Assembly (NCBI GenBank): GCA_035084275.1
Contig: CM068757.1
Span: forward strand, 6,262,001-6,326,000
From: Hydrolagus colliei
Lineage: Eukaryota
Length of the DNA: 64,000 nucleotides
Direction of reading: 5' to 3'
The notes below the pieces were generated by a model. It was not told the origin of the DNA. It did not search any database and worked only from the letters and a program-made list of their open reading frames with translations. Positions 1-64,000 of the stretch are shown one piece after another. The position numbers and the translations under genes are program-made. Every line of letters starts with the position of its first letter. Positions within the stretch are counted from its first letter, which is position 1.

Positions 1-360
1 CAGCAGGCAGCGGGGGAGTAGGTGGGCGTTTAACCCACTGGACCGGAAGTGGGCGGTGTGTGAGGGGGAGGGGCTCTGTGTTTACTTCCGGCCCGGGGCT
101 GGAAGTGGCGGCAGCGCTGACAGCGGCGGCGCCGTCGTTGATGTCTGAGTGTCGCTCGCCGGCTGGTGTGCGGGCAGACGGTTAGCCCCGCGCTCCCGTG
201 GCCGCTCCTCTCTCCTCCTCTCCCGCTCAATGTCTGTCTCCCCCGGCTCAGCACCACTCACTCCTCACCGTTGATGGTCCGGTCACCCGCAGGGCGGCTG
301 GGAGCTGACGACCAAGGGCTGGTCGCCCCGCCCGGCGCTTCTTTCACTGGGGCTCAGCGA
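1..360 (+). promoter_or_regulatory. CpG-island promoter and 5' UTR of MOB2 exon 1
   Basis: Very GC/CpG-rich against an AT-rich intron. ETS/GABP motifs ACCGGAAGT (42-50), ACTTCCGG (84-91) and GGAAGT (101-106), GC box GGGCGG (51-56), no TATA box. Leads into an ATG with strong Kozak context at 360. Confidence 0.85.
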
Positions 361-376
361 TGGACTGGCTCATGGG
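360..376 (+). CDS. MOB2: MOB kinase activator 2, first coding exon (MDWLM-G, phase 2)
   Basis: GCG ATG GAC TGG CTC ATG GG|GTGAGT, with Kozak G at -3 and G at +4 and a consensus donor. The peptide matches the recalled vertebrate MOB2 N-terminus MDWLMGKSKAKPNGKK. Only ~6 residues are visible, and exon 2 was not found in the window. Confidence 0.82.
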
Positions 377-389
377 GTGAGTGTGGATG

Positions 390-1640
390 ACAGACAGAGA
401 CAGAGTGAGAGTGAGTGAGTGTGTGTCAGTGTGAGTGTGAGAGGGAGGGAGTGTGTGTGTGAGAGGGAGTGAGTGAGTGTGTGTGAGAGGGAGGGAGGGA
501 GTGAGTGAATGTGTGTGTGAGAGGGAGGGAGGGAGTGAGTGAGTGTGTGAGGGAGTGAGTGAGTGAATGTGTGTGTGAGGGAGTGAGTGAGTGTGTGAGG
601 GAGTGAGTGAGTGAGTGAATGTGTGTGTGAGGGAGTGAGTGAGTGAATGTGTGAGGGAGTGAGTGAGTGAGTGTGTGTGAGAGGGAGTGAGTGAGTGAAT
701 GTGTGTGTGAGGGAGTGAGTGAGTGTGTGAGGGAGTGAGTGAGTGAGTGTGTGAGTGAGTGAGTGTGTGTGAGAGGGAGTGAGTGAGTGAGTGAGTGTGT
801 GAGGGAGTGAGTGAGTGAATGTGTGTGTGAGGGAGTGAGTAAGTGAATGTGTGTGTGTGTGAGGGAGTGAGTGAGTGTGTGTGAGGGAGTGAGTGAGTGA
901 GTGTGTGAGGGAGTGAGGGAGTGAGTGAGTGTGTGTGTGAGGGAGTGAGTGAATGTGTGTGTGAGGGAGTGAGTAAGTGAATGTGTGTATGTGTGAGGGA
1001 GTGAGTGAGTGTGTGTGAGGGAGTGAGTGAGTGAGTGTGTGAGGGAGTGAGGGAGTGAGTGAGTGTGTGTGTGAGGGAGTGAGTGAATGTGTGTGTGAGG
1101 GAGTGAGTAAGTGAATGTGTGTATGTGTGAGTGAGTGAGTGTGTGTGTATGTGTGTGACAGGGAGTGAGTGAATGTGTATGTGAGGGAGGGAGTAAGTGA
1201 ATGTGTGTGTGTGAGGGAGGGAGGGAGTGAATAAGAGATACAGGGAATGAATGTGAGAGAGAGAACATGAATGAGAGAGAAAGGGTGAATGAGAGAAGGA
1301 GTGGATCAGAGATACAGGGGGTGGGTGTGTGAGAGGGAGAGGGGGGTGAATGAGAGACACAGGGAGTGAATGAGAGATACTCAAGTGAGTGAGCCAGAGA
1401 GTAGCTGGTGGAGTTGGGCGCCGAGGGATTGAGGGAGATGGGGAGGAGTTGAAGTTGAAGGAGGGAGGGAGGGAGATAGGGATTCAGGGGAGTGAGTGAG
1501 ACGGGATGGGAGTGAGTGGGGAGAAAGGAGTGAGGGAGTGACTGGGGTAGTGATGGAGGGAGTGCGACGGGATGGGACAGGCAGGGAGGGAGGGAGAGAG
1601 GGAGGGTGGGGAGGGAGGGAGGGAGAGAGAGAGAGGTGAC
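390..1640. repeat. Compound (GT)n/(GAGT)n/(GAGG)n microsatellite array grading into purine-rich low-complexity sequence
   Basis: Recurrent units such as GAGGGAGTGAGTGAGTGAATGTGTGTGT seen directly. Explains the His/Ser/Leu/Thr pseudo-ORFs on the minus strand. Confidence 0.95.
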
Positions 1641-1654
1641 TGGGGTAGTGAGTC

Positions 1655-1805
1655 AGGGGGGTGGTATATATGGGGGCTGGGGGGGGGTGTATATGGGGGG
1701 TGGGGGGGTGTATATGGGGGGTGGGGGGTGTATATGGGGGGGTGTATATGAAGGGCTGGGGGGTATATATGGGGGGTGGGGGGCTGTACATGGGGGGGGA
1801 GGGGG
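1655..1805 (+). repeat. G-rich minisatellite (G5-8 TGTATAT G5-8), G-quadruplex-prone
   Basis: About seven imperfect TGTATATG units separated by G-runs. Confidence 0.85.
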
Positions 1806-3300
1806 CATTGCTGCTCTCTTCACAAACGTGAACTTCAGTTAGTCATAATAACCTCACTGCTTCCACAAGTTTGATCCCCTTTTTTTAATGTGTATGAGTG
1901 TGTGTGTGTGTGTGTGGTGATGGTGTGTTTTTTTTATATATAAAAAACACCAAAACGAATGAAAATTAACGAGTGGTTAAACGCCTCCCTGCAGATTTGA
2001 TTTGTTTTCAGCTGGGTTTTTTTGGGAAAAAAAAGCAAATGCATTTATTTATAGGAGAGATGTCATTGTCTTATCTTAGCCCTTGTTGAATAGATGTCCG
2101 GCTTTATTGGATTGCCTCCTGTTGTATTATGGCACTGCAGGCTGCCCAAATCCCTGAACATGCCAGGAGCAATGCGACTTTGCTTAATTTAAAATTTAAA
2201 TTGGTGTTCGTGTGTGTGTGTGTGCTTTTTTTTCCCCCAAAAAATAGGTTAAAACTCACTTCTGTGTCAATAAGGAACTTTTATTTTCGAAGCCGATTGT
2301 TTAACACTGGGCAAACACGACATTATGTCTGAAGGTAATTGAACGGTTTGGCAGCTGTGAATATTGCAACCCTTCCTTGTGAACTGCACTTCAACATTTT
2401 TTTTTTACTGTATAAGGGTGGGGAGGATGAACGATTTGTAAATCCGGACTCCAAATGGCCAGAATGCAGTGAATTACGTTGTTGTTTATAGGAAAGCTGG
2501 TGTGAATAGGAGACGTTTATAAATGAAGGGGAGAGAGGTACTACTTTGTATAGTGCAATATATACTGTACTTAGCAACCGGTTAAAGACCTATATTTGAG
2601 ATGAGGTGATATTACAATTTAACCTATCTGGAGTATTATGATTTTTTTTTCTCCACAACGTCTAGATTTTAGTGAGAGAAAGTTTGTGTGTTCTCTGTGC
2701 GGATTTGATGTTGTTCAAATGGTACATTTTTGACATGCTGGCGGTACAGTACAGTCCAATACAATACCAGACTGCAGTCATCAGACTGCACAGTTCAGTT
2801 GGTGGATTGTGACCATTTATTGACTGGTTTGAGGCAGAAAGTGAATGCGGTAAAGTCATGAACAAAGACACCAATGTCACCCATCGTCCTTTAAGTGCAT
2901 GTTTGTGAAACTGAGAGTTGTTTGAATATTAGTGATGGGTCGATATGAGCATGTGTGGGGTATTTATGTCAACATTTCAGCAGAAACTAAAGCTTATTCC
3001 TTGGGAACGTGTAGGTCTGTGCTTTGGTCAAAACTCAGCTGTTCTGCGACAATGTTTCTATGAAGCAATATTTTCCACTGATGTGCTTTGTATCCTTTCC
3101 TGCATTTTGTTGTTAAATCACTAATGTTTTTGTTTTCCAGAGTGATTGTGTTTAGAAACATTTCAGATGACGTCAATAATAACATCCTAATCTGTCAAGT
3201 GTTCATTTCAGGTGCTAGTTTGACTGTGCGAGTCATTTTGACATTGGTTCAAATCGTGTACAGTTGCTGTTTATTCAACAGGTGTACAGTTAAAATATAA

Positions 3301-3475
3301 ATAAGAATAAAAATAATCCTTGCATTTGATATAGTGCTTTTCACGTCTTCTAGACTTCCCAAAGTGCTTCACAGGATATACTGTAAGTGAATTGACTGTA
3401 TTTTGGGGGTGACCCATGGTAGCCAATTGTGCACAGCAAAGTCCCATAAACAGTCGTGGAATGAGTGACCATTAT
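3301..3475 (-). mobile_element. tRNA-derived SINE (young family A), 5'-truncated
   Basis: AATAATCCTTGCATTTGATATAGTGCTTTTCAC... aligns by eye with the full copies at 21433 and 31523. Confidence 0.85.
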
Positions 3476-4929
3476 AACTTATTGTAGATATAGCACAGCA
3501 GGAACGGTATTTTGGATCACTGAGACATGATGAAAAGTCAAGTAGTTCTGGGAATATTTGATAAGAGATTGCTTTTTTTAAAAAAAATTAAGGAATTACA
3601 GGTGCTTGAGGGGCACAAAACTCGTATTGAATGTGGTGACGAATAGATAGTACTATGCATTTATACACCTGAGAAGCATGCTATTGGTTGTGTGGTAAAT
3701 GGGGGGATTTTGTTATCTTTAATGTTGTTCAATTTCTACCAGTCAAAGAAACATTCCTGCCAAATGAGTTGAAGAAACCTAAATTAGATGGATTCTCTCA
3801 GGAGTGAGCTGAATAAACCATTCCTGGCAACGTTTATAAATAGGAGGATATTTAATACATAAAATGTCAGCATTTTAAATACAGTTCCTGTTTCTATTGC
3901 AGTGTACGATCCAATTGTGCATCAGTTGGGTGTGTAATGTATAACGTGAGATAAGACTTAAAATACAACACAGAAGCTTAGTTTTGCACAAGTGACTGAT
4001 TACAATGTGTGCAACAAGCAATACTAGGTGCCCTTGGGATACCAGCTATTGGTGTGTTTTGTGTGTTCTGCAGAAGAGTAACAGGATGTGTGTTCTCTCC
4101 CCTGTGATTTCCACATTCTGTTATGAGCCATCTGAGTTTGGTCCTTTGGGTAAGATGTTGAGCTGAGGTGCTGCCCTAATTCCACCTTTCCGCTCCCTTT
4201 TTCCACTGTAACCCAGAGAGGTAAGAAGCATAGTTGTAAAACCATGCCCATCAGTGCTGCAACTTAGCAAGTCAGGCATTGTCAATTGCAAAACACCTGT
4301 GCAGCCAAATTATACTTCACTGGTTAGACAGAACCCTTACTTTTAATATGTAACTGTAGTAATTATATGACATTAAGGCTGTTAATGGTTTCTCAGGTTT
4401 TCTTGAACCTTATAATGCCTGATAAAGTTGAAAGGCTTTCCTGGCAATGCTGTCTGCTTCCTGTTGACCTATTGTTGTGGAAGAAAAGAGACAATGTAAT
4501 GATCAAAGGTTTTATTACAAAGTGACATATTAATATTTCACCCTGCAGTGGTGTTGGGTGTTAAGTTTCAGCTAATGTTCAGTTGACAATTCACTGAAGT
4601 CATTCACTGATGTCCTCCGTAGTGTCTCAATTACACCTTTATTTTACACCCACAATTCCTGTGATTTGCTGAGCCTTTCTGTATCTGAATAACCACAGCC
4701 CTTGTCTAAAAGTGAGTTTTTTTAAAACAAAATTGTGATTAGCTTTTGTACAATTTTCTGAAAATGTTAGTTTGCATTGAAGAACTTTTGTTTGGTTAAA
4801 ATAACTACCAACAATCTCATAAGTCCTTATTCCCAAAGAATAGCTGGAACAACGTTTTCTTTAAAAAAAAATTATAGACTGGAAAGTGTGGACTTATAAA
4901 GTAAAAACCTTCAAATACACATGGCAAGG

Positions 4930-5180
4930 TTTCAGTAAATGTGATGGATTTTTCGGTACAGACTTTGACAGATGGTAACACAAGGCTTGAGGCACGAGTG
5001 TTGGATAAAATAGCCCAAAAGGCTTTTTTAGATGAGGTGGCATGTGGAGTGAATACAGTGCTATGTGTGGCAGGTGCTTTGCTATGTGAGGTCAATGCGG
5101 TGCTGTTTGGGGTAGATGCTGCATCACAAGGGTTCAAGATCACCTCCTGGTCTGTTGACAGTTCATTCAGCCCAGCTGTT
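4930..5180 (-). mobile_element. Old L2-clade LINE ORF2 fragment
   Basis: Minus-strand translation (..ILNP.., HATSS..) is a decayed echo of the L2 motifs GVILDP / HAFVTSRLDY. Confidence 0.45.
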
Positions 5181-6903
5181 TGGGTGCTAGAAGTGGTCTC
5201 ACTCTCCTGGAAACAATTTCATTGGGATTGTCGCTCTGTAAAAGTTTAGTGGTGTAGCAGGTGCTGGGTACTGTATCTGCTGTAAAGAATGAAGTTAAAA
5301 TATATATAGAAAACGCGCTTGCTAAATGGAAATGTAAAAAGCTCGGCTTGACTGCAATTAACCCAGCATTACAGTTAGCAGAAATCTCTAGGGTTTCCGT
5401 AAAGTGAGTGCTGATTAGCAGTTTTTCATTTTGGAAACTAGAATGCTCAAGAGATAAAACTCTCGACAAGTAAAGTGCTGGTTTAAATGGGGGACCTGAT
5501 TATAAAAGGTTTATTAGATAATCACCTGGGAGGACAACCTGGCACCCATTCAAGGAATAAAAGTGATAATGTTTTAGGTGGATGCACTTTAATATCAATG
5601 CAATTTTGTGTTTGTACTTCAAGCGATTAATGTAAAGCTTGGCAAAAGTATTTCGTTTTCTGTATCCGGTTGCTGTAAATAATACAGAACTGCATTTCAG
5701 TGTTTCTGCTGGCCCTTCACCTCTCCATATCAGGTTGTCTCTCTCGGCACTATAGGTAGGGAAGAATCTCAAGGATTCCTGTGTTACACTCTTACTGGCA
5801 GCGTCTTTTGTGTTTGCATTCCCACTGTTTTAGTGACAGCCCACAGTCATCCACTCATTGTCCTTTTCAGGGTAAAGCTTGTTTTCAATTTAAGGATTAG
5901 TCTTTTATCATTTTGGACTGTTATGTTTATCCAATGAGACCATTGAAATTTTAAGGCTTGTATCCTTAATACAAGTTAGGCCACTGCAGTTTGATTAAGC
6001 TGCTGGTTATATTATTGTTCAGAGGTGAGATGATGTTCTTCCTTTCAAATTTAGCCAAAAATCATTGTGGCACTGACTTTAATAGGCCCTGTAATGAGTG
6101 TTAAGATCTGTATGACCAATATTGCCGTAAAAGCTTCCAAATAAGCACAATTTATTTCTAAGATTGAAAGCTGAAAGTTACAGCGATGTATCTCAGTGTT
6201 TCTCTCTGGATTGCTGTCCATTCTTTGCTTGCAGCTGTGCTTTTTGTAACCTCTGGCAGCTTGTCCCACCAGTGGGTCATGTCACAGGCAGAGGTGCTGA
6301 GCGAAGATGTTCTCTACCTTTTTGTACTGCGAGTGTATGGGTGTTTCTTCTTAGCTTTAATTTCCGCTGGTTGAAGTAAATATTTTGGCTGAGTGGAAAA
6401 TTTTACATGCATGAATTTCATTTGAAGGAAAAAAAACCACATTCACTATTTACTGAGTAATACTGCATACAACGTTTCACCACTGCTATCACAGTATCCT
6501 GAAGTTTCCAACAGCTATTGGTTGATACATCACTTCAGTATATGTGAAGCAAAATGAAATGTTTTAATTGTGGCTGCAGTTATCTTCAATGCGGTCTCAA
6601 TATTCCAGCATGGAATCATGCTAAAATAATAGTGAAAACTATAGCAATTTCAGTGAAAGCTGGCCCAGATATATGGGTGAGAATATTGTATGGTCTAATG
6701 AGCTGAGAAGATCAAGAGAGCCAGCGAAGTACAAAAGCAGAAAAATAGATAATCTGCAATGTTGTTGGAAGGAACATACAATAGAAAAATGAGATACAGT
6801 GAGACAACTGAAACAAACAACATTAAAGTTGTGATAGATAATTAAGGTATGTAAAGAGGTAGAGACTGACAACGCAAAAGTTTTTGTTCTGTTGAAAGAG
6901 TAC

Positions 6904-6985
6904 AAATGGGACATTCAGAAATGGGCTTCACTGCACATCAGAGATGATATAAATGGGACATGCAGAAATGGGCTTCATTGCACAT
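6904..6985. repeat. Short tandem duplication, period 47 bp
   Basis: AAATGGGACAT(T/G)CAGAAATGGGCTTCA(C/T)TGCACAT occurs at 6904 and 6951. Confidence 0.9.
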
Positions 6986-9599
6986 TGGCACAAGTTCAGC
7001 TTGTTAAAATACTATCAGAACTACTGTGCACTTTGGGAGTGAAGCTTTACTTGGGAGGGAACTGTCAGAATTCATAGTCTTGTGATTCAGATGCATGGTT
7101 TAAAAGTTCCGTTCACATTTGAATTAATGACTTACGCAGAATGCATTGTTTTAATTGTGTCCTGAATTATTTTACATTTTGGGCTGAGCAATAATAGAGA
7201 TGCCAAATAATCAGAAATCTATTCTAGAAACTACTGTATAGCAATTTCTGCTTATCCTGGCCACAAAGACTGACCTGTGTGATGGCACCGCACTTATTTG
7301 ACCACTTGAAAGATTGGTGAAATAGTTGTGCACAGATGTCTGTCTGTGTTGTATGCCTGTTTTGTTGTACAGTATGTTGTATGACTGGAAAGTTTGATGT
7401 GGGCTTTCGTCAACTCCTTCTGAAATAGGTTTTATGGTTGATTAGGCTGAAAACATGATCTTGTCAGAAATAACAGGACTTACATTCTTGGGATTGGAAA
7501 TGTTCACATTTAATTTTTAGTTGGATAATGAAGTTTCATTAAAGATGTTGGAAACATAGGAATTAGGAGTTGGCCGTGCGAGGATGGGAGAGCGGTGGTG
7601 GAGAGGGAGGGAGGGGTGGGCGGGCGGATGTTTTGGGGGTTTGCTTGCCACCACCAGTTTAACGCTAAACAAATGTTAATGTACCTTGCTCTGTATGTGC
7701 ATTTTGTTTAAACCACTTGCTGCTAGACTGCTGGATATTTCTCTGATGTAATTACCTGCAATAAACCTAATACATATTTATTGTATGGAAGTTTTTCCGC
7801 ACCCCACCACCTGTAAGTGGAGTTTCTTAGCACAATACTTGTTGGATAGGCCTGATGGGCAGTTCTGTACTCAGTGGAACATAATGTACTTGCATGCTTT
7901 CAGTGGTGGTGATATAGTTGGGCTGGTTGGATCCACAATCGTGAACCATGTTTTGTTTCTAAGAATTTGTGGCTTACAATAATGAAAGTTGTTTTTGTAC
8001 AGTGGGCATTCATGCATTGAATAATTGATCATATGCTTACCGAATGTGTGACCAAATATAAAGAAATCCATTAGCTAGATGTATAGTACCTTCCTAAAAG
8101 AGTATTTTATGAAGATATGTCATTGGAGCCATTAGTTAATCATTCTGCAATCATCCGTTTTCTCAGGTTATGGGTTGTCCTGTTTCTGAGACACAGATGT
8201 TTGCTTCTCAGTTTAACATTTGAGGTCTTCTTTGATGCTTCACCAAACAGGACGCCACCACTCTTGCCCAAAACAGTAAAATGGGTAAGATTCAGATCTA
8301 AGCCTGTCTGCTTGTGCTGTGCTTGTTCCTCAGTATTTTGTAATACCATGAACTCCACCAATTTGCTTATTGTCCATTTCAGTAAAGAACTATAGGCACA
8401 ACTTGCTTGATTGCAGCGTGAGGAATACATCAGTGGAACTAAGATGAGAGAAAGTGACACGCTATCTCTGTGTGCAACATGGCAAATTTACTGTGTTAAA
8501 TGTTCACCGATTTGTTCTCTTATGCAACCATACTTGCTTTATTAGCATTTGAAAACTTTTTTCTTTCTCATGTACAAATGCCGTTTTGGTCAGCTTAATC
8601 TCCAGGGATGATCCTTTGAGTTTAGCCAGATGGTTGGGTGAGTGGATGTCTTTTGCTAGAACTTGTTTGTTTGCTTTAGTTGAGCAGATTTGTTCTCCTG
8701 CTACAAACAATGGATGCATGAAGGTCAGGGTTATTTTGGGGGCATGAGGGCCAGAGGATCTGAAAGCTCAGCGCTTCACATTTGCATTCTCCTCCCGTTG
8801 AATTACTGCATTGGGGGAGATAATGGTAGAGTCTGAGGCTAATCTGGACGCAAAGTATTGTATAGAAACTATGAATCAGTATTGACTCTTGCCCCCCCCC
8901 CCCCCCCCCCCCGCAATCCTTCTGTGTCAGGTGAGATCCTTGCTTTTAGATTTTCAATCCAATACTGAAATAATTTACTGGGAAGGAGCATAAGGAAATA
9001 ATGTCAGCTCATCACAGCCAAATCAGATATTAACCTAATTTGTACAGTAAAGCAAGATAAATACCAGTTGTGTTCATCTGAGTTAAACTTGCTCCAGTTT
9101 AGATACTTCCTCCTTGGCATTTTGCCAGACAATGTCACTGTAAAGATCGTACTGTATTATGTCAGTGCACCTGGTGCTTGTTCTTGCCCATTTGCAGAGA
9201 ACACTGTGGCCATAACGTTAAACAATGTCCCTCAGGTCAGTTTGTGGGATAGATCGAATGTGCCAGATTTCTTTTCTCTAGGCCTTTCCAAGCATGTGTG
9301 GGGACAAGACTGTTGGGTACTTGTGGAGTTATTGTCCTGCAGATTTATAGCAGTTTAGAAGCTTCTGTTCCTGTCAATGTCCGCGTAAAGTTAATTTCTT
9401 ACAAAGTTGCATGTAATCTGTTTTTAGGGATTGGCCATGAGATTGTAAATGCCAGCTGTATACACACTGAGAATTTTTGGTTTAAATGAGTTGCGGCCGT
9501 CAATCTATTCACACCACCTAATGTTGTATGAAGTAACTGGCTTGGATTCTTTCTGCAAATAGGCTTTGCTATCTTCATCGAGATTTCAGCAGTGTGCCA

Positions 9600-9875
9600 T
9601 GCAAGCCAGTGCCAATTCTCTGTTCTTTCTTTATGCCCTTTCGTAGATCAATAATCTTCGGTTTATCTTATTTCCCTTTAAATTATGTAATTCACTTGGC
9701 TTCAATATCCAGTTGCAGTGACGTATTCCACATCCTAATGACATTTTGCAACCTTCAGACCTTGAGTTTATGTACTCTGGTTGCTGACTCACCAACCATC
9801 GCATGTAACCTTACGTTTTTTACAAGCTGAAATCCTTTCATAATTCTGCACATTTCTATTCGATCCTCGCTGAAC
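9600..9875 (-). mobile_element. CR1 LINE 3' ORF2 remnant
   Basis: Decayed antisense CR1 hallmarks (TATTCCACATCCTAA, CCTTTCATAATT...TCTATT.GATC...AACCTTCT). Confidence 0.55.
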
Positions 9876-10622
9876 CTTCTACGCTTAATATTCAATGACA
9901 GTTCATGTGCTTCATCTGTGTTGTGGAATTAGTTCAAAGAAAATGATTGAGTCTATTGCGGACTTTGTTTATCTCCAATTCTTCCAATTTCCTGTTATTT
10001 TAAACGGCTCTGTGATTCAAGTAGATGGATGGGCTAGCTTTGAGCTTCTCACATTTCCACCACCTTCTCAGTTTGCTTCTAAGCTAAAGTTGCACCGAGT
10101 GCTCAGAGCACCTGAGGTGTCTAGCTTTTCCCAATGTGTCCTCTCTGGAGAATGGAGAGAGGAAGCCTCTGTGTGACTCCTTCTTTCACCTGGCGGCATG
10201 GCTACGATTGGAATCTAGGGAATCTGATGCCTGTTCACCGTTCTAGCAATCCACAGCATCTTGCAACATTAGTGAATTGCGCTATTGTGCTGTCAATATG
10301 TTTTCGCATTAACACGATTATTCAGGATACTGCTGTGTTCACGTGTTTAGACAACAGAGTGTGCTTTTAGAAGTTAGTGGCCACCTCCAGCCATATTTGG
10401 AGATTTTTTTTATGTTAAAAAAAAAAGGTGGGTTTTCCACTGCAGTATGTTAACGGTGACAGGAAGCTCTATACAATTCCTTGTTCTATCCATTGTATAC
10501 CTAGTGTTGCTTCTTTAAAAGGCAGTTCTAAAATAAACCTGCTTTTGTGGTTTCGGATTTGCACCGCACAAAAACCTTGTTTGATTCAGATCTTATTCTG
10601 CAATATTTCTGTAGAATATCGC

Positions 10623-10729
10623 AATAATCCTGCATTTGATATTGTGCTATTCATGTTTTCTAGATGTCTCAAAATACTTCACAGAACCCAAGTCTCTCAC
10701 TTGTGAGGCGAGTACTCTAACCACTGAGC
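10623..10729 (-). mobile_element. Internally deleted family-A SINE (tRNA head fused directly to tail)
   Basis: Tail sequence up to ...TTCACAGAA joins CCCAAGTCTCTCACTTGTGAGGCGAGTACTCTAACCACTGAGC, the head seen at 31790-31832. Confidence 0.85.
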
Positions 10730-10884
10730 GGCTTGAAAGACTCTTAGTCTGATTCAAAACATAGCCTGTAGATTATTGGCCAAGATCTAAGAGCTACTGG
10801 CAGAATACCACAACATTTGTAAACGTGACTTGGGATGCTTCATCCTTTGGGTTAAAACATATCAGGACATTACCACCAAAATAC

Positions 10885-11140
10885 ATAATAATAATCCTTG
10901 CATTTGATATAGTGCTTTTTATGTCTAGACGTCTCAAAGCACTTCACAGAATATACTGTAAAGTGAATTTACTGTATATTTGTGGGCGAAATGCGGCAGC
11001 CAATTGCACACAGCAGTATCCCACGAACAGTCGTGGATTGAAATGACCAATTTTATTATTGTTTTGTTTTAGGAATTATTATTAGGGGTGTAGAGTAAGG
11101 AAACTTACCCAAGGTTTCGCCCTGATCTACCTGGATTTGA
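10885..11140 (-). mobile_element. Family-A SINE lacking most of the tRNA head
   Basis: High similarity to 21433-21700; ends at CTGGATTTGA within the B box. Confidence 0.9.
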
Positions 11141-12264
11141 TGCGGTGAGTGATGTGCAATTTTGCACATTTGTATGGCAGCCACACAAAGAAGTGAAGGT
11201 GAATCACGCTAACTCTTTCAGAAAAGTGACAATTGTGCTGTTTGTCAAGATCAAGCGCAAGAAAACATAGAATTTTTTGGAGGCAGATTTCTATTTCACT
11301 CATTGCAGAAACTGACCAGGGTCTTTGATGAGAGCGTTAGGTACAGGCACACATTTTCAGTTTGGAGTATTGCTGGACGCCAAAGCTATGAACGTAAATG
11401 AACTAAACCAACAGCTGGCCAGATGTGGGATTTGCAGCTCTTGATTTGTTTTTGCCTTCTTGAAACTATACAGGGGGAGGAATATTATATTTTACAAAAA
11501 CTTGGGTGGAAAATTCTGTTTGGGTTACTACATTTTCCTGATATTTAAATCCTGTGGTATTATTGAAGTTTGTTTTTGTTGGAGAGCAATTGATATTTAT
11601 CTCAATCTGCCTCCACCCCCTATATGTATGTGAATGTTTCATCTAAAACCAGTTGCAGGCCATACACGCATGTGAAATCACACCCTCGTGTTAAGTAAAA
11701 ATTCATGTGCAATGTACATGTCCTGATCCAGTATAAACTTCTTCAAAGTGGGTTCTGCTTTGAGACCCAGAGCATAGTTTCTGTGGCATTCAACAACAGG
11801 TGGTTTGAAGATAACTCCAAAGGTATATTTGAGTGGTTACGGGTTTGAGTTTGTATGTTCTCCATTTGCAAGTCTCGAACCAGCCCTGGAATGCATACGG
11901 TTTTGTGGTATGGTCTTGATCACTGCTTCTTTTCAGTGAATTTATTTTAGTCTCAATGTGAATTAATCCCATAGACCGTTGACATACTGACATAAATTCC
12001 TGTCTCTGTGGGTTGATTGGTTTTCAGTATTCAGACTGAGTTTAAAGGAACTCCATTATGAAAATGACCTGCAACAAAAAATGTATTAAAATTCTAAGAT
12101 TTTTTGAAATTTTATTTGGACAGTTTTGTCCAACCTATGCCAAACTCTTCTGATAGTTTTTAACTTGCAAATCTTCTTTTACATCCCTGCTTCCACTGTC
12201 CATTTTGGTGTTTGGAGTGCATGTTGTGTTTATTACTCTAAAAAATTACATAACTAAGATGGAA

Positions 12265-12324
12265 CCAACAACAAAATGACACTTGTATAGCACCTTTCAC
12301 ATCAGGAGGATGTCCCAAGGTGCT
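12265..12324 (-). mobile_element. L2-type 3' tail fragment with (CAA)n
   Basis: Near reverse complement of the tail at 27391-27449. Confidence 0.8.
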
Positions 12325-12750
12325 GGGACAGATCCGTCTTTGAATTTCTAACTTGCAATTGGCATCAGCACCAGGAAGTAGGAACTAATAATGGTGGTCT
12401 CACCACTGACTCCCATGATCTGAGTGTGAACGATGAAACCTGCCTGTGGTGTTCCTATGTTTAAGAGTTTTATTTTATATCATCTTCATTTCTACTTTTT
12501 AGATGAATCGGCGGAGTTCTGTTTTGTGTGTCACTCAGAATCTGTGTGTGGGTTTATTGCCACAGCCACTCTACTGCAATAGAAGACACCGGTGTCTGCT
12601 TTTTTAATTACGCCCTCCTATGCTCAATTGTACACACTGGAATGATCTGAGAATTTTTCACCTGACATCTATGGCGTGAGTGGCAAAACACCCTCGTAAG
12701 GCGAATGAGAAGAAAAGTCCTGTTTTCAAAAATAGTAACCAAAGCAAAAG

Positions 12751-12812
12751 CAACAATAACAAAATTACATTTGTATTGCGCCTTTCACAACAGAAGGAAG
12801 TCCCAAGGCACT
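12751..12812 (-). mobile_element. L2-type 3' tail fragment
   Basis: CAACAATAACAAAATTACATTTGTATTGCGCCTTTCAC...GTCCCAAGGCACT, similar to the fragment at 12265. Confidence 0.75.
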
Positions 12813-13374
12813 GCAAATATAAATAAAATGTAAATTAAAAATACAAACCAATGAATTCGGCAGGTGTATGATTGAACACGGGTTCATTTGAAGCTCATTG
12901 AAAGCCACGTAGCTCATATGAGTATTGTAAAAAAAAAAGTCTTATAAGGGTGATAATCCTCTTATCTTGGTTTTTGATCTTATTTTGTGCTGATAGGTGC
13001 AATGGATATTTATAAGCCTTCCATTTATATATTTCCTTGATACCATTCACACAAGAGGCCTAATGATTACTAAGTTCTTACTGCAGGCTTAAAAAGACAC
13101 CTCCAATACTTTATTTGTAAAGGTGAAGTGCACAATATACACAAACTTGCAATTTCCATTCACGTGGCTGCTATTTTATGCAGTTAATTTCAGTGTTTTT
13201 ATCTGGGTGGTTGCAATATTTAGTACAGCCTTCACTGCTGTAATCCATCTTCAATCTTGGTTATTGATATTTGTGCTTCAGTCAACCTTAAATTGACTGC
13301 CAGTTTTTTTTATTACAATTGTATACTGTACTATAACTCTTTAAACAACCAAAGTGTTGTTTGCCATGCAGTTA

Positions 13375-13540
13375 GACCCCAGGAAGTATTTCTTTACACA
13401 GTGAGCCACGGCAGCTGGAGTCTGTTACCAGGAAGGTGGTTCAGACCGGGCACAACCTTATTCCAGAAATATGATACTGTCACGGGAAGAACAGCAAGTT
13501 GATTATTGCAAAAGGATGAGATTAAATGGCCTTCAGACTT
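13375..13540 (+). mobile_element. CR1 LINE 3' remnant
   Basis: AGGAAGTATTTCTTTACACAG...TGGAGTCTGTTACCAGGAAGGTGGT resembles the CR1 ORF2 end (FFTQRVV..WN.LP), followed by an ..AAATGGCCTT 3' UTR motif. Confidence 0.55.
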
Positions 13541-13631
13541 GCTTTTTATCCAAACTTCCTTGTGACTGTGGTATGTTCCTCGTACAGTGTTCCTCTTGTG
13601 TACAAAGTTGATTGATTTAGAAATCGTATTA

Positions 13632-14197
13632 CCGTATATCTCCGCGTATAAGGCGCACTTTTTTTCAGGTCGGAAGATCTCGAAAGTTGGGGGTGCGCCC
13701 TATACGCAGGTACAAGCAATTTTGAGTCTCGGAGATACAGTAAACAGGAGGGGCGGCCGGCGCGCTGTCAGCCGGGGTTTGGTCAGTGTCCGGCGGGGGT
13801 TGGGAGGAGCGGGTGACGGGGCTTCGGCCTCGGCCGCCCGGGCAGCGGCAGCAGCAGCAGACTCCAGTGCTGTGCTTACCTTCTGCCGAACCCAGTCTGC
13901 CTGCCTCACTCCCTGCCGCTCTCCCTCCCTGTCTGCGTGCCGGCCTGCCTCTCTCCCTCTCTCTCTCCCGGGCTGCCGGCCTGCCTCTCTCCCTCTCTCT
14001 CTCCCTGCCTCCCTCTCTCCCTCCCTGGCTGCCTGGCTTCCTGCCTCTCTCTCTCCCTACCTACCTGTCTCTCCTGTCTCTCCTCCCTTCTGCCGGCAAT
14101 ATCATTGAAAATGCTTGCGTTTTTTTTCACCAAGAAAAGGTCAAAAACGGGGCGCGCGCCTTATACGCGGGCGCGCCTTATACGCGGAGATATACGG
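13632..14197. mobile_element. Non-autonomous Tc1/mariner-superfamily DNA transposon (Tc2/pogo-like MITE), 566 bp
   Basis: Perfect 25-bp TIRs CCGTATATCTCCGCGTATAAGGCGC / GCGCCTTATACGCGGAGATATACGG. TA at both sides (13630-13631, 14198-14199), extra subterminal GCGCC(C/T)TATACGC copies, no transposase. Confidence 0.95.
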
Positions 14198-14214
14198 TAA
14201 GTTAGTGTACCCAC

Positions 14215-14405
14215 CAGTATGTCTGCAAACTGTTTTGTATGGCCCATATCATGAAGTCGTGACTGTGGTTTCGTCCATGGTCAGGTGGATGAACCTCATG
14301 TCTACCAACCCTCATGTCTCAGCTGACGCATGAAGAATGACCTCGGTGGGTGGGGGGGTTGTAGGCTTCTGGCACCTGTGGAACTGTATCCCAGCAAGAG
14401 AACGA
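14215..14405 (+). mobile_element. Ancient SINE 3' half (AmnSINE2-like, family B)
   Basis: CATGAAGAATGACC...CCTGTGGAACTGTATCCCAGCAAG matches a recalled ancient gnathostome SINE; related decayed copies occur elsewhere in the window. Confidence 0.5.
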
Positions 14406-15169
14406 CATTGATATGTTTGCTGGAAGTTTATTGACAAATAATCTGCACAAGATTACACATGGGGATAAGAGCTTTTGCGTATTCTAGTTTAATATTACCT
14501 TTCAAGCGTTCAATTTTGCATCCAAGAGGTCAGCTGCATTACAGGAAAACTGAAGAGCTGGCGCCATGTTGCATCGAAGTGACAGCCTTTGGTTTGCAGG
14601 GAGCTCCGATGAAAAATTCAGTGTCTGATAAATTGTTGTCTCTTTTAAACCACAACAAGAACAGCACATATCCACTTGCAGCAGGTGCAGCTTTTGCAGA
14701 GCATAGGTTTTGGGTAATCAGTGGGAAGTGGTTAAACTGCATTTATGCTGTTTTCTCACATTAAATGGTAGCGAGCGACACAGCACACAGATGAAGGCAG
14801 TTTTCTATTCGGGAAGATGGAGCTTTTTTTTATTAAAAAAAACTTGAATCTATGGAGTTGGTATGAAACATTTCAGAATTAACAAGCTCCAGTGTTTTAA
14901 AGTGTGAAAAATGAAAAGCGTCAGCCACCTATGAGCGTGCAATTTGTGCAGAGAGGTCATGTTAAGATTTTGCATATCTTTTGTTTCTTCACCTGCAAGG
15001 CACTGCACAAAAACTGAGCAGACTAAAAGATGGTAATCCGACTTTACTTAAGTGGAAAATGTAAGTAACTATGGAATTGCAAACATGTTGAGAAAGTATA
15101 TAAATTGTGCAATATACTGGGCTGCACAAGAAATCATTCCGTATGTACCAGATGGCTGACCTCAGGAAC

Positions 15170-15450
15170 CTCTACCAGTAGCCAGTCTTCACCTGTGTGA
15201 TCTCAGAAAGTTTGTTGTCCATTTATTTAGTGACTGAGGCATCATAGATTATCCAGCTCTCAGTACAATTTTTGTGTACCTTTTAGCAGATGTCACAGAT
15301 AACAATCAGGAGTTAGGTGGTTGGCTCCCCCACCCCACACCTTCCCAAATATAGGGCCAATGCAATCAATTGTACTTGTTGTTTCCCCTCAACCCACACG
15401 CAATGAGCTAATTCAGCATAGACCAGAACTGAGGAAGTGGTCTAATCTTA
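15170..15450 (-). mobile_element. Ancient SINE (AmnSINE2-like, family B)
   Basis: GCCAGTCTTCACCTGTGTGA...GATAACAATCAGGAG...GAGCTAATTCAGCATAGACCAG. Confidence 0.5.
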
Positions 15451-15839
15451 TCTGCTGTCAATAAGTACTATATGTGCTTCCAACAAAGCTGTGACCTATT
15501 GTGACTTTTCCAAAAAGGCACTTGAATATCTATCTTCTCAAATATCTAGACTTTGGTCTGATGATCAAGATCAAAGTTTAGGTGGTGGAGATCTTTGGTT
15601 AAGGATCAATATCCAAGCCAAATGTATGATTGGAAAGAAAGTGTTTCCTAGTTGGATTATTGCATGTCTTTTTGATGAGGCATAATCTTGCGATTGTGAT
15701 GTAATGTATCTAGGCATGAAAGGTGAGATTATAAATGCAAATTGTCGGCAAGCCTTAGTTCTTGCCAACCTGTGCCTGATATCCTCCAATGGGAGAGTAT
15801 GCATTTGAAAGCTCTTGCAGGGCTGCACAGGATTCTTTT

Positions 15840-16145
15840 TAACTATGAAGTGCTGTGTCTTCTTTAGGCAAATGCAGTATCGGATTTTGCATTCAGCAAT
15901 TTCCTACAAACAACCATCAAATGAATAACCAATTCTCTCCGGAGGGTTATTAGCCAGAATACTGGGAGAAATTCCTTTCTTCTGAAGTGTGCCACAGGAT
16001 TGTTGATGTTCACCTGAACAGGCAGACGGGGCCTCAGTTTAATGTCTCATAGTCAACGCTGCGCTGGAGTGTCAGCCTAGACTGAGTTCAAGTATGAAGG
16101 GCTTGTATCTACAAGCTTGTGATTCAGAGAGTGTTACCAACTAAG
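15840..16145 (-). mobile_element. Old DeuSINE (SacSINE1-like)
   Basis: Antisense Deu-domain motifs GTGCCACAGGAT..TGTTCACCTGAACAGGCAGACGGGGCCTCAGTTTAATGTCTCAT and GGAGTGTCAGCCTAG. Confidence 0.75.
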
Positions 16146-18269
16146 ATGGTTTCACACTTAGTAAGGATGATAATTTAATTGTACACAGATTTAGTATTAT
16201 ATTCTTAACAAGTTTATCTGGTCATGGTAGATCTTTTGTAGAGAAAGACATTACTTGTCGGATCCCAGTTGTGTTTATTTAGAAGAATTCTCTCTATATA
16301 TATTTTCTGTAATTTGGTTAAGGTGAATTTGGTTAAGGAGATGAGCCTCAGTGTTACCTGCAATTATACATGGAGTTTTTTTTTAAAAAGGTTTAACTCC
16401 AATTCTCAAACGGTCAAGGGCACCAAGCTTTTATTAGCTTTGCTGTATTGATTGTAGCTCTGTTAAATTGACTGTTCAGATTTTAAAAAACTGCCGGATT
16501 TAAAGCTGCTAGGATTAAGAGTTAAACTCCTTTACTACAGCAAAGTGCAATAAAACAACAGAGCTCATTTAGAGGGGTTAAACTGTACTGCAAAACTGAA
16601 TTCGAGTTTAATCTTTTCAGATGAGCAGCTGAGTGGGGATTTACATCACATCTGGTCAAATCCTCATTATCACATACTAATCTTAAATCCAAAACCCTAT
16701 TTTACTGTCATGGACAATATAATGTCTTGACGTTGCAAGCAATTGTTTGGTGTTTCTGTAATGAATTTTAAATATTGTAGTTTATATAACTCACTAGTAA
16801 GCTGGAAAGTATCTGTACTGCAAACGCAGCTCCCGAGACTCTCTTGAGGTTGAGACTCTGTCCTCAGAAATTGTGCTCAAAACAATAAAAGCTTCTTGTG
16901 TTTTAATAGTGAAGAACCTCATTGATCAAAAGATTCTTATTCTTCACACAAATAAAGCTGTTAACTACTGTGAGCAAGGCATCTGTAATACTTTGACAAC
17001 AGTTTGCTGTTACTAGAATTAATGCCAGAGGGTGACCCACTTTGAAATCTGAATGCATACAAGTAACTGAAGTAGATTTGAAATACAAGTTAATGTGCAG
17101 ATTATATCTGTTCTAAGGATAGCTTGCCTTACAAAGCATTTCATTTGGCGCACACGTTTACAGCTTTCCACATTACCATATTTAAAGTAAACTTACATTT
17201 TCCATATCTGGCACAAGTGGCAGAGAAATGCATCTGCACTATCTCTTGCAGCAATTCAAATATCACTTTGTCACCCGTGTGCAATTTTTAGTGAATTTGT
17301 CAAATCAGTCCCTTGGATATTGGTTCAATTTTTCAAAATGGTGTACTTGTACATCCTGACCTTGTACTGCTGGATTCTTCCTTTGCAGCCTATTCATATA
17401 CGTGTGAATGCGCACACACAATATATGAATTCACATTAGCATTTCTGCCACCATGCAAGAAATAGTTTAAGTTGACTTTTATAGTGGGCCCTTGACAACT
17501 ATTTTTACCGTAAGCTGGCAATGTATTTCTGTACATGTAAAATGTTACTAATAGATTGTCTCTGGAATGTGATATTGCTGAAGTATGAGTGACTTGCATA
17601 TCTACATTTGGGGACATGCTAAATTTGGAACAATATTTCAGCTCGCAAACTCCATTTAATCTACTGTACCAGACCAAGCAGAAATAACGGTTTCCAATTT
17701 GATCTGCCTCTGGCAAGTACCCCGAGTGTACCCACCATCAATCAGTGTGAATAAAGAGTTCACCTTTCTGAAATGCACCTGACCTGCAGTTCATTGTGTG
17801 TTTTTTATCTTGAGTGCTCGAGATTAATGGAGCACCCACTATGGTATGCACAATATATTTATTGAATGTGATCTGGTTGCGGTAGAACTGTCTTGCGGTA
17901 GAACTTTCAGCGCTTTGTGTTCAGCCAGTCTAGAATTAGAACAGCTGGCTTGATTTTACAAGAGCATTTCCGCCGTGTTGACATTTGTTACGCACCCTCT
18001 TATGGGCCCCTGTCAACATCACAAATGCTAGATGGATTCAACACAAATTTCCATAGAGAGAGTGCGATTTTAAACACATTCTGAATGATGATATACATTT
18101 AATTCCGCTCACGGCTATTTAATAACACTTTTTTCATTGTCCAAATTGCATATGTCTGTTCAGTCGCAAAGTATATTCTGCCGCTCGGTTTTAACTGGTC
18201 TGATTTAATCTCTAAGTTTACATGAAAATAAATCCTTTTATATATAAATCCAGCACTGATGGATTTTTG

Positions 18270-18458
18270 CATCCTTTCCCTAATTTTGTGACCTTCTACA
18301 ACTCCACTGCCCCAGCTGTTCCTTTGCTCAAGAAACACCGGCCTGCTTTTTAGCCCTCTTCTGATGTTCTCCCGGGTTGGTGAGCTATCAGCTATTCTGC
18401 CCCCACTGTCTGAAACTCCATGTGAATCTCCCCTGCCTTGCCCCTCCCTGGTCATGTT
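18270..18458 (+). mobile_element. Old L2 ORF2 3' remnant
   Basis: Decayed similarity to the L2 ends at 27047 and 36692. Confidence 0.45.
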
Positions 18459-18589
18459 AGTTAAGGGTAAGATTAATCACATCATGTGCTCTGTTCGGTA
18501 ACTCAAGATTTCTATCAATTTCCTGTTTCCGCCTATTTTCTTTTTACTGCTCAGCCGAAAGTCTTGAGTCTTTCCCGTGTTTCAGTTTC

Positions 18590-18745
18590 ATTGTACTGGC
18601 TGCTTGATACCTTGTCCAAGTGCTTCTCTTCCTATGTGAACATAGATATTAGGTGTCTTCACCTGCTTTCTCTATATACAATTCTAGAGAGGGAACCCTG
18701 GCTGACTTGCATCATACGTTGGGGTGCTCACTGAGATCAATATGT
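18590..18745 (-). mobile_element. Ancient SINE fragment (family B)
   Basis: GATACCTTGTCCAAGTG...GGGAACCCTGGCTGA motifs. Confidence 0.4.
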
Positions 18746-21354
18746 ATGGCCTTTTGCCTCTTGCTTAAAATTTATGCAACTGGCATTTATGTAACACATT
18801 TCATGCAAGAGCTTTCAAAGTTGCTTTATATATGCCTCAATGTTCATCTTTTTAGAATAAGATGTATTATTAATCTGCAGCCTGGACCCCAGACCCTGGC
18901 CTCAAATTATACAATTTTGAGATGGTCAGGACTTAGGGACTTAAACAAGCTGTCTTTTCAATCAGCCTTGGTCTGACTCAGTTTAAAGCTCTGAATTAAT
19001 GAGTTATTTCTCTGACCTGTTATTACTGCTCCAATTTCTGCTGTGTTTCGTTTGCAAATATATAGGAATTAATATCCTGCTTCCATTAATAAAGTACAAA
19101 ACATTATTAGAAGCTGAAATTTATGTGCATTGATGAAAATGTAGGTAGGACTAGAGACGACATAGTAAATTGACTCAATGATCTAACTTGCACACTATTG
19201 AATGTTGCAGAGACAATAGTTCTGTGCTAGGGAGAATGATATTTTTACACCATAATGTAACCCTTAACTAATTAATTCTAATGCTTAGTGAATGCTACTT
19301 TTCCAGTAAAGCTTCCTGATGGTTTACAGGCCCATTGTAAGTTTCCAATGGCTCATGACTGGCTTTTCATTTGTTTAGATCTTATTGTTTAGTTATTGTA
19401 ATTGCCTGACTGTGCGTTACCTTGCAAATTAAATTTCAACGTTTATCATTACTGCTTTTTCTATTGTCTTTTGATGTCATTACATGTTTTTTGTTTGACA
19501 TTTCCAAGTTAATTTGTAGCGCAGTCTTGCTCCAAACAACCTGATATTGAATCCAATTTGAAGCCTTTTTTTTAAAAACATAAAATTAGTTCTTAAATAT
19601 TAAGCTGGTCTATGAAGTGTTTTAGGTTTCATGTAGTATATTTGTGCTGATGAGCCAAATCTAAACAAAGCTTGTGCAAAATATATGTGGCCAAAATAAA
19701 AACTTACCGGTAATTGTTTTTTAAAAGACAGAAAAGTAGGTGAAGCACTGAGGCCTATAATGAAGAAACCACCAATAATTGTGTGTGTCTGTGTGTGTCT
19801 TGGAGGAAAAGCCTCTCTGAATTTGTTCTTAGTGATTTACATTTTCCCCATTTAAAATAAGATTTCAAACAAAATATACATGTCATGTAATTTAACATTA
19901 AAGCTTCTCGCCATAATTGACCCAACAGAGGATTAAATTTTCATTGGCTTTTAACAGAAAATGTGTAGCAAAAGCTATGTCTACATGGGGATCGAACAGA
20001 TATGTCCCAATGCATTGTAAATTAATCCAAGTAGTGTACCATGCATACAGAGACTAAATGTACAGAGATGATTTGTGTGTGTGTTTCTGCTCACGAATAG
20101 AGATGGGGAATATAAACCTTTGATCTGCTAAGAATTATCACTTCATTTACTGCCCTCTTACTCCTCAAATGGGATCAAACTGCTGTAGATGGGAACATAT
20201 GTAGAGCTGACGATTGCCAGCTGACGACTCCTCAGTAATTGTAACATTTGATTTATTTACAGAGAGATGCAGCTAAATTCTGATGAAACAGCTCCTTGAA
20301 TAAACTAGCAGCATGAAAACCAGTTTGTGTAATGTTGAAATCTAATTCTAAAATTGTCTGTTTCATTCAGGGTGCAGAGTAGACCACAGGAAAAAGCAGG
20401 GGGCAAACCATTTGGTGTAGTTTCACGTTTGCAGTATCATCCCATTTGTTTGATAGTTGTTTATAATCCAAGCCTCTGTATTTGAACTGCTCAAATATCG
20501 TGAAATTAATTGTGAATGCTGAAGAAAAGTACAGCAATATACTGTTTCTTGCATGTTGAATATACCTCTTTGCTGAAGGGGGAATGTATCCCTGTTAATT
20601 TTCTTGAATGCACACACGGTGTGTGCTAGGTTGCATTGTGCCAATGTCAGTGCTTTGATCACTAGAGTTAGCTGCGGGGCTAAATTATAGCTTCTTACAA
20701 TGAAGTATAAATTGAATGTACAGTATGACAAGGATTGCCTTTGTGATCATCTACTGAAAGAAAAGGTTTCAGTAGTTTCTGTAATCCAACTTTAGTTAAT
20801 GTAGATTTCCTGTGAAGTGAAATGTGTTGTCCATTGCATAGCCAGAAGGGAACCAGCAATCTAGGAGAACCCTCCAGGAAATTGTATTGGTCAGGCTAAA
20901 CGTACACCTGGTTTGGAAGTTGCTGTATCACCAGATTTGCTGAACAGCAAAGGATGAATGTGCGTAGTAAACGACTGTAGAATTGTCAAGTTTCCCAAAT
21001 CTGTTTTAATGGAGATTATTGGGTAAGAAGAGATGAACCTGCACACCGTAATCTTTCTATGTAAAAAGTGCAGACATGAGATACACAGAACAATGTTGTT
21101 GCTTCTGAAGCAAGGCAGATTTGGGGATATTGAAAGCATGTGGCATCCAAGTGGAATTGCACAAGAAGCTTGAAATATTGAGTCATCTAAAAAGGGCGTG
21201 ATGTTTTATGTCTGCAGCTGTTAAAGCCTAACGAGAGGAATTAGAGTGTATGTACCATAGAACTGAGAATTTTGTGTGTGTAAAGGAAACATTTAGTTTA
21301 ATGAGCGAACAGAACTTGTTGTTATTGAATCGGCCTCCACCACTTGTGATATTA

Positions 21355-21860
21355 ATAATGATAATAATAGAGCTGGCATTTGTTACAGCGCCTTTTTGTT
21401 GTGAGGATGTCTTAAAGCATTTCACAGGATTTAATAATAATAATAATAATCCTTGCATTTGATATAGCGCTTTCCACATCTTATCAACGTTTCAAAGCGC
21501 TTCACAGAATATACTGTAAAGTGAATTGACTGTATATATTTGTGGGCGAATCACGGCAGCCAATTGCGCACAGCAGCGTCCCACACACAGTCGTGGATTG
21601 AAATGACCAATTTTATTGTGTTTTTTTGGAGGGATTATTATTAGGCGTGTGGAGTAAGGAAACTTGCCCAAGGTTTCGCCCTGACCTGCCTGGATTTGAA
21701 CACAGGTCTCCCCAGCTTGGTTTCCCCAGTTTGCAAGACAAGTGCTCGAACCACTGAGCCTAAATTTAGTGGACCAATTCAGCAATCAATTTGTACACAG
21801 CAATGCCTTATAAACAAACAGCAAGCGAACGACCAATTTTATCTGGGGGATCGTTGACCA
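21355..21860 (-). mobile_element. Old DeuSINE-type 3' portion split by a younger SINE insertion
   Basis: Tail at 21355-21430 (TGGCATTTGTTACAGCGCCTTT...AAAGCATTTCACAG) resumes at about 21775-21860 (CAATTTGTACACAGCAATGCCTTATAAACA...GACCA). Confidence 0.65.
21433..21760 (-). mobile_element. Family-A tRNA-derived SINE, near full length
   Basis: (AAT)n tail, body, and head with A box (GGCTCAGTGG) and B box (GTTCAAATCC) on the minus strand. Confidence 0.92.
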
Positions 21861-22771
21861 CGATGATGTTTTACAAGATGCATCTCCAAAAGCATTAACA
21901 AAATCTGTTTAAAAAGGCCAAAGATCCTGTTTGTGCTGCTGCAAGAGTGACCGGATGAAAAGAGCTCGCTACCCGAAATCTATCCCTGGCTGACAGTCAC
22001 TGCTCTTGTGTTTTTTGGTCCAATCATTCAACAGGCTTTCATCTAATTTGGGAAGAAACCATCACCGAGTTGTCTGAAAGCTGTGATTGCTGAGCACTGT
22101 TAGCTGAGATTACGTAAATTGACAGGAAGTGCTCTAATGATGGGGGCGAAGTTCAGTTGCCGGTCATGTTGTAGTGAGCTAGCCTGGTGCGATTGCAGCT
22201 CATCTTTGATTTCAGTCTTTAATGCAAGCATAGAAGCTAAGTGACTGTATGATGAGTAGAACCTCGTACTCAAATTGTTTCCAGGTTAGGGGGGGATGAG
22301 AAGAGGCAGACCCTTTGCTTCTCATTCATTCCCTGATTACCAGAAGTGGCAGCGAAACCAAAATCCCCCCAAAATAAGTAGTGATCGAAGATTGACGCAC
22401 TGAAATTATTGTCTCGGGTTGCTGTAAATATGTGTTTGTTTAAAACGTAAGTGTTGCGATGCACCCATTACTTTGAAAATACATCCCCACGGGGCTCAGC
22501 AACCCAGCTCACTGATTTATGGTTGGAAGGCAAATTCAGGAGGCTGCAATAAATTGCTCACCACTGTTTTAAAAAAAATCTGTTGCTTCCTATGAGTAAT
22601 GAGTGACTTTTACTTGTCTTCACCTTCCTTCTGACATGTCCCAGGTGGAGTCAGGAGCTTGGTGTAAGGAGAACCTGGGTCCTACTTTTACACTGCACAA
22701 TGTGCTGGTGCTCTCATCCACTGTATGACTGAGCTGCCTTTTATTTACCGAACTTTCAGCAATTACCAATA

Positions 22772-22835
22772 CAGTACACAGGTATCTGTTATGTATTCAC
22801 ATATTGGGTCACACATATTTGGTATCTGTGTACTG
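22772..22835. repeat. Small TA-flanked inverted repeat (micro-MITE/hairpin)
   Basis: TACAGTACACAGGTATC ... GGTATCTGTGTACTGTA, 15/17 complementary including the flanking TA. Confidence 0.6.
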
Positions 22836-24152
22836 TACTAATAATAATACCAAAAGTTAACCTCTCTTTGGCACTCAACAACTGCAGTCAATTTACAAAT
22901 ATTCTTAGCTCCTGAATATCAGTTGTAAATCTTTCTAATCTCTTTCTATCTTCTCTCTCGTTCCACCTTTCAACTCACCCTTTAAATATCTTCCTTTGTT
23001 TGGTGGATGGGGTGGGGTCATCTGGGTGTTTGACACATATGGAAACTTGAGCATGCTTGAGAGTATTGAAAACAGACAGAATTCCACATATGAAAGCCAC
23101 CTGTGCATGGAAATTTCCTAGTGATTGTTAGTCTAAATAGCTTCTCAATCAATAACATATATATATATATAACAATATTCTATGTACCACTGTTGGCATA
23201 TATACATTGAAGGTAAATAACATCCCACTGACCATTTAGCAATGTGTGCTATTAGCACAGAGGTGGGGGCTGGCTGATATTTATTAATGTGTGCTTCTTG
23301 GTTAATGCTGCCAGAATCCAAGCAGCCAAGTTGGGTGGAAAATATTTCACTCAATACAATTTGTCAAATATTCCACTTTTTATGTGACTGTATATATTTG
23401 GCCCAGGAAGATGTATTTTGTTGCTTTTTGCAAATGTGATCGCCCTCTTCAATATTTTTAAATATAGTTTAATGGTGTTTTGACTGCCACAGTCACTTAA
23501 CCAAGACTAAATTAACAACTCTCGTGGAGGGGAAGTACCATTTCTCTTCTCTTTTCCCACCCTCCTCCCCTCCCCCACCCATACACACACTCCACCCTCA
23601 GCACATTCTTCTGTTAAAAGATTGTGATTCAAAGCTTCCAGGAGCCTATTCAAGCAGTCTGTGAATTGACTACACACACCAGGAAGTGTGACTCTTTACT
23701 GCAAAGTTCCATATTTCAGTTCCTCTGAAGTTGTTGACTTGCCAACATCACCACACTTGAACTTTCTTAGTTCAAAGCCTCAACTGGTTTCAAGTTAAGT
23801 GAAGTACTTCAAACTTTTGTGAACTCTCAATTACCCTGGATTGAACTATTTTTATGTTAAATACATGAGACATTAAATCATTTAAGCTTCCAAATAATAA
23901 ATGACATTGTGGGGACTTTAAACGCTTCGATATGGATATCAGCAAATCACTTGAACCCCACTCCAGGCAGTTCAGTGCTTGATGCAAACATAAGTCCAGA
24001 TGTAGTAGCTTGAGGGACTGGGTTGCTGTAAAATTTTTATTTTGTTTTGCAATGTTAGCCTCCCTGATGCGCACCATCAATTCTTGGTCAAATCAGCAAC
24101 CCCAAAACAGTCTGAAGGTTTTCTTGTACCATAAGTGCAGCATTTAGTTTAA

Positions 24153-24420
24153 ATAACAACAATAACTTGAATTTATATAGTGCCCCTCACACAGGCTAGA
24201 GTCCCATAGCGACGGTGGCAGAGCACGACTCCGAGCCTGGGGAGGGGGAGTGGGAGGGTGACCATAGACACTGACGAAGAGGAGGGTCTTCAAACTTGAC
24301 CTGAAAATAGAGAATAAGGCGGAGGGATAGAGGAAGACTTTTCTGGAGTTTTGAGGCCTAGTGGCTGAAAGCGTAGATACCATTGGTAGAATGGAGGCTA
24401 CGGGGGACCTGCAGAAATTC
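24153..24420 (-). mobile_element. L2 LINE 3' end
   Basis: (CAA)-type tail plus AACTTGAATTTATATAGTGCCCCTCAC, followed by a purine-rich antisense ORF2 end. Confidence 0.75.
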
Positions 24421-25258
24421 GCAGCAAGTCAAGCAGAGTCTGCAAGTAATAATACTTTAGTGCTTAAGCAACAAATGCGAAGAAATGAAATGGGAAGTTG
24501 TTTTGCAGAACAAATCAAGGGCAGCTGAAAATGAAATCACTGGGGGCAATAGTGAGTTTCCCATCTTGAAGTTGGAAAGACCTAAATTCAGATTGTCATC
24601 ACAAGTTAACTGGAGGACTGAGTGGTCAGTTCTGCTTTGCAACGAGCACCCTCTGTGGGTCAATCAATGCCATCGTTTGGGCAACTAGAGGGTCTTGTGG
24701 GTCTGACTAATCTATTCTTTGGGGGTGAAAGGAGGGTGGGTCGGCATCGGAAGTGAGAATCTAAAGGCGAACCAATGGAGTTAAAGCATTTTGAAAATAA
24801 AAAATAATTTGCAGTCAGCAACAAGTGGCTCTTCAAGTGAAAATTGCTTTGTTTGGAGAGGGGAAAAGAAAGGCTTTTCAATGTAAGTAAAACACTAGAC
24901 TTGATTTTTCACAGCAGTATTACATAATGCATTGTACATAATGTCATAGTTTTCAAGGGCGCTTGTTTTCTTTTTGAATATTACAAACTCTCTTTTTCAT
25001 GTCTAGCCATGGGAACTGACCCGGAAGATAACATTTCATGAGGGGAGGGGAGAGTTTTTCTTTGCAAACGTTCTCTTTGTACCACTTTCGGAACTTTATA
25101 CATCGAGCAACTAAACGACTTTGGCTCAGTCCCTCCATTCCGTGTGCGTGGCATAGAACTAAGTACATCTGTTTTACAGACTTGTAAATCAGTGATCTAG
25201 TGTTTATTCCCTAGGTCTTATATTTGAATTTACAAAGATACTTGCAGTTTTATTTTTT

Positions 25259-25277
25259 GATCCAGCAGGGGGCAATA
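25259..25277 (+). promoter_or_regulatory. Candidate CTCF motif
   Basis: GATCCAGCAGGGGGCAATA contains the CTCF core CCAGCAGGGGGCA. Confidence 0.4.
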
Positions 25278-25481
25278 GGCACCTAAATATGCTCAGAGAG
25301 TACACAAAACTGTTTATTTTTTGGTTCAGAAAATAACCGTTTTTAGTTGTAACGCCAGGATAGGGTGTTCAGCAGGGAGCAATAGGCCCCTAAATATGCT
25401 GAGAGAGTACACAAAACAGTTTACAGTATTTTATGGTTTAGAAAATAACCGTTTTTAGTTGTAACGCCAGGATAGGGTGTT
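25263..25481. repeat. Tandem duplication, units of 107 and 112 bp
   Basis: CAGCAGGG(G/A)GCAATAGG...GTAACGCCAGGATAGGGTGTT at 25263-25369 and 25370-25481. Confidence 0.95.
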
Positions 25482-27046
25482 AATCTAATAATTCAATAGA
25501 AACAAGAGCCCTGTACATAATTTTTTTTCTGCCAGGATTGAATAGTTTCTGTGATTTGCTCATTTATACAATATATTGCTTAGATTATTCGAAGGAATTA
25601 GTCACAGTTTTATCTTTGTGGGCTTTTATCGTTTTCTGAGCTTTTCAATGCAAATATGATTTAAATATTGGTTTAGTCCCTTGTATAGTAGAGCACGTCC
25701 CATTGAAAAAACATTTCTTAAAAAAAATTGAGCCCACTCATATTGCAAAAATAGTAAAATGGCTTTAATCTCAAATGTCACAAAGTACAGTACTTCACAA
25801 AGTTTTAGTAAAGTTATAGTGACTTTATGTATAAAACTTGTCCTTGTCTAACAGTTTAGGATTCTTGTGCAGGTTGAAATGAAATGTTTAAAGGTGTGCT
25901 GAGCATGATTCTAAGTTTGGTTTGCACAACAAAAATGAAGTTTAAAAGGAAACGGCACTTTTGTCTCCAAATGATTATAAAAATTCTACTTTGAATTAAA
26001 GTAACAGCTTTGGGATTAATGAAAACAGTAATTTCTTGTCTTTGATTGCAGATGGGTGACTTATGTTTGGATAGTGAGTGTACAAAGTTAATTTACAGTG
26101 GTCTGTCTGACAGAATGGCACAAAACAGTATTTGGAATAATAGAATACTATATCTGCCAAATGCACACACACTTGGAGAGAAAGTCTGAAGCTAAGATCT
26201 ATGGGGTAAGTTATCTGTGAAAGCTGGTTTCTCATCATTGCCCTACTTTTGAGGAGTGGATACACAGCTAAATCCTGACTTGTCAGAAGAATTGGTATCT
26301 TTCCATGTTGGGGAACTGGCAGAGCTCCTCATGCTTTGCTCTGTGACCGTACAAGGCCAGTCCATTGCTTCAGGAATTCAGCATTCTGCAAACTGTAAAC
26401 AGAGCAGCCACTAAAATTGCTTATGTTCAGTTGTGTTTTCTGGATTTTGTTTTAATAGTAAAATAAATCTGGCCTTATTCTGAAGATTGTTTGTGGAAGC
26501 AGTTTTTCTGGGTGTTTGTTCGAGCATGAATATATTAAACCCTCAATTGGGCCAGCTTTATGGGTGGAAATAGATCAATGGCACTTTACCACATCACAGG
26601 CAGTTTCTCCAAGCCATTTCTATTGGTGGCTTTTGCAAGGCTATCTCACACACTGATGCCTGGCATTGATGAATGGGGCCTCGTGCTAAAGCTATTGGGT
26701 TGCCTTTGAGCTCTTCATCTATTATAGTATTGCATTACAAAGCTGCTGTAATACTTAGTCAAACAAAATTGAGAGCGGCTCTTTCTCTGGCTATTACACC
26801 TACTGTTCACAATATTTCTCTACCTTGTTTTCCCATTGAAACTGCTGACTGACATGACTGGCACAGGGTCGGTAAATCATTATCTCAGTCAGTCACGCTT
26901 GACTAATGTGTCATTCATTTTCTTTTATGAAGGTGTATTGTTCTGCAGATGTATTCCCTCTGGCTTTGACTTTGCAAACCGACAACATTTCTGTGCATCT
27001 GTGGAGTTCTGGCCAGTTGAAATGAATTATGGTTTGAAAGTGAAAC

Positions 27047-27449
27047 AAGATCCTGGTCCTCACATTCAAAGCCCTCCATGGCCTCGCCCCACCCTACCTC
27101 TGCGATCTCCCAAACCCCTACCAACCTGCCCAGCCCCTCCGTTCAGCAGGCTCTGGCCTGCTTCATGTCCCCCCAAAACACCCACCCACCAATGGTGAGT
27201 GAGCCTTCAACCACTCTGCCCTAACTTCTGGAACTCCATTCCACAGTCCCTCCACCTCAACCCCTCCCTTGCCTCATTTAGCTCCCGCCTTGACTATCCT
27301 CTTCGACGGTCCTATTGGTCGGTCACCAAATCCTTTCCCTCCACCCTCCCCGTTCCCGACCCCAGCTCGGGTCTGAAACAATGTTGGTCTAGCACCTTGG
27401 GACGTCCTCCTGACGTGAAAGGCACTATACAAGTGTAATTTGTTGTTGT
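27047..27449 (+). mobile_element. L2 LINE 3' end (ORF2 C-terminus, 3' UTR and (TGT)n tail)
   Basis: Encodes KILVLTFKALHGLAPPYLCDL and later FWNSIPQSL; tail CTTGGGACGTCCTCCTGACGTGAAAGGCACTATACAAGTGTAATTTGTTGTTG. Confidence 0.9.
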
Positions 27450-27704
27450 GAACTAACGAACAACATGCGTTTCATTTCCAAATGATAAGCAGTTGGAAAC
27501 CATTTCAGGGCATTTCTGTGGACCACCACATGGTGGTGCACACTCACACAGAAAAGACGACGTATTTATTTCTGCCATCATTTGTTCTCTTAAGAGTTAA
27601 AACTCCCATTAATACAACATAAGCATAATTTTACGATCACCAGTTCATTTCGTGCATCTTGCATTGCTTATGGAGTATTGTAGTGAATAATAAAAAAAAC
27701 TCAA

Positions 27705-27786
27705 CTTGCTTCACAGAATATAATGTAAAGTGAATTTTGATTGTATATTTGTGGGCGAAACCAGCAGCCAATTGCGCACCGGCAAT
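27705..27786 (-). mobile_element. Family-A SINE internal fragment
   Basis: GCTTCACAGAATATAATGTAAAGTGAAT...GCAGCCAATTGCGCAC. Confidence 0.8.
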
Positions 27787-28469
27787 TTGGCTCAATGAGG
27801 ATAGAATATATTGAAATGTAATTCTGCTAGAATTATTGCTAATTCTGTTTTTTTTACTCCTTGCAAATTTGTAGTACAGGGTATTTGGGAGGTGGGGACA
27901 GCAGGTGAAGAATGGTTCCCACTTGGGGAGAGAAGATCATCAGGCAAGTTACCACTCTTGTGTGGTGCCTGACTTATTGACTGGTTACAGACTGGTTCGG
28001 AGCAGATTGCCTCCCTCAGTGACTTCTCCAGTGAACAGTGAATGGAGCCCAAGGAGACATTGATCAACCCCATTTTATCTCTGTGACTTTGTTGTTGTCA
28101 GGTTATGGTGCAAGGAAATGAGAAATGATTGTCAAATTATCAATAATTTGATCTTCCACCACCATTGTGCTTAAAAATTGTGCATTTGTGTGCTTAACGC
28201 AAACCCTTAACTCTTGAACAGTTTTCGGTTTGTAAATAATGAGAGTTTGCTGCCTGACGCTGCAGTTCATGGCCAAACTTAATGAGACAGTTTACAAGTC
28301 AGTGGGGTGATCTCACTTCAGTTTGGGTGTGAGGCTTTTTTGTATATTTACTCTGTGCCGGATGGATTATCCAAATTTCCATCGAGTAATTGTCCAAATA
28401 AATAAAAATGTATACAACCTGGCATTGGATTGACACTTTAGACTATGTTTGTGAATAATAATGTTGCTG

Positions 28470-28624
28470 TTCAGATCCTAGCATGGATCTTAAATCTATA
28501 ACTTTCTGACTCGGAGGAGGTAAGACTGTTGCCAACTGAGCCATGCTAACACAACAACAACAACAACCACAACAACTTTGCTTTATATAGCGCCCTCCAC
28601 GCCGGACAGCATCTCAGAGCACTT
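28470..28624 (-). mobile_element. DeuSINE head fragment abutting an L2-type (CAA)n tail
   Basis: ACTTTCTGACTCGGAGG...CCAACTGAGCCA, then (CAA)n CTTTGCTTTATATAGCGCCCTCCACGCCGGAC, the same tail as at 31991. Confidence 0.65.
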
Positions 28625-30199
28625 GAAAACACACTCAGTCTGAAAACACACTCTAGTAGTACACTTGATGACTTTAGGTGAACAGTCATCATATGATCTT
28701 ATGCTGGTTCTCAACTTGCCGATGTCTGCTGTTACACACTGAATGACCCATTTACATTACAGAAAGGTCCATGCACAGCAGGCTTGATATTTGAAATGCA
28801 GTCTGAAAACACAGATCTCAGCATTTCTGCCTTAGAGGGCATCATGATGTCATTGTTTCACTTTGCAATTAACTACTTTATTTAAAATATATACATTTTA
28901 GTTTCTATCATTGTTGCGATTTGCTAATCCTTGTATACTCCCTGCCCTCATCCCCAACATTTACTGCAGAGGGGGATTTTGCCCGTTTATATAAAAAAGT
29001 AGCACACTTATTCAAACCCTAATAAAAATGGGTTATATGACCATTGCTAAAATATCGTTGCCTTTGTGCATCTTCAATGTTTATTTCAGCCTCATGTGTA
29101 TGAAATGAGAATTGCTTTATTTGATCCATTTCCTCTTGTGATTTTTTTTGTCTGGGCATTGCTGATAAATACTGAGTGGGAGCTGTTGGTGTCTGAGAGC
29201 TTTTCATACATTCCGCTGTTGGTAGTTGCCCCTGCATTGTGTCAAGTAGAGTAGCTGGTGGATATGGTTGGAATGTATAGTAATGAGCGGTTCACAAGAA
29301 CTGATATATTTGACAGTTACAGGTTATGAGCCAAGCGCTGAAGAGAAAATAATCTGGATACCTCTTTGAGTTGTAATCATATAATTTTAAGCTCATAAAC
29401 TAGACATTTGGCTCATCATGTTTGATAGTTTAAAAATTGACCATTGGTAAAATCATTTTTTCTTCCCTTACTATCAATCGTTCATTCAACCTCTGCTTGT
29501 GGAGCAAGCTTTAAACTTAGCTTAAATAGCTGAACAGGAACACGTTTGCCAGTTCCAACACAGTGCATTGGATTTAAGAAAACAATGTGCATTTTAGCTT
29601 TATGGGAATGATGTAATGTATATGGAATCTTTATCCAATGGTTGTAGATCTACATGTGTTTAAATATGTAAAACTAGTTGAAAGATCCGTGTAGAATATA
29701 TATAAGGAACTCTAGGATAGAGTGCACTGCTCCTGTTAAGTAGAGTGACTTGGGTCACTGCTCAGTTTGAATGGAATGGAATTTAGCAAATTCTTGCGAG
29801 TACCCAATTTGAGAGGGTCAGTGAGATGTGTGTTGACCCAGACCAGGAATGATTTCCATTTGCAAACTCACACTCCCATTATCTTCAGTGGTGTGGAACA
29901 GTTCCAATTGAGGCGCCTTCATAATGAAATTTAGCAACCAATAACATTTCCTGTTCCCAAAATACTTTTGAAATATAATTGAGGGAGGAGAGAAACCTTG
30001 GACAGTTTTGTTTACATGAGTTGATAATGTCCAAAATGTTAATTAGCATCCGCAAGATTGACACTGGTTTTGTTTCCAATTGAATGCCACACCCAAATTC
30101 CTAACATTCACTTTCTCTTTCAGATACAGTACTTTCTGTGTTTATTTCCAATTTCCAGAAAAATATGGCTACAAGTGCTATCGAAAAGATTGGTCAAAG

Positions 30200-30410
30200 C
30201 AGGGAGAGGAGGAAGGAAGAGGGATGGAGTTCCAAAGCGTTAGGCAGAATGGTTAAAAGCTCAACCAACGATAATGAGGCAGATTGAGTGGAGAACATGA
30301 AGCAGGCTTTAAGATGTTGAAGCGGTGTTGAGGTAGGGTAACAGGAGATTACAGGGGTATGTGGGGCAAGTCCGTGGAGAGATTTGAAAGTGAGGATAAG
30401 GATCTTGAAT
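30200..30410 (-). mobile_element. L2 ORF2 3' remnant
   Basis: GGAGTTCCAAAG (WNS antisense) and CCGTGGAGAGATTTGAAAGTGAGGATAAGGATCTTGAA (FKILILTFKSLHG antisense). Confidence 0.8.
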
Positions 30411-30469
30411 AATTATTTCAGGAGTGCCTGCTTTCAAATGCATAATAGTTTTCTTCTTGATTGAATTAT

Positions 30470-30527
30470 GCGCTCTGGGACGCTACCCTGCGTGAGGGGC
30501 GCTATATAAATAAAAGTAGTTGTTATT
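30470..30527 (+). mobile_element. L2-type 3' tail
   Basis: GCGCTCTGGGACGCTACCCTGCGTGAGGGGCGCTATATAAATAAAAGTAGTTGTT, the reverse of the 24153 tail type. Confidence 0.7.
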
Positions 30528-31522
30528 TGGAGGGCATAATTTCTAAATGGCCTCCTTTTTATTTAATAATTTTTCATTTTATGGTAGCTCCCAAATTTTA
30601 GTTTTGACTGTTATGACAGGTAACCTATTTGCTTCAATAATTAGTTTCTTTTAAAACACACATTTTCTTATGAAATGCTTATCTAAACATTCCAGAATTC
30701 TTAATGAATGCTTTCCTTTTATGTTATTAAGAAGTGCTGAATGGAGCACTGTTTCACCAAGCCTACAAGGCCACTTCAAGCATCCCGTTTTGTAATGATC
30801 TTTTATACATTGAATAAGGAGGGGCAGGGAACGATTTTATTTTATGTGTAAGTCATGTGGTATGCATTGTATCTCACATATTCCCAGGAAATACTTATCT
30901 TTAGCTTTGAAACAAAATACTTTACAGGCAGCAATTGTATTCAGTTTGTGTGATACTTTGTAGTCAAGTCAGTTTAAGAATGGTTAAAAGTTGCTCTTTT
31001 TCATAAAGTGCGTAGGTACATATATCTTCATCACAAATAATACCTACTGTAACCTGGGAAAAATTAACTATTACACCTGTACAATTTGAGATCACTGTGT
31101 TATGAGTTTTGTTTTGTAAAGAATGTAGCTTTGTCCATAAAAACAAAATTTCCAGTTTGAATTTTAAATGCTTAGAGGTGTCTTGTTTTAAGGGATTATA
31201 TGTGGGGCTACAATAATTTGAGACTGTGTGAAGGAAACTAATTTTATAAAGCAGTAACAATAGTTGATCTTATTGTCTTTTGCACATACAATATTGTGGG
31301 AAGCTGCTGTCACTTGGACTATTTGTTGGCAGTGTGTATGTTCAGGTTATTTATTGAGGATCGCAAATCAAAATAACTGCTAATTCTGCTTTGCGTAAAA
31401 AGAAGGGGCAGTCAAGGTGTGTGTTTTCATCTTCCCCCAAATCCTGGGGGGTTTTCTGTAAAATAAGCTCCACCTTCTACTAGGAGCAGCTATGGTGTTC
31501 ATCAGTTCTGCTCATTTTGCTG

Positions 31523-31843
31523 ATAATAATAATCCTTGCATTTGATATAGTGCTTTTCACATCTTCCAGACGTCTCAATTATAATAATAATAAAAGCACT
31601 TCAGGTTAAAGTGCTTTACAGAATGTACTATAAAGTGAATTGATGTATATTTGTGGGCGAAACGCAGCAGCCAATTGCACACAGCAGTCGTGGATTGAAA
31701 TGACCAATCCTATTTTTTTTGGAGAGATTATCAGGCGTGTGGAGTAAGGAAACTTGCCCAAGGTTTTGCCCTGACCTGCCTGAATTGAACCCAGATCTCT
31801 CACTTATAAGGCGAGTGCTCTAACCACTGAGCTATAGGACACC
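31523..31843 (-). mobile_element. Family-A tRNA-derived SINE, full length
   Basis: Minus strand starts GGTGTCCTATAGCTCAGTGGTTAGAGCACTCGCCTTATAAGTGAGAGATCTGGGTTCAATTC (A box, anticodon-like arm, B box) and ends in (ATT)n. Confidence 0.92.
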
Positions 31844-31990
31844 TCCGCCTCACCCACCCCACTTCCTGGCTATAACCCACACCCCTTCCCTGGCTATAAC
31901 ATCCCCCAACCCCTCTTATAGATTGCAGTCACATGATTGGTGTGCAGCGTGCTGAAAGTTAAAGGGATTTGATAGCTAAGACAAAGATAA

Positions 31991-32281
31991 GCAACAACAA
32001 CAACTTCATTTTATATAGTGCCTTCCACGCCGGACGGTGTCTCAGAGCACCGGATCCCAGGCCCGAGCCACTGGGAGGGGGAAAAAGGTGACCGAAAGCA
32101 TGGGCGAGAAGAAAGGTCTTCAGCTGAGTCCTGAAACTAGGAAGAGAGGGGGCAAGGCGAAGGGAGTGAGGAAGGGAGTTCCAGAGTTTGGGGGTGTAGT
32201 GTCTGAAGGCACGGCCGCCGATAGTGGAGCGGAGGATTCGGGGGACAAGGAGAAGACCAGAACCGGAGGAGCACTGAGGGG
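31991..32281 (-). mobile_element. L2 LINE 3' end
   Basis: (CAA)n tail; GGAGTTCCAGAGTTTGGG...GAAGGCACGGCCGCCGAT reads antisense IGGRAF...PKLWNSLP. Confidence 0.88.
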
Positions 32282-33119
32282 TGTTGATATTGCAGGCAAA
32301 CTGGTGTGGATAATCATAGCAAATAAAACCTTTATTTTAATTTTAATGTATGTCAACTATAATCTGTTGATCAGTGTCTGTCATTTTAACCTGTGCCCAA
32401 AGTTTTTTTTTTCTTTTTAAAAAAAAAGTAATCAAATTGAGCTACTCATTGAATTGTTACCATTAATGCCTTTTCATTTGGCATTGGCGGTAGTAGAATT
32501 ACTAAAACTGCTAAATTAAATTTACTCACATTGATCAAAATTGATCATTTCAATCCAGAGAAAGCTGTAACAGCACACTTTGATATAACTTTGTATCGCT
32601 TACAACGTTGGTCTACATAAAAATTCAAGTTGTGAAAAGGAAATGAATGGCAGTGCATTTCTTAGGGTGAATAATCTATTGGCCAATTAAACCTTTCTGT
32701 TTGGCTGGTCTTCTTTCCAAGTGGATGATTGATTTGATCTATGCACTGAACCCAAAGGTTTCATGAATTATCTATTCCTGAGGTAAACCATGAATCTTTT
32801 TTGTGAAATCACAGCCCTGAAGCAAAATGTCGAGTCATTGGGAGGAATACCTCAAATACTTTTAGGCAAACAGCTAACATTTTTCAGATAAAAGTTAGAA
32901 AGGTGGATTAAGGTTATCCTGTTATTTCATGTACGAGCTTCACAAAATTCAACATCAAATGACCTTAAATTGTTGGAGCTGTAGAATTTCAAATTTCACA
33001 AAAGCTTGGGAGAATTTTTTATGAGCAGAAACAGCATTGAGCTTAACTTCAGTCTGCAATTCAGTTGTTTTTATTTCAAAAGACCTCAAAAATGCATTTT
33101 GCTAGACTTCGGTTACACT

Positions 33120-33400
33120 TTTATTGGTAGAAACATAGGACTGGAAAATAACCAAATGAGAGTCAAATACTATCTCCAATCAGCACACATGTTTCCATTT
33201 CCCGCGCTTTCTCATCACCACCTCCAATTGATGTCCATTCTACTAGTTTCCCTCTTGCAAATCATATTCCATTAACTTCATGAGCAAAATGTGCAACCGC
33301 CAATTTGTTGAGAAAACTTCCGTCTTGACTTATTTAAGGTAGTTCAATCTATCTTTCCATCCATTCCTCCTGAAGACCTCTTAATCAATTAAAATGGTGT
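33120..33400 (-). mobile_element. Highly decayed CR1 3' end
   Basis: AGAAACATAGGA tail start followed by decayed CR1-like sequence. Confidence 0.35.
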
Positions 33401-35334
33401 TTGCTTGCCCATACCTATTAGGACGCAATGTTTTCAGGAATATCACCCATCAGTTTTCTTTAATATGGTTCTTTAACAAGTTTCAAATATTTCCTGATAG
33501 GTACCCTGCATACCTGTTGTTGTTATCGTACTCCGTTCTAATTATTCACATTGTATTAAGATGTCAACAGAAGCAACATTATGAATAGCAGCTGAATAAA
33601 CTACCCTCCAGTCTGCATAATCCATTCAGTGTCCTGTGCTCGACAAATGAATGGAATGTTAGTGGCTTTGAGAATGTAACAAACCTTTGTGAAGAGCAGT
33701 CTTTACCTAGTGAATGTGGTAAGTACCTAACACAGAGACTGTTTCGCAGTGCAGCTGAGGTAGATATTCTAATCTGCCCAACCCTTCAGAAGGATAGTTT
33801 GATGATTTGCTAGTATAAATATTAATTACCCTTGATTTGTAGACCTGAGTGTTCATAATGTCTGTAAAAACATAGGCAGGGCAGGCCAGATCATAGGATT
33901 ACAGCATATCAGTAGACATTATATGTGTTTATGTGTTGTTTGTTTGTTATGGTTTTCTACATGTCTTTACCCTTTTCAGGTCCTTTAGAAATCACTTCAG
34001 TTGTATATCTGCCAAGTTCCATTCATGAGTTTATATTCTATGCAAGTTTGACATAACTCTTACTTTGCATAAGCCATATTAAATGTATGGTCCCAAGTGA
34101 TTCAACTTAGATGAGGTTTACTGTATGTCTGCTATCCATCGAGCATATTTGATTTTGAGTAACTAGCATTTTTGTCATTCAGTTGCAGTTCAGTTAAATC
34201 AATTTGTTTATTCGTTCTCCTCTCGAATATTTGCAGAGCGACCTCATGGATGTGACGTAATCTGTGTGCTGCTCTTCTGGTATGAGTGATTTGTTTCAGG
34301 TTTTGATGATCAGTATGTCCTTGACCAGGCCTTTTGTGCTCGCCACCTGGCAAATTCTGATTTAAATCAAAGGCAGCTTCTTTCTCCTCCAGCAGACACG
34401 TATGCAGTTTTTTTTTCTTATTTCCAATGACAGTACCTATTAATCAGAGGTTAATGCATCATTTTGGATGCCGTGTTTTTATCACAATGTGGCATGCTGT
34501 CTAAATGAATAGTGACTTCATTTTGTACAATGGACGAAGCTGGAATGGACTATTTTATTTTTGTGAGAAACTTTGGTAAGTGCACAACGGCAGAGTGGCG
34601 CCAAGGTTGAACCTAATAAGAGGCAAGACTAGGTGAATCTAGTGACCTGCATTGTTCAGGTTAGCAAGTATGAGAGAGGGAAGGGGAGAATGGGAAACCG
34701 GGTACCCTGAGTTGTCACTTTCTGCTTCACCTGTATTGAATTTTCGTAGGTATAATTCTACTCATTGGAATAGATGAGATGGGCTATGAATAATAAGGAG
34801 GGATGTGGTGAATGACAAGCCAGGAAGATTTCTGGCACCCTAATAGTAACTAGTGTTTTTTGAAGTTAATATGATTGAAAAGGTTACAGTGTTGGATTGC
34901 CTACTGGCATTCCCTTCAAAGACTAGACAGTTTGTGTTCTGTGACGCCGTTTGTTCTTAGTGCACAGAGCACCACTGTCCAACCAAGATTTTTGTGTTGT
35001 GGAAATGGAATACAGATCGTTTCATCAGAAGAATTATCAAATTAGGATTATTCTGTCATATTCTGAGGCACATGACGAATGAACAGATCATCTGTATTCG
35101 ATGACCTTCAAATAAATTGAGTTAGTGATTGTCAATCATGGCATTTTATTACATTGTGTATTATGGACAGTTTAGAAAAATACTTGCTCTGGAGTAATAA
35201 AGTATTAATGATAGAGCTCGAGAGCATTACTTGAGTTTAGCATTGGTGAGGATCATAGGGGTGTAGGGATAGGAAAAAGAATTATCATCCTCCTAGCTCG
35301 TTTTAAAGAATTTATTTTTTCAATTTGGGGGAGA

Positions 35335-35595
35335 TAATCCCACTTTCTTCTCCTTCTCCCGCTCCTCTGGCATTTCACTCTGAGGTGGTCAATGTGAGGT
35401 GCCTGTGGGCTGGATGATGATTATTGGGCAGTTTTACTGCTGTGAGCTAATGGGGGAGACTCCTACGAATTGCCTGATCTCTTGCCATTAAATTTACTGC
35501 TGGAATTATACTTGCTTTGGAGCAACGCCTCCTCACCAGACCAAACCACAAGGTTGGAAACCTGGGTGGTGCTAAAGCTAATTTAATTCAGTAAA
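35335..35595 (-). mobile_element. Ancient SINE fragment (family B)
   Basis: Decayed similarity to 46850-47045 and 15170-15450. Confidence 0.35.
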
Positions 35596-36194
35596 TGGTG
35601 CTCTATGCAGTAACTTTTTAATGACCACCTTAAGACATGCAATACTGTACACAGTTCAATGTTCTAGACAGTTGTTAACCAAAGTCATTGAAGCTCGATG
35701 TATGTCCTTTAGTTTGTCCTTGTGTTCTCTAATGGCCAGGTTTTCTTAAAGTCAAGGAAAGTGATTTTGGAAAAGGCTAAAATGCTCAAAGGAAGAGTAA
35801 CTATGAAAACACAATTTAGACTATGCTGCATGCAACACCTTAACCTCCTTTGTTTGGTACTCAGGTAGTTACAGGCATCATTATACATGTATCATTGCAT
35901 TCTTATGATTTCTTTATTTTCAGGCAGGTGCTTCAAGGCCAGTGTGTCTAATTTAACATCACTTTAAGTACCATTTAGCATAAGATTTTCTTTCGATGCA
36001 GTGTTCCTGTGTGATGTTTGTTCAAACATTAAAGTTCATTAAAATACTTTATGACTCACAGGAAGTGTTCCAAATACACAATCCTTTAACTCTGCGATCT
36101 TCATTTGATTGTTTATAGATTGCTTGTGATATTTGGGCTTTCAATATGTTGTGAAGAGGGTGAACTGTTTTGCTTCACACATTATAATGGCACA

Positions 36195-36232
36195 GGCACG
36201 ATGGGCTGAATGGCCTCCTGTGCTGGCAAGAT
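36195..36232 (+). mobile_element. CR1-type 3' tail
   Basis: GCACGATGGGCTGAATGGCCTCCTGTGCTG, the typical shark CR1/HE1-type terminal motif. Confidence 0.7.
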
Positions 36233-36691
36233 TCCATGTGTGAGTGTTCTGGTCCATCGATCCAAATTTTGTTGGTTGTCCAAACCCATTGCTTCTCCCA
36301 ATATACATTGCAGCTAAAATCGTTGGACATGGTACATCTAGTACTCTGTAAATTATAAAACTGCCCGTGGCAGAAAAATAATAGCTATGTAACTTAAAAA
36401 CATTGCATTCCACGAGTCTCTCAGGGGAAGGAATTATGCTAAGTGCCCAATAATGAAGTACAATTTTAGGTTGGCAAAAGTTCATGTAAACTTGAGGGTC
36501 TTTATATTTATAGATGCTAATCTGGGATTGATGTGCTTGTCAATACTTATTCAGCAAACATTCTATGTGTACAGGAAGGCTAAGGAATGTGAAGTCGGAA
36601 GCGAAGACGTTTTACCCACTTCGCATACCTGCTAGCAACTGTTCATTGTTGTTAGTTTGGATCCGTTTGAACATCACGGGTAAAGATCATG

Positions 36692-37010
36692 CTCGAATTT
36701 AGAATTCTTGCCCTCACTTTCAAGGCCCTCCATAGCCTTGCCTGCTCCTACCTCTCTCAACTGCTGATCCCCTATCAACCTGTCCGCTTCCTCAGTTCAG
36801 CATGCTCCGGCCTTCTCCATGTCTCCCACTCGACCCACTTACCATCGGCGACTGGGCATTCAGCCTCTCTACCCCTACGCTTTGGAAGTCCATCCCACAA
36901 TCACTTCGCCTTGCTGCCTCCCTTGCCTCCTCTTCAGCTGTGCCTTCAGTCGCCTTTCTAACTGTCTGCCCTCCCTCACCCCAATGCTGCCCCCCAACCC
37001 CCATTGGCAC
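36692..37010 (+). mobile_element. L2 LINE ORF2 C-terminus remnant (frameshifted)
   Basis: LEFRILALTFKALHSLACSYLSQLL..YQPVRFLSS, then in another frame TIGDWAFSLSTPTLWKSIPQSLRLA. Confidence 0.9.
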
Positions 37011-38586
37011 ACATAGCTGTCCACATTATCATGTTCTTCTGAAGCCAACGACCCACAAGTACATTCCAACATCTGTGATTGAGATAAACATTATCTTCTG
37101 CTGATCTTTCAGAAGTGAGTGCCATATAAAAAATATTCACTCCTTCGTTGGGAAATGTCATGTACCTCCCCCTCCTCCACCGCCCCCCCCGCCCCCACCC
37201 CCACGCACACACATTGATGACAATAATCGTGCTTGTTTAATGAAAATCAACTGAGAGGTTCAACTTATTCCCCCGTCCACCAGGATGTTCTGAGATCTTG
37301 GCCTTCAACGGCAATTGCCGTCAGAAAATATTTTCAGGCTGTAGCAGCCACTAAGACATTGGAGGCATTGAGAATTCTCAGACTTCCATTACTGGCAAGG
37401 TGTTTTTTCTGTTTGCTTTCTTAAGTGGTCTCGCTGGTTCTTTCTTGAGATTTACGCAGCTCTGTCACGTTTGGTAGAACAGTCATCTTGAAGTGAAAGG
37501 GGGTGGAAACATTCAAGCTGCCTGAATTTAAAACCCTGAAATGAGCAAAACCACAGCACAAGAATACATTGATAGAGATGTCTGTATGACTGTTTTAAAA
37601 ATATGTTCTGTTGATCATCATTGAATGCAAATTTCACTTAGCTAGATTCCATGACGTTCCATGTGTTTCCCGTTGCCGAAGATGCAAATTTACTGCTTTG
37701 GATTTTGCATTGCTACAACAGAATTAATATCATGCCAAAAACAGGTTTTCAGTTGCAAGCATTTTGCGAAACAGCACAAACACAATGCAGCTGATGTCCT
37801 CCTTCTCTGTAAACTGGTTGCGATGCACAGAAGTTTGAATTGAGCAGAATTCCAGTGAGACAGCTGCACATCATCCTGTTGAAAATTTTGCAAAACACTG
37901 CCGCATCAACATATTTTCTTTGAGGCTGGAGAAGAGGGGAGATAACTGGCTTTGAGGAGCCACCACTTGCAAAATTAGTCATGCCCAGTTACAGCAGCGT
38001 TATCCAAGGCAGATTTGGGAATGTAGGCATACCTGCAAGGCCCAGCTTTGAAAGGTAGCAATGTTGAGAGTTTCTTCGAGGGCAGGGGAAAGGTGGATGT
38101 AACGTTTGTACTGTATCGTGAGAGTACAGAATTTCATTTTTGCTGAAGTAACAGCCTACATTGAAACAATGGAAAACATTTTATAGCTCTATTTGAGCAA
38201 AGGCCAAAAAAAATGACTTCAGTGCTGTCCTTGTGGGATTTTTCTCACTTCCGCCTCTTCATTGTTTTTGTTTTGACAGTCTTAACATTTGACCAAAGGG
38301 TTGGGCGGTGCCTTCAAGTTGGATGTAAAATCAGTCCAAGTTAATTGCTGTCCTCCACCTCTTGAGATTGAGGTCTTGGGAAAAGAGGTGACAAGCCTCT
38401 TGCACAAGAGTTTTGGGTTGATTACAAGCAAACAAAAACCACTTGCAATTTGTGGGAATCTCATTCTGTTTACTATGGTTGACAATGATGACCATTTATA
38501 TGATTATGGAAAGATTTTTGTTCTGTTTTGCAAAAGTCTGCCTTATGAAGTTTTGAAAACACATTTTGTGGTGGCACAAGTACGGT

Positions 38587-38860
38587 AGAAGAGGAAGGTT
38601 TTCAGACGGGACTTGAACAGAGGGAGAGTGGAGGCAAGGCATAGGGATTGAGGGAGAGTGTTCCAGAGTTTTGCGGCATAGTAGGCTGAATGAATGTTCT
38701 CTGATGGTGGGTGGACGGTGCGAGCAGGAGGCCGATGCCAGTCGAGCAGAGGCGTTGCGTGGTGGATTGGAGAATGAGGAGGTCGGAGAATTAGGGAGGT
38801 TCCGGAGAGTGAGTTCGATTTTAACAGGAGTGTGAGGATCTTAAAGTCGATCAGTTCGGT
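38587..38860 (-). mobile_element. L2 ORF2 3' remnant
   Basis: GGGAGAGTGTTCCAGAGTTT (KLWNTLP antisense) and GTGAGGATCTTAAAGTCGAT (IDFKILT antisense). Confidence 0.8.
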
Positions 38861-39569
38861 GATTGGGAGCCTGGCCGGAACTGATGAGATGTGGGCACGG
38901 AGTTTGGTCCGGGGTTAAATAGGTGTCGGAGGGTAAAATAACAAACACATAAATCATGCATTTTGAATCGAGATACCATCGCTAATTCTGGGTGCAGGAC
39001 AGGAAAGCATGGGAACTGAGAAGAGCTACAACTGCAGTTCGAGCTCTTAAGCATTTCCTGCTTCAGTTCTCTCCTTCCCAATTTACAGTTGCATTCTTTG
39101 TGGTGTAATTATCCGCCATTCCAATTTCCATTGAACCCAGAGTAATGTTCTTTTCCTTTCTTCCAATTGTGCACTTATCTTTTCTCTTACTTTGTGGGGT
39201 TGGGGTAGAGGTGGGTGGGTAAGAGAGAGAGAAGAACGTCAGGGCAACAGCTGTTTCTGCAACTCCTGTCTGATTGAAAGGAGGTGTGAGGGAGTTTGCG
39301 TAACTTTTTTTGGAAATTGTTTGCTTGGGGAGGAAGTGTTTAAATCTCCAGATGCTGAACTTCTCAGAAGTTTCAGGTAGTTAAACAAAAAGTTGACGTA
39401 ATGAGCAGAGACCCCACTGTTCACACCGGGGTTATTAGAACATTAAATAGCTTGGAAAATTTCAGGCAATGGGAAGCTTCAGATAGCCTGAACAATATAC
39501 TGTACAATGAAATGTGACAAAGACACTGAATGTAAAATATTTCTACATTGAAACACTTTCTCATTTACT

Positions 39570-39978
39570 GACTTGTCTCGCCACCAGTTCAGAAGGTTGT
39601 GGGTTGATGCCCCACTTCAGAGCTCAAGCTCACCGTCTGGTACTGGCTGACATTTATTCCAGTGCCATATTGAGAACTGCCACATTGTCAGACCTGTCAT
39701 ACTTCTAATGCGTTGTTAACCCCAAGTCCTATCTGTCTATTTGGGCAGATATTAAAGATCCTATGGTACTCTTGAAAAAGAAATTGATGATTCTCCCAGT
39801 GTCCTAGCCAACAAACCAATACTTTAATTAGTCATTCATCTCTTTTCTGTTTATGAGGATTTGCTGTACACAAAATGCAAGCACATTTGCTTCCAAAAAT
39901 AGTCCCCAATCATGAACGTAATTACTATGAAGCACTTTAAGATGTTTTGATATTATAGTTGCAATAAAAATGCAAGTT
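39570..39978 (+). mobile_element. Old full-length DeuSINE (SacSINE1-like)
   Basis: Head CAGAAGGTTGTGGGTTGATGCCCAC, Deu core TAAAGATCCTATGGTACT...TTCTCCCAGTGTCCTAGCCAAC, tail GAAGCACTTT...AAATGCAAGT. Confidence 0.8.
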
Positions 39979-40509
39979 CTTTGTTTCTCAACTCTTAAAT
40001 TGGTAACTGATTGCCGACTCTTGGGCTTTGTGAAATAATCAGTGATTAGTTGATGAAACCAACATTATGTTAGATCTTGTCTGGCCTTCTTAAGCAGCCC
40101 TTTGGCACACTTGTAAATTGAACAGGCAGTGCAGCTGTAGCATTCCATTTCTCAATGTCATCAGGTCTGTTTAATTAACAATCACTAATTGCATAATGCA
40201 ATTTGGTCCAGTGAAAGTAGACTCTTTTATCTCTGGGCAGCAGAGAGAAAACGCAAAAGTCTAGCCTTCTTTATTTCAGAAGCCAGAACAATTCAGATTA
40301 TACACTGAGATATTTAACGCAGAGCTCTGTCCCGCCAGCTGGAGGTTTAGCTTTTCCTGTTTTGTTTTTTGTGTAAACATGATAGATAATGCAATTAAAC
40401 AGTCATAACTGGGGCATTTTGAAGTGGAACCTCCTTGCTTCTGCTGCACAAAGGAATTTCAGCTATGTACCAAAATTTTGATAGTGACTGAGGAGCTCCA
40501 GTTAGTTAT

Positions 40510-40552
40510 AATAATAAAGATCCTTGGATTTGGTGTAGCGCTTTTCACATTT
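40510..40552 (-). mobile_element. Family-A SINE tail stub
   Basis: ATAATAAAGATCCTTGGATTTGGTGTAGCGCTTTTCACAT. Confidence 0.65.
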
Positions 40553-43500
40553 TATCTTTGACTTTTGAAATCTGTTGGCTGTTTCCAGCTGCTGATTTTG
40601 AGGAATATACAGTCACCACCGTTTTGCTGGCCTGTTGAGTTCATAGGTTAAAATGAGTAGGGGAGAGGAGAGGGAGAGACAGAATGGGAGACATCTGATG
40701 CACGTAGACACCTCTAGTGTTCTGGTGGCGAGCACATTATCATGATGATTGCATAGAAGAGGTCCTATTTCCGAGAAGTGCAGAGGAGGGCAGGAAAATG
40801 TACTTCAACTGCAACAGATCAGATATTGCAGGGTATCAGATATTACATGATGGTGATATGTGCTCGGGCTTCAAATGGGAGCGGAGTCTGGATTTCATGG
40901 TCAGTAAATGTGGGTATGTTTTGTGTCGCCATTGGACTGAAAAACAAGTTGGGACATTTTTAATGGCTCTCACATTCCATTGGTTCAAGCAAGATCAATT
41001 ATCCCCCCCACCCCCCAAGTCATCTCCACGATAAGCCGTATGAACATTGGCCATGTACTCTCAGATGCATTACACTGATGAAGGCAATCATTTAAAATAG
41101 TTGCTCTGTGGCAAAAATTGGCAGTCTTTCCCTAAACATGCCCTTATTTTAAAACGATATAAAAATCTTTCAATTGCAGTCCACCATTTTCAAAACAAAA
41201 TACTTCACTCATTTTTTTGGTTCGCATACAATCCAGCAACTGCAGCTCTATATAAAAAAGGCAGCGGCAGCATTGTATTTCTTGTGTCTTGCATTAATTT
41301 AACAGTGATGTGTGGCTGCTGCTCTTCTTCAAATGAAGAAAAGAGTAGTTTGCCAAAGAATCCTTATTTAAAAAAAATTGTCCTTATAAGACGGTGGAAT
41401 GGTCGCAAGCTAAGAAAATGAAGCCTATTGCTATTCAGTCAACACCAGATGGGCTTCATGGGGAATGAGCATAAATCAAGGTTTTATGTCTCTCCTTGAA
41501 TGTCAGTCATTGGACAGCCCTCATAGACTTCATTCTGGGTGAAGGCACAAAAATGCAACTTAACTACCATCCTTTCGATCGAGTAAGAAGAATGTGTCAT
41601 TGGTTGTAAATATTTTGTGTAAGAGCAGGGAGATAGATATTCACAATACATGTTCAATTTGCATTCACCCTAGCAAAGGGGTTTAAAATAGAACCATTGA
41701 TCACAGTGGATCGAGTGGAACAAGGTTCTTCTTCTGCTACAGCATAAAACTTTAAAGCCACTGTGATTGGGTTCAGAATTTCTACCTTGTTCACTTGTGC
41801 CGTCTGTATTTGTGCACTCAAGCTTCTGTGCTGGTTTCTGTAGTTCCTAATGAGGAATAAATGAACATGTCAATTGATCTCCATTTCTATTAAGTTGTTC
41901 AATGCTACAGTGATTTTTAGTTTTTTTTAAAATCTCGCCCATAGTTATCATAGGTTCATGTATATCATGAAATGGGCATGGGTGTGAAATGAATGAAAAG
42001 ACTGTGTGGACAGAACTAGTGTGTTTGACAGCCACATTTATTCATGTGCAGGCGGCCATGCCATTATTTTGAAGCGGTTCCAAAATGTGCAGATTATAGC
42101 AAAGAGTTTTATAGATCTCACATGTTGGTTTGAAGCCAAGACGCCAGAGGTGAAAGGCTGTGTGGCAATGGCAATATTTGCACAGTTGTAAGCCAAATGT
42201 TTGTTTGGAGTCTGGTTTTCATGTCCTATGTAGAGATAGTTTGCACTAAAAAGGAATAAGTTCAATTATTACACTGAATCAACCAGACTATGAAATACAG
42301 TGAAGAACTTTGCTCCACTTTCTGCTGTAGTTTATTGCACAAACTCATCTGGCCGAATATGAAGTGAAGGCTAATCTTTAGATATTCTGAATGTCTGCTT
42401 ATTGATAAGCCTTGACTTGAGAATTGATGTGAAAGTAAGTCTTGAGACTCGAAGGATTTTCTAGCTTTGCTCATTACACTTATCTCTCTTAATATGTTGA
42501 AATTACAGAAATGGCACAACTGTTATCTCAAACACCAAGGTCAACCCAAAGAGTGAGCTAATCCATACCACACAAATACCAATCAATAGATTTGTGTTCT
42601 ACTTTGATTCAGAAAAATCCACCACTCCTGCCTCCTTCTCCTGTTTGGTGCTTGTATCTTTCTCGCCTAAGGGAGAAGGCAGATAACTTAATCTGGCAAC
42701 AAAGAGGTGAATTGGAGAAGCCTGGAAAAAACTGTACCTCTGATGGACCTCCCTTTCTGTGAGGAAGTGGTAAAGATGACAGCTTTAATCTTTGCCTCAA
42801 AATAGGATAAATGATTTGCCCTACCAGTCAATACTTATATCACACCTTTCACATAATAAAACATCTCAAAGCCCTTCACCCCTTCAGTGTAGATCACCGA
42901 ACAAGATGGTGGGAGTGAAACCTGCTTTTATAAGAGAATCTGCTGTACAGGTGGATTCACAAGCATTGTATTCTGAGTCAGGTGATTTGTTTTTTAATCC
43001 TTGTATTAATATTTGTCAGAGATTATATATACCAACCACAGCACACGGATTGTGTGTGTGTGGGGTGGTGGTGGTGTGTGTGTCTGATTAGTTACTGATC
43101 TTGAGACAAAAGTGAGGTGCGTTCTGAGAGGAGCCATTTTCCCCATAGATTTTGGAAGCTCATTACTGGAAAGGTTCAGACTTAAGTAAACAAGTCACTC
43201 AAAGGGTTAGCTCACCAGGGGAAATGCCATCAGTGTATGAATTAATGATGTTACCCAAGGGAATGCTGGGTGGTTTCGGAAGTCTGAGAGCCACTGTTTT
43301 GTCTGGCAAAGGACTGCGTTTTAAGGGCATGGTGACGCAGGATGGGTGGAGTGAGGGTAGAAACTTCAGTTATCCGTGGGTTCTCTAATGTTCATGACAA
43401 TGTACTTTGTTTCTGGAAGGTGGGATAAGGATGTGAATGGACCAGCCCTGCCTCCGTACTACTATATTAGTTTTTTTTAAATACAATGTTGTAATTCAGT

Positions 43501-43673
43501 GGAATATTGGCAATGACTACATTTGTCATTACTCGGCTCCATTTTGACCAGTGAGATCCTACATTGGGTGCAATGGTCTCAGTACAGCTAATGCAGAGTT
43601 TGCACAAATTGCTAGACTCAAAATACAATACCTTCTTATCACATGTTTGGTTGATGATAATAAGGTAGAATAT

Positions 43674-43806
43674 GTTCTAAAGAAAGATCATCGGCCTGAA
43701 ACATTAACTTGTTTTCTTCTATTTATAGATGCTGCTGACCTGCTGAGTATTCCCAGTGACTTATGTTTTTATTTCAGATTTCCAGCATCTGCATTGTTTG
43801 GCCTTT
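43674..43806 (+). mobile_element. Penelope-like pLTR fragment with a degenerate hammerhead
   Basis: GTT CTAAAGA..GGCCT GAAACATT AAC...AGATGCTGCTGACCTGCTGAGTATTCCCAG...TTTCAGATTTCCAGCATCTGCA; homologous to 54957-55113. Confidence 0.75.
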
Positions 43807-45094
43807 GAATAAGGGTGTTGTTTTTAGTAGTGGAAAGGCCAATGATACATTTGTGACAAAGGTTTTTATTGATGTGTTCATACACACCCAAGCTCCTTCT
43901 ATGAGTGTAAATGTTTTTGGAAGGCTTTAAAATTAGAAAAAAAAACTTTCCGCTTTGTGCACCTACAATGTTGAAACGTCCTTAAGTATTTCACAGTAAT
44001 TCCTATTGGAATATAGTGTCTGTATTTTTTTGTGTGTGCAAAGTAAGATCTGTCTCCTGCTGGGTTGCTATCATTACATTACACCCAACTGTGGGGTAGA
44101 ATCTGTGAAACTTTTCACAATGGGAATCAGAGTGAACATTGCATTTCATAATGTTAGATGTTATTGTGCGCTGCAGGAAATGAGCATTTAACTTTTCCCC
44201 CCTAAAAAGTACCCCTTTGTTAATTTGCAATCATCTCCTTGGTTCCCAAGCACTGTGCCTCATTCAGTTTTCGCAGGAGTGACTTTGCCACCCACACAAC
44301 TGCCTGTGCTCGTCTGTAACCATTTATTAGCTGTTCCAGCGGTAGCATCGTTTCAGGAGATTCTTTCCTCCTTCCTGTTCAATTACGAATGAAAGTATTA
44401 AAATGGCTCTTATATCACGTTTGATGTAATTTTTTTTAAAAAAAGAAGCCCTCCTCCATCCCCAAAACAATGAAAACAAACCCAATGTATTGTTATATTT
44501 GAAACTGGATCAGTAAGTCAAGTATTAATGTATTTTTCTTATTAAATGTGCAAATAATTAATCTTGGGTACCAATCATCTGCTACACCAATAAGTCATCA
44601 ACCCTATATAGTTTGGCAGTAGAGTTGAACTATGTTATAATTTAATTTTAACAATATCTCCATGTGGGTTCTCTGAATTCTTTTTATCCACCACTTCCCA
44701 CTTTGGGCTGCAGACGGTCTTTGCTGTAACTGCTCAAATTTTGTTATCTTTTGACGCTCATGTGTCTGTGTGGTTCATGACCAAGAGGACACTCAAGTTC
44801 ACAAGAAGGGAACACAAAGTTTCCATGACGAGCATTTACTATGTAAATATAATGCATGGCCTTGTAACTGCAAACAAGTCTTGGTTGTGCCAAAAATTAG
44901 TTCATGACCCACCTTTTTTCAAAAGCAAATCTTCCTAACAGTTTATTTCAAAAAGCAATATTTTCTCGTAGCTGCTCCTGGGGTTACAATCAAGTCGGAT
45001 ACAGATCACAACGCAGCTTCAAAACCTTGAAAGCAACTTCTCTCCAGCGCAAAATCTGGTTTTATTTGCTTCCTTCCCCCCTTCTTTCCTGCGT

Positions 45095-45300
45095 GTCAGC
45101 CTAGCTGTGTGATAACCCTCTCACCTCTGTGTCAGAAGACTTTGGGTTTAAAACCCCATACTCAAATTTGAGTTTTATGAGGCTGACACTGGGGTTTGGC
45201 TGCTTTATTGGAAGTGCTGCATTTGGGATGAGAGGAAGGTGAAGTTAAGTGGGAATCCTGACTGCTTATCCTCGGGTGAGCACCGTAGATCCCATGAGGT
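45095..45300 (+). mobile_element. Old DeuSINE 5' half
   Basis: CTCTCACCTCTGTGTCAGAAGACTTTGGGTTTAAAACCCCA...AGGCTGACACT...AGATCCCATG. Confidence 0.65.
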
Positions 45301-46849
45301 TATTTTAATGGTATTCTTCTAGGAGTATGCCATTGTATAAATTTGATGAGCAGGGTAAACAGCTTTGCAAAGTAGCAACATTCAGAAAGATCCTTTGACA
45401 AAGTTTTTCCATATGCTTAGTGTCATTGTTTCCTTCCGGATGGGTTATGCCCAGAAGAAGATTGGGTGATATGTGTCGTGCCCCTAATTTTCTACAGCAA
45501 TCCCTTTATACTGGGTATGTGGATGCTGTGTGGAACTCTCTGGCACGTATAGTGATTTCACACTCCTTATTTCAGCTTTACATTCCACCCCCTTCCAGTG
45601 TAGCTGAATTGCCAAACATTGATAACTGCTAATGCCTCTCTAAATGAGATTTGGTCACCAATCCAAACAAACTTTTACAAAGGAAAACTTGTTTCGCTGA
45701 ACTATGGACACTGTTCTTAGCAGGCTATTAAACATTACCTCTATTCAGAAGAAAAGTGTACAACTTAGAAGTGGATATTGAGATGACGTTGGACAGATAC
45801 AACGTTCATTCTGCTGGTTGAAAGAGTTGAGAGGGCGATTTTGATCAAATGCTCCAGGCAAAACCTTACAGAGTTGAGAACAAATATGACCTTTTAAAAA
45901 CTGGTTACAAAGCAAATGGCTTTGAGTCCACACCAGCCTTGCAGATATATTGATATAAAGCAGACCAGTTCTTGTTAGATTAGAATAGAATAAATGAATA
46001 ACAAATCTATTATAGCTGGGGTGCAAAATTAGATTGATGAGCTGTAACTAAACAGTAATATAGGCATCAAATCTTGGGTAAAGGTATCTTCTACAAAGAC
46101 GGAAACAATTTTCAAAGAAAGGGGTAGAGAAGTGTAATATACTTGAACGTAAAGAAAACAGTTGCCAGATTATTTAATACCCTGACTTTTTAAAACAAAA
46201 CAACTTTAAATTCACCTCAACATTTTCTGAATATATTTTAAAAAGGAGTTTTAATGTCTTTAATTCTTGTTCTTTGGGAGAATATTTAGAATTTGCATCC
46301 TAGCCAGTTGCATTACTTTTTTCTTTAAAAGGCACCTTACCAAGAGTTTTTTGGAGAAACATTTATTTTAAAATATTTTTGGTACCCAAACCATTTTGTT
46401 GAATCCATTAAAAATATCTAGCACAGTGATTGCATGAGGGATCTTAATTCACAGTAAACATGGATATTACTTCTGTGTCAGCATGGTAGGTTTATTCAGC
46501 TCTCTGATAACCAAGTAGGAACTGGGAGCTGTATGTACGTACAATTCAGTTTCTGTTTATCACCATAACTGTGTCTAATCGAAGAAAGCTGACTAAAATA
46601 TGGTCTGCCCTTGTCTGGATTGGAAAGGCTGTCCGTGCCAGCAGTGAGTTTTGCTGTTTCTAGTTTAATTTAGTGGAAAGAAGTGGTTGGCGATGCCCCC
46701 CAAACCCTCTTTGATACCAATCTAAGTGCCAGGTCTTCTGCCCCTCCCAATGCCTTAACTATACCAGTATTTGGGTGCCTTTATAACAACTTTATTGGTA
46801 TTGTGGTTTTTCTGCTAGTTGAAACTGAAGGAAACACATTCCCATAGTT

Positions 46850-47045
46850 TTTTCCATTCTCCTCCCTTCCCCCCCCCCCTCCCCCCCGCTTTTCCTGCAA
46901 ACAGGCCTTCAGGCTGGGGTGTGGTTTCCTTGATCATAGCCTCTCTCGATTGACCGTCTCAAGAGTCCAATCTTCATATAGGAGTGTTAGTGATGAGTGT
47001 TGTCGGCTAATCAAAGGCCGGAGCCTCACAGCCAAGCTCGGTCAT
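46850..47045 (-). mobile_element. Ancient SINE fragment (family B)
   Basis: CAATCTTCATAT...TGAGTGTTGTCGGCTAATC...TCACAGCCAAGCTCGGTC. Confidence 0.45.
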
Positions 47046-47062
47046 GTGTAACATGTGTCTGT

Positions 47063-47200
47063 GGGACACCTCTATGTGCAATTCGGTGCCACATTTCCCA
47101 AACAAAATATACAGTAAATTTTATAGTATATTCTTTGAAGCGCTTTGAGATGTCCCGAATACATGATAAGGCCCTTATATCAAATGCAAGGATTATTATT
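47063..47200 (+). mobile_element. Family-A SINE 3' part (the only sense-strand copy found)
   Basis: ...GAAGCGCTTTGAGATGTC...TATATCAAATGCAAGGATTATTATT. Confidence 0.85.
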
Positions 47201-48882
47201 GAGTTCCGTCAGGAGCCATTGAGCAGCAAGAAGAAATGAGAATACTGGCTTCTGGGCAATTTAAAACCGATTACACTGCATCCACAGCTCCCTACCTCCA
47301 AACTGTTTATTCAGCAAAGACTAGTAATCTTTCGGCTTTGCGTGCCTCACTTCTCTGTGATGTACTGTACTGTATTTACCCACTGAGCTGACATTGGGAG
47401 TCCTTAATAATTTATTTTCAAACACTTATTTTCCCCCTCAACACCAATAAATAAATTGGCTGGGTCATAAAGCTTCTTGCCACAAGCACAGTGAAAAGGG
47501 TTGAGGCTTTTTGATTGAACTGGTCTTGTAATAAATATCAATATTGCTTTCTCCTCTGCTCTGTCAATCTAACACACCATATGTTTCACGAATATGATAG
47601 TCCCAGGTCTGAAGGTGTGCTCCGATATCTTGTTACTCTGTAGCTTGTGTAACAATATTCCATGCTTACAAAGTATCTTGAGATTAAGTGTATGAAATTA
47701 ATCAAAGTGCCTTGTTAAAAATATACATCAAAGTGGAGGCTGAGGGCACAACTCTTGCCAGAACAGCAATGGACCTGCCTGAAATCCAAGAAAATGAATG
47801 TTTTTTTTTTAAAAAAGCTCTGCTTTGTTTGTTTCATTCTGGACTACTTTTGATCTTTGTCTGTCTGTGGTGATTTGTGGGTTGGTGAAATAACTGTAAT
47901 AGCAGGATTAGTAACATTTAGCATGGAGGCGAATCCTGGACTTGAGACAACTTTGTTAAAGTAACTATTGACTTGAATTCTAATGTGTAAACCATTTCTT
48001 GTTGATACCAGGACTAATTGATATTGTATTCAGGGTGGTGAAATAGTAGAAATGTGAAATTGACACATTTGTATTTGTTTTTAAAGGGAGTACTTTGTTT
48101 AAATCACTCCTTCCAATGTTGTTCAATGCCAGTACTGTATTGTATTCTAAGTCAGAATTTGCAATTGCGCTGTATGTTTGTGCAGGCATCTAGATCATTA
48201 AAATATTTTCTAACCTTGAATTTGTTTAAGATACACCTAAAAATACAAAAAATTACTTTTGTTCTATTCTCTCTCCATTGAGCTTCTGGGACCTGATGTG
48301 CAATAAATGTACAATAAAAACCCCACTGATTAACCTGTATTATTTATACAACAATTTTAAAGTATTGCATATTGAACTATTCAGATTATAGAGAAAATCA
48401 CGTTGAATAGAAGGGCAGGTTAAGAGTATTTATCAATTTCTCCTTCCTTATGATTAGTAGTTACATAGTTAAATGAGCAAATGCATGTTTTCAAATAGTT
48501 TTTTTGCTGGTCTTGATGGTGTAATAAGACAATACCCTGCAATAGATTGAAGTATGTGAATGGTAGTGCATATCTGATCTCAGCCTGAACTAATGGGTTT
48601 GAAGTGTTCCTATTGAGAATATATGACAGATTGGAAGGTGAGTCAAAACGCTGTGAAGATGACACCTCTTATCATGGTTTAGACTAGAGAACATGAATGT
48701 CCCAGAGCAGGTCCCCCTCCTGGTTAAGAAGTGTTTAGATTAGAACCCACAGAATGGAGGGGAGTTAGGGTGAATGGCATTGTGAAGAGAAAATTTAAGT
48801 TTAAGTGATTTCCCACACTCTTTGATTTCCACGGATTTCCGTATTGTTACTTTGTCTTAAGCAAAGTTTAGAGATATATATC

Positions 48883-48940
48883 AGAGCTTTGGGACGTCCT
48901 CCCGACGTGAAAGGCCCTATATAAGTGCAATTTTGTTGTT
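48883..48940 (+). mobile_element. L2-type 3' tail
   Basis: CTTTGGGACGTCCTCCCGACGTGAAAGGCCCTATATAAGTGCAATTTTGTTGTT, very similar to 27395-27449. Confidence 0.8.
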
Positions 48941-49539
48941 CTGTATGTGTATATCTATTATATATAAAGCACATTCTAGTGGAGCTTCCAGCACAGGGAA
49001 AGTTACAACAAAGTCTCACAAATTTCAGATGAGTTGAATTGATAGGAACAGCTGGCCGGAATACCTTTACATGAAAGGTTTTAATTAAGACTACAGTATT
49101 TCATTCTTCAATGATAATGACCCGTGTGTTTTAGGACTAAACCACTGACTGGGCTGTGTGACTGACACTGTTTTCATTCTTTCACTCTACAGTTTGACTT
49201 GGCTGGCGGTGGGGGGGGGGGAGGCATGAAATTTGACCATGTGCAACAGTATTTACAGGCCTTGGTGGGGGTGGGGGAGCTGGGTTTTTGGATTTGGTGA
49301 AGTGGGGAAAAGAGGTTGTGATTTTTTTTGGCCTGGTTTGTGATAGCATAGAACTTATTTTAAAGTTTACATTTTATTCCCATAGAATTCTTGTATATAT
49401 ACTTTTTACTTATCTTTTCCTTTCCCCCCAAAAAAGTCATTGAATTTAAAATATCTTGTTAAATGTGCTCCTTCGAGGCAACTGTTTGTTTCAAACCAGG
49501 AGCCAAGTGTGTCTGTGAGCTCAACTCTTGTTTGTAGGG

Positions 49540-50443
49540 ATGAGAAGTGGACAGGACAGGAAAGGGGGGTGTGGGAGGAGGGGGGAACTAAAGCAGGGAC
49601 AGTGTGCTTTATGTGTGATTTATGCAAGGCGTTTCTGCCCAGAGAGAGAGAGAGAGGAGAGAATCTACAGCTCAGTGACTGCTTCCCAAACTCTAGTCCA
49701 GCCCATCTGGGTCCGGAATTTGTCTCCCACAAAAAAAATGTTTTTGTAGCTCTGAAGAGAGAGGAAGTTAGAAGCATATCTGTGCATCTTGATACACACA
49801 GTGGAGGAGGTGAGGGTGTGTGTGTGTGTGTGAGGGGGGGGGGATTGCAGTGGAGTGGCCAACCCTACAACAACTGTTAGTTGATGGCAAAGTGAGATCC
49901 AGTTTATTTAGCAGATGAGGAGTTGGGGGTTTATATACACACCCGCCCTCCCATACACACACACACACACACACAGGGAAAGGAATTATCATTGGAGGGG
50001 GATGAACGTGGCAGACAGTGGATGCAGTTAGTCTGCAGCTAGTTGGGAGCAAAGTAGTCAGTGTAGTGTTAGTGCACTCAGTTTCTTCTTCTTATTATTA
50101 TTATTATTATTGGTGTTGGCTGAAACTGAGTCCCTTCACCTCCTGGACACATTTCTCAGGCGGTGGGACCGTTAATTATTCCCGCAGCCTTGCTGCTTAA
50201 TTAAAGGCAGACAGTCAGTCAGCAGAGTAGAGCAGAGCAAGTCTCTCTCTCTCTCTCCTTCCTTCCTTCCTTCCTTCCTGAGGAGTTTGCAGGAGGATTT
50301 CATAGAATAAATAGCCACTCTTGGAAACGGAACATCGTTTCACACACACACACACACACACACGTATAGACACACACACACACACACAGACAGAAAAAAT
50401 ATTATTCAGTCTGGACTTCATCATCAGGCTCCTGTCTACGAGC
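49540..50443 (+). promoter_or_regulatory. Putative internal promoter and 5' UTR of alternative first exon 1b
   Basis: No recognisable transposons; rich in microsatellites ((GA)n, (GT)n, (CA)n, (TAT)n, (CCTT)n). AT-rich TTAATTAAA (~50197) precedes CAGTCAGTC, and there is no ATG between ~50210 and the start at 50444. Confidence 0.5.
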
Positions 50444-50481
50444 ATGAGGCTGAAGAGGAATGGGTCGTACACGTTGCACAG
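50444..50481 (+). CDS. MOB2: Candidate alternative first coding exon of MOB2 (MRLKRNGSYTLH-R, phase 2)
   Basis: AGC ATG AGG CTG AAG AGG AAT GGG TCG TAC ACG TTG CAC AG|GTACAG. A at -3, same phase as exon 1, CpGs retained. Confidence 0.65.
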
Positions 50482-50864
50482 GTACAGTTAGTGACTAATC
50501 AACCAGTCTGTAACTTGTCCTGTTAGTATTACTGTGTCTCTCTCTCTCTCTCGCTCCCACCCCCAAGCCTCCTCTCCCTCTCCTTTATTCTTTTAAAATA
50601 GAAAATAGCGTGAGGTGGGTCAGGCTGAGAGAAAAGGGGGGGGGGGGGGGTAATAAAAAAAACGCTGTGTGGAGCAGATGTGAGATTAGCATTTATCCTG
50701 ATCTTCCTCGAATCCACTCCCCAAATCAGAGTCAGCAAACAGATGCTGTCTGTGTGTGTTTGTCTGTGTGTGTGTGAGTGTGTGTTTGCAGTGTGAGTTC
50801 AGCCTGCCTTCATGTCTAGGTTAAATATACCTCGGGCTTCAGCAGATGACCTCTTCTTATGTGT

Positions 50865-50992
50865 NNNNNNNNNNNNNNNNNNNNNNNNNNNNNNNNNNNN
50901 NNNNNNNNNNNNNNNNNNNNNNNNNNNNNNNNNNNNNNNNNNNNNNNNNNNNNNNNNNNNNNNNNNNNNNNNNNNNNNNNNNNNNNNNNNNN
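50865..50992. other. Assembly gap (128 N)
   Basis: Run of N between GT-repeat-like flanks. Confidence 1.
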
Positions 50993-51207
50993 ACCGGTGG
51001 GTGTGTGTGCTAAACCTCCGACCACAACAGGCGAGGAGGAGATTAATGCAGACCTTGGGAACAGCAGCAGCAGCATGTGAAGCGCCACCAGAGACAGGGA
51101 GAGGGAGAGAGTGTGGGAGTGGGAGAGGGAGTTGAGTTGAGTGAGTTGAGAGGCAGAAACAACAACAACAACAGCAACCAGCAAAAGCTCACAACCCCAC
51201 GACTCAA

Positions 51208-51245
51208 ATGGACATCCTGTTTTGCCTGGATTGCGTCTTGTTTAG
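51208..51245 (+). CDS. MOB2: Candidate alternative first coding exon of MOB2 (MDILFCLDCVLF-R, phase 2)
   Basis: ATG GAC ATC CTG TTT TGC CTG GAT TGC GTC TTG TTT AG|GTATTG. G at +4, same phase as exon 1, preceded by a purine/(CAA)-rich UTR-like stretch and followed by U/UG-rich intron-like sequence. Confidence 0.5.
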
Positions 51246-52879
51246 GTATTGTATTGTATGTACCCTGGATCAGAATTGTGCTTTGTCATCTTGGCTTCTC
51301 ATCTCATCCATTGCGGGCACAGCTTTTTAACTTTCTGATTTTCTGTTGGGATTATTTGTGTGTGTGTGTGTGTGTGAGTGATTGTATGATAGTGTGTGAT
51401 TGTGTGATTGAGTGTGTGGATGTGTATGTGTGTAGTTTTTCAGTAGTTGCCTTTCACGTACACATGACACAATTCACAAAGCATCGTTAAATCACTAGCC
51501 CTGGGCAGTCCTCGCATAAGGACAGTTCTTGTTTAGGCTTTTGCCTGAGAAGCTACATTGAAACTGATTGTGCTGGAGGGACCAAGTTTGCCATCTGCCC
51601 TGATTTGAGGTGAAGCTAAAACTGTGGGCCAGTGTTGGCTGCTTGGTTTGTTGCCATGTCTTGTGCTGCATTATATCCCAGAGAAATTTAGTGTTTAAGT
51701 TAATTTTGTATGGCACCAACTGACAGTACTGCAGAATGCAGTTCTTATACAATTCCTGGCCGTGCCCGACTAGAACATGGTCCACATAGTGAGTGTTAAT
51801 GCGGATAAACTGTGTGGATTAGATGATTATGCTAAACGAAGATTATTTCATCTTGAATAATTACGGTTGCAAAATGAGTTTATGTTTTATCTGCCTTGTG
51901 CTTGTTACCTGTGAAGAACTGAATTGAACTTTTATCAGTTGGTGTGGGTACAGTTGGATGCACAACCAGTAAATGGATTTCCAGTTAAACCTTTCGAAGA
52001 ACATGCAAGGAGCAGACTAATATAATCTTGTTGCTATGGGAACCTAGATATGATTGACTTAATACAAAGGACCAGTAAATACGTGGAACTTTTATTCTTG
52101 GCTTTTCCCATCCTTTTAGAGAGAGGTGTACAGTGCAAGTCGGTAGAAGTAGATCAAAAGTTCAAGTATTTAAGGAAGTGAATGAATGAGGTGATTAACT
52201 TTCATCTAAGTTAGTGTAAACTTCACGCTCTTTCCACAAACCACACCTTGGTGTCCTTAAAAATATTGCGTGTGTATGTGTTTGCATGTGGAAGGAATAT
52301 GTGACCAATCATTACTGTAAATCAAAAGTTGAAGTGGAGGGCTGGAATACAAATTGCTGCCCATACGCCTGTCTTGTGAATGTTAGACTGTCCTCACCTG
52401 CTTCTCCCCTCGGTACAGAATCCAGGTTGTGTTATCCTGGCATGCTGCAAACAGCAGAAATTTGAGGGCTTAAGCTTATGTAATGTTTCCCTGGAACAAA
52501 CATTGCTGAAAATACATGGGCTGTATCATAAATCTTAAGTAATTAAATCATTTGACTTGTAGCTTGTAAGGACCTTACAGAAGGGGCGAGGAGCATAACT
52601 TAGATTGATTAAAAATCCTGTACTTAGTCATTTCTAATAAAGTAATTGAGCGGAAATTCAAGTCAATTTAAAACAAAATGACAAACCCGTCCTTTGATTT
52701 TTTTTGGCTTCTAACTCTCATCACAGCAAACATACAGGTATTTTAAAAGAACAGTATTACTTGGGCAGAATCCATTTTGGGTATACAACAGCTAACATTG
52801 CTAATAAAACATAAACCTGTTTTTCAACTGCAATTATTCATATACAATAATGGAGTCAACATCTTTATTATTGTAGCAT

Positions 52880-52960
52880 GTGACTACCAGGATGGTAGAA
52901 GGCGAACTCGATGAACATTGGTCTTTTTTTCTTCCAGCTGTTCCTATTTTGCCTATGTAT
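52880..52960 (+). mobile_element. CR1-type 3' tail
   Basis: GGCGAACTCGATGAACATTGGTCTTTTTT...TTCCTAT; a related antisense stub lies at about 57950-57985. Confidence 0.55.
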
Positions 52961-53025
52961 CACCATTAAATTGACAGCCTAATTTGATGTTGAAAATTAG
53001 CAGCTTACCCAATTGGTTCAAGATC

Positions 53026-53130
53026 AATAACTTGCATTTGTATAGCGGTTTTCATCATTTTGGAGGGTTTCGCAAGTACAGAGTCGGACGCTGAGGAAGG
53101 GAAAAGAGGGAGGTGGCAAACACGGTCAAA
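53026..53130 (-). mobile_element. L2-type 3' tail remnant
   Basis: CAATAACTTGCATTTGTATAGCG...CACGGTCAAA. Confidence 0.55.
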
Positions 53131-54956
53131 AAACAGTACATATCCGCTACTAACTTCCATTTCCTGATAACCAAATTCTCTAACTGTAGAAGTTGGTCTA
53201 AGTTTTTTTTAAAAAAAGGATGGGATGTTTTGCTATTGAAACCTGTCTGCAGAGTTGGATTGAGTTTTATCTTAATTGAATAGCTTAAGCAGAACACCTG
53301 TGTTAGTGGAATGTTCAACCTTGGAGAATGGGAGCTGGAACATTTTATCTTGCCTTTCTTCAAGGATGACTTCTCTTGACTGACCAAGTGTTGCACATGG
53401 AGAAATCTTCAGTTTTTTTTCTCTCTCTGCTTCCCCTCTAACATACACACATGAATGCATATTATATTGTGGATGTTGTGACAGATCACCTGCGACTGAA
53501 AACGAAAAAAGCAGAAATCAAAAAATAAATAATCTTTCTATTGGGGAATTTTGATCAGTGATCAACAAACTGCTTGGTTGATTGTGAACTGGAAATATTG
53601 TACCAATGTGGCATATTTTGAAGGAATTTAGGCTACGCGGGTTGAAGAGAAAGAACTTCTATGCTGGCTTTGGTGAATTAAAACCACAAAATGTAGTCCA
53701 TTGCAGCAAGTATGGAGTTAAATCTCAGAAAAGGAGGGAAGTGGGCAATCTTTGTCTTATCCCATCAAACCTCATTAGTTTTTTGTTGCTGGTTAAAGCC
53801 ATTTCTTGTGTTTAGTCTGACACTAATCATTGTAGGTTGAAACCAGAGCGTGATCTGCTGTTTCCCAGTCCAAACTTGATACGACTTGTCATCAAAAGTT
53901 GCATGAAATCTCAGAAGAACCAAATAGAATAGCCTAGGAATTTGATTATTCCAATAATTTAAATAATAAATTCCAGTTGAGCCCAAAAGTCTACATCTTG
54001 TCTGCATTATAAAAGTATATTTGAGAAGCAATGACACAAGATTCTATAACTGTGTTGCCTTATGCAACTTGCATTTATATTTAGAGGTGGTTAATATATT
54101 TTTGTGCAGTTATGGGAGAAGGGAGGCAGTACTTACGGAAGTCTGTCTTTCCCGAGAGTTTAGCGGTTACTAGGAATGCAGGGCTGTCTACATTGATTCT
54201 TTTTATGAGATCCAGAATGGGCTCTGTATGTTCAGCTATTAAAACTAAAGACGCTGTGTTCTGTCTGCTTCCCCAAAGAGGCCATGTTTAAAAAGGAATT
54301 AATGAATGGAACTGTGTATGTCGAATTTAAACAAAACGCAAGCAGTTTTGGCTGCGTTGAAGTACACTTGTCTGTTTATTAGCCAGTCTAGGTTGGTTAA
54401 CTGATTTGCATTCATAGTGTATACACACATAACATAATGTGATAATCGATACCACGTTCTATTATCAGTTGAAAGGGTTTTGGAACAGCCTTCGATTACT
54501 AATTTTTAGGCCCTCCTGTCTGTTGTCCATAACAGCACATTTTGAATGTTGTATGATCTCTTGGCAAACAGTACTGTTACACAAATGATATGCCTGTTCT
54601 TAATCTACATAGTGTAGAATTTTGGCTGACTTTCAGGCAATTCTTCGTGTGAGTAGGGGGGCAAAGGGAGGAAGATGGAGATGCAGTGAATTTGGGATGC
54701 AAATGGTTTCAAAAACTTGTTCTCTTCAACGCTTCTGTAGTCTCAAATATAATTGTAATTCCTTTATCTATCCGGCCTAATTCCCCACTTGGGATCAATT
54801 CACATAACTGCAACCAAAATGACATGGTACCAACTCTCTCGCCATCTAGATCCTTTACCTTTACTGCCTGCTGCGTCATTAAAAGGCTGATGAGTTCACA
54901 AAAAGTTGATGGTTTTTCAAATGGAACACCGTAATGTGTACCCTACAACTGTGTTG

Positions 54957-55113
54957 AACTGAAACTAAAACAGAAATCGCCAGGAACACTTAGCAGGTCA
55001 GGCAGCATCTATGGAGAAAAGAAAAGTGAGTCAACGTTTCAGGTCCACAATCCTTCGTCAGAACCCAGTTCTTATTTTTGTTTCAGATTTCCAGCATCTG
55101 CAGTATTTTGCGT
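54957..55113. mobile_element. Penelope-like pLTR fragment with inverted arms
   Basis: The minus arm 54957-55067 (..AGATGCTGCCTGACCTGCTAAGTG..) is followed by a plus-arm end TTTCAGATTTCCAGCATCTGCAGTATTTTGC. Confidence 0.8.
55027..55067 (-). ncRNA. Minimal type I hammerhead ribozyme motif (Penelope-associated)
   Basis: Minus strand: UGGGUU CUGACGA AGG-AUUGUGGA-CCU GAAAC GUU GACUCA. Conserved core, 3-bp stem II, 6-bp stem I (2 G-U), and palindromic AACGUU in place of stem III. Confidence 0.7.
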
Positions 55114-57755
55114 TCTTGTACTGAATGGAATGTTGGTTGAGCCAGTAACCAACTAGTGATGGTGACAGTCGTAATAATGATGATAGATATATTGTTATAA
55201 ATGCTAAATATTGGCAATATTAATTAGGTTGAGATCTCTTGTCACATTCCTCCTGGTATATCAGTCAAACTCCAATAACTCATTCTCTTCAACCCTTTTT
55301 GTATTTCTTTAGTCCCACAAATAATAGCATTTTTCTTATAGGTACTCACCATGTGAGAACCACAAATATTGCAGTGGGGCTTAAAGGTCATTGGATGCGT
55401 TCTGCCGATGCCTATAGGAGACTGAATCACAGGAGCTTTCACTGCCTGTTGTGTAACAGTTGTTTCGTTCTCAATACTGGCTGCTGGAGGTGGAGCACAG
55501 GAAAACAAACATTTAGTTTATTTGTTGAAAGTTCCAACTCCACCAATATAAATAAGCAAGTTCACTTCTTTTGTAGAGAACTACATGCTCTGCTCAATTG
55601 TACTGGTAGCTGATTGTAGATACAATATCAGGAAGTCAAGTAGCAGTCAGGTAAGTACTGATAAAATGATACTATAACTAAGATGCATTTCCTGCAACAA
55701 GTTTCCTGAACTTAACAATGTGGACAAACTTAGTGCGCTGTGAGCACACCTAAATCCAGCACACGATTGTCCAAAAAAATGTCGTAGCTGATTTGTTGCT
55801 GCATTGGTCTTAAGATCTTCTATTGTGCTGCAGTTAAAAGTTGCTGCTAATTAGGCAATTGAACAGGGACACCATCCTCTGAATTAGTTACAAGCGCGTG
55901 AGTTTGTTTATCACATGTTAATGTTTGCTTCGTTCATACCCCTGAATGCTTTGTAATAAACTGTTTTGATGTCTGACAATGGCCATACTGAAGAACTCAT
56001 ACCACTGGCTTAAAACCAATTTCCAATTCAGTGAAAATATTTTGACTTTTGTCGGCTGTTTTAAGGTGGGAGTAGTTTGGAGGGGATAGTTCGAATAGTT
56101 TTGGGTTTCTGCAGTTCAGATCGACAGAGATACCTGAAAGTTATTTCTATCTATTCAGCAGCTCTCCCTCTTCGTGCAATGTCTAGATTTTATCAGTGGA
56201 ACTCAGCAAACCTATACATTTTGTCATCAGATTTTCAAATTACAAACTGTGGGTTTTATTGTTGCTGAACAGACATCAACCTGCGATTCTTCTTCTGTCT
56301 TGTCCCCCAACTCATACCCGATCAAGTCGGTATCAAGCCCTAGAGAGCAGTAGAGTTAAATTGAACTTCCTGTGTGAACCTTGGAAAATGTGTGCAAGAT
56401 ATTAATCTACAGTTTGTAAATGATGTCCCTATATTGATTGCCTCTATTTAAATCTGTAAAGGTTTTAAATGAAAACTAACCAGCCCTGTCAGATTGAATA
56501 ATGAAATGAATACTTTGAGCAACAATTATAACTGCATAGGTTGAACTGATACAATTTTAATCCATGTGATTATTTTTAAAGCGATTGTACTTTTCTACTT
56601 TAGTTCAAGGTATTTTGAAATAAAACCTCAAATTGAGGAGGCTGCATAATTTTTTAACACCATTTTTTCTTCTTCCCCGATTTGTCCTTGACTGGAATGC
56701 AGTCATCGATCACCCTTTCTGTTGCCTTGTGCAGTTGGCCATTATTCATGGTTTGAGTGTGGACAGTGTACTTTGGTTGGCTATTGGAGTATGTTGGGGG
56801 GCACGAGAGGATGAGTCGAAACAAAGTCATATCCTGTTCTGCCCTGATGCACACATAAATGGAGATTATTAGTAAAAGTCGGTGGAACTCAATGTCAACC
56901 CAACCATTATTTCGCCTCCTGTAGTCAGAGTACTGACATCAGCACTAATATCTTTGATGACACCCTTGTTTAGCTCAGCTAACTTAATGGAGGCAAAGGC
57001 GCAAACGCATGACTTTCCTGGTCTAGATTGCTCAGATTGTTTGGTTATACTTGTTGAGGTATTAAAGGTTCTTGGAATCAATATTTTCAAACTGGACACA
57101 AAAAATAATTTTCTCCTTTTAATAAATTTTTGTTTTTCCCCCCAATATGCCTGAAACGACAGCATCATCAGAATGTCCTCTGCTGCAGCTGCCTGAACTG
57201 AAAAGTGACCAGAAAGTATTGATTGCTCTAAACATTATTGTATTTCAGGGGAATTATTTCACAAATGTTTTCTATTTGCTTCAAAGGATACCCGAAAGCA
57301 CCCCCCCCCCCCCCCCCGCCTCCCCCCCCCCCAACACACACACCCAAGCAATAAAATGGGAAAGTATCCTTTTATCAAAAATATAATTGGGTGTTCATTT
57401 TAGGGCAGGGCCTCGCAAGGGTGAAAGTGAAGTGCGAGATGCAATGAGAGAGCAACTAAAAAGCATTGTGGCTATAATTCCTTCCATTTCCTTTTATTCA
57501 AAGGATTAGACTTGTCTTTTTTTAAAAAAAAACTACAGTGCTTGTGCATTGCTCCCAAATTGCCTCATATTGACCCATATGAGATTACTTTGAACCATTT
57601 GGCTTGATATTATAAGAGCAAATAGTTTAATATTGTGTGTCGGGATCCTTTTAAGATGTGCCCTCACTCATTTACTTTATTTTGCAAAAGAACAAGCCAA
57701 TCCACCACTGACAATTGGAACACTAATGAAAATTAAACTATTTTAAGTTTATTCA

Positions 57756-57800
57756 TAATAATAATCCTTGTATTTGATATAGCGCTTTTCACATCTTCTA
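57756..57800 (-). mobile_element. Family-A SINE tail stub
   Basis: ATAATAATAATCCTTGTATTTGATATAGCGCTTTTCACATCTTCTA. Confidence 0.85.
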
Positions 57801-57836
57801 TGGGCCCAACCGTGCTGAATTATCGAGATTTTACTG
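57801..57836. mobile_element. Possible solo Tigger/pogo-like terminal repeat
   Basis: GAATTATCGAGATTTTACTG (reverse CAGTAAAATCTCGATAATTC) resembles Tigger-type TIRs; no partner seen. Confidence 0.4.
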
Positions 57837-60690
57837 TGTTTAGATTAGATTGCGCTCCCTTCATCCTTGAACTCACAGCTCCGTTGCAATTTAAATCCTC
57901 TCCTGTTTCCTTGTTTGATCTCTCTGTCTGCTAAAATGATGACTTAAACTAACATAGACCAAATCCATCATCCGTTCGCCTTGTATGTACTGTATTTCTA
58001 CCTCTTAACTTCCCACTGTTCAAATATACTTCTGATCTATGTGCAGTGTTGTGTGATTTGGAAACACTGTTAGTGGTGTTTTTGTTGTTTGTGATATGAA
58101 ACTGTGTCTATGCATGTTGGAAGTGGTTTATGGTGGGTAATGGATACACGACAGCCCATCGTACATTGATAGGATTTTTTTTTGCAGCCAGACTTGGTGT
58201 TATTTCCAGTTTATTGCACAGAGCAAATGAGACTAAGGATTGAATGACAACGTTGAATTCAAACATAGAGGAGTTCAGATATCCTGGACCACGAGGCCAA
58301 AGGTTGAATAGCTCTGGAATGAATCCTCAAAAACCTTGAGACGTGACTGCAGCTTTTTAGAAAAATGTGTAAGAGCTGCTGCAACTTCATGTTCTTGATG
58401 CCCGATTACAGAATAATAATATTGCTTCATGTCAATGAAGGGATACCATGCACACCAATTACAATGTTATTGCTTAGTCTTAGAGCATTAACTTGAGTGA
58501 ATTCGTGGAATTAATTGGGAGTCTATTGATGGTCACTGCTGACGTAGACCTGACCAAATATAAAAGTAACGTCCATTTGAGTAGAGATGCGGATATGATT
58601 TTAAAGCATGTGTTCATAAATGCAGTGTTCAAAATTTGTTCTGAAATTTAAGTGAGGAGCGTTTAATCTTGACTGTTTTGACTTGGGCACGGAGGGTAGG
58701 AATGTAGTATTTTGTATAGCGTGTTGCTTGCACACTGAGCCAGGGAGTGTCAGGACATTGGTTAGCATCTGAACTCTTGGACGATTCTGTGAGTTCTATA
58801 GGTATTTGTTGGCAGAGGCCTTGGCATGAATGGACCCACAAGCCAGGAGTCCTGAAATTCATTAATGCACCTCTAGCATACTTAGGACTATGATCTGCAG
58901 ACTTAAATGTTCTCCGACTCAACCCTGTAACTGTTTGGGTATTATTACTCAGTGCTACGTTTGACCTTTTCCAACTGAAGGATTGGGGAGCTGGACATGC
59001 CATGACAAGATCTTTTATACATTTGTTATGACTGCTTATGGTTTCCCTACTGTTTAAAAATGGCTACAAACCTCTGCACTCATAAATCTGTTTACAGTTC
59101 AAAGCTGCAGATGTTAAATTCATGGAATGCAGCTCCTGAGCTGCATGATTGTTGCCTGAGCCAACTGAGCAGTGGTATGCAATAACTTGTCAGTTTCCAT
59201 CCAAATCAAGAGGAGCTGTTTACACTCCTGATTGCCGATGACACTTGGTTATCTACAGGATTATAGTTATATTTTAATTGTTCGGATAGACCATAGTAAA
59301 AGTTTAAAAAAAAATCTTTATGAGGGTTGGTTGAAGACTGAAGACGATTATAGCATCTTAAATGGCTGAATGTTAGCCTTCACTTTGGCTAGTCTGATTG
59401 TTGATATTTCCCATAGTAAGGGTTAGGTTTTGCTGGATGGTTGTGCTGCTTGGTGGAGTCTTTTATTTGAGAAATGCTCCATTTCCCAGGATGATCTGTT
59501 GTACCGAATGCTAAGGATTAACATTGGCAACTCTGGAGAAATTTACAATACAGTTATTGGCTACTTTCTATTCCTTCATTTCCACCCCTTTTCTTGTCCT
59601 TCAACATACTTCATCACTGTTTTTGAAACTCAAAAGTATTTCACAAAGCAATTGGGGTGGAGGATTGTTTATGTTTGAAGTCCACCATGAGCTCCTTCAC
59701 CAAAACCATGTGCTTTTCCAGTGACTGTGTACCTGTCTTGAGTACCACATACTGGACAGTTATTATAGGTCTACAATCACTTTATTGAGACCTTGTGCAG
59801 CTTTTTCCAGTGCAGCGGGTGGAAAAGCAATGGAGTATACCCTAACGAGTCAGTTCTATCCACAGCATTTAATATTGGTTCAGCTTATGTACATTTTATG
59901 GCAGTGTCAATTCCAGGATTCTGCAGCAATATTCAGTATTAATAGGAAGAGATGGTTCCCAAAGGTTTGCTGCCTGGCTTTTGGCACAAGTATTCATGCT
60001 GTTATTCCCAGATGAAAAATGGAATTGAATGGAATGGAAGTTGCAGAAACGCTCGCTTATCCTTCCTTTATTGCCTGCTCGATGCACTTGAGGGAGATGC
60101 TATTGTTAACTTAATGTTTTGGGAACTGCAAGCTTTTCAAGCCCGCAGAATATGATGTTTTGCAGTTGCTTCCGCTGCACAGGCGAGTGAGCTGAGTTTT
60201 TGCAGGAAAGCCTGGTCACGTAGATATGACCCAAAACCCAGACATTATCGTGTTTGCTTCAGGCTGCCCTTCCACATCAATAAAGTGTGTCTATTGACAG
60301 TACTTCGCCCTGTGCGAGCAAAGGAAATGCCTCGGGAAAATAAGATTAGATTTTCTATTGAACATTCCTGTTCCCAGCTCACCAGCTGAAGACATTTTGA
60401 GAGAATTTGATTTCCTTACAACAAGTTGCAACATGTTTGAATTACTATGAATCCTGAACATCTTGTTACATCATTTCAATATTCAACACCCAACATACAG
60501 AGAGAACAGATGTGCTCCTGTGTTTGAATATTACATTCATCATGTACGATCCTAAAAATTTGGTTTAACTGTGGATTGCTAAATAACCTTTTTGGGAGGG
60601 TGGGGAATTTTTTAAGCTATTATTGTACAACATTCTAAGACCTTCAAGCACCAATGGGATGGTAAATCACTATTAGCCCCTTTACTCACA

Positions 60691-60818
60691 AATAATAATA
60701 ATCGAATAATCTTTGCATTTGGTATAGCGCTTCATCGCATCTTCTAGATGTCTCAAAGTGCTTCGCAGATTGTGCTGTAAAGTGAATCAATTGTATGTTT
60801 TGTGGCCAAAATGGCAGT
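60691..60818 (-). mobile_element. Family-A SINE 3' part
   Basis: (AAT)n..TTGCATTTGGTATAGCGCTT...TCTCAAAGTGCTTC...GTAAAGTGAAT. Confidence 0.85.
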
Positions 60819-62224
60819 GGACGTGTGTAGCTGTATACATCTTGCAGACTGGCACAATCCTCAAATCATTTTAAGTTAATCTGCACAAGGGCAACGGATG
60901 TTTACAGTTACACCTGAATACAGTGGTTGGTGACTTTTCCACCCCATAAAATAGAGTGGAAAGTGAATCTATTTCTGGAAATCTACTGTTTGTTGAGCTT
61001 CTCATGTCATGGGTCACTTAGAAATATGAACCAGTCATTGGGAATTTTATTTTCCAGTAAGCATAACTTACTCTTTAGCTGAGGCCTCCTCCCACGCTAT
61101 TCCACTTGTCTTGCTTCCTCTTCTCTGAACTCTTTTTCAAATATTCTTTTAAACTTTGACGGGAATTATTGGGGGGATTCCTTATCAAATTATAGCTTTG
61201 ACCTTCCTGGTACTGTGAAAAGTCAGGAGTTCAGTTACTGTCCAGTTTGGGTAAAGGGGCCTGGTTGGTTGAGTGACAACATAAACTGCATTACTAAAGT
61301 TTTTATCTGGGAGCCAGGTCCTTTACGAATCCTGACGGCTGAAGAACAGAGTTTCTTTGTGTAAGAAAAGAGGTGTTGGCTTAGTTTATGCGACAAGGTC
61401 CTCTGGGTTTTGAGAGCTGAAGCCAGGCTGGCTGCACTGCTTACACGCATTCCACTCAAGCGCGCAACAATTGGTGAACAGCTCGAGTCACTAAATTAGT
61501 AAAAGTTAAGCTGCACAATGGAGACCACTGTTAGTCTACAATAGGTTAAACTCTTGAGCGCTGAACTCATTTCCTGCCAAAAACCCTACCTTCTGCCAAC
61601 TTGCAACTGCAGCCAGCAATACCCCTTTCAGGCTATGGTAACTTTTTACAAATTCCTCATATTCTCATAATATTAATAACTTTCATTAAAATAATTGCCT
61701 GTTTTACTGTGTAACATATAGCGATTGACCTACTGATGTAATCAAACAAGAAAGCCATGTGTTGAAATATTGTAGACTTTTCTAACGTCAATGGCCAACA
61801 CAAGCAAAATAACGGCTTCTATTTATTTATTCTACTCCCGGAGACACTGGGATCCTGTAAATCTGGTGAATAGCTTATTCTGTTCTAAATTTAAGAATTT
61901 GCACATCTAAGAAGTGACGCAACACCTTAGGAACTTGCACTCCATCTGAGATTTTTTTTAATCAATCCTGGCAAGAGATTTTCATCTTGCCCCCTCCTCA
62001 TTGAAAGCAGGCATGCTGCAAAACGTTAGTGAATTAGACCAGACGTTTTATGCTGGAATTCTACCTTGTCTCACGCAACTTAAAACATTTTTCACCGTTT
62101 TTTTTTGTTCCAAATACAATTTTTGCCAATTGTTTCCTCCCTGTTTTTAAACTGTCCTCTCCTCTTTGATTTGTTGCTTAAGTAGGTGTGGGTTAACAGG
62201 ATGCTTTTGATAATCTCATTCCAT

Positions 62225-62462
62225 CATGTGAGGCAGCTCATTGTCTATGGGGAGCCTAATCCTGTTCATGTAAATGTCTGACAATCTTGGCTGGATAGTG
62301 ATGGGAGCAGAAGCCCTTGGCTATTTTCCTTTCCCAAAACCAGTGACGCGGAGGCAAATTACAGCTCACCAGTGCGGCTCAGTTGACTCCAACAAACTCA
62401 ACACAATCCAGAGAATTTCATGGTCTGTGGCTCAGCTGTTCACTAGTTTAACTCACTGAGCA
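62225..62462 (-). mobile_element. Ancient SINE 5' half (family B)
   Basis: CTGGATAGTGATGGGAGCAGAAGCCCTTGGCT...TGGTCTGTGGCTCAG...TAACTCACTGAGC (antisense A-box head). Confidence 0.6.
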
Positions 62463-62522
62463 ATGGACCTCAAGTTTATTTCACTGTTCAAAAGTCTTCA
62501 AAAGACTTTCTCTTCGATCCTT

Positions 62523-62740
62523 TTTGACTCCCAAATCCTCACACTCACTGCAAGGCCCTCCCCAACCTTTCCAACCTCTGGGTGGTAGTCCTCAAACCAT
62601 TAACCGGAGCCTCCGCTCGAAAGGTAAGGGCTGCTGCGCGGCCCTCACACCCTCCGCCCCACCATTGGAGTTCGCACTTTTGCCCCCAAACTCGATAACA
62701 CTCTCCCTTAATCTTTCCGCCTTGCCCCCTATCTCTCCTT
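62523..62740 (+). mobile_element. L2 ORF2 3' remnant
   Basis: AAATCCTCACACTCACTGCAAGGCCCTCC...CCACCATTGG...CCCCCAAACTC, similar to 27047 and 36692. Confidence 0.7.
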
Positions 62741-63790
62741 TTTCAAGTCCCACCTGGTATTCAAGTAGTACAGAGTTCAAAGATTGCATAGTATTGTTTT
62801 CAGGTTTTATTTTAAAAAAGTGGTGAAACCTGCTTAATTCTGCTAAATCAACAGCTATTGTCCATAGATTGAAATCCACTAACTAATAAGAACATAAGGT
62901 TTAAGAGTTGAGTGAACAAAAATTAAATTGCTCTCTGTCAAGCAACACGATTGTGAGTTTAAGAAGGGGCAACTTTTGAATTAAACTTTTCCTTTCTCTT
63001 GCCCTTTTACCTCAAACCTCTTTCAACGAAGTAGACCTATTGTCTATGGTTATAAGTCCCTTTGTATACATTATACCCTTTGTACTGTTGCATACGTTTT
63101 ATTAGATTTGCTGTAAAGGGGTAGAATTTGGATGAATACATTTGAAGAGACTGCATCACATTTAGTCTACTTAATCAACACATCTGGTTTAAGGCTGGAG
63201 ATGAGACAAGAATATCCATTCTTCTTGCCATTGCATATCAATTCTGTGGTAACCAAATTATTTTGGGACTTTATGGGGGTCATGGGCGATTTAGATAAAG
63301 GCCTTGAGTGGTTTGAGTCGTATAGAATATGCTGGATTAAAAGGCACATGCGAAGCAACTAACCCAAGAAATCCAATGATGCGGTTGCATTGGGAATTAA
63401 CATCAAGTCTAGAATATAAATATTTTCATGTACAGTGAAGAACACACTTTAGGATTGAAGGGGTAGGGAGGGTTATTCAGCTGTCTAGTTTTGTAATCAG
63501 TGCCTTTACTAGTCCTATTTTGATAGTGGAAATTTATCTGCTATGGCATGGCACTCAAAGGGAAAATCTATTCCACTTTAGTTTTCTAAATGCTGTAACA
63601 AGATCTTTTTATACACTCTTATGTATCGCGCACCCTTGTGCCTGAGTAAGACTGACGTATTACTATGGTCTTGAGTTGGGTTTGTTAGATACAAAAATTA
63701 GATACATTTAACTTTGTCAGGTCACACTATACAAGATAAACACCGAACCTTTCTAAACCTTACAGAAATGTACTGAGCATTTAGTTTATA

Positions 63791-64000
63791 CAGTAGAACC
63801 TCAGTTGACGACCACCTCAGTGGCGCGACCATCCCCTCTAGGCAACCAGTCAGAGTTGGTCCCGAATATTTCCTAACTCATTTCCAATTAAATAAACCTC
63901 ACTGACGTGACCACCCCGGTTCCTGGACTGCGGCCACTGATTTGGCGGGTCCCAAACAACATTTTCATGGTCCTAACGCGACCACTCTGGCCAATCAGGG
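63791..64000. mobile_element. Left end of a Tc1/mariner (Tigger/pogo-like) non-autonomous element, cut by the window edge
   Basis: TA|CAGTAGAACCTC terminus with reiterated (C/T)GACCA(C/T) subterminal motifs at about 63809, 63826, 63908 and 63979. Confidence 0.65.

Follow-up and report, generated by a model that had tools for sequence, protein, structure and literature searches.

The MOB2 locus and its first coding exons

The window analysed here, a stretch of 64,000 nucleotides of Hydrolagus colliei DNA, covers the 5' part of MOB2 in a genome of 1 Gb. The first coding exons 1a, 1b and 1c lie inside the window, and exon 1d and exons 2-5 follow beyond it (Table 1), with exon 2 beginning 13.5 kb past the window end and sharing 98% identity with MOB2 of sharks, rays and chimaeras.

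Table 1 Features of the MOB2 locus (window-extended positions count on past the end of the window).
Feature	Position	Strand	Description
MOB2 exon 1a, coding part	360..376	+	17 nt, phase 2; ancestral-type Met-Asp-Trp start; spliced model with 4 mismatches to Callorhinchus milii X5 (P0193)
Putative promoter and 5' leader of exon 1b	50025..50410	+	AUG-free; CA, CT and CCTT microsatellites; TATA-like TTAATTAAA at 50197-50205 (identified by eye)
Conserved in-frame block of 11 codons	50411..50443	+	starts with CTG; matched in 7 of 8 other lineages at the same spacing; profile rank 1 of 154,100; sharp edge at -11
MOB2 alternative first coding exon 1b	50444..50481	+	38 nt in phase 2, running from the annotated AUG to the donor; encodes the same start as C. 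milii isoform X3 (P0189)
5' splice site of exon 1b (GTACAG)	50482..50487	+	joins exon 2, which follows some 27 kb further on, past the window end
MOB2 alternative first coding exon 1c	51208..51245	+	38 nt with a Cys-rich peptide, phase 2; agrees with the C. milii isoform X4 start (P0192)
MOB2 exon 1d	69607-69713 (window-extended)		outside the window; also the start of human isoform 1; model with 5 mismatches to C. milii
MOB2 exons 2-5	77459-77619, 78274-78367, 86191-86315, 88677-88942 (window-extended)		AG acceptors throughout

A sequence-only reading of this DNA had pointed to a mini-CDS of 38 nt, running from an ATG to a splice donor in the phase of exon 1, and this is what the locus holds. 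The ATG stands at 50444, the last base at 50481 is followed directly by GT (donor CAG/GTACAG), and the exon ends in phase 2, as exon 1a (360-376) does. Spliced to exons 2-5, exon 1b gives a protein of 227 residues with a full-length MOB domain and no internal stop, which differs from the C. milii RefSeq model 'isoform X3' at 4 positions (223/227 identical). Upstream, the preceding ATG lies at 50022, leaving a gap of 422 nt free of ATG in any frame, the third longest of 1471 such gaps in the intron. The region is not a CpG island (CpG o/e 0.34), and exon 1b may have a promoter of its own here. The microsatellites of the putative leader, CA and CT/CCTT, lie at 50340-50390 and 50241-50280, and no nested DUSP-type motif was found in the region.

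Exon 1b is an ancient alternative first exon

Judged by its own letters, exon 1b does not stand out. Including exon 1b itself, 73 ATG-to-phase-2-donor mini-ORFs in the 77-kb intron score at least as high on a crude donor matrix, and the motif hydrophobic-x-R/K-x-x-S/T appears in 30 of 710 stop-free ATG 13-mers. Since exon 1b is not above chance from sequence alone, the case for it rests on conservation.

For this purpose, searches and cluster memberships yielded 433 homologous proteins, 421 of them with a recognisable start of exon 2; this set is a sample, taken among the matches listed (120 of 252 in one search, at most 15 members per cluster). The 13-residue start encoded by exon 1b is present in 56 of the 421 anchored MOB2 proteins among those listed, and in 51 of the 56 it is joined directly to exon 2. 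Its carriers include chimaera, skate, ray, bichir, gar, many teleosts, lungfish, salamanders, frogs, geckos, snakes, turtles and ducks. The 13 residues are identical at the start of the C. milii, skate, ray and bichir models, and Met1 is invariant (56/56). Outside the amphibians, carriers share 11-13 of the 13 residues with the C. milii peptide; salamanders share 7-8 and frogs 5, and the MOB core is 81-94% identical. In 12 of the 16 comparisons shown, 11-13 residues are identical, about as high as in the core. When the 13-residue pattern was back-translated and scanned against the 1-Gb genome, it gave a single match, exactly at exon 1b, and control matches were zero. We therefore regard 50444-50481 as, almost beyond doubt, a real and ancient alternative first coding exon of MOB2, which gives the protein the basic N-terminus that had been proposed and is kept across non-mammalian jawed vertebrates. 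More distantly, the exon 1b motif was absent from 131 new representatives at the 50% level, which include distant MOB2-like proteins, and several of the latter start like exon 1a. The junction from 50481 to exon 2 had no spliced reads in 8 of the 24 listed runs of this species; 7 of the 8 gave nothing, and one, whose kind of data is uncertain, reads straight through the donor like DNA. Most listed runs matched with small shares, probably owing to microsatellite words.

The exon is, however, not hidden, as had been supposed, because RefSeq and UniProt already hold it in predicted isoforms. The C. milii isoform X3 (XP_042197216.1, XP_042197219.1, UniRef V9KHP5) has the same 13-residue start and the same exon-2 junction, and the orthologous RefSeq models skate X2, gar X4, bichir X3, lungfish X4, gecko X2 and teleost mob2a isoforms are alike. 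These are automatic predictions and mostly start at the AUG, unlike the CUG-started form proposed below. No paper in the literature searched names the 13-residue peptides, and the listings of open literature on isoforms, splice variants, first exons and non-AUG starts of MOB2, and on zebrafish mob2a, showed nothing on exon 1b, although more may stand in subscription papers and in bioRxiv supplements; passages of MOB reviews including PMC7096357 and PMC6627106 contain no word starting with 'splic'.

Mammals differ. Their 166 named entries listed include 157 with an exon-2 start, of which 44 begin with exon 1a, 55 with exon 1d and none with exon 1b, a distribution that suggests loss of exon 1b in the mammalian lineage. 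The statement that mammalian MOB2 has alternative N-termini thus holds, but the mammalian alternative is a different exon, 1d. Human MOB2 isoform 1 (Q70IA6-3, 268 aa), with the 1d start, and the 237-aa 1a form follow the same design of phase-2 first exons spliced onto the same exon 2, and the Hydrolagus colliei genome has its own exon 1d outside the window.

Ser8 as a candidate phosphorylation site

Besides localisation, the 13-residue peptide had been read as a phospho-switch for CAMK-group kinases such as AMPK, MARK or PKD, here at Ser8 (AUG numbering). Such a switch might, for example, control 14-3-3 binding or nuclear import. We consider it doubtful that this is its main role. The motif itself is there: all 56 class-1b proteins have a hydrophobic residue at -5 and Arg/Lys at -3 of Ser8, the pattern of hydrophobic -5, basic -4/-3, Gly -1 and aromatic +1 is invariant in the class, and Ser8 is kept in 52 of the 56, diverged frog sequences included. 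The kinase matrices of the PMC9876800 supplement, used whole for AMPKA1 and AMPKA2 and over -5 to about -2 for NDR1/2, MARK1, PRKD1, CAMK2A, MK2 and PKCA, are partly favourable as well, in that positions -5 to -3 fit CAMK2, MK2 and MARK1 and the AMPK matrices favour the peptide residues from -5 to +1. However, the Leu/Ile/Met that AMPK prefers at +4 is replaced by Asn, His, Ser, Arg or Thr (AMPKA2 at +4: Leu 0.159, Asn 0.051), the Phe at -5 in 28 of the 56 proteins, the teleost residue, is disfavoured by PKD (PRKD1 at -5: Phe 0.039 vs Leu 0.200), and MARK1 disfavours Asn at -2. Ser8 itself is Ala in 4 of the 56, all salamanders, and Gly7, the aromatic residue 9 and the hydrophobe at 11 are better conserved than Ser8, a pattern that fits a binding motif too. 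The review PMC6627106 describes, in the passages available, human MOB2 phosphorylation as undocumented as of 2019. A basophilic site at Ser8 is plausible as a modulator, though with rather low probability, and no kinase can be named for it.

Phosphorylation of Ser8 by the partner kinase NDR was considered and rejected, because NDR1/2 disfavour Leu and Phe at -5 (NDR1 raw values in millions: His 66, Leu 12, Phe 12). The NDR consensus HxRxxS/T, given in passages of PMC3849777 and also treated in PMC9711861, does not match the peptide, in which -5 is Leu, Phe or Ile and not His or a basic residue. A supposed precedent is contradicted by passages of PMC3849777. A His-x-Lys-x-x-Thr motif across the junction of exon 1b and exon 2 forms only where His12 meets Thr, in cartilaginous fish and bichir, and is thus not general. 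As a separate observation, the salamander exon 1b (P0086, P0171, P0174, P0281) combines Ala for Ser8 with extra Arg/Lys. By analogy, this resembles a kinase pseudosubstrate.

A conserved block of 11 codons precedes the AUG

Among the 56 class-1b models, 42 start at the AUG and none at an upstream Leu codon; the other 14 run on upstream of the AUG owing to a farther in-frame AUG. We compared one such model from each of 8 lineages, none dropped and without gaps, with the in-frame translation of the Hydrolagus colliei DNA. Over exactly 11 residues upstream of the AUG, the duck, cod, Danio, sucker, frog, snake and salamander models (7/8) matched, and only catfish (P0309) did not; this is a selected sample, as a model without an in-frame AUG farther upstream would not show the block. 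In the 7 lineages the block has Leu at -11, mostly Asp/Glu at -10, hydrophobic residues at -9, -8, -7, -5 and -4, and Lys/Arg at -6. Conservation sets in abruptly: the mean pairwise BLOSUM62 score is 16.4 for -11 to -1 against -6.1 for -22 to -12 (21 pairs each), and the column score rises from -0.17 at -12 to 2.89 at -11, the block edges having been picked after the alignment was viewed. A profile of the 8 other lineages placed 50411 first of 154,100 six-frame windows of the intron (23.4 vs 14.4), and the same site was first at window lengths of 8, 14 and 16, with a thin margin at 8 (13.9 vs 13.4). The 11 codons are conserved at the protein level; the hydrophobic columns of the 7 representatives exchange only among Leu, Ile, Val and Phe, with one Ser in a second snake model. 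This block is the new element of the locus, the AUG-started exon being an isoform that was already predicted. Among the salamanders, 3 of 4 models start at an AUG lying 9 codons above the conserved block.

The first codon of the block, -11 at 50411, reads CTG in this genome, flanked by A at -3 and G at +4; in the 7 matching lineages it is seen as a Leu residue only. The reading frame above the AUG is open for 43 codons without an in-frame ATG, and 50411 is the sole upstream in-frame CTG with both A at -3 and G at +4. The context may be kept elsewhere: of the 7 matching lineages, 5 have Asp/Glu at -10, which entails G at +4, and 6 have a residue at -12 that would allow a purine at -3. An ACG at 50327 has a good context too, but lies above an unconserved microsatellite.

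Proposed CUG initiation and its alternatives

A sharp onset of conservation at Leu/CTG, in a strong context and behind 422 AUG-free bases, points to a conserved CUG-initiated extension. From the conservation pattern, we consider it quite probable that the 11-codon block is translated, and on balance probable that its translation begins at the CUG, which would make it a conserved CUG-initiated amphipathic extension. According to passages of PMC3105428, CUG is the most efficient non-AUG start, initiation depends critically on context, and a localisation signal is often found in the longer form. Judged by the features that these passages give for conserved non-AUG extensions, the block is a candidate for this class. 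The examples described there in 2011 (VANGL2, YPEL1/2/4, C1QL1-4, WDR26) likewise combine an in-frame conserved extension above the annotated AUG with a strong-context CUG that has no AUG upstream of it and is replaced by AUG in some lineages. Unlike those cases as described, the MOB2 block has only 11 codons, belongs to an alternative first exon and did not appear in mammals. It also has no stimulatory hairpin, which would be expected about 15 nt past the CUG and is helpful but not obligatory (z +0.43, with 130 of 200 shuffles folding equally well). Because the extension is not seen in mammals, human-based screens could not have found it. The only MOB2 entry in the untranslated-extension set in the part of PMC9789052 consulted is the human transcript ENST00000329957, which is a transcript other than that of exon 1b. 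A degenerate pattern scan of metagenome contigs for orthologous DNA gave 0 matches.

It is unlikely, in our judgement, that exon 1b starts only at the AUG and that the block before it works at the nucleotide level, within the leader or promoter, its amino-acid conservation being a by-product. Such an arrangement would suit the 42 of 56 models that start at the AUG, the A at -3 of this AUG, its invariant Met1, and the catfish sequence, which has no in-frame block. But the exchanges within the block are conservative and follow the codon periodicity (Leu/Ile/Val/Phe; Lys/Arg), 7 lineages keep exactly the same spacing, and the point where conservation begins is a CTG in a strong context.

The block might also be translated without any non-AUG start, either because a 72-nt phase-2/2 cassette is spliced in behind exon 1a or because each lineage uses an upstream AUG of its own; we rate this as quite improbable. 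A potential acceptor AG at 50408-50409 does stand directly before 50410 in a phase that fits exon 1a, and one partial cod model links exon 1a to a long stretch ending in exon 1b. However, this acceptor demands Ser or Arg at -12, which is present in 1 of the 7 other matching lineages, its tract is only 39% pyrimidine, and none of the 19 models with exon 1a plus extra sequence joins exon 1a directly to the block. As for upstream AUGs, the salamander, Danio, frog and sucker models have one in frame 5-28 codons above the block, but its position differs in every lineage and this genome has none.

A putative membrane tag on MOB2

Returning to CUG initiation, an exon-1b mRNA would yield two proteins by leaky scanning: a short form of 227 residues from the annotated AUG and a long form of 238 residues (+11) from the CUG at 50411. 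The 11 added residues would fold as an amphipathic helix. Together with the residues behind it, which are rich in Lys/Arg on into exon 2, this helix would form a tag that targets the MOB2-NDR1/2 complex to membranes, with phosphorylation of Ser8 modulating the tag. MOB2 would then consist of one NDR-binding core with interchangeable N-terminal tags, namely 1a, 1b, the Cys-rich 1c and the helical 1d. Circumstantially, a CUG start would also give exon 1b a Met-Asp-hydrophobic beginning, as in exons 1a and 1c.

MOB2 and NDR form a textbook pair. For a short amphipathic helix with a Lys/Arg-rich stretch behind it, acidic membranes are the simplest binding partner, and N-terminal anchors of the amphipathic-helix or hydrophobic-plus-polybasic kind are known from the ARF/ARL helices and the MARCKS-type electrostatic switch. 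The extended exon 1b resembles these anchors in having a predicted short hydrophobic helix and then a Lys/Arg-rich stretch with a basophilic Ser; unlike them it carries no myristoylation Gly, and membrane binding is proposed by analogy only. The hydrophobic moment of the block is 0.56, with a low value of 0.19 in the snake. The AlphaFold prediction for the Danio model with the extension has a helix at the block, but at an N-terminal pLDDT below 50 this is uninformative and offers no usable evidence on docking. By analogy, the extension may act as a membrane tag, which we hold only tentatively. That the helix and the Arg/Lys/Ser-rich stretch form a mitochondrial presequence or a protein-docking helix, and not a plasma-membrane or endomembrane anchor, seems quite improbable, for although the moment of the block and an amphipathic, basic and hydroxyl-rich composition resembling mitochondrial presequences would suit it, an acidic residue is kept at position 2 in most lineages.

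Taken as a whole, the explanation we lean towards is an ancient exon 1b that probably yields both AUG and CUG forms, of which the long form would direct MOB2-NDR1/2 to a membrane by its tag. The conserved amphipathic block lends indirect support to the localisation signal that the sequence-only reading had offered beside the phospho-switch, and the phospho-switch is compatible with it as an added layer. The broader picture is more tentative: a CUG-initiated extension of 11 residues may have been kept from chimaeras to birds and missed by the annotations compared here, exons 1b and 1c may provide membrane-addressed MOB2 that places NDR1/2 at membranes in non-mammalian vertebrates, and both exons may have been lost in mammals.

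In passages of PMC7096357, membrane-targeted MOB1 is described as relocating and activating NDR kinases and MOB2 as competing with MOB1, and two questions are called open: whether the effect of MOB2 on NDR1/2 is activation or inhibition, and whether the location of NDR is set by MOBs in animals. A natural set of N-terminal tags on one MOB2 core would make the question of localisation directly testable in zebrafish or chick. If the CUG start is conserved, the isoform models of fish, amphibians, reptiles and birds are truncated, and the few conserved non-AUG extensions on record would gain a deep non-mammalian case; without the CUG block, exon 1b would be an ordinary isoform of the kind predicted before.

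Other N-terminal classes of MOB2

Exon 1c, which was absent from the sequence-only reading, is found in 25 of the proteins listed, from sharks, teleosts, gar, lungfish, birds and turtles, and in 0 of the 157 mammalian entries. With Gly2 in teleosts and gar, its Cys-rich start is a candidate lipid-modified membrane tag. Exon 1d contains a second in-frame Met and has a strongly amphipathic end, with a moment of 0.76.

A fifth MOB2 N-terminal class occurs in bichir, sturgeon, paddlefish, gar, herring and lungfish (P0007, P0011, P0363-P0371, P0424), and a motif scan of this intron gave no match to it. Right after exon 1a, positions 380-1780 (+) of the window form a long GA/GT-rich low-complexity tract. 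Finally, the turtle models (P0106, P0157-P0170) carry an extra exon of about 30 residues between each of the first exons (1a-1d) and exon 2.

Follow-up and report, generated by a model that had tools for sequence, protein, structure and literature searches.

A conserved alternative first exon of MOB2 in Hydrolagus colliei encodes a two-cysteine N-terminus that may anchor the protein to membranes

The MOB2 gene of Hydrolagus colliei contains an alternative first coding exon, exon 1c, which is almost certainly genuine and which supplies the protein with a short hydrophobic N-terminus carrying two cysteines, Cys6 and Cys9. The exon lies within the 64,000-nucleotide stretch of DNA analysed here (the window; contig CM068757.1, G000:C24:6262001-6326000), which contains no MOB core exon; coordinates beyond its end are given in an extended frame made up of the window and the next 40 kb of the same contig. 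The 38-nt phase-2 mini-CDS with a GTATTG donor that had been proposed about 0.73 kb after exon 1b is present as described: it runs from the ATG at 51208 through twelve codons, MDILFCLDCVLF, and a final AG at 51245, with the ATG 727 nt past the donor of exon 1b (50481). Since in-frame stops lie upstream of 51208, this ATG is the N-terminus of the 1c isoform in this genome. The intron that follows ends at extended coordinate 77458, and exon 2 begins about 26 kb downstream, beyond the window (77459; G000:C24:6339459), with the acceptor CTCAG/G followed by Lys-Ser-Lys codons. The phase-2 join between the two exons creates Arg13 and keeps the frame, and GT/AG ends were found at all five coding exons where checked (Table 1). 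The resulting isoform of 227 amino acids is identical at 223 of 227 positions to Callorhinchus milii XP_042197218.1 (A0A4W3J5U6); the N-terminal 13 residues are identical in the two species (13/13), and the differences are four conservative substitutions, all in the body of the protein. An in-frame product of this kind, annotated as the same isoform in relatives, bears out the original prediction of an alternative N-terminal coding exon of MOB2.

Table 1. Features of MOB2 first exons and of the 1c isoform in Hydrolagus colliei. Positions are those of the window, or of the extended frame where they lie beyond position 64,000.
Feature	Position	Strand	Basis or remark
Exon 1a, 6 residues including junction Gly	360..376	+	CpG-rich promoter region
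Exon 1b, basic, 13 residues including junction Arg	50444..50481	+	class makes up 34/488 retrieved N-termini
5' part of exon 1c, conserved; likely 5' UTR in this genome	51025..51102	+	homologous to basking shark X1 upstream extension
29-codon uORF in the exon 1c frame, closed before 51208	51046..51135	+	putative
MOB2 alternative first exon 1c, coding part (Cys6, Cys9)	51208..51245	+	sequence, homologues, in-frame join
Exon 1c phase-2 splice donor GTATTG	51246..51251	+	use suggested by annotated and assembled isoforms of relatives
Exon 1d, 36 residues	extended 69607-69713 = G000:C24:6331607-6331713		commonest class, 127/488 retrieved N-termini
Five coding exons of the 1c isoform	51208-51245, 77459-77619, 78274-78367, 86191-86315, from 88677	+	intact frame

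Sequence comparison identifies the gene as MOB2, a class II Mob, with MOB2 rather than MOB1/3/4 proteins as its closest relatives. Matches to the Mob1/phocein family (PF03637) are found downstream of the window on the same strand, at C24:6348186 and 6350673, and in the C. milii isoform, which is 98% identical, the Mob domain spans residues 40-205 with a score of 220 bits. Among the best 120 of 240 homologues of exon 2, every one that bears a specific gene name is called MOB kinase activator 2, with identities of 79-98%. The exon 1c tip exchanges only the extreme N-terminus, outside this domain, and is followed directly by a basic patch (residues 13-25, which include six Lys/Arg but lack Asp/Glu) that is common to all isoforms and not specific to 1c. 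In a predicted AlphaFold model of modest quality (mean pLDDT 64, 20 sequences), residues 1-29 have pLDDT values below 50, and a short helix is placed with low confidence at residues 7-11; the low pLDDT predicted for the tip is weak evidence. A vertebrate MOB2 chain was found in none of 19 PDB matches, and residues 1-10 are covered by none of them.

Judged by its sequence alone, exon 1c is not above chance and is indistinguishable from similar pairs. Ahead of exon 2, 77.4 kb of sequence contain 217 ATG-to-phase-2-donor pairs of at least the strength of exon 1c, 19 of them with at least two Cys and no more than 15 codons, and by an approximate donor matrix the exon 1c donor is weak, at -0.34 bits (1.29 for exon 1b and 0.87 for exon 1d). 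The weak donor, the 19 look-alikes and the lack of junction reads from this species would all accord with a chance pairing of an ATG and a donor within an intron. That explanation is nevertheless refuted by conservation, and we give it a negligible probability: the identical peptide is joined to exon 2 in the Callorhinchus RefSeq/UniProt isoform, 12 of the 13 tip residues are identical in sharks and skates, and spliced Logan assemblies are found in relatives. Scored against four bony-fish and lungfish variants only, the exon 1c peptide reaches 37.0, while 92 other 11-12-codon ATG-GT pairs under the same scoring reach a maximum of 9.5 (mean -6.8, sd 7.2). It is therefore conservation, and not the bare pattern, that sets exon 1c apart and establishes it, with near certainty, as a real alternative first coding exon.

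The splice from exon 1c to exon 2 was found in relatives, both in annotated isoforms and in assembled sequences. RefSeq models in many relatives contain the junction; in Logan-derived sequences, a protein of 263 aa (P0229) has a teleost-type tip joined to exon 2 and was assembled from contigs no longer than 1215 nt, and the 227-aa isoform of skate (P0122) is found there in its exact form. Contigs this short that encode the join must, we infer, be spliced transcripts. For this species, 22 runs matched the region, with a share of 0.05-0.07 in 21 of them; the four runs compared gave no junction read, and three of them, of the small-share group (X1, X2 and X9), matched only microsatellites. In run X22 (share 0.66), a contig with no listed difference inside the 38 nt continues unspliced through the exon 1c donor, and is thus attributed to genomic DNA. 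Exon 1c is already contained in automatic annotations (RefSeq/UniProt models), where the tip carries no functional annotation.

The transcribed part of exon 1c is longer than its coding part. The motif begins at residue 36, and not at residue 1, of the basking shark X1 model, and the upstream extension of that model aligns with the conserved 5' segment in this genome with a local alignment score of 58, which was equalled in none of 2000 shuffles, the other two frames being at chance; exon 1c thus reaches well 5' of its ATG. A run of N is present in the region upstream of the exon. An out-of-frame ATG-TGA start-stop was seen at 51075-51080, inside the 29-codon uORF. The observed-to-expected CpG ratio is 0.74 at exon 1a (GC 0.67) against 0.18-0.40 at exons 1b, 1c and 1d, a contrast that would suit a single housekeeping start accompanied by several starts of restricted use.

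How exon 1c comes to be chosen, which the original prediction put down to promoter choice, is a sub-question in its own right, and the exon may lack a promoter of its own, being reached either from the 1b start by skipping of the 1b donor or by way of upstream non-coding exons. A shared 1b/1c unit would suit the short distance of 727 nt between the two exons, and read-through of the 1b donor ends the 1b frame after 15 codons, which would leave only a short uORF; both the shared unit and the non-coding exons are in keeping with the up to three RefSeq transcripts per species that encode one 1c protein. However, the shark transcript model aligns collinearly with this genome over 35 codons or more ahead of the ATG, so that there is no acceptor just before the exon 1c ATG, and a long leader with several upstream ATGs would be poorly translated. 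We regard the absence of a separate promoter as possible but doubtful, for this sub-question alone, and suppose instead that a CpG-poor and probably tissue-restricted transcription start would select exon 1c.

The pattern of change within the tip is informative as to what it may do. The Cys codons, whose conservation had been named as a check on the original prediction, are retained across species: Cys6 is present in 15/15 distinct tip variants and Cys9 in 14/15. Because Cys6 belonged to the selection pattern, the fact that it never varies is to some extent circular; when 50 other N-termini were scored independently of that pattern, none proved to be a look-alike without Cys (best 3.0). In the fish and lungfish variants Cys6 and Cys9 are fixed, and positions 3-5 and 10-12 exchange only within hydrophobic residues. 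Depending on lineage, cysteines occupy positions 6,9; 6,7,9; 6,9,10,11; 6,10,11; or 6,9,12. Mean hydropathy is 2.13 over tip residues 1-12; in sauropsid variants, residue 7 is Ser in all, and mean hydropathy is 0.6-1.0 in most turtles. All three distinct ray-finned variants have gained Gly2 and match an N-myristoylation pattern. Src-family SH4 regions are dually acylated, on Gly2 and a nearby Cys, ahead of a basic patch, and the ray-finned MOB2 tip resembles them in having Gly2, nearby cysteines and a basic patch after these; this species differs in having Asp2 in place of the SH4-type Gly2, so that its own tip cannot be myristoylated. A signal peptide or transmembrane anchor was considered and rejected on inspection, the tip having 12 residues with Asp at positions 2 and 8 and basic residues directly after it.

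The varying number and spacing of the cysteines, the hydrophobic tip, the basic patch and the gain of Gly2 together point to fatty acylation, and a cysteine cluster as variable as this one is easier to reconcile with a membrane anchor carrying acyl groups than with a CxxC site of fixed spacing. Against such an anchor stand the start of the basking shark X1 motif at residue 36, the Ser7 and lower hydropathy of the sauropsid tips, the dispute over the effect of MOB2 on NDR, and the lack of the tip among the mammal, amphibian and squamate entries sampled. Cysteines are often conserved for reasons other than lipidation, and the exon could be real with its cysteines forming a metal-binding CxxC, a redox-sensitive disulfide or an isoform-specific partner-binding motif. 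The Cys6-x-x-Cys9 spacing of 14/15 distinct variants, the acidic residue between the two cysteines in most fish and the low-confidence AlphaFold helix at residues 7-11 could each be read in this way. Yet one bird variant (Acridotheres) has no Cys9 and has Cys10 and Cys11, extra cysteines occur at 7, 10, 11 and 12 according to lineage, and Gly2 and Cys7 were gained together in ray-finned fish; as a metal or redox site, moreover, the CxxC would be without a second ligand pair, in a tip with hydrophobic flanks and then a basic patch. A non-lipid role of the cysteines is, on this evidence, unlikely, although it deserves to be kept in mind.

A further alternative is that exon 1c is mainly a device of expression or stability, in which the start site, the uORFs and the hydrophobic N-terminus set the amount, place or degradation of the protein, and its location is unchanged. 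The 5' region is kept with the shark and holds the 29-codon uORF and the start-stop, and several RefSeq transcripts for one 1c protein (P0129, P0130 and P0132) suggest variety in the UTR. Such a device leaves unexplained, however, why the cysteines should stay fixed amid hydrophobic exchange from chimaera to teleosts and lungfish, and equally the gain of Gly2 and Cys7, and we consider it rather improbable.

Fatty acylation of the tip accordingly remains our preferred reading, and the whole chain, in which the tip would be S-acylated on Cys6 and Cys9, anchor the 1c isoform to membranes and carry NDR1/2 with it, appears to us somewhat better than an even prospect on the sequence data. Once the restricted start had selected exon 1c, a DHHC acyltransferase would acylate Cys6 and Cys9, and MOB2 would be kept at the cytosolic face of the membrane by the acyl chains together with the hydrophobic residues and with the basic patch. 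MOB2 held in this way would recruit NDR1/2 (STK38/STK38L), leading either to local activation or to competition with MOB1. The ray-finned version of the tip may in addition be myristoylated on Gly2.

The distribution of the tip was assessed in a sample of 501 MOB2 proteins, drawn from homologue searches (one of them contributing 120 of 240 matches) and cluster listings (at most 15 members per cluster), for which clades were assigned by hand from source names (476 assigned, 25 left over). An exon 1c-type tip was found in 37 of the 501: in 8/36 cartilaginous fish, 15/77 ray-finned fish, 1/5 lungfish, 10/38 turtle and 2/61 bird entries, and in one Logan protein. It was found in 0/180 mammal, 0/37 amphibian, 0/40 squamate and 0/2 crocodilian entries, these being annotated isoforms in the sample and not genomes. 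Annotated isoforms with the tip include Amblyraja XP_032894807.1, gar XP_015193725.1 and lungfish XP_043915609.1. Shark and ray tips differ from that of this species at 1-3 positions, ray-finned tips have Gly2 and the extra Cys7, and the turtle and bird tip has one residue fewer and has diverged further. Scored against the fish set, six of the seven distinct turtle and bird forms nevertheless reach 17-22 and the seventh 8.3, as compared with at most 3.0 for 50 other N-termini and at most 9.6 for the genomic null; by this sequence measure the turtle and bird tip is likely to be orthologous or homologous to exon 1c. As far as sequence comparison reaches, then, the exon 1c tip is ancient, extending from chimaeras and sharks through bony fish and lungfish, and it seems to be absent from mammals. 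Among the 180 mammal entries, types 1a (58) and 1d (55) are common, whereas no tip of type 1b or 1c could be made out; the two exons may have degenerated as a pair in mammals. A Logan protein (P0086) carries a diverged 1b-like tip. A metagenome scan with exon 1b DNA, which sought its genomic context in other vertebrates, gave no matches.

Exon 1c is one of several first exons. The N-terminal cassette had been described as three-way, but no fewer than four coding first exons are present in this genome (1a, 1b, 1c and 1d, all phase 2), of which 1d is the fourth, and a fifth type occurs in bony fishes and lungfish; the MOB2 first-exon cassette is thus four- to five-way. The fifth type was seen in 12 entries from bichir, sturgeon, gar, bowfin, herrings and lungfish (including P0007, P0011, P0154-P0157, P0161, P0162, P0235 and P0280), and a search of this genome for it returned no match above half the self-score. 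The last 11 residues of exon 1d are predicted to fold into a strongly amphipathic helix (moment 0.76; that of 1c is 0.33), ahead of which lies a Cys that is mostly conserved, and exon 1d is present in human MOB2 isoform 1; exon 1d may be a second membrane-binding tip. A divergent MOB2 paralog on the minus strand (G000:C43:1535915-1553332) has an exon of the 1a type (1553332) and a candidate for one of the 1d type (1542583), and types 1a and 1d would predate the duplication; in 30 kb of this paralog scanned for 1b- and 1c-like exons the best scores were 11 and 9, none of them convincing. Just upstream of the exon 1b ATG, positions 50408-50443 show strong conservation with models from goose and other sauropsids (score 96 of 119 with P0070) and are apparently UTR in this genome. 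The first intron also contains, at 13629-14200, a GC-rich element of 572 nt with perfect 28-nt terminal inverted repeats, which is likely to be a non-autonomous DNA transposon.

The mechanism suggested here can be set against what has been reported for Mob proteins in the literature. The original prediction had spoken of NDR/LATS activation by MOB2; according to a review, however, human MOB2 binds NDR1/2 and not LATS1/2 (PMC6627106), and the results on membrane activation concern engineered MOB1, which when targeted to the membrane recruits and activates NDR1 and activates LATS1 (PMC4880841, PMC7096357). Reviews also describe human MOB2 as partly nuclear, with recorded modifications that are ubiquitin-like only (PMC6627106), and its effect on NDR as disputed, both activation and inhibition having been reported (PMC7096357). 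In the latter, a 2020 review, it is called unclear whether animal Mobs place NDR kinases at specific sites (PMC7096357). The word 'isoform' does not occur in either review (PMC7096357, PMC6627106), and the passages on myristoylation in another article concern its use in engineering MOB1 and MOB3C (PMC10480535). A literature search on MOB2 isoforms and acylation, covering the openings of abstracts, found neither an acylated MOB2 isoform nor an account of what the 1c isoform does.

Two known systems offer partial parallels. In PSD-95 alpha/beta, a scaffold that is otherwise unchanged gains early cysteines from an alternative N-terminal exon encoding 10-20 residues, alongside non-acylated alternatives (PMC6365469). 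PSD-95 is an unrelated protein, with Cys3 and Cys5 where MOB2 1c has Cys6 and Cys9; acylation of the PSD-95 type has been shown biochemically, whereas that of MOB2 1c is proposed from sequence, and its cargo would be an NDR kinase. In engineered MOB1 (Hergovich 2005, 2006; Ho 2010, as related in reviews), an N-terminal lipid tag takes the bound NDR-family kinase to membranes and thereby activates it; there, by contrast, the tag is artificial and the protein is MOB1, while MOB2 binds NDR1/2 only and may inhibit or activate.

Extended to jawed vertebrates as a whole, these observations raise the speculative possibility, which we put forward tentatively, of a natural lipid-anchored MOB2 within an ancient repertoire of four to five first exons by which MOB2-NDR would be sent to different places, with the choice of isoform setting activation or inhibition; ray-finned fish would have upgraded the anchor to myristate and three cysteines, and mammals would have lost it. 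The weight of the finding is limited in that the exon was already automatically annotated, the class of mechanism is familiar and no mammal entry of the sample showed the exon. If true, however, the proposal would provide a natural equivalent, in the living animal, of the MOB constructs engineered for membrane targeting, a simple and testable route for the recruitment of NDR1/2 to membranes, and a reason why results obtained with MOB2 depend on context.
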